Made by a program: the position numbers and the translations under genes. The notes under the pieces are model-generated. The model searched no databases. It saw only the letters and a program-made list of their open reading frames with translations, and was not told the origin of the DNA. From assembly GCA_964016885.1 (NCBI GenBank), contig OZ024761.1, forward strand, positions 28,396,001 through 28,460,000: a stretch of DNA of 64,000 nt, in the 5' to 3' direction. The stretch is from Eledone cirrhosa (lineage: Eukaryota). This document shows, one piece after another, positions 1 through 64,000 of the stretch. Positions within the stretch are counted from its first letter, which is position 1. Every line of letters begins with the position of its first letter.

Positions 1-151
1 CAATAACATTTGTGTTTTCATCAGATAAAATAGGAGGACATGATATGAAGGTTAAAAACACTTGTTGATTTAAAACTGCACTATCCACAAGTGTTTTTAA
101 CCTTCATATCATGTCCTCCTATTTTATCTGATGAAAACACAAATGTTATTG
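1..151. repeat. Perfect inverted repeat (arms 1-65 and 87-151; left arm probably continues off-window)
   Basis: 1-65 is the exact reverse complement of 87-151; each arm carries a hammerhead CTGATGA core. Confidence 0.95.
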
Positions 152-190
152 CATGATGATATTTGTTTTTGAAATGCGCATAATAAAATA
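120..190 (+). ncRNA. Type I minimal hammerhead ribozyme (intact core)
   Basis: Stem I tattttat/ataaaata; CTGATGA 128-134; stem II acaaatgttatt/gatgatatttgt; GAAA 171-174; palindromic stem III tgcgca; AUA cleavage triplet ending at 182. Confidence 0.85.
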
Positions 191-219
191 CATGGAACTC
201 TTTTAACCATCTTTTGATC

Positions 220-3330
<3,111 letters not shown>

Positions 3331-4358
3331 AATGTATCTTGTAGTTAGTACAAATTTTCGAATCTCTGGTGCAAACATGGTAAAATCTGTGCTTTTTGTT
3401 CTTTTTGAAAAAACAAAAAACAAAAGAAAAAACAGTAAAAAAAAATATTAACTTTATGAAATTCTAATGATTCTCTGGGTACTTGCCACAAATCATTTTC
3501 AGATTTGGTGTTAAGAAAAACACTAATAACAGTGAAACTTAAACATTTCTAAGGAATATGTATAGATATAAAACATTTCTTTATCAAGCATAAAAAACAT
3601 ATTAAAAATTACACAAATCATAGCCAAAAAAATATAATAATAATAATAATAATAAAAATGTTTTTCAAGACATGTAGGATAGTCTGTAGAACATAATTTT
3701 TTTTAAATTCTCAGTGGATTGTGTAAATCAGAACTTTTCCATACGACTGGCCTACCACCAAGCCTTCTCTACTCCTTGCACATCCCAGCTAGAAAATATG
3801 GTTTATAGAAGAAGCACTGTCTAATGAACATCATGGCATATATTTTTCACCCAATTTTCTCCGGAAATATTTCTGTAAGAACACTGACTGGACTTTGTAT
3901 TTTGTAGTGGGAGTGGAAGAGATTAGGAGGATTGGAAGAGAGGAATTGGAAGAGAGGAAGGAGAGGGAGAAGAAATGGGAAGGAGGGATTGTTTCTTTGA
4001 AAAGAGTTGCAAACTTTCTTGCAAAATGTATACGATACATAGAGAATATAGAATTTCTCAAGGGAGGAAAAGAAGAATATAGAGAAAATTTTGAGAAAAT
4101 TTTGAGAAAATCTACTTAAAATATGGATTGGATCTATTGAGAGAAAAGAAAAATTACATTGGCATATCTATATATATATATATATATAAATGGAAAAGAA
4201 TGAAACAAAATTTCATTTCTCACTCTTAGTACGGCTGATACCTAAATATAAATATTTATATGTACATACACATATGTGTACAGACGTACAGTAGTATGTA
4301 TATAGCCGTACAGTGCTCGGCTGCCATCGTCGCCCTTTTGTTCAACACTGACACAGGA

Positions 4359-4401
4359 ACGATGTACTAGTTTCAAGCTTATTAGCTATCGTCAGCATCG
4401 T
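4359..4401 (-). ncRNA. Type I minimal hammerhead ribozyme (intact core)
   Basis: Minus strand reads acgatg-CTGACGA-tagctaataagctt-GAAA-ctag-TA-catcgt; stem I 6 bp, palindromic stem III, GUA site. Confidence 0.8.
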
Positions 4402-4759
4402 ATACCTTTCTGTCAGATGATTGAACATTTGAAGGTATATACTTTCCTTATGCATATTAACGACTGAGCAGCACAATTTGCATATCAAGTGAGTTAGTCG
4501 GCCGGGCGCACCGAAAACGATAAATGGAAAAGAATGAAACAAAATTTCATTTCTCACTCTTAGTACGGCTGATACCTAAATATAAGTATTTATACGCACA
4601 TATGTGTACAGGCGTACAGTAGTATGTATATATATACATACATGCACACATATATATGTGTACGTATGGGTTTACCGAACATTTATGATAATGCTCGGTT
4701 TGTTTATGCATAAGGAAAGTATATACCTTCAAACGTTCAATCATTTGACAGAAAGGTAT

Positions 4760-4802
4760 ACAATGCTGACAATAGCTAATAAGCTTGAAACTAGTACATC
4801 GT
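4760..4802 (+). ncRNA. Hammerhead copy with core mutation (CTGACAA, G8->A)
   Basis: acaatg-CTGACAA-tagctaataagctt-GAAA-ctag-TA-catcgt; inverted twin of 4359-4401. Confidence 0.65.
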
Positions 4803-4884
4803 TCCTGTGTCAGTGTTGAACAAAAGGACGACGATGGTAGCCGAGCATTGTACGGCGTAATTTGGGCTGTTTGTTTACAAATAT

Positions 4885-5437
4885 AGACACACATACACAC
4901 ACACAAATCACTGTCACACAGACACAAACATAGACACACACAAACATTCATACAGACACACACATATACATACACAAACACACATAAAGACACACATATA
5001 CATACACACACAAACACACAAACAAACACACACACAAAAACAAATATACACAGACACACAAAATCCCAGACACACGCACACAAACATAGACACCCACAGA
5101 CACCCACAGACACACAAATGCACATAAAGACACACACACATATATATACACACACAAACATAGACACGCACAAACACACAACCATGCATACACACGTATA
5201 TATATATATACACACAGACACATACACATATATACACACACATGCATATATATATTTATATATATATATATATACACACACAGACATACGCATATATATA
5301 TATATATATACACACATACATATATATATATTTACACAGACACACACACACACACACACCTATATATACACACAGACACATACACACATACATATATATA
5401 CACACACACACACATATATATATACACACAGACACAT

Positions 5438-5479
<42 letters not shown>

Positions 5480-5547
5480 ATATATATATATTTAAACAGA
5501 CACATACACACACACACACACACACCTATATATACACACAGACGCAT

Positions 5548-5582
<35 letters not shown>

Positions 5583-7684
5583 GACACATAAGCTGTAAGT
5601 TATTCCATTTTGCTCGCTTAAACAATGAAGACTTACTTCCACATGATAAATTAGGATTTGTTGTGTTGCGTCTTCCATTATCTATTGTTAAGCTGAAATT
5701 AATTTAATTCAAATTTAATTTATTTCAATAATCTCCAAATTTAAGAGTTTATTTCTATATCTGCTGTGTCTTGAAAGTTAAGAGGGGGGAGGGGGTAATG
5801 GGAATGGGAGGAGGTTGATGTGTGTTTGTGGGGGTGGGGGTAGTTGGTGGGGGTGAAAGTTATGGAGGAAGGAGGAAGGGGAATTTGGAGGGGTTGATGT
5901 GTGATGGGGGTAGGGGGGGAGGGGGTGATTGGTTATGTGTGTGTGGGGGGTGCATGTGCTTGCGTGTGTGTGTGGAGTGGTGTTGGTAGTGGTGGTGGTG
6001 GTGGTGTGTGTGTGATTGGGTATATGTGGGGTGGTGGTGTGTGCGTGTGTGGAGTGGTGTTGGTAGTGGTGGTGGTGGTGGTGTATGTGAAAGAGTGGGG
6101 GGGATGGGAAGGAAGGGGGTTGGTGTGTGATGGTGGTGCTTGTTGTTGTTGGTGGTGTGTGAAAGTGTGTGGGGGGGTGATGTGTGATGGGGTATGTGTG
6201 GAATGGTGGTGGTGGGGGTGTGAGGATGGTTGGTGGTGTGTGAAAGTGTGGGGAGGGGGATAGAATGGGAGGGGGTTGATGGTGATGTGGTGTGTGAAAG
6301 AGTCGGGGGTGGGATGGGAAGGAAGGGGGTTGGTGTGTGCTGGTTGTGGTGATGGTGGTGGTGGTGTGTGAAAGTGTCAGGTGGGGCGTGGTGGGGCAGG
6401 AGTTGAAATTTAACTTCGTTTAAAGCAGATTCTGGATCTTAATGACTTGACAAGTTCTGTCGCTTTCTCGCACGCATACATGCACATATACATGCACATG
6501 CACGCATGCATGCATTCACATATGCACATACACATAGATACATGCACACACATACACCACATACACATATCGATACATGCACACACATACACTACATACA
6601 CCATATACACACAGACAGCTATACAAGCATGTATGCATGCACATATACATATAGACACATGCACACATGCATGCATGCACATACACATACAGATGCACAC
6701 ACATACACCACATACACAGACATAAAGACAGCTGCACAGAAACACACACACACACAGACAGACAGTAATATGCACACACGCTCACAGAGACACAGGCACA
6801 CACTCACACACAGAGGCAGGTGCACATACACAGACACACACGCATACATGCAAGCAGATGCACATAGACAGAGGTATATACACACGTATTTCATTTTCTC
6901 ATACAGAGACGCACACACGCACATACACATATAGACACATGTACACACACACAGACACACACACAAGCGGGTGCACATACACAGACACTGACACACGCTC
7001 ACACATAGACAGAGGTAAGCACACACGCTCACAGATACAAGTTACATACACAGAGACAAAGGCTTCCTTACACATACACACACACACACACACATACACA
7101 CACACACACACTCATACACACACACACATGGACATATAGATACAGGTATAAGTACAGGCACACATACACACATGTACACCCACATTCACATGTACACACA
7201 CACATGTACACCCACATTCACATGTACACACACACTCACACATATACACATGTACATACACATATACATGTGTACACACACAGGTAAACACTCACAAGTA
7301 CACACACACATATAAACCTACACACAGACACAAATACACACACACAAACCCACACACACTGACACAATTACACACACATATAAACACACACACACAGACA
7401 CAAATACACACACACATAAACCCACACACAGACACAAGTACACACACATATAAACCTACACACACACAAATACACACACACATAAACCCACACACATACA
7501 CAAATACACACACATAAACCTACACACAGACACAAGTACACACACATAAACACACACAGACACAAATACACACACACATAAACCCACACACAGACATAAA
7601 CAACTACACAGACATACAAATCACCTACATAGACACACACACACAATAGTAGCAGCAGCAGCAGTTATCGTAGTAGTGGTGGTG

Positions 7685-7764
<80 letters not shown>

Positions 7765-7960
7765 TCGAGTAGTAGTAGTAGTAGTAGCAGCAGCAGCAGC
7801 AGTAGTAGTAGAAGCAGCAGCAGTAGTAGCAGCAGCAGCAGCAGCACTAGTAGTAGTAGTAGTAGTAGTAGTAGCAGCAGCAGTACTAGTAGTAGTAGCA
7901 GCAGCAGCAGCAGTAGCAGTAGCAGTAGTAGTAGTAGTAGTAGTAGCTGCAGCAGCAGCC
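4885..7960. repeat. Low-complexity (CA)n, GT-rich and (AGT)n/(AGC)n microsatellite tracts
   Basis: Simple repeats; the ORFs here are THTH, CVCV and poly-V/T/L artefacts. Confidence 0.9.
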
Positions 7961-8100
7961 ATCAACAAGACAGGAAGTGTAAAAATCGAAAATTGAAGTA
8001 TTTCTTCAGCACCACATATTGTAAGAAAGCAGAATGACTCTGGTAAAGGTGCTTACTCCACACTCATCAGTTTTGGGGTTCAATCCCAGTGTTCATCATC

Positions 8101-8320
8101 TTAACCCTTCAGCAGTTAAACTGGCCATATCTGGCTAGAATACTCTCACCTCTTTCTGTTCAAACCAGTCATAACCAGCTGCTCATACTTATGTTAAGGT
8201 ATTGTTCTCAAAATAAATAATATTAAAATCTCGTAGATCAGATATTATGTGAGATAATTATTTGAGATAAATTATGTTTACTGTGAAAATACAATAGTAA
8301 TTTAAATGTTACAGGGTTAA
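8101..8320 (+). mobile_element. ~220-bp TTAA-flanked MITE (piggyBac-type ends), copy 1
   Basis: ttaaccctt...agggttaa termini; body shared with six other copies in the window. Confidence 0.85.
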
Positions 8321-8594
8321 GCTATGTGTCTTTTACTATAGCTTCGGGTAAAATGTACTTGCTGCATTTTATCATGGCACCAGCACTAAGGATGTTGTTA
8401 TGCACTTGACACAACTGAAGTCCTCTCAACACTGGGTGCCCTTTCTATCCCCAACCACTTTACAGAGTGTACTGGGTGCATTTTATCATAGCTCCAGCAT
8501 TAGTGAGATTGTCATACCCTTGAGACAACTGAAAAATCGTCTTAACTAGAAGTAAAAGTGTTCTTTGATAAAAGCAAAAAGACCAATTGTCAGA

Positions 8595-8805
8595 GTAACA
8601 CTTTACCATTTACATTACTCTATATATATACTATTATAGTATCACAGTAAAGGCTTTACCTCACATATAGAATCTATGAGATTTTGGTATTTATTTTGAG
8701 AACAATACCTTACATCAGTATGAGTGGCCGGTTACAGCCGGTTTGAACAGAAAAAGGTGAGTAAATTCTGGCCGGATAGGGCTGGTTTAAATGCTAAAGG
8801 GTTAA
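8595..8805 (-). mobile_element. TTAA MITE copy 2
   Basis: Reverse-complement match to copy 1; ends atgctaaagggttaa. Confidence 0.8.
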
Positions 8806-8982
8806 ACCAAGGAAACAACATGTTTTGCTTTAGTTTTTTCCATTGCTGATAGTGTCAGCCCATCGCAACCCCTAGCAGAATGAACAGCTTAATATAAGAT
8901 ATTTTGTTAAAGAACACAACATACCATTAGCTTCAGGAATCAAACCCATGTCAACCACAACACCATTCATCTTTGTTAAATA

Positions 8983-9169
8983 ATTGTTTCTACTTTAGGC
9001 ACAAGGCCAGCAATTACCCAGTGCATTACTGGTACTTTATTTTATCGACCCCGTAAGGATGAAAGGCAAAGTCAACCTCGGCGGGATTTGAACTCAGATC
9101 GTAAAGGGACGTAACTATGCTGGAAAGCATGGCGTCCAACCCTCTACCGATACTGCTAATCCACCGCCT
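8983..9169 (-). mobile_element. SINE family 1 (tRNA-like head, central domain ...ctttgcctttcatccttacggggtcgataaaataaagtaccag...), followed by older copies to ~9525
   Basis: B-box gagttcaaatcc; 16-bp TSD atctttgttaaataat at 8969-8984 and 9172-9187. Confidence 0.9.
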
Positions 9170-9803
9170 TAATCTTTGTTAAATAATGGTTTCTGATTTA
9201 GACAGAAGGCTAACAACATGGTGGGAGGGAAGAGACAATTAAATTGACTCAAGTAAATTATTTTATTGACCCCGCCCGTAAGACGAAAAGCAAAACTAAC
9301 CTTTGAGTGGCTTCAGATTTAGGCACAACGCAAACAATTTTAAGGGAAGGGAAAGTCGATTAAATTGACTCCAGTGCATTACTGGTACTTTATTTTATTG
9401 ACTCCATAAGGATGAAAGGCAAAGCTAACCTTGGCCAGATTTGAACTCAAAACATAAAGGGACCTAATTCTAAGCTGAAAAGCTTCTTATCCAACACTCT
9501 ACCAATACTGACAATCCACCACCCTCAATCTTCGTTAAATAACAAGAATATAGATTTATTAAAGATTTGCCAACCTACTTGTTCCACTAACTGATGTTAT
9601 TTGGAAATAATTTTCAATCAAATTTAATTTATTTCAAAAATATTTACAGTTTATAAAGTTTGATTTATTTCAATAATAACAAAGTTTAAGACTTCCTATG
9701 AAGCTTGAAAATTAAGGGTTGTTGTTAAATCATAAAAAATAACTTTGTTTCATCCATCATTTTAATCTAATGATTTAACATCTTATTTCATTTTTTATGT
9801 ATG

Positions 9804-9850
<47 letters not shown>

Positions 9851-9886
9851 TTATTTATATGTGTGTGTGTATATATATATATATAT

Positions 9887-10257
9887 GACCTCTGGCGTCA
9901 CGCAGTAATACAGAGTACCCGACCTCCCATGGGTACAAGCTGAAGCATATAGACAATATAGACAATATGGCCCCACACCCTCCCACTGCAAGGTGGTCGT
10001 GGAGGCGCCACAACAAAAAAGCACCCAGCCCACACTGTAAAGTGGACGTGTAGGCGTCACGGAAAAAACCCCCAGCACTCACTGTAAATGAGGTTGGTGT
10101 TAGGAAGGGTATCCAGCTGTAGAAATCAAGCCAAAATCAGTTCCTGTATAAGCAAGGCATGGTCAGCCGACCAGACACTGCCCACAACAGGACAACCCGT
10201 CTAACCCATGCTAGCATGGAAGAACGGACGTAAAAAGGTGATGATGATGATGATGAT
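9887..10257 (+). mobile_element. RTE-type LINE 3' end (family B, long 3' UTR, (TGA)n tail)
   Basis: Encodes DLWRHAVIQSTRPPMGTS*; near-identical to 14003-14471 on the opposite strand. Confidence 0.85.
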
Positions 10258-11037
10258 ATATATATATAGCCAGTTTCTTGGACGGTTTCCAACATACGGT
10301 TAAGGTTGCGCTTACCAATGAAACGGTCGTAAATACCTGGATAAAATCCTTTTTTTAATGCTTACCTGTGTTTTTTTCTTTTATTGTTATATATATATAT
10401 ATATATTCATTTATATGTATATATATATATATTTATATATATGCATATATATATATGTATATATATATATATTCATTTATATTTATATGTATATATATAT
10501 ATATTTATATATATGCATATATATATATGTATATATATATATATGCAGGTATATGTGTGTGCGTGTGCATCTACATATATAAAGATATACACACATTGTG
10601 CACACACACACACATATATATATATACATATATATATATATATGCTTGCATCTATACACCTACACAGATGAATATATATATACATGTATATATCTATATT
10701 TATTATTCCAAGTGAAAAGCGTTGGTTGATCAAGCAATTGACCGACTGTGGTGTAAACAGACGTAAGCACTCCACAACGCGGGTAACTTAAGGTATTACC
10801 TATAATGTCTGACATATACACACCAAATTCTTTAAGTTATGTTCCAAACCACATTGTCTCCAAAATTCAACAGAGAAACAATTGCTTTACTTTCACTGTT
10901 TAATGACATATCTTACTTTGATTTTTCTTTTCAATTTTATCTTTAAATATGAGAAACTTGATGAATTATAAATTTCTTTTAATAGACCACTTAGACCACC
11001 CCTGTCAACCGAGAGCTTGACCTCAGACTCTGCAGAC

Positions 11038-11267
11038 TTAACCATTTAACATTTACATTATTCTAGATATACTATAATATTTTCATGGCAAAGGCTTTAC
11101 TTCACATGGTTATCTCACATAATATCGAATCTATGAGAGTTAGATATTATTTATTTTGAGAAAAATACCTTAACATCAGTGCGAGTGGCTTGTTATGGCT
11201 GATTTGGAACAGAAAGAGGTGAGAGAATTCTAGCTGGATACAGCCAGTTTAAAGGCTAAATGATCAA
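11038..11267 (-). mobile_element. TTAA MITE copy 3
   Basis: Family match with decayed TIRs. Confidence 0.8.
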
Positions 11268-11451
11268 ATATGTGAAACTTGATGAATTATAAATTTCATA
11301 GGAAAATGGGAAAACTTGGCATAAGAAAGCTATTAAAACAGCAAAATGCTGTCAAAGCAACATTGGGTAGAAATCAGAGGCTAGAAGTGAGTTGGCTTGA
11401 AGAATTGATATGGAGAAATAAATAAAATGGGTGAGAAGAATTCACAGACAT

Positions 11452-11680
11452 TTAACCCTTTAGCATTTAAACTGGCCATAACTGGCTAGAATTCTCTCAC
11501 TTCTTTCTGTTTAAACTGGTCGTAACTGGCTGCTCATGCTGATGTTAAGGTACTGTTCTCAAAATAAATAACATCAAAATCTCATAGATTTGATATTATG
11601 TGAGATAATTATGTAAAATAAAGCCTTTACCACAAAAATACAATAGTATATATAGAGTAATGTAAATGGTAAAGGGTTAA
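11452..11680 (+). mobile_element. TTAA MITE copy 4 (well preserved TIRs)
   Basis: ttaaccctttagcattta...taaatggtaaagggttaa. Confidence 0.9.
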
Positions 11681-12154
11681 ATACACACATCAGCTTTTAG
11701 ACTGCTTGTTATTTTTAAACAAAACATAACACTTGTCAAAATGAAAAAGAATGAGAAATATATGCCGATGATTTGAACCCATGTAGTTCTGTTATGAAAT
11801 CTTTAATTGTCATGGAATTCATTCGTGTCACTGCAGATACACTATCATGTGACTTTTGTAGTGCTTGCTTCACAGAATAACCTTTTAGATCGCCATAAAT
11901 CTCTCAGTCACCCTGGGGTTACAAGTCTGGCATGAAATCTTCTGTATTTGGTGGGCAAACATTAAAACCTGTTGCTTCTTGATGTCACATTTGTCAAGAG
12001 GTTAAAGCCACAATATTATCGTCCGGAACAAGAGCTCATTAGATGACTCTGTTTCTTTGACCGCATAAACATTGATTTTTCAGAGTTCGTTACCTTCGTC
12101 GTCAAGTAATAAATATCTTGTTGATTGTTATCAATAAATATCTGCCAACCTCTC

Positions 12155-13880
12155 ACCACCACCACCACCACCACCACCAGCATCACCATGACCACACCAC
12201 CATGCCACCACCACCACCAACAACAACAATACAATACTACCACCACCACCACCACCACCACCGACATCACCATGACCACACCACAATGCCACCACCACCA
12301 CGAACAATACAATACTACCACCACCACCATCACCACCGACATCACCATGACCACACCACCATGCCACCACCACCAACAACAATACAATACTACCACCACC
12401 ACCAACATCATGACCACACCACCATGCCACCACCACCACCACCACCGACAATACACTACTACCACCACCACCACCAACATCACCATGACCACACCACCAT
12501 GCCACCACCACCACCAACAATACAATACTACCACCACCACCAACACCACCATGACCACACCACCATGCCACCACCAACAATACAATACTACCACCACCAC
12601 CACCAACATCATCACCATGACCACACCACCATGCCGCCACCACCACCACCACCAACATCACCATGCCACCACCACCATGCCACCAACAATACAATACTAC
12701 CACCACCACCACCACCATCATCACCATGACCACACCACCATGCCACCAGCACCACCAACAATACAATACTACCACCACCACCACCAACATCATCACCATG
12801 ACCACACCACCATGCCGCCACCACCACCACCACCAACATCACCATGCCACCACCACCATGCCACCAACAATACAATACTACCACCACCACCACCACCGAC
12901 ATCACCATGACCACACTTCCATGCCACCACCACCACCAACAATACAAAACCACCACCACCGACATCACCATGACCACACCACCATGCCACCACCATACCA
13001 CCACCACCACCGCCACTACAATGCACCACCACCACCTCAACACCACACCACGCCACCACCATTACCACCACTACTACCAACACCACCATCACCACTACCA
13101 CTACCATGCCACCACCACTACAACCACCACAGACCACACCACACCACCACCATGCCACCATCACCATCACACTACCACTACTACCACCACACCACCACAA
13201 CTACAACCACCCACTACTATCACAGCACCACCACCACCTCCACCACGCTACCACCACCACGCCACCACCACTACAACCACCCACTACCATCACGGCACCA
13301 CCACTACCACCACCACCACGCCACCACCACCATGCTACCGCCACTACCACAACAATACCACCACACCAACACCCCCATGCCACTACCACCACATCACCAT
13401 GCTACCACCACTACCACACCAATACCACCACACCAACACCACCATGCCACTACCACCACATCACCACTACCACCTCGCCACCAGCACCATGCTACCACCA
13501 CTACCACACCGATACCACCACACCAACACCACCATGCCACTACCACAACCACAACACCACCGCACCACCACTACAAACACCCACTACCATCATGGCACCA
13601 CCACCACCACCATGCTACCACCACCACCACCACCATCACACCACCACTACCACCACACTACCACCACCACTACCACCACACTACCACCACCACCACCATC
13701 ACACCACCACAACACCACCGCACCACCACCACAACCACCCACTACCATCATGGCACCACCACCACCATGCTACCACCACCACCATCACACCACCACTACC
13801 ACCACACTACCACCACCACCACCATCACACCACCACTACCACCACACTACCACCACGCCACCACCACTACAACCACCCAC
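12155..13880. repeat. (ACC)n-based compound minisatellite
   Basis: Recurring catcaccatgaccacaccaccatgcc and aacaatacaatact cores separated by variable (ACC)n runs. Confidence 0.9.
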
Positions 13881-14002
13881 TACATTGTTTATTTTTCTCT
13901 TATCATGACATTTCTTCATTGAGGGGTCATTTCAACAGCAACAGTCACTTCTGACTTCACTACATCTTTGCAGTCTATTTTCAGTTTCAGTCAGGATGTG
14001 TT

Positions 14003-14471
14003 CATCATCATCATCATCATCACCGTTTTACGTCCGTTCTTCCATGCTAGCATGGGTTAGACGGGTTGTCCTGTTGTGGGCAGTGTCTGGTCGGCTGACC
14101 ATGCCTTGCTCATACAGGAACTGATTTTGGCTTGATTTCTACAGCTGGATGCCCTTCCTAACACCAACCTCATTTACAGTGAGTGCTGGGTGCTTTTTCG
14201 TGGCGCCTACACGTCCACTTTACAGTGTGGGCTGGGTGCTTTTTTGCCGTGGCACCTCCACGACCTCCTTGCAGTGGGGGGGTGTGGGGGCATATTGTCT
14301 ATATGCTTCAGCTAGTACCCATGGGAGGTCGGGTACTCTGTATTACTGCGTGACGCCAGAGGTCACGGTCGTGTGTCATCGCCTTTGAGAGGTGTAATTG
14401 GGTAAGGTCGGCTTTTATCACCTCATCCCAGGTCATCTTGGGTCTCCCCACTCCGCGGTTTCCATCGACTT
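14003..14471 (-). mobile_element. RTE-type LINE 3' fragment (family B)
   Basis: Minus strand translates VDGNRGVGRPKMTWDEVIKADLTQLHLSKAMTHDRDLWRHAV; (TGA)n tail. Confidence 0.9.
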
Positions 14472-14636
14472 AGTCTTAATAGTCTCATGGCTAATAGTTT
14501 TCATGTCTTTCTAGTATGACAGGAATGACCCAACCCCCAGAATCTCGAAACCAACACCACACCATACCCCTAGACATTAACAGTCAGACTACTGTCCAAT
14601 GTATTTGGTTGGAATCATTTTATCAATTATATAATA

Positions 14637-15111
14637 CGAAAGGCCGGTTATATGATGCCTGTGTGAAATGTGCGATGCTGCATGGTAGTGAGACATGGGC
14701 AGCAACTGCAGAGGATATGCGACGGCTGGAGAGAAATGAAGCAAGCATGCTCCGTTGGATGTGCAATATCAATGTACGTGAACGACCAAGATATGGATGA
14801 GTTGAGAGAGAAACTGTGTATAAGGGGGTTAAACAGTAGTGTGAGGGAGAGAAGACTGTGATGGTATGGACTTGTGATGCGCATGGAGGTTGACCGCTGG
14901 GTAAAGAAGTGCCAAGAAATCCCAGTAGAAGGAAGACACAGTAGAGGAAGACCACGAAAACATGGGCGGCGTTGGTGAGAGCAGACCTCAGATCGCTGAA
15001 GCTCACGGAGGAGATGATGAAGGACCTTGAGAAGTGGAGAGATGCTGTGCTGAATAGGACCCGTCCCACCCTTGCAAGCAGAGAAAAGCGGATGTAAAAT
15101 GATGATGATGA
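14637..15111 (+). mobile_element. RTE-type LINE 3' fragment (family A), frameshifted
   Basis: KGRLYDACVKCAMLHGSETW...ERRL*WYGLVMRM...RGRPRKTW...; (GAT)n tail. Confidence 0.9.
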
Positions 15112-15196
15112 TTATATAATGTTTGCAGTAGTAATAAAAGAAAAAACACAAAAAAAAAATTTAATTAGCAAAAGTAAGGGGAGAGAAATGGGATAC

Positions 15197-15460
15197 TCAT
15201 CATCATCCAGCAGCCTCAGCCAAAATGGACACAACAATTGATCTCCATGTAGGTCTATTGTTCATTGTCGTTGCCAAATCCTGGATTTCAATACCAGAAT
15301 CTCTGGAGATGACATCGGGGTAGGAGAGCTTGTGCCCTCCTGTTATTAGTGACTGCTTGTAGTTTCCAAAGAACTAATAGGGATGCAGTCTCGTAGGTGG
15401 CACAATTGCAGTGATCAGCAAATCTTACTCTCCTCTTATGAACAACGTGGGTGTGGCAAG
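15197..15460 (-). mobile_element. Third RTE/RTEX-like LINE 3' fragment
   Basis: Minus strand translates RRVRFADHC...LLVLWK / HKLSYPDVISRDSGIEIQDLATTMNNRPTWRSIV with one frameshift, then (TGA)3. Confidence 0.7.
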
Positions 15461-15747
15461 CATGGCATGTGGCACAGGCGCCACTTGGACTAGGAGCACA
15501 TTCTATTCAAGTCAAATAAGCCTCGTCGGAGAGTGAAAAAAAGAAACTCCTTCAGATGTATGATCTGTCTCTATCATGGGTGAGAACACTATGGTGACTG
15601 GATCATTAAACTATTTATATAAATTATTAAACCTCCATAGGTAAAAATACAGTGCTGAGTAGGGGTGTAATTGCACTGCTTGCCATAGGTGATATTTTCC
15701 CTAATTATGCCTCTGGGTGGTGGTTGTTGTTTTGGGGTTGGTCGTGT

Positions 15748-16402
15748 CAGACTACACACCCCAGTCAAGGTAGTATATCATATATGTGGTTGGGAGTGAC
15801 AGACTCTACACCCCAGTCTTGGTGATATATCTCAGCTGAGGTAGAGAGTGGCAGACTCTACACCCCAGTCAGGGTGGTATATCTCAGCTGTGTTAGGGAT
15901 AACGGACTCTAGGCCCCAGTCAAGCTGGTATATCTCAGTTGTGGCAGGGAGTGTCACTATCCCTGTCTAGGTAGTATATCTCAGCTGTGTGAGTGGCAGT
16001 CTCTACGCCCCAGTCAAGGTGGTGTACCACAGCCGTGATAGGGAGTAGCTAACTTAATACCCCAGTCAAGGTGGTATATCTCAGCTGAGGTAGGAAGTGG
16101 CTAACTCTATACCCCAGTCAAGGTGGTATATCTCAGCTGAGGTAGGAAGTGGCTAACTCTATACCCCAGTCAAGGTGGTATATCTCAGCTGAGGTAGGAA
16201 GTGGCTAACTCTATACCCGAGTCAAGGTGGTATATCTCAGCTGAGGTAGGAAGTGGCTAACTCTATACCCCAGTCAAGGTGGTATATCTCAGCTGTGGTA
16301 GGGAGTAGCTGACACTACACCCCAGTCTAGGTCCTGTATCTCAGCTGTGGTAGGGGGTGGCCAACTGTACACCCCAGTCAAGGTGATATATCTCAGCTGA
16401 GT
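15748..16402. repeat. 52-bp minisatellite, ~12.5 copies
   Basis: Unit ccagtcaaggtggtatatctcagctgaggtaggaagtggctaactctatacc; homogeneous centre, diverged edges. Confidence 0.95.
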
Positions 16403-16911
16403 CCTGCAGACAAACAGGTGGGTGGACACATTGATATGGAGTACAGCCAGCTATATCGGCCATTCTCTTTAACTTCTTTTGTTACCTTGTTTGTTTTGTT
16501 TTTATGATTTATTTTTGTTCTTGCTTTGAGAGGAAAACTTTGTCAAGACTTTAAGAAAGAAATTTCAAACCATTTTTCATTTTTGCTTTTTATAAATACT
16601 ATTTTCTAATTGTGAAGGGTTGCAGTGCCATGTTGGTGAGGGATCTAGCAGGGAACAGATGTTATAGACGTCCTTTGTACCAAATATCTGTTTATATTTT
16701 GCCTGCCATGATCCAGTAATTGATGGCGTAAGCCTTAAGTCCTTTGTGTGAATTACATCATAATCTGATGACGTGTGACAGTTGGCCATAGAAATACGTA
16801 TCTTGATTTTGCAATATTAAAAAATATTTGGAATCCGGGCCTCTTTTTTCATATCATCATCATCATCATCAACGTTTAACGTCCGTGTTCCACGCTTGCA
16901 TGGGTTTGGAC

Positions 16912-16964
<53 letters not shown>

Positions 16965-17012
16965 CACACACACAGATATATATGTGTATATATATATATA
17001 TATATACACACA

Positions 17013-17115
17013 TACAGGGTACCCGAAAAATGTATACACACTTCAACAGGATTCTAATAAATATTTCATTTACAGATAATCAAAGTGTGTATATATCTTT
17101 TTGGGACATCCTATA
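17013..17115. mobile_element. ~100-bp Tc1/mariner-type MITE
   Basis: TA-flanked imperfect TIRs cagggtacccgaaaaatgtatacacactt / aagtgtgtatatatctttttgggacatcct. Confidence 0.6.
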
Positions 17116-17152
17116 TATATCACACACGCACACATATATCTCTATATATATT

Positions 17153-17183
<31 letters not shown>

Positions 17184-17246
17184 GTGTGTGTGTGTGTATA
17201 TATATATATATGTATATGTGTATATATATATATATATGTATATGTG

Positions 17247-17277
<31 letters not shown>

Positions 17278-17490
17278 GTGTGTATATATATATATATGTA
17301 TATATATATACATATATATAGAGATAGATAGATATTAAACACATTGCTAATTTTATATTTAATAAATCTCTCAGTTCTGTAATGAGGGATTCTTTTTAAA
17401 TCAAGAAAGAAATACTAATTAACTTATCTGCTGTAGAAATTGGATTAGAGTTAACCACCTCCCCATTGTGATATATATATACACACACAG

Positions 17491-17523
<33 letters not shown>

Positions 17524-17532
17524 CACACACAG

Positions 17533-17565
<33 letters not shown>

Positions 17566-17700
17566 CACACACAGACACACACTCACACACATATATATAT
17601 ATATATATATATACATGCAGAGAAAGAAATATCATTTGAATACAGACCAAAGCGCACATGTGCTTTACTGCAATCACCATCACCATCACACAATATGTGC

Positions 17701-17757
<57 letters not shown>

Positions 17758-17944
17758 TGTGTGTGTGTCTGTGTGTGTGTCTGTGTGTGTAAATGCATGT
17801 GTGGGATATATTTCACACAAAATACTTAGACAGTATAAATTGATTTATACACATATATGATTACCAAGCTTAATATGTAAAAACAAAACAAATCAAAAAC
17901 AACACTACAATAACAATAATAACAATAATAACAATAACAATAAA

Positions 17945-17984
<40 letters not shown>

Positions 17985-19078
17985 GCAATAATAGCAATAA
18001 TAGCAATCTGATTGTTAGAGCATAATACTTGAGTATAAACAATTCCTGCATCCACAATATTTAGATTTCAAATCATCATCATCATCATCATCATCAACAT
18101 CATCATATTTATTATCATTATCTTTATTATTATCGTCATCATCATCTTTATCTTCATCATCATCATCATCATCTTTATCGTAATAGTCATTATCATCATA
18201 TGTATCATTTAACATCTGCTTCCTCAGCTATCATGGTTCGACGGGGTTTGTCACAGAATAATTAGCCAGTACTTAATCATAGCTTCCATACCCCCCAGAC
18301 AGGCTGATGATCTGCTTTTTGCATCCTCCACTCACCCTGTTTATTAATTTTTCAGATATTTTCCAACCCCACCACATATTACATTTTGTTAATCTATCTC
18401 CGGCAAAATTTTATTTTAAGTTCGAGCATTCCTGTGATAATTTTCTTCAAACATCAAAAATCATTATACATGACAAAAAATGTACATTACTAGAAATACC
18501 AGGCGTTATAAAATAAATAGGATGAGTAGGGGTCTCAATATATAAACTAAATGACTAATTCTGGTTTCTAAAAAAGAAATCAACAGAGACAACCTAGAAA
18601 AATTATGGATTTTTGCTCCCTCTCCTTATTATTTGGGACCCAAGATTTGTTATGTTTCCACATGATGCAGTGTGATTTAGGTGCATTTTATTATGGCAGC
18701 AGTAGTAGGGAGGTTGTCATGTCTTTGACAGCTGAAGAGCCCTCTCTTTTTGCTTGTCAAGTTTTCTATGACTAGATGCTTTTTCTACCATCAAACACTT
18801 TACAGAGTGTATTGAGTGCACTTTATCATGTTGCCAACACTAGATAGGTTGTCTTGCCCTTGCTGCAGTTGGAAAGCCCTCTCGACCATTTCAGATAGAA
18901 AACTAAACACTGCACTCAATACAAATGTGGTTGCTTAATTTGGAGGTAATATGTATTTTTAGTAAACTCACAATTTACTCTTGCTGTGGAAAATAAATGC
19001 TATCATAATACCACAGGCTAGAAAACAACATTAATCTGTCTTGCTTCAGCTTTCCTTAAAACTTTCATCAGAAATTGT

Positions 19079-19312
19079 TTAACCCTTTTCGCATTCACAT
19101 TACTCTATATTTACTATTGTATTTTTACAGAAAAGGTTTATCTCACATAAATATCTCACATAATATCGAATCTATGAGATTTTATTATTATTTATTTCGA
19201 GAACAAAACCTTAACGTTGGTATGAGCGGCCAGTTATGATTGGTTTGAACATAAATAAGTAGAGAATTCTGGCTGGCCGGATATGGTCTCAGTTTAAATG
19301 CTAAAGAGTTAA
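19079..19312 (-). mobile_element. TTAA MITE copy 5
   Basis: ttaaccctttt...ctaaagagttaa; family body. Confidence 0.85.
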
Positions 19313-20373
19313 CCAGCTCTTGTCCACAGACAGAATATGAGCTTATAACTAATTATAGTGTCCACAAGGAACTCATTTGACCATCTTTTGTCCACAGAGA
19401 GAATATCAACTTATCAGTAATTATGTTTATTGATTCAAGCAGAACTAAACTGATTTGTCTAATTTGCATAACAGTGCATGAGCTGGGAGCATGAATTAAT
19501 TAATTGGTTAATGGCTCATTACACAGCAGATTTTTTTTTCCGCAGGGGTTTGGGGGTGGTGAAGGTGATAATTTGAAATAATAGGTAAACCTTATGGAAA
19601 GTCGTTATTTTTTCTTTTTTTGTAAGCATGCAATGTAACCTCGCTGTGGAAATTGAATGAAGTGATCACACCACAGGTGTTTTTCTCAATGGCCAGGTAA
19701 ATAGATTGCTTCTAACGCTTATCTTATATTACAAATTATCCTAAATTAATGCTTTGTAGCATTCCTGTGTGTTTATATATGTGTGTGTCTGTAGGTATGT
19801 GTGCACATGTTTGTGTGTGCATGCATGTATGTATGTGTGTTTGTGTGTAAATGTGTGTGTGTATGTAGGTAAGTGTGTGTGTGTTTGTGTGTAAGTATGT
19901 GTTTTTGCGTGTAAATGTATGTATGAGTTCAGATGTGAGTGTGTGTGTGTGTGTTGGTGTATATATGTACATGTGTGTGTGTATGTACCTGTTTGTAAGT
20001 TTGCATGTGTATGTATGTTTGTGTGTGTGTATGTATGCAGCATGTATGTATGTGTATATGTACATGTGTGTTTGTGTGGGTGCATGTATGTGTTTGCCTC
20101 TATCTCTCTATGTATATGTATGTGTGTTGTCTTTGTACAATTGTTCCCCTTAAGCTGCGGCAACCAGAGAACAGTTCTAGGAATCTCACAACAGTTTCTT
20201 TTAATGTATAGAGACATATACACATCCTCAGTCGGGTAGGAAAAACAAGACAGACAGACAGACACATAGACAGACAGACAGACAGACAGACACATAGATA
20301 TACAGACATACAGACAGACAGACAAATAGACAGACAGACAGACAGACAGACAAATAGATAGACAGACAGACAA

Positions 20374-20404
<31 letters not shown>

Positions 20405-20444
20405 AATAGATAGACAGACAGACAGGCAGAGAACAGACAGACAA

Positions 20445-20475
<31 letters not shown>

Positions 20476-20695
20476 AATAGATAGACAGACAGACAGACAA
20501 ATAGATAGACAGACAGACAGGCAGAGAGACAGACAGACAAATAGACAGACAGACAGACAAATAGATAGACAAACAGACAGAGAAGCACACTGCCACATGG
20601 ACCAACATATAGATAGACAGACAGACACACAGACAAGTACACTGCCACATGGACCAACATATAGATAGACAGACTGCAACACAAACAGATAGATA

Positions 20696-21771
20696 AATTT
20701 CTTTATTAGCCACGAGGGCACTAAAGAAGGGGACAAATACAAATGGGGAGTTTACATACAGGTATATGAAAATAAAACTATTAATAAAATAACAAATAAC
20801 AATTGAAATCCTCAATAGGGGGAGGCATTACACAGGGGTTGTACACCCCCCCCCAAAATGTACAACCCTCATCTCCCGGAGCACCAAGAGTGAATACTCC
20901 CTTCCTCTCTTCCTATTTTTCCTCAAGCTACAGGCTTATATAGAGAGAAGGCCCAACCACTCGGGCCATCTTTGCCACATTCACCCACCTTTTATAAAAT
21001 TTGCTGGGGTACAGCACCTCTCTCTCCATCCTGATTCTTCTTCCAAAATGATATTTGAAAAAACGAATCAGTTGCTCGCCGGAGATAAAGGTGTCTGACC
21101 TCAGCCCTTTTAACCTCGTCCACCATAGCCATAACACATAGGAAAACCACCTCTCCCTCGTTTTTGAAGGAGGGTGGTGGTTTGATCATGACAATGGACT
21201 CGGTGGTCAACTGGATTGGTCCCACCCGTGACAATAGTCATTCTACATAGCCCCACAGGTCGGTAACGCCCGGGCAGTGTACAAATGTGTGTGCGACGGT
21301 TTCCTCGTCGCGCACGCATCTCGGACAGATCTTTTTCGAGGGTCCCTGCCCAGGGGCCCGTGTCTGTAGAGCTTGTCTCGAACTGGTAGAGCTCTTCAGT
21401 AGCACTGCCAGGCCAGGGACTTTTGGAAGTTGTCCATTGGTCCCGGGCGGAAAGTCCTACTGAACAGACTGGCCAGTTCGTCCTCCTCTACGCCTAGAGT
21501 TTCTCCGAGCGCGTCGTCACACTTGCTGCGGACCAGCCCTCTATAGAATGTCGAAATGGAGTCTCCACTGATTGCCGGGTCCGTTCACCAGAGGACTGTG
21601 AGCGCCTGAGCACATTCGATATGCCAGTCGCCCGTTTTCCTCGGTCTTTGCTTGACCCAGCACTGCAGCTCGGTCAGTGAGACGAGTCGTGGGAAGGCTC
21701 GCCTCACGAACGGGGCCCACACTGGTTGTCCGGTGAGGAATACGTGGAGTTGCCGTAGCCTGAGCGCGATA
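20696..21771 (-). mobile_element. 5'-truncated L1/Tx1-clade LINE inserted in (GACA/GATA)n
   Basis: Minus strand encodes the CCHC finger CPRCVRDEETVAHTFVHCP and C-terminal WWTR...FYKRW; AATAAA at the 3' end; 13-bp TSD aaacagatagata at 20683-20695 and 21772-21784. Confidence 0.8.
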
Positions 21772-22037
21772 AAACAGATAGATAGACAGACAGACAGACA
21801 GTGTGCTGCTGCTGCTGTGTGGTATTTCAATTCTATTTTACATTTTTGAAACTATCTAATTATCAAGTAAGAAATTAGAAAACTGCTGTTTTAATTTAAT
21901 TATGCAAAAAAAAAAGAAAGAAAAACAAATCGAAAAAAAAAACAAAAAAAAACAAAACAAAACAAAACAAAAATTAACAAAAAAAAAAGAAAAAATGCTT
22001 CTGCATATCTGATTTGGTGAGAATATTCTTGAAAGGA

Positions 22038-22252
22038 CCATCATCACCATCACCATCATCAAAACTATCATCATCACTACCAACATCATCATTATCACTA
22101 CCATTATCATCATCACTACCATCATCATCATCACCACCATCATCATTATCATCATCACTACCAACATCACCACCATCATCATCACTACCAACATCATCAT
22201 CATCGTCGTTATCATCACTATCATCATCATCATCGTCATTATTATCATCATT

Positions 22253-22283
<31 letters not shown>

Positions 22284-23290
22284 CCATCATCACTACCACT
22301 ATCATCACCACACTATCATCATCATCACCATTATCATCATCACCACCATCACTAACATCACTGTCATTATCATCACCACCATCATCATCAAGACCATCAC
22401 CACCATCATCATCAAGACCATCACCACCATCATCATCAAAACCATCACTGCGACCACCACCACCACCTCCACCACCACCACCACCACCACCACCACCACC
22501 ACCACCTCCACCACCACCACCACCACAGTAAAGCACAACATATTCTAATTAATCAGCACAGACAGAGAAATAATCTTTAGACACTTCAAAGATGAGGTAT
22601 GAAGGGGAGGAAGATAGAGAAGAGAGGGGGGGAGAGAGAGGGTGACGGAGGGAGAGGGGAGTCAGACAGGTGGGGGGTGAGAGGGTGAGGGTAAGAGAGA
22701 GAGGGAGAGGGAGGAAGAGAGAAGAAAACAGTATGAAGAAGAGAAAGTAACGAGTAAAGAGAAGAGAGGGAGAGGTAGGTAGGAGAGAGGTAGGTAGGAG
22801 AGAGAAGGGGAGAGTAAGATAAAGAGGAGTGAGATAAATAGAATGAGATAAATAGAGAGTGACAGAGAGAGGGTGAGGGTAAGAGAGAGGGAGTAAGAGG
22901 GGGTGAGAAAGAGAGGGAGCGAGATGGAGTAAGAGGGGGTGAGAAAGAGATGGAGCGAGAGGGAAGGAAGAGAGTAGAAAGCAACATGAAGAGGAGAGAG
23001 TAAGTGATGAGAGGTGAGAGAGAGGGGGGAGAGGTGAAAGCAAAAGAGGTGAAATCAAGTTAAAGAGAAGAGAGGGAGAGGTAGGAGAGAGAAGGGGAAA
23101 GGGGAGAGTAGGATAAAGAGAGAGAGAGAGATAAGGGGAGACAGAGATATATAAAGGGAAGAGTGAGAGAGAGATAAGGGGAGAGCGATATGTATATAAG
23201 GAAGAAGGTGCGAGAGAGAAAGAGTGAGAGACAAAAAGAAAGAGAGAAGGGGAAGAAAAAGAGAGCGAAAAAGAAAGACAGACATGTGAG
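22038..23290. repeat. (CAT)n/(ACC)n and GA-rich low-complexity tracts
   Basis: Simple sequence. Confidence 0.9.
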
Positions 23291-23329
23291 AGAGATGCGG
23301 AGAAGTGATAGAGATAAGCAGAAGAATAA

Positions 23330-23635
23330 AACAGCACAGCTGCCATGACTTTCGGAAACATTTTTTCATGCTCAGAGTTGCTGAAGCATGGAACAAACTG
23401 CCTGCATCAGTTGTTATCTGCCGAGACACTGCATCCTTTAAAACCCTCGTGCTTCCCGAAATTCGCCAAAACTACACCTGATGTCCCCCTTCCATACACA
23501 TGCACACATGTGTATATCATGACTCATGCACTGTTCATTTTCCTGACGTTTGTACATTACTCTATGTACAATACATACACTTTTGATGAGTTGTAGTGCA
23601 CCTGAGCACTGTACACAATTTTTTCGTTATTATTA
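23330..23635 (+). mobile_element. CR1/L2-group LINE 3' end
   Basis: HDFRKHFFMLRVAEAWNKLPASVV...FK motif, then 3' UTR ending (ATT)n; second copy at 57771-58026. Confidence 0.8.
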
Positions 23636-23661
23636 AATGAGAGAGAACAATGTGGACTTAC

Positions 23662-23730
23662 CTTGATTTCCTTTTACATCTGTGTTGTGGAGAAGCAGAC
23701 CCTGATGACACACTGGATTCCCGGGAGATA
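23662..23730 (-). CDS. Isolated 69-nt internal coding exon of an unidentified gene (xISRESSVSSGSASPQHRCKRKSx, phase 2-2)
   Basis: Acceptor ccttctgtttgtggtttcag, consensus donor AAG|GTAAGT, length a multiple of 3, open frame with Ser-rich/basic composition. Confidence 0.65.
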
Positions 23731-23821
23731 CTGAAACCACAAACAGAAGGTATTCACAGCTTTAATTTAATGGAAACAGTTATCATAGATGATTTTAATG
23801 GTTAGGCTGAATAGATACAAT

Positions 23822-24266
23822 TTCAGGTCACTCTTGGGTGCTACTGGTAGCATGTAATCCAGTACAACCTGTCACATGGTTGACAGTTTAGTTTTGGACA
23901 CCCTGCAGGACAAAAAACAAAACCTGACAAAGGACGGAAGAACTCACAGGAGTCAATGGCCATCTAAAAATAAAAAAAACCTTCCAAATCAATGGGTGGC
24001 AGTAGTTCCAGCTGCACGCATCGAAAGACTGGTGTAGTGGTTCTGAGAACAATGCCGCTTTGCAGATGATCAATGCAAATTGACAATGGAAAGGTGTTCC
24101 CACTCGAGTTAGAAGAGAACTTTTGACCTTCAGGAGAAGCAGCAACCCCTGATTGTATTCAGCAACCAAAACAAATATGAAATACACCAAATCCAATGCT
24201 CCTAGGGGCAGCCCTGGTTCTTCTTATTTGCGAGTGTAAACTCGGCCAGATTAGATTAGATTAGAT
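23822..24266 (+). mobile_element. Retroposon fragment with (TTAGA)n tail
   Basis: Tail gattagattagattagat; 14-bp near-perfect TSD gaatagatacaatt/gaataaatacaatt. Confidence 0.55.
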
Positions 24267-24430
24267 GAATAAATACAATTAATGGACACAGTGTTGCCAT
24301 ATGCAGTTTAATGGTTAGGCTGAATAAATACAATTAATGGACACAGTGTTGCCATATGCAGTTTAATGGTTCGGCTGAATAAATACAGTTAATGGACACA
24401 GTGTTGTCATATGCAGTTTAATGGTTAGCT
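24267..24430. repeat. 55-bp tandem repeat x3, decaying further to ~25060
   Basis: gaataaatacaattaatggacacagtgttgccatatgcagtttaatggttaggct at 24267, 24322, 24377. Confidence 0.9.
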
Positions 24431-24483
24431 AAATAGATATAGTTTAATAGTTAAGGTTAATAGATACAGTTGTGATATGCAGT

Positions 24484-24709
24484 TTAACGCTTTAGCATTT
24501 ACATTACTCTATATTTTCTATTCTATATTTGTGGTAAAGACTTTATCTTACATAATTATCTCACATAATATCGAATCTATGAGATTTCGATATTTATTTT
24601 GAGAACAATACCTTAACGTCAGTATGAGCAGTCAGTTATGGCCAGTTTGAACAGAAAAGGGGGAGAGAATTCTGGCTGGATACAGCCAGTTTAAACGCTA
24701 AAGGGTTAA
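24484..24709 (-). mobile_element. TTAA MITE copy 6
   Basis: Family match, ends ctaaagggttaa. Confidence 0.85.
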
Positions 24710-25417
24710 TGGTTAGATTTATTATCTATGTTTAATGTCAAGTTTAATTGTGTAGGTTAATGGTTTGGTTTAATGGGTAGGTTTAATAGTTAAGCTTAGC
24801 AGGTGTGTTTAATAGTTAATTTTTATGAATACATAGTTACCATGAAATGGTTAAATAGTTAAATTGAATGGATACATAGTTATAATAGACAATTTAATCG
24901 TTAAGTTGAATAAATATAGAGTTTCTATATATAATTTAATAGTTATGTTTAATGGTCATATATTCATCGTACACAGTTTTAATGGTTAAGTTTAATGGAT
25001 AAAATGTTACAAAAGACAATTAAATAGTTAAATTTAATGGAAATGGAGTTGTCACAATGAAATCTTTAATCTTTAGTCAACTAATACCATCTGTTCCACT
25101 TGGTCTTTCAATTAGAAATTTCACAACCATGACAGAATCTCTACATAATCACTTCAAAGGCTGGATATAGCAGCCAAATAACCCTCAAATAACACACTAT
25201 TGTCTTTCAGAAACAGTAGTAGATATAAATAGACTGTATTTCAAGTAAAAGATGGGATAGTCACTCAAAAAACACTTTTGATCCTAATTCTGCTTACAAT
25301 AGCAAGATTCTGAGGAATACCAGCTTAGCAACAAAGACGCATTTTTGAATGTCTGTATGTATGTATCTACATACATACCTATGTATTTGTATGCAATTAT
25401 ATATATGTGTGTATATA

Positions 25418-25793
25418 TACACATACTTGTTTGCATGAGTTTATATATGTGTGTGTATATATATATATATACAGACTTGTTTGCATGAGTTTATATATGT
25501 GTATATATATATACACACATACTTGTTTGCATGAGTTTATATATGTGTGTATATATATATATATATACACATACTTGTTTGCATGAGTTTATATATGTGT
25601 ATATATATATATATATATACACATACTTGTTTGCATGAGTTTATATATGTGTATATATATATATATACACATACTTGTTTGCATGAGTTTATATCTGTGT
25701 GTATATATATATACACATATTTGTTTGCATGAGTTTATATATGTGTATATATATATATACACACACACATACTTGTTTGCATGAGTTTATATA

Positions 25794-25856
<63 letters not shown>

Positions 25857-26534
25857 ATAATAATAAATTTGAAGACTAAAATCCAAAGGGGGCTCGATAA
25901 GGATAAATATATATCAAATATTTATTAAAATAACAGATTAAAGTTTAAGCAAAAAATCGCTGCTTTCACCCTTAACGGGATCTTCTGAAACTAACAAAGT
26001 CAATCTGTAAACGCAGAAGTGAATATTTCAAAAAACCTTGCAACCGGAGGAAGACAGGAAGACGATACTTTGGTTCGTGGAAACGTTCCCTGGCAAAGAA
26101 CGGGATAAAACGAATATAATACGTCACTATTTGAAGCGGTGAAAAACAATTACACGCAAAGACAAAACCACGTTTATGGTGTAAAAGAAGTCGTAGACTA
26201 ATATTCTATTAGGTGGTTCATAGAGACGTTCTCTGGCAATGAACGGAAAAAATGAAGATAATACCTCATATGTGGAGCGTGGAGAACAATTGCACGCAAA
26301 GACAAAACCACATTTATGGTATAGCTGAAGTCGTAGACTAAAATTCTAACTAGGAAACCGAATGATTCTCGGCTTCAGAGTAAATAAAGTAAATAAAATA
26401 CAGAGGTAAATGAAATTAAATAAATACATACAAGCATCCATATACGTACATACACAAGCATACGCGAAAACACTCGGCATAGGTATACAAATACACGCAC
26501 GTACACAAAAAAAAAAAACACTGCACAAAGCCAG

Positions 26535-26567
<33 letters not shown>

Positions 26568-27212
26568 CATACTTGTTTGCATGAGTTTATATATGTGTAT
26601 ATATATATGTGTATATACACATACTTGTTTGCATGAGTTTATATATGTGTATATATATATACACATACTTGTTTGCATGAATTTATATATGTGTGTGTAT
26701 ATATATATACACAGATACTTGTTTGCATGAGTTTATATATGTGTGTATATATATATATACATACTTGTTTGCATGAGTTTATATATATATATACACACAT
26801 ACTTGTTTGCATGAGTTTATATGTATATGGTGGCTGCCAACTCGTTTTCGAGTACGGCCACTACTTTATATCCATGTAGGAGAACCCCTACTGATGCGCT
26901 GAACGAGTGTGTCATTTTAGTCCAGCCAGCGACTTGAAAACTCTGGTACAAACACTACACTTGTGACAATTATTGACACATAGTGCTAGGCCCATGGTAC
27001 CATGTGACGACAAGTGCAGAGAGATCTCCAGATATAAAGCAATGTCTGTGCCGTGAAGCTTTTATAGTGAGCAAAGGCACTGCACAAAGCCAATTATATA
27101 TATATATATATATATACATACTTGTTTGCATGAGTTTATATATGTGTATATATATATATGTATATACACATACTTGTTTGCATGAGTTTATATATGTGTA
27201 TATATATATACA
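25418..27212. repeat. Minisatellite of 16 constant cores (catacttgtttgcatgagtttat) with variable (TA)n linkers, in three blocks (8+6+2)
   Basis: Cores counted directly; blocks separated by unique inserts at 25855-26520 and 26828-27078. Confidence 0.9.
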
Positions 27213-27321
27213 CTCACATATATATTATTTGTACATGTGTATTAACTTATATAGTTGAATATTCATGTATATATTACAAAGACATGTAGACTACCTTCAA
27301 TTTCAGTACCGGTAAATCAAT

Positions 27322-27510
27322 AATTGTTTTCACTTTTGGCACAAGGCCAGCAATTACCCCACTGCATTACTGGTACTTTATTTTATCGACCCCCCGTAAG
27401 GATGAAAGGCAAAGTTAACCTCGGCGGGATTTGAACTCAGACCGTAAAGGGCCGTAACTCTTTGCTGCAATGCATGGCGTCCGACCCTCTACCGATACTG
27501 CCAATCTACC
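27322..27510 (-). mobile_element. SINE family 1
   Basis: Full-length match to 8983-9169. Confidence 0.9.
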
Positions 27511-27740
27511 GAATCATTAATATCTATGAATGTGAAGTATGTGCATATATTTATATATATATTTACATAAATATATATGTGTGTGTGTGTGTGTGTTATA
27601 TATATATGTATATAAATACATATATATATGTATATTATATATATATAAATGTATATATATATATATGTGTGTGTATATATATATATATATATAAATACAT
27701 GTATATATGTATATTATATATATATATAAATGTATATATA

Positions 27741-27788
<48 letters not shown>

Positions 27789-28004
27789 TATATGTGTGTG
27801 TATATATATATAAATATATGTGTGTATGTGTTCCTTATTTAGCATTAAATATGCACTTGGCAAATGTGATATGCCATTAAGTATGACAGATTTCACTAGG
27901 GCTGTCACTAGAAAGAACACATTACCTTATGTATGACATTGTTCAAAGTATTTACACACCCTAGTTCACTGTTAATTCCTATATATATATGTATGTATAT
28001 ATAT

Positions 28005-28048
<44 letters not shown>

Positions 28049-28172
28049 TTATATATATATATATGTATGTGTATATAAATGTGTGTGTTAATATGTATAT
28101 CTATATATGTGTGTGTGTGTATATATGTGTATGTATATATGCATATATATATATCCTTAATATATACATATG

Positions 28173-28208
<36 letters not shown>

Positions 28209-28365
28209 AATGTATGTATATATATATATATACATACATTTATATATATATATGTGTCTATATAAATGTGTGTGTTAATATGTATATTTATATATATGTG
28301 TGTGTGTGTATATATATGTGTATGTATATATGCATATATATATATATCCTTAATATATACATATG

Positions 28366-28414
<49 letters not shown>

Positions 28415-28419
28415 GTATG

Positions 28420-28536
<117 letters not shown>

Positions 28537-28613
28537 GAGCCAGAATCAGTCCCTGTCCCACCCTTGCAAGCAGGGAAAAAAGCGGACATAAAATGGAATG
28601 ATGATATTCATAC

Positions 28614-28653
<40 letters not shown>

Positions 28654-28756
28654 ATATAAATGTGTGTGTTAATATGTATATTTATATATATGTATGTGTG
28701 TATGTGTATGTATATATGAATATATATATATATATATACCCTTAATATATACATAT

Positions 28757-28817
<61 letters not shown>

Positions 28818-29525
28818 CAATTATAGAATGCTGGTGATGATGATATACATATATCTCACAACATGCAGATTTGTAAGATATATCCTGTGGCTTTGATTTA
28901 CTCGTTATAAGCACATCAACCATCACCATCCTCACCACCACCACCACTAGAAACACCACTGCCGCCATGACAGACACCACTACCACTGTGGCCACCATCA
29001 CTACCACCACCACCATCACCACCACCATCCTTATCATCATCACCCCTTCAACTGCATACAAACATCATGATGAAGCTAACAGATGCTATACCATATATAC
29101 CATCATCCCCATAAATCCACCACCACCACCGACCCAACCCACCATTCCATCCACCCAACCACCACCACCACCACCACCACCACCAGCCCCTGAACTGAAT
29201 TCTATATAGCCATCTCCACCTCTACTAAAACCATCCCTTCCAGCCTTCTTCTGCAGGAAAATCCCCTTGACAAGGTTCAGCATCCACTGTAATCTTCTTT
29301 CCTGAGATCAGAGATAAACTACAGAACTGGGTCTTTAATCTACAGCATCCTACCACTACCACCACCACCACCACCACCACCACCACCACTACCACTACCA
29401 CCACCACTTTTATACTTCTAGAGGAGCCAACCATATGAGCTCAACCTGCTAGAAATAGCAGCAAAATATTTCTCAGTTCTCAAGGTAATGTCTTAAATAA
29501 GGTACAATATGTTGTATTAATTTTT

Positions 29526-29925
29526 AGCGGTGGATTGGCAGTATTGGTAGAGGGGTCGGACACCATGCTTTTTGACGCATAGAATTACGGCCCCTATCAT
29601 TCTGAGTTCAAATCCCGCCGAGGATAACTTTGCCTTTCATCCTTACGGGGTCGATAAAATAAAGTACCAGTAATGCACTGGGTAATTTGCTGGCCTTGTG
29701 CCTAAAGTAGAAACAATTATTTAATGTAGTTAAAGGCGGTGGATTGGCAATATCAGTAGAGGGTCGGACGCTATGCTTTGCAGCATAGAGTTATGGCCCT
29801 TGCCATTCTGAGTTCAAATCACGCATAGGATAACTTTCCCTTTCATCCTCACGGGGTCAATAAAATAAAGTACCAGTAATACACTGGGTAATTGCTGGCC
29901 TTGTGCCAAATGTAGAAACAATTAT
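29526..29925 (+). mobile_element. Two tandem SINE family 1 copies
   Basis: Two full units, each followed by aattatttaatgtagtta. Confidence 0.9.
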
Positions 29926-30199
29926 TTAATGTAGTTAGACACGCTCCTAAAATATTGATGTTGCCATGGATGAGTCGCATCTGATTTAGGATATTCTGGA
30001 TCAAGGTTAGCCTTGGGCTAAACAACATAAACAGTTATAGCTATTGTTGTTGTTGTTGCTTTTCAGGTTATTGTTGTTATTGCTGTGATTAATGTCGTTG
30101 TTGTGGTAATGGTGGTTGTTGTTGTTGTTGTTGTTGTGATAATTACTGTTGTTGTTGTTATGGTGGTTATTGTTTGTGTTTCAGATTATGAAAGCAGCT

Positions 30200-30460
30200 G
30201 AAATAAGTCTAAAAGTCTAAAGATCTCTCTTAAGCCAGAAGGCTCGTTAGGCAGCTTCTTATCCCAGTTTCGTGGCATGAAGCGACTGAGCGTAGAAGAC
30301 ACCCTCCTGGACAGGACTCCAGTCCATGGCAGGGTTAAATTCTCAGCTACCGCTGATACTCATTTTCAGCTGAGTATACTGGAGCAACATGGAATGAAGT
30401 GTTTTGCTCAAGAACACAACATGCAACCTAGTCCAGGAATCAAACCCACGACATTATGAT
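30200..30460 (-). mobile_element. Older CORE-like tRNA SINE (related copies at 33676-33940 +, 34440-34712 -, 57250-57750 +)
   Basis: Shared ttgtgttcttgagcaaaacacttcattcc domain and B-box-like head. Confidence 0.7.
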
Positions 30461-30462
30461 CA

Positions 30463-31038
30463 CTCCAAGGTTCTTAAAAAATCTTTGCTATAAGACACAC
30501 AAGGAAAACAATAGCTGTGGCCTAGTGGTAAGGGTGTTGGACTTATGATCATAATTCTTTCTACTTTTTGGCACAAGGCCAGCAAATACCCAGTACATTA
30601 CTGGTACTTCATTTTATCAACCCCGTAAGGATGAAAGGCAAAGTTAACCTCGGCGGGATTTGAACTGAGACCATAAAGGGCCGTAACTATTTGCTGCAAA
30701 GCATGGTGTCCAACCTTCTACCGATACTGCCAAACCACCAAAGTGTAATAATTGTTTCTAGTTTTGGCACAAAGCCAGCAATTACCCAGTACATTACTGG
30801 TACTTCATTTTATCAGCCCCGTAAGGATGAAAGGCAAAGTTAACCTCGGCGGGATTAACATTGCCTTTCATTCTTACGGGGTCGATAAAATGAAGTACCA
30901 GTAATGTACTGGGTAATTGCTGGCCTTGTGCCAAAAGTAGAAACAATTATGATCATAAGTCCAACACCCTTACCACTAGGCCACGGATATTGTTTTCCTT
31001 GTGTGTCTTATAGCAAAGATTTCTTAAGAACCTTGGAG
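30463..31038. repeat. Fold-back inverted duplication containing SINE family 1 pieces
   Basis: 30463-30640 is the reverse complement of 30861-31038; hairpin centre at 30839-30859. Confidence 0.9.
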
Positions 31039-31299
31039 AAAACGCTTTGTGCTGCTTTGCTATGGTCTTTCTCAAGAACTAGGGTCAATTCCAACTTTTC
31101 ATCTCTCTCTCTCTCTCTTTTTCTCTTTCACACCTTCTCTCTTTCTTACCACCCAGCCCACACACACCACTGAAAACCGCCACCCCAGAACAGTCACTAT
31201 CACCAGCACCACCAAAGCCACCAACAACCACCACGACTACCACTACCGCAATCACTATCACCAGCACAACTGCCGCTGCCGCCACCACTGCCTCCACGA

Positions 31300-32270
31300 C
31301 AGCCACCACCCCCAACCCTGCATTCACCACCACCCTGACTACCACAACCACCACCACCAACAACAGCACCAAAGCCACCAGCCCCATGACTACCACCACC
31401 ACCCCCATAACCAACCCACCCCCAACCCTGCATTCACCACCACCCTGACTACCACAACCACCACCACCACCACCACCAACAACAGCACCAAAGCCACCAG
31501 CCCCATGACTACCACCACCACCACCCCCATAACAACCCACCCCCAACCCTGCATTCACCACCACCCTGACTACCACAACCACCACCACCACCACCACCAA
31601 CAACAACAGCACCAAAGCCACCAGCCCCATGACTACCACCACCACCCCCATAACCAACCCACCCCCAACCCTGCATTCACCACCACCCTGACTACCACAA
31701 CCACCACCACCACCACCAACAACAACAGCACCAAAGCCACCAGCCCCATGACTACCACCACCACCCCCATAACCAACCCACCCCCAACCCTGCATTCACC
31801 ACCACCCTGACTACCACCACCACCCCCATAACCAACCCACCCCCAACCCTGCATTCACCACCACCCTGACTACCACAACCACCATCACCACCAACAACAA
31901 CAGCAACAGCACCAAAGCCACCACCACCCTGACTACCACAACCACCACCACCACCACCACCACCACCACCACCACCACCCCCATAACCAACCCACCCCCA
32001 ACCCTGCATTCACCACCACCCTGACTACCACCACCACCCCCATAACCAACCCACCCCCAACCCTGCATTCACCGCCACCCTGACTACCACAACCACCACC
32101 ACCACCAAAGCCACCACCACCACCCCCATAACCAACCCACCCCCAACCCTGCATTCACCACCACCCTGACTACCACCACCACCACCACCACCAACGCCAC
32201 CACCACCACCACCACCAACGCCACCCCCCCCATAACAACCCACCCCAACCCTGCATTCACCGCCACCATT
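31300..32270. repeat. (ACC)n-based compound minisatellite (core cccccaaccctgcattcaccaccaccctgactacc)
   Basis: Constant core with variable (ACC)n. Confidence 0.9.
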
Positions 32271-32398
32271 AAGCTAATAAAGAAATTAACAGAAATTTCT
32301 CATTTTTCCTTTGAGAGATTCTTTAATCCGGCAGATATCATTGGAGAACATGGAAAACCAATATCAGCTATTGTATATATTAGTGTGAACAATGTATG

Positions 32399-32457
<59 letters not shown>

Positions 32458-32467
32458 ACATATATGT

Positions 32468-32536
<69 letters not shown>

Positions 32537-32639
32537 AAAGGTAAACAGAAATAACAACACAATCGGTACAGTATACACACATATATATATATATATACAC
32601 ACATAGATACACACACATATATATGTATGTATGTATATA

Positions 32640-32688
<49 letters not shown>

Positions 32689-33265
32689 TATGAGGTTTCA
32701 GCTAAACTTAAAATTTATATTCTAATCCATTTTATTGAGTTTTTCTCTGAATTGTTTTACAGTTGTGTATTTCCCACCCCCCTCTCTCTCTCTTTATATA
32801 TATGTATATATATATATATATTGGGTATAAATTGAAGTCCTAGCTGCCATACAGCAGGTACTATTCGAGCTGTTTGTGGTAATCACAAAACACTCAATGG
32901 AATGAGAAGTTAATACCTTATCGTCCAGAGTAAACACAAAAGTTAAAAAGTGCGATACCAGGAAAAACAACCAAAGGCCATACATACACCACAACAAAGA
33001 TAAATACAGAAAGGTTATATATTCTTTTACTGGTTTCAGTCATAAGTTTGCAACCATACCAAGGCAGCAGCTTGATTTAGTCAATCATATCCATACGGGT
33101 ACTTCTTTTATGCCATGTTCCAAACACGAGCTTAATAATGAGAAAGTTAGTTATAATGCTAAACCCTTGCAATACTAAAACCTTCTTGATTATTTTCAAA
33201 AATGTTTGAAAACCTTAAGCATTGTATTTCATGAGATGTATGCTAACAGGAGGGTTAAAGTGTTT

Positions 33266-33609
33266 ATCATCATTCATCATTTCATTTTACGTCCGCTTTT
33301 TCCCTGCTTGCAAGGGTGGGACGGGAACTGATTCTGGCTTGATTTCTACAGCTGGATGCCCTTCCTAACACCAACCTCATTTACAGTGAGTGCTGGGTGC
33401 TTTTTTGCCGTGGCACCTCCACGACCACTTTGCAGTGGAACGATAGGGACCCCAGTCCCTATCATCTCATTTCTACAGCTAAGTAAACTGGAGCAATGTG
33501 AAATAAAGCGTCTTGCTCAAGGAAACAACACATCACCCGGTCTGAGAATTGAACTCACAACCTTTCGATTGCAAGGCCAATGCTCTAACCACTAAGCCAT
33601 GTGCCTCCT
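33266..33609 (-). mobile_element. SINE family 2: tRNA-derived head, CORE-like domain, RTE-derived tail
   Basis: A box tggcttagtgg, B box gagttcaattc, ccttgagcaagac domain, tail shared with RTE LINEs; near-identical copies at 42343, 49850 and 62035. Confidence 0.9.
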
Positions 33610-35328
33610 TTATATTTATCTATAAACTTTCCCTCACAATTTGCAAACACCATTTTAATAAGTGAAGGTGTGGTGTGTGGCCTAGTGGTAAGGGTGTTTA
33701 ACTGATGATCATAATGTTGTGGATTTGGGTCCTGGGTTGGGTTGCGTGTTGTGTTCTTGAGCAAAACACTTCATTTCATGTTGCTCCACTGTAGTCAGCT
33801 GGTTTAACCCAAAGATGGATGGGCATCCTGTCCAGGAGAGAGTCTTGTACTCTCAGTCATTTCATGCCACAAAACAAGGATAAGCACCAGCTTAACGAGC
33901 CTTCTGGCATATGACAGACTTTAGATTAGATTAGATTTTAATAATGAGAAAGTTCTTTATATTATTAAATCCCTCCAAATTCTTGATTATTTTCAAGATT
34001 AATTGAATATCACAGGTAATGTTATTTTATCAGAATTGTGGTAGTGAAAGGGTTTTTTCTTCCTCTCGCTAGTCTTAGAGTTCCTGAGAAGAGTTCTAAA
34101 TGCAGTCTTCCCTCTTTATTAAAAACTACAGAATTGACAATTCCAAGTCTTCTTCTTCTTCTTCTTCTTCTTCTTCTTCTTCTTCTTCACCCACTTATTT
34201 TTGAGACGGTCATGGGGGAAAAGTCCTGTCAGAAGCAACCGTCTCCTACTGATCCGGCTGGATCCCTAAGCGTGACCAACCAAGCTCATGGATGTTATTC
34301 AACCCTGTAATATCACAAATCCTCAGTGAACTGTAAACTTTGCTGTAATTACTTAATTGGTGATTAGATAATAATTAAGTAGATGTACAATAGTGTATAC
34401 AACTTTTCCTTTGTCTTTCCCCCAAAGTCTGAGGCTAATCAGGCTGGTGCTAATTCTAGTTTCATTTGCATTAAGGGACTGAGAGTACAAGATTCTCCAC
34501 CTCCCTCTGGATGGGCCACCAGCTCATGTTAATTACAGTGTTAACTCTCAGCATCTGCTTGTATTTATTTTCAGCTGAATAAACTGGAGCAATTTGAAAT
34601 GAAAGTAATTTGCTTAAAAAAAAAAAAACCGAAAAAAAAACCACACAACCTAGGCTGGGAATTGAACCCACAAAATTATGATTGTCAGTCCAACTCCTTA
34701 ACCATTAGGCCAAACTAATTTTATGTTTACTTAGCATATTGATTCTCTCTTCCTTGACTATGTTAACCTAACTTAACTAGTGTTTTTCATGCAGAAGGCG
34801 TCTCTGAGTAAATGTCTTTCAGTGATTTATTGTTTAATAAGTTCCTGCCACCTGTCTGCTCATCAGATACTATGTTGCTGGAGTAGCATTTGTCTAGGAA
34901 GAATTTTATTTAAACAACTAGTGTACAGCTTATACATCATGTTTAAATAAGCAATAGAACAATAGTTTTTCTGCCAAAATCCGTGTTTTCATTCTCTTCT
35001 CCAAGATTTATTCCTGCTATGTATGATAAACAAACTTGTTATGTCAATTTGGCCTTCCGTAGTTATTTCAGCCATACATGTTCTGTGGAATGTTAGCATG
35101 TATTGTATTGTTTTCTCAGATTGAGTTATGGCACCGAAGATGGCGTTTTGTTTACATTTTTATTGTTCTCTTTTACAGTAGATATTTATCTGGTTTTCGG
35201 TGCCTTGAGAAAAACAGACAAACATTACAGTAGTTAAAATAACAATTTCTTTATGTCAGCCATTTTAAGAGCAATGAAATACGCCTATTATGGAAAATGT
35301 TCAACAACAATATTCTTCTAGAAATTCT

Positions 35329-36182
35329 TTAACCCTTTTGTTTCCATATTTCTAACGAAAGACACTGCCGATGATTTTTCAAATAATGTTGAAAATAATC
35401 AAGAATTTGGAAGGATTTAGTAATATAATTAAATTTCTCATTATTAAGCTAGTGTCTAGAGCAAAACTGAACAAACGTTCTTACATAAAATTATGATGGA
35501 AACAAATATAAATACTTGAAAATAAACGGTTTTGTATCATAGAACCAGGAGTGTTTGGAACATAACTTAACAAAGGCTCTTAAATAAAGTTATGATGGAA
35601 AGGTTTTAGATAAATAGAAACACTTTAAAACAGTTTTGTATCTTAGAACCAGGAAGGTTTGGAACATAACTGAACAAAGGTTCTTACGCAAAATTATGAT
35701 GGAAACATTTTAGATAAATATAAATACTTGAAAATAAACAGTTTTGTATCATAGAATCATGAGTATTTGGATCATAACTTAACAAAGGCCCTTACATAAA
35801 ATTATGATGGAAAGGTTTTAGATAAATATAAACACTTAAAATAAACAGTTCTATAGCATAGAATCATGAGTGTTTGGAACATAACTTAACAAAGGTTCTT
35901 ACATAAAATTATGATGGAATGGTTTTAGATAAATATAAACACTTTAAAATAAACAGTTTTATAGCATAGAATCATGAGTGTTTGGAACATAACTTAACAA
36001 AGGTTCTTACATAAAATTATGATGAAAAGGTTTTAGATAACTAGAAACACTTTAAAAATAAACAGTTTTGTATCATAGATGCAGGGGCGTTTGGAACATA
36101 ACTTAACAAAGGCCCTTACATAAACAGTTTTATATCAGAGAACCAGGAATAGTTTCAAATACTGTGTTATGAAAATGATTAA
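35329..36182. repeat. ~107-bp tandem repeat (~6.5 copies) inside a decayed TTAA-type MITE
   Basis: gtttggaacataac-like motif at 35553, 35657, 35765, 35872, 35980, 36089; region begins ttaacccttt and ends aaaatgattaa. Confidence 0.8.
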
Positions 36183-36804
36183 AATATTTATGTTAGCTTT
36201 GATAGCCCACCAAACTCATCAACCTCTTTTATTCTCAGTGTCATCTACACTGCTTTCTAGCACCTTACCCTAAGGGGGGGGGGGGGCTCTGACTAATTTT
36301 CATATTTGATACTTCCTCCCACAAAATGCCATCTCTCTAGCACTCCATTCTTGTCCAGGTATTCATTCCACCTGAACAAATATCACATAGATGTTGGTTA
36401 ATTGTTATTTGGCAGTATAACTTACAATTATGTAAATACAATTTAATAGAAAATGAAGAATGACCAGTCTCTACTCAAAGTCCCACACACCTCTCCTCTT
36501 GACGAAGTTATTAAATCCTACCCCACCCAAACATACAAAATATCCTGCAAGTAGTAGTAGTAGTAGTAGTACCACCATGTTTCTCCTATTATAAGACCAA
36601 GTATAATTTTCATGCAAACTGTTGATGGAAGGGACTTTACTGCAGACTGGTAACTGAACTGGTCAGCAGTGAAGGGACTTCTGGTTAAGCAGCTAGCAAG
36701 ACCTGGACATTAAGGACAGATTGTTCCTCCTTACACTTTGTAAATGTCCATTACAATAAACAACAGTTCAACAAAACACTGTTTGTTGTTATTTTAAGCA
36801 TAAC

Positions 36805-37032
36805 TTGACCCTTTAGAATTTACATTATTCTATATTTACTATTGATTTTCAAGGTAAAGGCTTTATCTCACATGATTATCTCACATAATATCGAATATAT
36901 GAGATTTTGATATTATTTATTTTCAGAACAATACCTTAACATAAGTATGAGTGGTTGGTTACAGCCGGTTTGCTCAGAAAGAGGTGAGAGAATTCTGGCT
37001 AGATACAGCTGGTTTAAATGTTAAAGGATTAA
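36805..37032 (-). mobile_element. TTAA MITE copy 7
   Basis: Family match. Confidence 0.85.
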
Positions 37033-37633
37033 ATACCTTATACCTGGCAGAAAAAAAGATGGGATGATCAGAACTGGAACATATTTTATACAAAGATTGT
37101 TTAATGACAGTGCTGACCTGGGGTTAAAGAACAACAAGAAAAGCAACATTATATGAGGTAGTGTTAAATACCCTATACCTGGCATGAAAAAAAAGATGGG
37201 ATGGTCACAAGTGGAACATATATAATACTATGATTGCTTGATAACAGTGCTGACCTGGGGCTATAAACAACAACAATAACAACTACACTCAGCAAGAAGG
37301 GAAACATTTGATGATACAATTTTGAGTACACTATACCTGACAAGATAGATCAGGCTGACACACCTTTCATCATAAAACTACATGATCAGGGATGGAATGG
37401 TAGATCAACAACAAAAAACTACAACACAAACATGAAAAAAACACCCATAGCATAAATCACTGAAAAGATATGAACACAAACTCAGACACACACACACACA
37501 ATATGAAAAAATGAACATTAAATGATGGTGATATATATATATATATATATATGGATACATTTATATGTACACGCACACACATATATATACACACGCATTT
37601 ACACAAACTCTGTGATAATTCCACAATCTTCTG

Positions 37634-37708
<75 letters not shown>

Positions 37709-38001
37709 GATGGATGCATGTATATGCACATATACATAAGAAAAAATTTCCCAATCAGCCCAAAACACAAAATCTTGCCCTAATCTCCAAGTTGATAACT
37801 TTCAATCGATTTAAATCCTGAATGTTCTTTCTCCATGATATTTTCTGCCAATCTTCTTTGCCATCTACGATTTGGCATCGATCAGGCAGCCATTCCAAAG
37901 AGAAGAAGAAGAAGAAGGCGAAATTGCAACAGTAAGATTACAGTGCAATATATATATATGTGTGTATAAGTATATATATATATGTGTGTGTGTATTTATA
38001 A

Positions 38002-38047
<46 letters not shown>

Positions 38048-38172
38048 GTATATATATGCATATATATATATATGTATATATATATATTTATATATATGTA
38101 TATATATGTATGTATATATATATATATGTATATATATATGTATATATATATATATATGTATATATATATGTG

Positions 38173-38204
<32 letters not shown>

Positions 38205-38266
38205 TATGTATATGTATATATATATATGTATATGTATATATATATATATGTATATGTATATATATG

Positions 38267-38367
<101 letters not shown>

Positions 38368-38368
38368 G

Positions 38369-38415
<47 letters not shown>

Positions 38416-38907
38416 CTAAATACTTACATACAGAGAAAATTCAATTCAAAAACTTTTTGCACCACCTTCACAGACAACACCGACAACACCACCACTCCCA
38501 TTATAAGACACACCACCCCCCTCCATTTTCTCTCCATTTCTGCCGACCTACATACCTCCTCTACCCCCCCCCCCCTCTATCTCTCTCTGCATATGCATCT
38601 AGGTTGCATTGCTGCACTGGTGTAATATTGTTATAGGTTTCCCTGCAGTATGTACGAAAGCAATATTGGCATGAATTAATTATAAAGGCACGCCGTAATT
38701 GGATTTGTTGCGATAGCAGAGAGAGACGAAGAAAGAAACGAAGAAGAAGAAGAAGGAAAAAATAACAAGAAAACGTGGGTGTCGGTATATAAACCTCTGT
38801 GTGTATGTGTGAGTGTGTGTGTTTGTGTTTGGGTGTGAGTGTGTGTGTGTTTGTGCGTGTCTGTGAATAGTTGCAGGTGGGAATAAATCCGAGACACTCT
38901 CTCTGTA

Positions 38908-38965
<58 letters not shown>

Positions 38966-39275
38966 CATATATATGTAAATATATATATACATATATACAT
39001 GTACATATATATATATACATATATATACATATATACATGTACATATATATATATACACAAATATATATATATATGCTGTGTGTGTGTGTGTGTGTGTGTA
39101 TAGTTATGTATATATGCTGTGTGTTTGCTACATGTACATGAGTGTGTGCATATGTTTGTGTTTGTATGTATGAGTTCCAGTCTGTGAAAATGTGTGAAAC
39201 TGTTCTGACTGAGAGTCTATACTGTTGTACACACTCACACACACATATTACACACATACACACACACATATATAC

Positions 39276-39347
<72 letters not shown>

Positions 39348-39576
39348 CTGGATATAAGTTTACATTTAGAATTGCAGATGAGGAAAAGATTGCTCAATTC
39401 ATATAGCAGATTTTATTTATTTGTATAAAGTCGATGATTTACTCCTTGGCTAGTCAAAGTTTCACACAACATTCATTCAAGATGTCTGCCAGGAAAACAG
39501 AGAAAAACATATTGACAGATACAACTGTTTCTGTTTCTTGTCTTCCATTGGCTTAATGTGGTCAGAGGGTGAACAG

Positions 39577-39593
39577 TAGTGCCCCCTGTTGGC
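39577..39593 (-). promoter_or_regulatory. Candidate CTCF-binding site
   Basis: Minus strand gccaacagggggcacta closely matches the CTCF core CCASYAGRKGGCRS; lies in non-repetitive sequence. Confidence 0.4.
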
Positions 39594-40869
39594 ATATCTG
39601 GAAGTCAGGGGGAAGGTGATTGATATTTATTCTGTATAGAAAGGGTCAAGAGAAATCTTCATTGTTTCAAAACTTTCCAAGTTGTTTCAAAGACAGAACA
39701 ACTGCCTAGGTGCTGGTGCTATGATAGAAGTTACCTGGTGCAGTTTGTAGAGTGTGGGGGGAATGTATGTAGGTGGTGTATGGGCCACCGGGTTCATCTG
39801 AGAGGTCAGTAGCTCCCATTAAGTACTGACTTAGCCTGTGAAGAACTGTCCAACTCTTGCTAGCAGGGAAAATGGACGTCAAATGAGGATGATGATGATG
39901 GAAATGATTTGTCAATTTTTCAAAGGTCAATTTGGAGGTTATTCTTTTTTTTAGAAACCTATATGTAATTTTTTTTTTTGTATTTGGCAGAATTGGCAGA
40001 GTCTTTAGAACATTGGATAGAATGCTTTATGGTAATCATTCTGGCTTTCTCCTCTCTCAGTTCAAATGCTGCCGAGGTCAACTTTGCATTTCATCCTTTC
40101 AAGATCAATAAAAAAGTACTAGTCTAGTACTGGGGTCGATTTTTCCTCTCTCTGGAAGAAATCTGCTGTTCTCAGGCCTGGAGAAGCATGGTCTCCGCCA
40201 GGCTTAAACTGCCCAAGAAACATTGTATGTCAATATAGTGCCCCTACGACTATCAGGAGTTATGCGATTATACATACAATACATACATTTATCTGAAAAT
40301 CTGTGTTGAAACAGATAACATTTATCTGAAAACCTGTGTTGAAATAAATATTCTGTCTTACACCATCTTACTTTTGTGAGCTGTGCTACAAAAACAAGAT
40401 GGTGTTAGACAGAACAGAGAAGAGAGACAATGTAACAGCAAAAGTAGTCACTGAGAAGGTCACAGAATGTGTGACAAAAGAGCTTTCATGACAATCAACA
40501 AGTAAACAAGTAAACAAATTTTCGGTTATTAAACTGACTAGGAAAATATAATAAATTGAAGTGAAATCCAACTGCTGTGTGTGTTTTTATTGGCAGCAAG
40601 ACCTTACCAAGGTATAACAATGCATGTAATTTGTTTAGCAAATATGTTGCCCTCTGTTTACTGTAGCTCAAAATGTTATGTATTATTGTCAGTTGCCATA
40701 GTTTATCGGTGGAGATAAAACATTTCTCCAAGAAAAACAATGTACATCATTTCGCTTCACCAATTTACAGGAATGCAGTGAATTGTATGATCTGACTGAA
40801 AAGCCTTCTTCGAATCAACTTTTAGTTTCTAGATACACTGAGATATTAAGGTGCTGTTGATTCTGATAT

Positions 40870-41079
40870 AAGAGGGACAGCTCAAAAGTTCATAGGCTGA
40901 CCAAGATACTCTCATGGAATGACCAAACAAGCTTTATATCTCTACATAGTCCTTGGAAAGAAACAATGCAGTTATTGATGAGAAAGAAAAAAAAAGAGTT
41001 GAAATGAATGCATGCAAGATTTCACAGCCCTAGCATCACCCCTTCGTAATCAGCCTCTGATCTTTTCAGCCAACCCTCG

Positions 41080-41081
<2 letters not shown>
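40870..41081 (+). mobile_element. ~210-bp mariner-type MITE (further copies at 41746-41930 and 42831-43016)
   Basis: TIR pair gaggg...aaaagttcataggctga / tcagcctctgatcttttcagccaaccctcgta with terminal TA. Confidence 0.75.
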
Positions 41082-41112
<31 letters not shown>

Positions 41113-41270
41113 CCTCCGCTATGACCCGTCTGTTTCTTTCTTACTGCTTCCCCTTTTCTCTGTATCTCTCATTTCCTTTTACCCCTCTAACAGTCACTCT
41201 CTCTGTTAGCCTCTTCCTCACTCTCTCACTCACTCACTCTCTGCTACTCCCTCTCCTACTTCCTCCCATT

Positions 41271-41523
41271 TAACCTGTGCGAGATTCTTTCCTCACGCAC
41301 ACTTCGACCAGGTTTGATGGTCTTTATTCTCTCTCGTCCACGATTTCACAGAACTTATGTTCATCGATTTCAGGTACTTGACTCCTTCTTCCTCCCGTTT
41401 GACCTGTGCGAAATTCTTTCCTTGCTCACATTTCGACCAGGTTTGATGGTCTTTATTCTCTCTCGTCCACGATTTCACAGAACTTATGTTCATCGATTTC
41501 AGGGACTTGACTCCTTCTTCCTC
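41271..41523. repeat. 129-bp tandem duplication
   Basis: acctgtgcg...gactccttcttcctc at 41273 and 41402. Confidence 0.95.
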
Positions 41524-41999
41524 ACTTTTCGTTGCATTGTTTACTGTCTCACTCGTTCCCCCTATTTATGTGTCCCAACGACTTTCTTTAGCCGTTGCTC
41601 ACACCAACCAGAGGTATATGGTCTTTAAAGCGAAGAAATACTAATGAAGGTTGGAAGATCACTGATGAAGGACTAAATTTATTCATATGTAACCCATTTG
41701 CAACCACGCAGCACGCCATGTTTTCATATATATATATATGTATACAAAGTTCATGGGCTGACCAAGATACTCTCATGGAATGACCAAACGAGGCTTACTT
41801 TTCAACATAGTCCCTGGAAAGAAACAATGCAGTTATTGATAAAAAGAATTGAAATTAATGCATGCAAGATTTCGCAGCACTAGCATCACTCCTTCATAGT
41901 CAGCCTATGGGCATTTCAGCCAACCTTTGTATGTGTGTGTGTGTATATATATATCACAATGATATTAATAAATGGAAACTATATTTAGAAAACCATATT

Positions 42000-42059
42000 T
42001 ATTCTATTATATATATTTCAAGGGTACCAAAGCTTTGGTACTTCTCATCAGATAAAATA
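42000..42059 (-). ncRNA. Hammerhead ribozyme, family A (intact core)
   Basis: tattttat-CTGATGA-gaagtaccaaagctttggtaccctt-GAAA-tatata-TA-atagaata. Confidence 0.8.
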
Positions 42060-42221
42060 CAGAGCTTGTTTTATAAATATTGACATATCCAGAAATGAGA
42101 TCTTAACGGTTCAAATTTTACCTGGATAAATATATAAATATCCCTTTGCTTATATATATATATATATATATATATTAATTCAAAATATTAATAAATATAG
42201 ACATTCAACATAATCAAAATA

Positions 42222-42284
42222 TATTTTATTATATATATTTTGGAGGTACTGTGCTGTTTTTTCAGTACGTCATCAGATAAAATA
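42222..42284 (-). ncRNA. Degenerate hammerhead (GAAA->AAAA) within an inverted-repeat element spanning 42174-42727
   Basis: tattttat-CTGATGA-cgtactg...cagtacctcc-AAAA-tatata-TA-ataaaata; the inverted partial copy at 42311-42336 retains GAAA. Confidence 0.6.
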
Positions 42285-42342
42285 TATAAATTGAAATGTG
42301 ACATACCTCAACAGTACATCCGAAATATATATAATAATATAA

Positions 42343-42666
42343 TTTCATTTCACGTCCGCTTTTTCCCTGCTTGCAAGGGTGGGATGGGAACTGATTTTTG
42401 GCTTGATTTCTACAGCTGGATGCCCTTCCTAACACCAACCTCATTTACAGTGAGTGCTGGGTGCTTTTTTGCCGTGGCGCCTCCACGACCACTTTGCAGT
42501 GGAATGATATGGACCCCAGTCCCTATCATCTACAGCTGAGTAAACTGGAGCAATGTGAAATAAAGTGCCTTGCTCAAGGAAACAACACATCACCCGGTCT
42601 GAGAATTGAACTCACAACCTTTCGATTGCAAGGCCAATGCTCTAACCACTAAGCCATGAGCCTCCA
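42343..42666 (-). mobile_element. SINE family 2
   Basis: Near-identical to 33266-33609. Confidence 0.9.
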
Positions 42667-43017
42667 TATAATAAAATATATTTTGATTAAGTTGAATGTC
42701 TATATTTATTAATATTTTGAATTAATAACTCCAGAAAACTCACTGTTGAGTGCTTCTAATCTATTGTAAAACTATAGTCATTGATTAATCAATGAACCTT
42801 GTTTAACTTTTGGTCATATATATATATATACAAAGTACATAGGCTGACCAAGATACTCTCATGGAATGACCAAACAAGGTTTATATGCTACATAGTCCTT
42901 GGAAAGAAACAATGCAGTTATTGATAAAAAGAGTTGAAATTAATATATGTAAGATTTCACAGCTCTCACATCACCCCTTCGTAACCAGCATCTGAACTTT
43001 TCAGCTAGCCCTTGTTT

Positions 43018-43284
43018 ATGTGTGTGTATGCGTGCGTGTGTGTGTGTCCGTGCATGCGCGTGTGTGTGTGTCTGTGTGTGTGTGTGTGTCTGTCTGTGTC
43101 TGTGTGTGTGTGTCTGTGTGTGTGTGTGTGTCTGTCTGTCTGTCTGTGTGTGTGTGTGTCTGTATCTGTCTGTGTGTGTATGTGTGTGTGTGTGTGTGTG
43201 TCTGTCTGTCTCTGTGTGTGTGTGTGTGTGTGTGTGTGTCTGTCTCTGTGTGTGTGTGTATGTGTGTGTGTGTCTGTCTGTCTA

Positions 43285-43316
<32 letters not shown>

Positions 43317-43874
43317 TCTGTGTCTGTGTGTATGTGTGTGTGTGTGTCTGTCTCTGTGTGTGTGTCTCTGTCTGTGTGTGTATCTGTGTGTATGTGTATG
43401 TGTGTGTGTCTGTGTGTGTGTGTGTGTGTGTCTGTGTGTGTGTGTGTGTGTGTGTAGATACTTGGTGCCTTATGGTTTCTACAGTTAGATGTCTTTATCA
43501 CTTGCTAGTGTCAACAACTTCACAGCATGCATCAAGTTCATTCTCTTGTGTCACTACCACTACCATCTGATAGTGTACACTGGGTGCTTGCTATAGTGGT
43601 ATCAGTACTTCCACTTCATAATCCAGCCTGTGGAGGAACGTAACAGGAAGGAAGATGATGACTGTCTTCTGAAATGACTGTGTAGTCCATTCTTTGATTT
43701 TCGGGTTTATAATCAATTGTTGATCTGGAAAATGAAGGATGGTCTTCTTGATCTTCAGTGGATTATTGTGAGGGAACTATCACAGAGAAGACACCTCTCT
43801 CTCTCACACACCAACCCTCTCTCACACACCAACCCTCTCTCTCTCTCACACACACACACACCAACCCTGCCTCA

Positions 43875-43906
<32 letters not shown>

Positions 43907-44168
43907 GCAACCCTCTCTCACTCTCTCTCACACACACACACACACCAACCCTCCCTCACCCTCTCTCACACACACACACCAATCCTCTCTCACCCTCTCT
44001 CACCCCCTCACACACACCAACTCTCTCTATTTCTTTCTCTTTCACCCACCCCCCACACATCAACCCTCTCACTCTCTCTCTCTCGAACACACACTGTTTC
44101 TCTCTCTCACACACGATCTCTCTCTCTCACACACACACACACACACTGTTTCTCTCTCTCACACACAA

Positions 44169-44200
<32 letters not shown>

Positions 44201-44222
44201 TGTTTCTCTCTCTCACACACAA

Positions 44223-44254
<32 letters not shown>

Positions 44255-44430
44255 TGTTTCTCTCTCTCACACACACTCTCTCTCTCTCACACACACACAC
44301 ACTCTCTCTCACACACACACAATCTCTCTCACACACACACTCTCTCTCACACACACACACACTCTCACACACACACTCTCTCTCACACACACACACTGTC
44401 TCTCTCACACACACACTCTCTCCCTCTCTC
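43018..44430. repeat. (TG)n/(TCTG)n and (CT)n(CA)n microsatellite tracts
   Basis: Simple sequence with a short unique spacer. Confidence 0.9.
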
Positions 44431-44658
44431 GTGCTAGCTACTTTTTCTCTATCCAGGGTTTATAGGGATTTTGTTTTCAGTTCCTTAATCCCTGTGACAC
44501 TTGCTGTTTCAAATGAGTCCAGTTATATCTGAGTGCTTCCAGGATATCAGGGTTGACAACATCAGTTGCTTTCATGTCATGCCTGCACATAAGTGTACAT
44601 CTGACATGTATATGTGTGTGTGTATGTGTGTGTGTGTGTGTGTGAGTACCTGTGTGTA

Positions 44659-44710
<52 letters not shown>

Positions 44711-44769
44711 AGGTATTTCCGAAGAAAAAGCAAAGGAAAAAAGAGTGTTCTATGTATATAACAGAGCTA

Positions 44770-44825
<56 letters not shown>

Positions 44826-44973
44826 CGAGTAGGACCCCGACGGCTGAGCTCAAGCCATTTTGACGGCTAATTCTGGAGGGTCCTACTCGTTCATATTACC
44901 CACTCTACTTCCCTAAGTATTGAGTACTTTGGTGCGTTATGGTCCACCTGGTTCCTTACCACATTTCCTTCGT

Positions 44974-45004
<31 letters not shown>

Positions 45005-45058
45005 ATATGTATATCAATGATATTAAATAAATGGAAACTATATTTATAAAACCATATT

Positions 45059-45119
45059 TATTCTATTATATATATTTTATGGGTACCAAAACTTTGGTAC
45101 GCTCTCATCAGATAAAATA
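45059..45119 (-). ncRNA. Hammerhead family A copy with G12->A mutation
   Basis: tattttat-CTGATGA-gagcgtaccaaagttttggtacccat-AAAA-tatata-TA-atagaata. Confidence 0.65.
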
Positions 45120-45175
45120 CAAAGTTTGTTATATAGATATTTACATATCCAGGAAGCAGATCTTAATGGTTCAAG

Positions 45176-45227
<52 letters not shown>

Positions 45228-45485
45228 AATATAATTTCAGCGAGATCAGATTTCGGCTGTGCTCGAAAACATATATATATTATATATATATATAATATAT
45301 ATATATATAATATATATATATATAATATATATATAATATATTATATATATATATATAATATATATATATAATATATATATATAATATATTATATATATAT
45401 ATATAATATATATATTATATATATATATAATATATATATATAATATATATATTATATATATATATATAATATATATATTATATAT

Positions 45486-45640
45486 ATGCTTTCCAGTATA
45501 GTTACGTCCCTTTACGTTCTGAGTTCAAATCCCACCGAGGTTAATTTTGCCTTTCATCCTTACGGTGGTCAATAAAATAAAGTACCAGTAATACACTGAG
45601 ATAATTGCTGGCCTTGTGCCAATAGTAGAAACAATTATTA
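45486..45640 (+). mobile_element. SINE family 1, 5'-truncated
   Basis: B box and central domain present. Confidence 0.85.
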
Positions 45641-46353
45641 TCATTATTATTATTGTTTGATTGTGTTGTGGTGGTGGTGGTGGTGGTGGTGGTGGTGGTG
45701 GTGATAGTGGTGGTGGTGATAGTGGTGGTGGTGATGGTAGTGGTGGTGGTGGTGGTGATGGTGATGGTGGTGGTAGTGGTGGTGGTGAGAGTTGATGATG
45801 TTGGTGGTGGTGGTGGTGATGCTGATGATGGAGGTGAGAGTTAATGGCAGTGGTGGTATTGGTGATGGTATGGTGAGTGTTGGAGTTGATGTTGTTGTTG
45901 AGAGTTGACAGAATAATGAAGAATGACAAGGGGAAATTAACTTCGATATAGTTAATATATTATAATTAAGTGAGGAGGGGCAGAAGGGTGTTGTAAATGG
46001 GGGAGGGGGCACCTTTGGTTTTGTTGTTTGTTTTTGTTTGTCTCACATGGTGAACAGCAAGGGAGAAAAAGGAGAGGGTGTGTGTGAGGGTATGTTTGAG
46101 GGTATGTGGGGGGTAAGGGCAAGTGTGTGTGAGGGTGTGTGTGAGAGGGTTTGAGGGTGAAGGTGTGTAGATGTGTGTTGGGGAGTGAGGGTGTGGGGGT
46201 GAGTGCATGTGTGTGTGAGAGAGGGTGAGGGTGTGTGGATGTGTGTGTTAGGTGGTGAGAGTGTGGGGGTGAGTGCATGTGTGTGTGAGTGCATGTGTGT
46301 GCAAAGCAGAGTTTCCAAATGGAACCATTTGGAAATTCTGCTTCGTAGAATCG

Positions 46354-46450
46354 AGACATATCTGAGGATCTTGCGATTTCAGAGTCAGGTTTGATCATTG
46401 CATCGATCGTGCCTCGAGCTGGTCGCCAGAGAAACGATTGTAATATGTCT
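46354..46450 (+). ncRNA. Hammerhead ribozyme with long (62-nt) stem II (intact core)
   Basis: Stem I agacatat/atatgtct (8 bp perfect); CTGAGGA 46362-46368; stem II tcttgcgatt...ggtcgccaga; GAAA 46431-46434; stem III cgattg; GUA site; AATAAA immediately after. Confidence 0.8.
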
Positions 46451-46496
46451 AATAAATCTTATTTATTCATCACACAACTGATTCTCCGTTTCTTAT

Positions 46497-46535
<39 letters not shown>

Positions 46536-46720
46536 TTACATACACACACAGACATATATATATATGATAAATAAGAGAGACAGCTTTATTTGTACGTCTT
46601 CATCTTATTACATAATTCTATCATACGTATTTCGAATATATATACACGCACATATATTAGTGCAAAGAATGTGATTATTAATGTTAAGCAGTCATAATGC
46701 TGTTTTATATATATATATAT

Positions 46721-47829
46721 CATCATCATCATCATCGTTTAACGTCCATCTTCCATGCTTGCATGGGTTTGGACGGGAATTTTCCCACTTGAGGCAAGAT
46801 TGGTTGTCTTGCTCGTATAGGACTGTCCGGCGGGTTTTCTACAGCTGGATGCCCTTCCTAACACCAACCACGTTTACAGTGTGGACTGGATGGTTTTTAC
46901 CGTGTTACCTACACGGCCACATTACAGCGTGGGCTGTGTGTTTTTTTTGTCGTGACACCTACACAACCTCATTTATTTCGGACTGGATGTTGTGGTACCA
47001 ACATAACTTTACATCGAAAGGGTGGTGTGGATGGGGTGGGGGTAGTGGGACGGGGTGTATTTTTGTTAAGAGGTGCCTACTGACTGTAGGTTTCGCTTTG
47101 TACTTAGGCAAGGCGGGTCTTCTGTATTACTGTGTAGCGCCAAAGATCTTGGTCCAGTGACATTGTCTTGGAGAGGTGTAAGTGTGTGAGGTCGGAATTT
47201 ATCAAGTCGTCCCAGATTTTTCTGGGTCTGCCTACTCCGTGGCTACCGTCTATTTTTATCGCCCTGCACTTTTTTATACAGCTGTCGTCTTTCATGCGCA
47301 TCACGTGACCATACCAACGTAGTCTTCTCTCGAGTAAACAACATCTGATCCCTCTTATTCCTAATTTCTCCCTTACTTCACTTATGCTTTGCCGTTCACG
47401 TATATTACTATTACACATACAATGGAGCATGCAAGCTTCGTTCCTCTCTAGTCTGCGTATATCCTCTGCACACAATGCCCAAGTCTTACTTCCATGTAAC
47501 ATTGCTGTTCGTATGCAGGCATCATACAGCCTGCCTTTCATTTTTAGAGAGAACCTTTAGCGGCCAATAGTGGTATAAGCTCTCTGAACTTTTTCCATCC
47601 TGTTCTGACTCTAGCTACTGTACTTGCAGAGCACCCTCCACCACTGCTGATTTTGTAACCCAAGTAACGGAAGGTGTCCACTATTTCTATAGAACCATCT
47701 GTGCAATGGAATGAGCTAGTATTCTGTGGGCATTTGCTGCTACTTATTGTACCTGAGCACCGGCCACATATAAAATCTATATTCTTAGTTAGCTTACCTG
47801 TGATCGCACTACATCTTTTATGCACCCAT
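46721..47829 (-). mobile_element. RTE-type LINE (family B) 3' fragment, ~1.1 kb
   Basis: HKRCS...CGRC...EIVDTFRYLG...ARVRTGWKKFREL and KGRLYDACIRTAMLHGSKTW...RRLRWYGHVMR...GRPRKIW; long 3' UTR and (TGA)n tail. Confidence 0.92.
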
Positions 47830-47885
47830 ATATATATATAATTATGTAATAATTTTCATTTACCTTTTCTACGGAAATACTTAAC

Positions 47886-47918
<33 letters not shown>

Positions 47919-48324
47919 TATATAAACACACATATATATATATAGAGAGAGAGAGAGAAGTTTACAATGTTAGCTATGGGTAGATTCCTAGTTAAGAAAC
48001 CTAAAATAACACAGCTTCAGTGGTCAAGAAACACCATTAACTGTTCCTAGAGCATCCGCGAAGAGTGAAAAACCACGAATATTGGCGGTGGTCCATAAAA
48101 CTGCTTACAAATGTCAAAATATAACATAAAATATAATAAAAAAGGTGGGTGTGTGTCTTATGCAAAGGGACTTTGAATAAACCGGCAAATACGGAATATT
48201 GTTATTAATAATTTAGTGTTAAAAAATATATATTGCCACGAAAAAATAGCCATAAAAAAAATTGTGGAATATATTTACGATTCCACAAATATGCAGTAGT
48301 TTCCACGAACAATTATTAGTTAGG

Positions 48325-48378
48325 TCTCTAAGGAAAATTCTGCGAATAACCAGGACCGCAAATTGTGGGGGTACACTG
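48325..48378. mobile_element. Possible pogo/Tigger-type transposon end
   Basis: Reverse complement cagtgtacccccacaatttgcggtcctggttattcgcag resembles Tigger-type TIRs; partner end not seen. Confidence 0.4.
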
Positions 48379-48847
48379 TGTGTGTATATATATATAGAGA
48401 GAGAGGGGGGAGGGGGGAGGAGAGGGGGGAGGGGGGGGGGGAGGGGGGAGATGGAGAGGGGGGATACAGATCTGTATGAGCAAGATGTGGCCTCCTGACG
48501 GAGGGGTAGATGGAGAGAAAGAGGAAGAGAGGGGATGGGGAGAGGAGGAGGTAAAAGAGGAAGAGATGTGGTGAGAGAGACAGGAAGAAAGAGAGAGTGA
48601 GTGAGTGAGAGAGAGAGTGAGTGAGTGAGAGAGAGAGTGAGAGAGAAGGTGAGTGAGAGAAAGAGAGAGAGAGAGAGTGAGTGAGAGAGTGAGAGAGAGA
48701 CAGAGGAAGGTGTGAGAGAAACAGGAAGAAAGAGAGAGAGAGAGAGAGAGTGAGAAGGTGAGTGAGAAAGAGAGAGAGGGAGGGAGAGACAGAGAAAGGT
48801 GTGAGAGAAACAGGAAGAAAGAGAGAGAGAGAAAGAGAGAGTGAGAA

Positions 48848-48884
<37 letters not shown>

Positions 48885-49505
48885 GACAGGGTCTACTATT
48901 TATAATCCACACATTACAAAACAATACATGTTTCAAAGTTCTATTTACAATTTATTTGACAGTTTTATTAACACTGTTCTTTTTATAACTAGCTCTACTG
49001 TTCAGCCTTGTCCCGCCATCTGTCAATAATACTAGCAGTCAACAACAACAACACACAGACTTGCAAATGAGAGAACTTATCTTACCTTCCACATCTGTTG
49101 CTCATTCATTCACAGACACACTCTCTCTCTCTCACAAACACACACACCTTCTACACCTTCTCTCTCACACCACACACACACACTTTCTCTCACAAACACA
49201 CACACACACTTTCTCTCTCACACCACACACACACACTTTCTCTCTCACAAACACACACACACACTTTCTCTCTCACACCACACACATACACTCTCTCTCT
49301 CACACACCACACACACACACACTCTCTTTCTCTTTCATACACACACGCTCTCTTTCTCTCACACCACACACACACACACACACATTCTCCCTCACACACA
49401 CACTCTCTCACACACACACACTCTCTCCCACACACTCACTCACACACACACACACACTCTCTCTCTCACACACACTCTCTCTCTCTTAAACATATACTCT
49501 CACAT

Positions 49506-49538
<33 letters not shown>

Positions 49539-49849
49539 GCCACACACTCACTCATACACATTCACATTCTCTCACACACACACACACACGCTCTTTCTCA
49601 CTCTATTGCCATGTTTCAAAGATAAGCGACAACTAAGTTAACCTCTACTAAAACAAAACATTGTACAATTGTTCTCTCTGTCTCTCCCCCTCTCTCTCGT
49701 TCTCTCACACACATTCTCAACCCTCACTCTACATACATAATTTGAGAAAGGAAGAGGAAGACCACACACCAAAAAAGTACTCAAAACAAGACATACAGAG
49801 TGGGTATATTGATGAGTCAAAGATCCAACCTTCAACTCATTCATATATA

Positions 49850-50198
49850 TATCATCATCATCATCATCATTTCATTTTACGTCCGCTTTTTCCCTGCTTG
49901 CAAGGGTGGGACGGGAACTGATTCTGGCTTGATTTCTACAGCTGGATGCCCTTCCTAACACCAACCTCATTTACAGTGAGTGCTGGGTGCTTTTTTGCCG
50001 TGGCACCTCCACGACCACTTTGCAGTGGAATGATATGGACCTCAGTCCCTATCATCTCATTTCTACAGCTGAGTAAACTGGAGCAATGTGAAATAAAGTG
50101 TCTTGCTCAAGGAAACAACACATCAGCCGGGCTCAGAATTGAACTCACAACCTTTCGATTGCAAGGCCAATGCTCTAACCACTAAGCCATGTGCCTCC
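49850..50198 (-). mobile_element. SINE family 2
   Basis: Full-length family match. Confidence 0.9.
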
Positions 50199-50207
50199 AT
50201 ATATATA

Positions 50208-50393
50208 ATAATTGTTTCTACTTTTGGCACAAGGCCAGCAATTACCCAGTGCATTACTGGTACTTTATTTTATCGACCCCGTAAGGATGAAAGGCAAAGT
50301 TAACTTCAGCGGGATTTGAACTCAGAATAGCAAGAGCCGTAACTCTATACATCAAAACATGGCGTCTGACCCTCTACTGATACTGCCAATCCA
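50208..50393 (-). mobile_element. SINE family 1
   Basis: Full-length family match. Confidence 0.9.
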
Positions 50394-50543
50394 TATATAA
50401 AAATGAAATACACCCACATATTCATATGTATATATATGTGTGTGTGTGTGTGTGGTGTCCGCCTAAACAAGTTTTGACGATGACCGAAAGAGCTAAAATA
50501 ATCAAAATAATTAAAATAACTAAATAGTCAGAGCTATTTATCA

Positions 50544-50770
50544 AATTGCAAAATATGAGGAAATAATAGCCAAAAATATACCTATTTCTTCTAGAAAGTC
50601 CCGACTGCAGTTTCGCCAATCCGTGTTTAACATTTCTGCACTAAAAAATGCATCATCACTGTGACGTTGATACTGCTTATCAAGAGACCACCACTCAGAA
50701 AAAACTGCAGTCGGGACTTCATGAAAAAATAGGTATATTTTTGTCTATTATTTCCTCATATTTTGTAATT
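50544..50770. repeat. ~70-bp inverted repeat with hammerhead 3' half
   Basis: Arms 50544-50613 and 50702-50770; minus strand GAAA-ctgcag-TC-gggact with decayed GTGATGA upstream. Confidence 0.75.
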
Positions 50771-51303
50771 ATATTATATATATATATAGATAGATATAGA
50801 TACAAGCAAAAGGGATATTTAATTTGTTGGTAATTCAACAAATATAAATGTTTATAATTGATTCAAACTTACAACCTGTTGTAATGTAATAAGATAAAAT
50901 GAACTTACAACCATAATTCTTCATATAATCTAATTGATTATATATACAATATTATAACTCATAATATAGCTAAATAATTTTTTGAAATTCTGGAATCATA
51001 TTCCACCATTCCTACAAACTGTTAATTCTTTTTAAATTAACGTAAATACAAGCTCTTCTTTCTTTCTCTTTCTTCTTCCTACACATACATACATATATCC
51101 TAATAATTATTTAAATCTACCTAGCCTCTAAAAATACCGTTCTTTTTTCAGACTTATACCTCAACCTCATTTGCATACTCATCTTAATAATGTGAAATAT
51201 TTGACTTTTCTTCTCTTTCCCCTCTTTCCTTTACTATCCAGCAAAAACTTGAACAGTTAAGATCTTCTTCCTGGTTATGTCAATATTTATAAAACAACTT
51301 TTG

Positions 51304-51363
51304 TATTTTATCTGATGAGAGTGTACCAAAATTTGGTACCCTTGAAATATATATAATAGAATA
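51304..51363 (+). ncRNA. Hammerhead ribozyme, family A (intact core)
   Basis: tattttat-CTGATGA-gagtgtaccaaaatttggtaccctt-GAAA-tatata-TA-atagaata. Confidence 0.85.
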
Positions 51364-51417
51364 AATATGGTTTTATAAATATGGCTTCCATTTATTTAAT
51401 ATCATTGTATATATAGA

Positions 51418-51452
<35 letters not shown>

Positions 51453-51630
51453 GTTATATAGTTAGTTTACATAACCATGAACCTACGGTAATTACTGGCA
51501 TATATCTAAAGTTAATCCAGATCCAAAAGATGAATGGATTTTTTTTTGTTTCAACTTATCTTTAACTCTATGTTAACATCTGATGAACAACTGATTTCTA
51601 CCATTTCTGGCGTGGCTATGTATGAGTGTT

Positions 51631-51663
<33 letters not shown>

Positions 51664-51750
51664 ATATGCATATATATATATATATATAAATAAATATATA
51701 TAGATATATGTACATATATATATATATATAAATAAATATATATAGATATA

Positions 51751-51792
<42 letters not shown>

Positions 51793-51838
51793 TATATAGA
51801 TATATGTATATATATAGAAATAAATAAATATATGTATA

Positions 51839-51891
<53 letters not shown>

Positions 51892-52402
51892 AAGAATCTT
51901 GCAAAACAAATACATATATGAAGTGTGCGTGTATATGTATACACATATATACATATATATGTATACACATATATATGTATACACGTTTCACTGAAGCTAA
52001 CATGTGTGCGTGCGAATGTGTTTGCGCATTGATCTGTGTGCATGTCTGTGTGTGTGTGTGTGTGTGTGAATGTGTGTATGTGCACATGCATGTAAGTGTG
52101 TATGTGTGTGCGTACATGTATATGTGAGTGTGTGCAAAAGAGAGAGTGAGTATGTATCAGAGGTGTGTGTGTGCATGTGAATGCATAATTAATAGATGTA
52201 AGACTGAAGATAAGCCAAGCTATCAAAGCCAATGTTGGTTGTTGATCTATGGTAGAGTTACTCTCTCAGTATCTGGCTTTTATCACAGTCTCCTCTCACA
52301 CACGCACACATATATATATATGTGTGTGTATATGTGTGTGTGTGTATATGTATATATATATATGTCTTCTTTGCTCACTTATTCCTGGGATGGTCTTTAT
52401 AT

Positions 52403-52514
<112 letters not shown>

Positions 52515-52662
52515 ATATATGTATGTATGCATATATATATATATATCTATAGAAACGTATGTATCATAGATAAGTTCTGAAATTGAATCGTACATCAATT
52601 TTACGACCTTACTATCAAATGGCACATCAGTTGGAAGTTAACATAGCATACACAAACAGGTG

Positions 52663-52722
<60 letters not shown>

Positions 52723-52803
52723 TACACTAAATATGTGTATGTATATATATATATATATACAGATATTTAGTGTATATATATTTATATATCTGCACATATT
52801 TAG

Positions 52804-52837
<34 letters not shown>

Positions 52838-52999
52838 ATTATATATACGCGCATAGGCATGCATGTACAGTTTCACATACACGATCACACACACACAGTT
52901 TCACATACGTACACACACAAATAAAAACAATCAAAGAAAGAAAGGACAAAAGACAAAAACGTAAACATTAGATAATTAAATATAAATTGTAAAGCCAAT

Positions 53000-54270
53000 G
53001 TATGAGAGAGGGTGGGGAGGAGGAGAGAGGGATGGAGAAGGGGGAGAGGGAGAGGTAGGATAGAGAAAGGGGAAATAGGGAGAGAGGGAGAGGTAGGATA
53101 GAGAAAGGGGAAATAGGGAGAGAGGGAGAGGTAGGATAGAGAAAGGGGAAATAGGGAGAGGTAGGATAGAGAAAGGGGAAATAGGGAGAGAGGGAGAGAT
53201 GGGATAGTGAATGGAGAGAGGGAGAGGTAGGATGGAGAAGAGGGAGGGAGAGAGGTAGGATAGAGAAAGGGGAAATAGGGAGAGAGGGAGAGGTAGGATG
53301 GAGAAGGGAGAGAGGGAGAGATGGGATAGCGAAGGGAGAGAGGGGGATAGATGGGATAGAGAAGGGAGAAAGGGGGAGAGAGGGAGAGATGGGATGAGAA
53401 GGGAGAGAGGAGGATAGATGCGATAGAGAAGGGGGAGAGAGGGAGAGGTGGGATTGAGAAGGGAGAGAGGGAGAGGTGGGATGGAGAAGGGAGAGAGGAA
53501 GAGGTAGGTTAGAGAAGGGGGAGAGAGGGAGAGATGGGATGAGAAAGAAGGAAGGAGAGGAGAAATTTGTTGAGATCGGAAACATGTCTGTGTCATTATC
53601 CCTACCACCACCACCACCACCATAACTACAATCATTATCAACATCACCACCACCATCAAAACCGCAAACACCAACAAAACCATCATTAACACTCCACAAC
53701 CAACATCATCACCACGAACACAATCAACACCACCAACACCACCACAACCAACATCATCACCACAAACACAATCAACACCACCACCACCACCGTCACGACC
53801 ACCACAACCAACATCATCACCACAAACACAATCAATACCACCACCGTCACTACCACCACAACCAACATCATCACCATGAACACAATCAACAACACCACCA
53901 CCACCACCACCACCACCGTCACTACCACCACAACCAACATCATCACCACGAACACAATCAACACCACCAACACCACCACCACCAAGATCATCACCACGAA
54001 CACAATCAACACCACCACCACCAGCAACACCACCACCACCAACAACAACAACACCACCCCCACCAACACCACCACCACCACTACCACCACAATCAACACC
54101 ACCACCACCAACACCAACACCACCACTACCACCACAACCAACATCATAACCACAAACACAATCAACACCACCACCAACACCAACACTACCACCACAACCA
54201 ACATCATCACCACGAACACAACCAACACCACCACCACCACCAACAACAACACCAACACCAACACCACCAC
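53000..54270. repeat. GA-rich minisatellite followed by (ACC/AAC)n compound repeat
   Basis: Units gagaggtaggatagagaaaggggaaatagg and acaaccaacatcatcaccacgaacacaatcaac. Confidence 0.9.
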
Positions 54271-54324
54271 AGAGGGCATAAACAACACTGAAAGACTGAC
54301 AAAGAATTCCGACAGGTTGAAAAT

Positions 54325-57000
54325 ATTGCAGTTGTTGTTTGGGAGCCCACATTAAAAGCATGCTGTGTTGTAGAAGTCAGCTGCCCACCTTGATGTCAAT
54401 GTGGTGACACAATTGCAAGGTAGGGACATATCGCATGCTGTGTTGTAGAAGTCAGCTGCCCACCTTGATGTCAATGTGGTGACACAATTGCAAGGTAGGG
54501 ACATATCGCATGCTGTGTTGTAGAAGTCAGCTGCCCACCTTGATGTCAATGTGGTGACACAATTGCAAGGTAGGGACATATCGCATGCTGTGTTGTAGAA
54601 GTCAGCTGCCCACCTTGATGTCAATGTGGTGACACAATTGCAAGGGAAGGGGCATATCGCATGCTGTGTTGTAGAAGTCAGCTGCCCACCTTGATGTCAA
54701 TGTGGTGACACAATTACAAGGGCAGGGGCATATCGCATGCTGTGTTGTAGAAGTCAGCTGCCCACCTTGATGTCAATGTGGTGACACAATTGCAAGGGAA
54801 GGAGCATATCGCATGCTGTGTTGTAGAAGTCAGCTGCCCACCTTGATGTCAATGTGGTGACACAATTGCAAGGGAAGGGGCATATCGCATGCTGTGTTGT
54901 AGAAGTCAGCTGCCCACCTTGATGTCAATGTGGTGACACAATTGCAAGGGAAGGGGCATATCGCATGCTGTGTTGTAGAAGTCAGCTGCCCACCTTCATG
55001 TCAATGTGGTGACACAATTGCAAGGTAGGGGCATATCGCATGCTGTGTTGTAGAAGTCAGCTGCCCACCTTGATGTCAATGTGGTGACACAATTGCAAGG
55101 GAAGGGGCATATCGCATGCTGTGTTGTAGAAGTCAGCTGCCCACCTTGATGTCAATGTGGTGACACAATTGCAAGGGAAGGGGCATATCGCATGCTGTGT
55201 TGTAGAAGTCAGCTGCCCACCTTCATGTCAATGTGGTGACACAATTGCAAGGTAGGGGCATATCGCATGCTGTGTTGTAGAAGTCAGCTGCCCACCTTGA
55301 TGTCAATGTGGTGACACAATTGCAAGGTAGGGACATATCGCATGCTGTGTTGTAGAAGTCAGCTGCCCACCTTGAGGTCAATGTGGTGACACAATTGCAA
55401 GGGAAGGGGCATATCGCATGCTGTGTTGTAGAAGTCAGCTGCCCACCTTGAGGTCAATGTGGTGACACAATTGCAAGGGAAGGAGCATATCGCATGCTGT
55501 GTTGTAGAAGTCAGCTGCCCACCTTGAGGTCAATGTGGTGACACAATTGCAAGGGAAGGGGCATATCGCATGCTGTGTTGTAGAAGTCAGCTGCCCACCT
55601 TGATGTCAATGTGGTGACACAATTGCAAGGGAAGGAGCATATCGCATGCTGTGTTGTAGAAGTCAGCTGCCCACCTTGATGTCAATGTGGTGACACAATT
55701 GCAAGGTAGGGACATATCGCATGCTGTGTTGTAGAAGTCAGCTGCCCACCTTGATGTCAATGTGGTGACACAATTGCAAGGGAAGGGGCATATCGCATGC
55801 TGTGTTGTAGAAGTCAGCTGCCCACCTTCATGTCAATGTGGTGACACAATTGCAAGGTAGGGGCATATCGCATGCTGTGTTGTAGAAGTCAGCTGCCCAC
55901 CTTGATGTCAATGTGGTGACACAATTGCAAGGTAGGGACATATCGCATGCTGTGTTGTAGAAGTCAGCTGCCCACCTTGAGGTCAATGTGGTGACACAAT
56001 TGCAAGGGAAGGGGCATATCGCATGCTGTGTTGTAGAAGTCAGCTGCCCACCTTGAGGTCAATGTGGTGACACAATTGCAAGGGAAGGAGCATATCGCAT
56101 GCTGTGTTGTAGAAGTCAGCTGCCCACCTTGAGGTCAATGTGGTGACACAATTGCAAGGGAAGGGGCATATCGCATGCTGTGTTGTAGAAGTCAGCTGCC
56201 CACCTTGATGTCAATGTGGTGACACAACTGCAAGGGAAGGGGCATATCGCATGCTGTGTTGTAGAAGTCAGCTGCCCACCTTGATGTCAATGTGGTGACA
56301 CAACTGCAAGGTAGGGGCATATCGCATGCTGTGTTGTAGAAGTCAGCTGCCCACCTTGATGTCAATGTGGTGACACAATTGCAAGGTAGGGACATATCGC
56401 ATGCTGTGTTGTAGAAGTCAGCTGCCCACCTTGATGTCAATGTGGTGACACAATTGCAAGGTAGGGACATATCGCATGCTGTGTTGTAGAAGTCAGCTGC
56501 CCACCTTGATGTCAATGTGGTGACACAATTGCAAGGTAGGGACATATCGCATGCTGTGTTGTAGAAGTCAGCTGCCCACCTTGATGTCAATGTGGTGACA
56601 CAATTGCAAGGTAGGGACATATCGCATGCTGTGTTGTAGAAGTCAGCTGCCCACCTTGATGTCAATGTGGTGACACAATTGCAAGGTAGGGACATATCGC
56701 ATGCTGTGTTGTAGAAGTCAGCTGCCCACCTTGATGTCAATGTGGTGACACAATTGCAAGGTAGGGACATATCGCATGCAGTGTTGTAGAAGTCAGCTGC
56801 CCAACTTGATGTCAATGTGGTGACACAATTGCAAGGGCAGGGGCATATCGCATGCTGTGTTGTAGAAGTCAGCTGCCCACCTTGATGTCAATGTGGTGAC
56901 ACAACTGCAAGAGAAGGAGCATATCTATGGACCATCAATGAGCAGTCTGTAGGTCCAGTATCCAAGACAAATGGTCAGCTTCATACTCATTATTATTGGG
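54325..57000 (+). pseudogene. Decayed restriction-like endonuclease (RLE) domain of an R2/R4/NeSL/CRE-group retrotransposon, internally expanded into the satellite
   Basis: Left flank + last unit + right flank translate VVWEPTLKACCVVEVSCP/LDVNVVTQLQEKEHIYGPSMSSL*VQYPRQMVSFILIIIG (one frameshift, one stop). Confidence 0.7.
54358..56925. repeat. 75/76-bp satellite, 34 copies
   Basis: Unit gcatgctgtgttgtagaagtcagctgcccaccttgatgtcaatgtggtgacacaattgcaaggtagggacatatc; counted unit by unit. Confidence 0.97.
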
Positions 57001-57195
57001 ACTGGATTGGCAGTATCGGTTACAGGGTCGGACACCATGCTTTGATGCATAGAGTTACGGCCCTTGCCATTCTGAGTTCAAATCCCGCCGAGGTTAACTT
57101 TGCCTTTCAACCTTACGGGGGTCGATAAAATAAAGTACCAGTAATGCACTGGAATAATTGCTGGCCTTCGTGCCAAAAGTAGAAACAATTATTAT
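57001..57195 (+). mobile_element. SINE family 1
   Basis: Family match; truncates the RLE relic. Confidence 0.9.
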
Positions 57196-57370
57196 TGGAG
57201 TTACAGGATATATATATATATATACCAACCAGCCTTGACCCCCATCATGTGGAGGTATGTGGCATAGTGGTAAATGTGTTGGACTTATGATCATAGTGTC
57301 GTGGGTTCAATTCCTGGACTGGGTAGTGTGTTGTGTTCTTGAGCAAAAATACTTCATTTCACATTGCTCC

Positions 57371-57575
57371 TCTCTTGTGACGATATGGAGAGGCTGGAGA
57401 GACAGACATAAAGTAAGCATGCTTTGATGGACATGTGATGTTAATGTGCATGAATGACAACAGAAACAGATTGGTGAGCTGAGAGGAAAAAACTAGATGT
57501 AATAGGAATCAAATGCAGTGTGCTAGAGAGAAGACTGCACTGGTATGGACATGTGAGATATATGAGTGATGATTA
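57371..57575 (+). mobile_element. Internal RTE fragment inserted in a CORE-like SINE
   Basis: Encodes LERRLHWYGHV; flanked by cacattgctcc/cacgttgctcc. Confidence 0.7.
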
Positions 57576-57770
57576 CACGTTGCTCCAGTATACTCAGCTG
57601 AAAATAAATACTAGCAATAGCTGTGATAGACTAGCATCCTGTCCAGAGAAGAGTATCGTACTCTCAATTCCTTTCTGGTATGGAAACCAGGATAAGTACC
57701 AGTCTGATGAATCTCTTGGTTTAACCCAAGTGAGAATGGACATGGATTTTTGGAGAGAGAATACAGCCAA

Positions 57771-58026
57771 TGCTGAAGCATGGAACAAACTACCTGCATC
57801 AGTTGTTAGCTGCCGAGACACTGCATCCTTTAAAACCTCCATGCTTCCTGAGATTTGCCACCACTACACCTAATGTTCCCCCCTCCTTACATATACACAC
57901 ATGTATATCATGACTCGTACACTATTTCACTTCCCTGACATTTGTATATTATTCTATGTACTATACATGCACCTTTGACGAGATGTAGTGCACCTGAGCA
58001 CTTTACACAATAATTTCATTATTATT
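57771..58026 (+). mobile_element. CR1/L2-group LINE 3' end
   Basis: AEAWNKLPASVVSCRDTASFKT; matches 23330-23635. Confidence 0.8.
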
Positions 58027-58508
58027 CGATAAAATAAAGTAGCAGTAATACACTGGGTAATTGCTGGCCTTGTGCCTAACGTAGAAACAATTATTATCTT
58101 TATTATATTTCATAAGCTAAGCTGCAAACTGCTGCAATATCTGGGACCTTCAAAAATCTGTGAAACATTCATAAGATTTAAAGGATAAATTATTGTCCAA
58201 AAAGATAATGGATGTTTTGTTTTCTTCACAGCCTTGCTACCAGGAAGGTGGCCAGTCTCAAAATTAAACTCGAAATTTGAAGAAAAAGAGCATACATACA
58301 TACACACATACATATATATACAGATATACATACATACAGACATACAAACTTACATACATAGACGTCATGTTGCATACCCTTATAAGACAAAATATATCCA
58401 CATATATATATATATATATATATATGTAATAGCATTCATGCATCTACATACATACATGTGTGTAGAAGTACGCATATTAACTGACATACATACCACCACC
58501 ATCTTCAG

Positions 58509-58578
<70 letters not shown>

Positions 58579-59304
58579 CATATATATATATATTCAGAAA
58601 TTCAATGCTGTCACATGGCAACTTTCAATAAAAATAGAAAGAGCAGGTGAGATATCCTGCAGTTTTATGCACACACACACACACATCTGCACATATATGT
58701 ATGTATATATATATATATATACACACATACACAAAAAAACATCTATATCTACATACATACACACATATATATATATATATATATACACACACAAACACAA
58801 AAAAACATCTATATATACATACATACATATACATATATATTTATATATATATATATATGTGTGTGTTTTTTGGTGGGTAGCAAAATGAATTATTTACAAT
58901 GTGTACTAGCTACAAAGTTATTTTGACTTTGCAAAAGAAATATAAAAATCCATTGTAACTAAAAGTTTTCAAACAAAAAATAACCACAATATTTTGGGTA
59001 CTACTACTACCACCAATACTACTATTACTACTGCTACTACTACAAATAACAATAATGATAATAAAAATAATAATGATGATGATGATGATGATGATGACAA
59101 CATCGTTAACAACAATAACATAGGTAATGTTATTTTTTGTGAAGGCAAGAATGAAAAAATTCATTCATCTCCTTAGAAACATGTCCAAATGTGAATATGG
59201 TATGTATACATACATATGCAGAATATATATATATATACATGCAAAGATCCATACATAAACATATGGATAGATAGACATCTATGTAAAAATTATATATATA
59301 ACTA

Positions 59305-59356
<52 letters not shown>

Positions 59357-59459
59357 CAGAAACATACTTATATAAACGCATATGTGACATAGTTGTATGT
59401 TGTTAAAACCTATGTATTAATACTTTCATAAATATATTTACATAAACATAAGAGTTTAT

Positions 59460-61075
<1,616 letters not shown>

Positions 61076-61200
61076 CAATGCTTGTATCAATACAGGTGGA
61101 TGTGTGCACAAGTCCGTTCATCTGTGTTGTGAGTGAGTCTGTCAATGTGTTGCACATGAGTGTGTGTGTGTGTATGTGTATGTGTTTGTGTGTATGTGTT

Positions 61201-61232
<32 letters not shown>

Positions 61233-61714
61233 AGTGTTGCACTTACGTAAATGTGTGTGGCTGAGTTCCCACATAATTCACAACACACCTGACTGCGATA
61301 ATGCGTATAAACACACAAAACAAAAGTTGCTAAGGTAGAAAATACTATCATGAGTCCTAGCAGGTGCACAAGCCATTTTACCATTCAAAAACTCTACCTT
61401 GGCTGAATTTTAATTTCAAACTTCTGCAAATGTTATCTTCAATATTATTATCTCGATTTTTCTTCATTTCTCGTGTCTTACTTATTCTATTTATTTTATT
61501 TATTTTTATCTTAATATTTTTTTTTTTTTTAATTATTTTTTTTTTATTATTTCCATTTTAGAAATATTTCTGTTTTTACCATTCCAATACCAGTCACTGC
61601 CTGTTTCTTCTAGAGTTGATGCTTGGAGGATGATGGGGGGGGGGGGGGGGGGAAGCGTTTCCCATCTCCCTGTTTTTAAATTCTACCAACTAATTCTCTA
61701 TGTCTCATTATTTT

Positions 61715-61870
61715 CGCCGTGCTTTGATGCATAGAGTTACGGCCCTTGCCATTCTGAGTTCAAATCCCGCTGAGGTTAACTTTGCCTTTCATCCTTACGG
61801 GGTCGATAAAATAAAGCACCAGTAATGCACTGGGACAATTGCTGGCCTTGTGCCAATAGTAGAAACAATT
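61715..61870 (+). mobile_element. SINE family 1, 5'-truncated
   Basis: Family match. Confidence 0.88.
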
Positions 61871-61932
61871 TTCTATACACACACACAAATACACACACAC
61901 ACACATATATATAATATATATATATACATATA

Positions 61933-61963
<31 letters not shown>

Positions 61964-61972
61964 GTGTGTATA

Positions 61973-62003
<31 letters not shown>

Positions 62004-62034
62004 GTGTATATATGTATATATATATATATATAAT

Positions 62035-62372
62035 GGAGGCACATGGCTTAGTGGTTAGAGCATTGTCCTTGCAATCAAAATGTTGTGAGTTCAATTCTCA
62101 GACCGGGTGATGTGTTGTTTCCTTGAGCAAGACACTTTATTTCACATAGCTCCAGTTTACTCAGCTGTAGAAATGAGATGATAGGGACTGGGGTCCCTAT
62201 CATTCCACTGCAAAGTGGACGTGGAGGTGCCACGGCAAAAAGCACCAAGCACTCACTGTAAATGCGGTTGGTGTTAGGAAGAGCAGCCAGCTGTAGAAAT
62301 CAAGCCAGAATCAGTTCCCCTCCCACCCTTGCAAGCAGGGAAAAGCGGACGTAAAGTGATGATGATGATGAT
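62035..62372 (+). mobile_element. SINE family 2
   Basis: ggaggcacatggcttagtggttagagc head through (GAT)n tail. Confidence 0.9.
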
Positions 62373-62476
62373 ATATATATATATATCATATTTTATTAGA
62401 ACATTAGAACAGAATAAAAGTTTAAGCTAGGAATTTCTACTTTCCTGCTGAGTGGAATCATCTGAAACTTGAGTCC

Positions 62477-62513
<37 letters not shown>

Positions 62514-62594
62514 TTCTCCAAAATGGCCAACTGAATACGCATGCATTTTTCTCAGAAAAATGTCTTTTTCTGTTCCTTTCTCTTCCTTGCGTTG

Positions 62595-63380
62595 TCTCGA
62601 TCAGAGACACCATTGTTTTTTTCATTTATATTAGTATATCTGTTAAATCATCAATGTGGATATTGTAGCATTGTAGAAATATAAAATGACTATCAATTTA
62701 CAGTGAAATAGAACATTCATTAGAGGTTAAAATACCTTGGTATATCTGTTAAATCTCCTATGTGGATATTTATTGTAGCATTGTAGAAATATGTAATGAC
62801 TTTATCAATTTACAGTGAAGTATAAATGTCATTGGATCTTAAAATCATGCAAAACCATTTTGCTGGTTCAAGGGCTGATGACAGTGAAGCTGTGTGTGTA
62901 AATTTGTCTTGTACATTGCCCCACTTTATCTTTTGTTCTGGTCACTTCTGTGTGCCGATACACTTCTCCTTGTTCTCCTACTCTTTCAATCTTTTCTATA
63001 TTTCATCTTTCTGTCACCCACCTTGTGGATTGTCTCTCTGTTGACCACTGGCCTCTGGTCTCTGACCTTTGAGGCATTTTTGCCCATCACTTTCTTTGAC
63101 AACATTTGGCTGTTTTAACTGCTGTTCTAACGACGAGTTTTCTCATTTTTATATATATTCAAATACACTCTCGCTTCGTCTCAATCAGAGACAACATTGT
63201 TTTTTATTCATTTATCTTCATATATCTGTTAAATCTCCTTTGTGGATATCGTAGCATTGTAGAAAGATAAAATGACTATCTATTTACAGTGAAGTTGAAC
63301 ATTCATTAGAGGTTAAAATACCTTGGTTTATCTGTTAAATCTCATACGTGGATATTTATTGTATCATTGTGGAAATATGG
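62595..63380. repeat. ~200-bp direct repeat (62595-62795/63177-63380), each copy with an internal ~104-bp period
   Basis: tatctgttaaatc...gtggatat...gtagcattgtagaaa motif occurs four times. Confidence 0.85.
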
Positions 63381-63751
63381 AATCAACTCGTTTGTAAAGA
63401 GAAGAAGTGAAATATGGCAGTGGATTGGCTGCAGAGGAGTTGAGAACATCAGACAGAATGTTGTGTGACAATTCTTCCAGATCTCTGAACTTCGAGTTCA
63501 AATTGTGCTAAGGTCAACTTTGCTTTTATCCTTTTGAGATAGATAAAATATCAATTGACATCATTGCTGTTGATGCCATTCTTCTTATTGCTGGTGCCAT
63601 TGTTGTTGTTGTTGCCATTATTGTTGTTGTAATAGTAATTTAACCCACAGTTCAGATCTGATTGAGTAGATATGTGATCAAAGATTTCAAAGCTGTGAGC
63701 ATTCAATATCTGTTTTCAAGAATGTTAAAATGTTCACTACCTCATGTGCCT

Positions 63752-64000
63752 AGCCTACACTGTAATGTGGTAGTGTTATTGACACATTAAAATGTACCGA
63801 GCCCACACTGTAAAGAGGTAGTGTTGGTGCTTCAATACAAAACATCAAGCCTACACTGTAATGTGGTACTGTTGGTGCTACATTAAAATGTACACAGCCT
63901 GCACTATACTGTGGTAGTGTTGGTGCTACATTAAAATATACACAGCCTGCACTATACTGTGGTAGTGTTGGTGCTACAATAAAATGAACCCAGCCCACAC
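63752..64000. repeat. 48-bp minisatellite running off the window
   Basis: agcc(t/c)(a/g)cac at 63752, 63800, 63848, 63896, 63944, 63992. Confidence 0.92.

Follow-up and report, generated by a model that had tools for sequence, protein, structure and literature searches.

The window, a 64,000-nucleotide stretch of Eledone cirrhosa DNA (contig OZ024761.1 of assembly GCA_964016885.1, positions 28,396,001 to 28,460,000), is AT-rich and microsatellite-rich and contains no N. Its repeats probably resemble those of octopus genomes. At its left edge lies a palindrome in which a copy of a hammerhead-bearing repeat is joined head to head to an inverted copy of part of itself. The features of this locus, together with the other hammerhead copies found in the window, are collected in Table 1.

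Table 1. Features of the palindromic locus and other hammerhead copies in the window
Feature	Positions	Strand	Evidence or remark
Left arm of the palindrome	1-65	-	Inverted copy of 87-151, running off the left window edge; 65/65 pairs
CUGAUGA core box of the inverted half-hammerhead	18-24	-	Motif scan
Junction microhomology, 3 nt	63-65	.	Bases fit both the inverted arm and the start of the forward family sequence
Forward, 5'-truncated copy of the high-copy hammerhead-bearing repeat	63-215	+	Read depth, loose ends
Spacer, ordinary forward-copy family sequence	66-86	+	Covered by ca. 560-590 X16 reads and by X1 and X4 contigs
Right arm of the palindrome	87-151	+	65/65 pairs
Type I hammerhead motif	120-190	+	Descriptor match, pairing, model score
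Self-complementary 8-mer: 2-bp helix III plus loop, predicted dimerisation site	174-181	+	Palindrome test
(TA)n microsatellite adjoining the 3' end of the copy, likely target	228-268	.	Sequence; first TA run at 228
Second head-to-head hammerhead pair, different family, left arm	4305-4456	-	145/152 identical to right arm (95%)
Second head-to-head hammerhead pair, different family, right arm	4705-4856	+	145/152 identical to left arm (95%)
Related hammerhead copy	42000-42059	-	
Related hammerhead copy	42222-42284	-	
Related hammerhead copy	45059-45119	-	
Related hammerhead copy	51304-51363	+	
Related hammerhead copy	60253-60318	-	

The sequence-only reading had described the two arms as free of mismatches, and this was borne out along their whole length (1-65 against 151-87), a match whose chance probability given the composition is about 3e-35 per site. 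The arms are separated by 21 nt; the first mismatch is between 66 and 86, pairing resumes at 67-69 with 85-83, and the microhomology at the junction extends to six of seven bases over 63-69. The core box that had been claimed for the left arm was also recovered on the minus strand (match at 24). However, the description of two hammerheads back to back stands for one motif only, since the left arm holds half of the mirror copy, whose second stem II strand, GAAA, cut site, and closing stem I strand need 39 bases to the left of position 1. The suggestion that the event was recent is only weakly bounded, as the absence of mismatches over 65 positions still allows up to 4.5% divergence at 95% and has a probability of 0.047 at the divergence of the second pair (4305-4856).

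In the forward copy, stem I (120-127/183-190) forms eight of eight pairs and stem II (135-150/155-170) forms 15 of 16, with the core boxes CUGAUGA (128-134) and GAAA (171-174) in order around them and a UA at 181-182, after which the cut is predicted. The hammerhead descriptor matched six times in the window, once at 128, whereas 30 block shuffles gave 0.17 matches on average. A model built from the five related window copies gave 37.9 bits to 116-195 (E of ca. 1e-4, a rough value), while the next match outside the training set scored 22.1 bits. The 8-mer of helix III has a duplex energy of -10.5 kcal/mol, and the corresponding positions are palindromic in four of the five related copies too. 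As to the claim of a complete hammerhead, stems I and II and the core boxes were upheld, but helix III has only 2 bp, the pair 10.1-11.1 is A135-U170 and not the usual G-C, and Rfam searches yielded no hammerhead family, either above the gathering score anywhere in the window or at E ≤10 in 1-400 and 110-200. The sister copy at 51312 was likewise unmatched in Rfam. By sequence and predicted structure, 120-190 has the makings of a minimal type I hammerhead of the kind found in Penelope-like elements (PLEs).

Variants among the reads of the family are in keeping with this structure. Both G at 135 and C at 170 are present, and the variants at 138 and 167 together would close the one mismatch of stem II. 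Among the listed read variants at paired positions, 10 of 11 keep a pair, compared with 26 of 46 for all possible transitions (p of ca. 0.02, with variants counted per site and not linked on one molecule). None of the listed variants falls on the 12 core positions, except at U7. A separate set of about 1140 X16 reads, all beginning at 173, has T in place of G at 176, which disrupts the palindrome of helix III; this set probably comes from a single locus.

Two of the five related copies have GAAA changed to AAAA, and those at 42276 and 42051 share one orientation and are separated by 225 nt. A descriptor match at 46350-46445 (plus strand), in which 62 nt are inserted between the core boxes and helix III is nonpalindromic, scores 19.6 bits under the window model and is possibly due to chance. 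The second head-to-head pair is of a more complex make. Its minus-strand copy has an intact core, while G8 is changed to A in the plus-strand copy; 248 nt separate the arms, about 30 extra bases are found at the right outer end only, before a (CA)n run, and a 119-nt direct duplication (4186-4304 and 4520-4632) brackets the left copy. This pair is not a simple join.

Of 18 public sequencing runs, 4 were aligned to 1-225 at 85% likeness, which gave 2713 contigs from X1, 15 contigs from X4, 3414 reads from X16, and none from X13. Some words of the locus are shared by 12 of the 18 runs, which may come from other individuals or species. None of the 18 is recorded as RNA, which carries no information on expression. 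In three of the four aligned runs (X1, X4, and X16), depth rises at 63 and similarity ends near 215, with loose ends before the former position and behind the latter, so that the family spans 63 to ca. 215. Letters other than those of the window stand before 63 in 495 X16 reads, 22 X1 contigs, and one X4 contig. The three consensus ends before 63 agree in their last five bases, so the family extends further upstream, is not palindromic as such, and is 5' truncated in the copy at 63-215. Loose ends before 94 were considered as a second end of the element (a tail 31 nt from 63) and rejected, their consensus being a diverged version of 65-93 with one extra base.

Coverage in X16 falls from about 560 reads at 65-72 to about 4 at 49-56. 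Thus, the palindrome is not family-wide, and the inversion is specific to this locus. A MITE or other element with terminal inverted repeats was rejected on the same depths, because most copies do not have the inverted repeat. At position 145, both arms carry the window letter, while the other letter makes up 75% of the depth in X1 and 68% in X16, and only 70 of the 3414 X16 reads are ≥99% alike to the window. That both arms share the same minority letters points to one template or one young source. For two independent copies, the chance of matching at the polymorphic sites of the arms would be 0.017 (X1) or 6e-5 (X16) if the sites are taken as unlinked, an assumption that overstates the case, as the rarest single site alone gives 0.25 to 0.30.

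Other head-to-head joints were found in the same family. One X1 contig (depth, 16.8) joins 29 to 63 and could be an allele of the window locus, and 19 X16 reads with two starts join 32 to 120. An opposite-strand joint of 86 to 163 in four X16 reads and a joint of 88 to 173 in one X1 contig were not counted as head-to-head support.

The sequence-only reading had taken the locus for the inverted pseudo-LTR arrangement of PLE insertions. Its anatomy, the reads, and the literature fit this reading, but no reverse transcriptase or endonuclease gene could be tied to the family. From 470 frames of at least 55 amino acids in the window, 168 passed a complexity filter, and no RVT_1 or GIY-YIG match was found in the 145 of these that were searched against Pfam. 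The locus acts as the 5' end of a PLE insertion would but is not an autonomous PLE, and the link of the family to PLEs is drawn from anatomy. An inverted, 5'-truncated copy adjoins the 5' end of the forward one, an arrangement often found in PLEs according to the accessible text of PMC8557442. The AT-rich microsatellite target is a weaker indication: the predicted cut is followed by (TA)n at a distance of 46 nt, or of 49 to 68 nt in the related copies, such repeats being very common in the window. From what could be consulted of PMC8557442 and PMC3846280, the locus resembles the pseudo-LTR insertions of endonuclease-bearing PLEs in its 5'-truncated copy with a head-to-head inverted one, its palindromic junction, its hammerhead near the 3' end, and its (TA)n neighbor, but differs from them in having neither an ORF nor a direct pair of pseudo-LTRs.

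The motif itself shares with the PLE minimal hammerheads of PMC4209133 (as described in its accessible parts) a U-rich 5' side, CUGANGA, a long helix II, GAAA, a small palindromic helix III, NUH, and an AU-rich 3' side. Unlike those, it has A-U at 10.1-11.1 and no unpaired base after A9, and its helices are longer than in the Schistosoma families of that work (16 versus 7 to 8 bp for helix II and 8 versus 4 to 5 bp for helix I). The same source, in its text and the legend of supplement S4A, gives 100 to 700 bp between minimal hammerheads on opposite strands, and the two cores at our locus are 104 nt apart. The portions available of PMC13282606 list PLEs in an octopus genome and do not mention hammerheads. 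A motif search of the supplements at hand for PMC13282606, PMC8557442, and PMC4209133 did not find the family sequence, which other repeat libraries may contain.

Non-LTR retrozymes are also noncoding, AT-rich, and high copy with a type I hammerhead, and the accessible parts of PMC7229834 and bioRxiv 10.64898/2026.07.22.740005 propose PLE pseudo-LTRs as their origin. However, they consist of head-to-tail monomers of 150 to 450 bp with a hammerhead each, a tandem that the locus does not have. A tandem retrozyme was rejected because the window holds no second same-sense copy of 66-230 and the upstream and downstream loose ends differ. A microRNA precursor was also discarded, the best score being 58.8 bits against a gathering score of 95, with matches of a generic hairpin kind. 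Two scans of metagenome contigs gave zero and two loci, both of the latter being 20-nt matches inside bacterial-looking ORFs, and a viral scan gave 79 loci with matches of up to 27 nt and otherwise weak alignments at E of at least 0.2. These short matches are put down to chance.

The locus is very probably a real product of PLE-type insertion, and likely an ordinary head-to-head stump of such an event rather than a purpose-built antisense switch. The arrangement is a published and common outcome of PLE insertion and is therefore less surprising than the sequence-only reading had judged. As for the route, we tentatively favor, at a little short of even chances, one in which two target-primed cDNAs of a single PLE insertion joined the copy at 63-215 to an inverted copy of itself at the 3-nt microhomology. 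A PLE protein acting in trans would nick both strands of an AT-rich target, and each nick would prime a cDNA on one shared template, close to its 3' end. The two cDNAs would break off early, at positions 63 and 87 of the family, and their 3' ends would then anneal over 63-65 and be filled in. This meeting of two cDNAs is suggested by the purified PLE protein of PMC11167929, which, in the accessible account, cleaves AT-rich DNA on both strands and extends them, beginning at two sites that delimit the tail, insertion being independent of hammerhead cleavage. None of the five related hammerhead copies elsewhere in the window is paired with an inverted one, which we count against such a route. Twin priming of the LINE-1 type was rejected, because it inverts without duplicating.

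The same PLE-type insertion could instead have proceeded by fold-back self-priming, with the antisense strand ending at 63, pairing with 87-89, and copying from 90 onward. We regard this as possible, though less likely than not, and where only these two routes are weighed, they are nearly balanced with the two-cDNA route slightly ahead, the junction fitting both equally well. Fold-back priming explains directly why the arms are identical and have minority letters in common, and the microhomology sits in a natural hairpin of the family (63-69 with 83-89, six of seven pairs), yet the stability of this hairpin in DNA is marginal (-0.2 kcal/mol). Head-to-head palindromic junctions are read as self-priming on an antisense template in the available text of PMC3846280. 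Against this, fold-back priming would poorly explain why, in the published descriptions as far as these were accessible, both sides of an insertion have defined 3' ends and one of them bears a tail.

A fold-back chimera made at the contig end, during either assembly or library preparation, would explain why the arms are perfect, why the loop is short and has microhomology, and why one arm extends to position 1. In addition, no read or contig among the pieces listed (16 of 2782) spans the junction. With no more than 8 of the 2713 X1 pieces among those listed, however, a short contig across the junction may have escaped notice. The fold also falls at the truncation point of the family, which it has in common with the 29-to-63 joint of single-locus-like depth; the 64 kb of microsatellite-rich DNA contain no N; and the enclosed pair at 4305-4856, with seven mismatches, cannot be a fold-back read. 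We therefore consider such an artifact unlikely as the origin of the left arm.

An inversion after insertion, by either a repair-associated chromosomal fold-back or two insertions homogenized by gene conversion, is a still less likely origin. Microhomology-mediated inversions are a general product of repair, and the second pair has the look of two events, of which one is bracketed by the 119-nt duplication. However, head-to-head joints recur within one family, and agreement of two independent copies at the polymorphic sites of the arms would have a probability of about 0.02 (X1) or less if these are unlinked and of at most about 0.25 to 0.3 from the rarest site alone. The accessible descriptions of PLE insertions (PMC8557442 and PMC3846280) also show this pattern as one of the elements themselves.

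The antisense sequestration of the ribozyme proposed from the sequence held up in computed folding for plus-strand RNA that starts at or to the left of ca. 28. Without the left arm, mean pair probabilities were 0.73 to 0.88 for stem I and 0.81 to 0.83 for stem II; with it, both fell to 0.00 and the arms paired at 0.997. In prefix folding, 120-150 became locked ahead of synthesis of the 3' half, and stem I had a computed probability of 0.80 for an RNA starting at 33 and of 0.01 for a start at 28. The same hairpin was computed for the minus-strand RNA. In a read-through RNA, the 65-bp hairpin would thus replace the ribozyme fold, so that the locus is probably catalytically dead and could serve at most to supply double-stranded RNA.

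With its 2-bp helix III, the hammerhead is predicted to depend for cleavage on dimerisation with a second motif of the same sense, and a partner on the opposite strand cannot provide one. The computed energy of such a dimer is -34.1 kcal/mol, versus -20.0 for two monomers whose helix III is open. For the metazoan PLE minimal hammerheads, the consulted part of PMC4209133 describes no cleavage of single motifs in vitro and low cleavage of dimers. The flip of stem I between starts 33 and 28 would suit a selected switch, in which the choice of start site would either let the hammerhead fold and cut or leave it blocked by the left arm, but the same-sense partner predicted to be required is absent from the locus, the junction is locus-specific and differs between loci, and any inverted copy yields the same folding result, so we rate such a switch as very improbable. 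Our literature search found no paper on antisense sequestration of retroelement hammerheads.

A more far-reaching idea, which we hold to be improbable as well, is that head-to-head joining amounts to self-silencing of the hammerhead repeats of this genome: every inverted insertion would trap the ribozyme it carries in an extended hairpin, the resulting double-stranded RNA would silence or edit the family, and PLEs would insert by two meeting cDNAs. If this were true, the pattern of tails and target sites at many loci would show two target-primed cDNAs meeting in the middle of the element. A single locus matters little, as the arrangement is already in print for PLEs; its value is as one of many natural records of the insertion mechanism. 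A high-copy family with differing head-to-head joints would allow two nicks and fold-back priming to be told apart by genome-wide counts of arm ends, tails, and target-site duplications.

Other repeats were seen in the window. A SINE-like cluster at 30463-31038 and 29515-29926 is arranged in both tandem and inverted order, and two of its arms (30463-30655 and 30847-31038, 193 nt) share 93.8% identity. Two retroelement-like remnants lie on the minus strand. One, at 21241-21456, matches zf-RVT with 26.1 bits, just below the cutoff of 27.5, and the other, at 47104-47556, has a 150-amino-acid frame with no Pfam match that presumably resembles the C terminus of a LINE protein.
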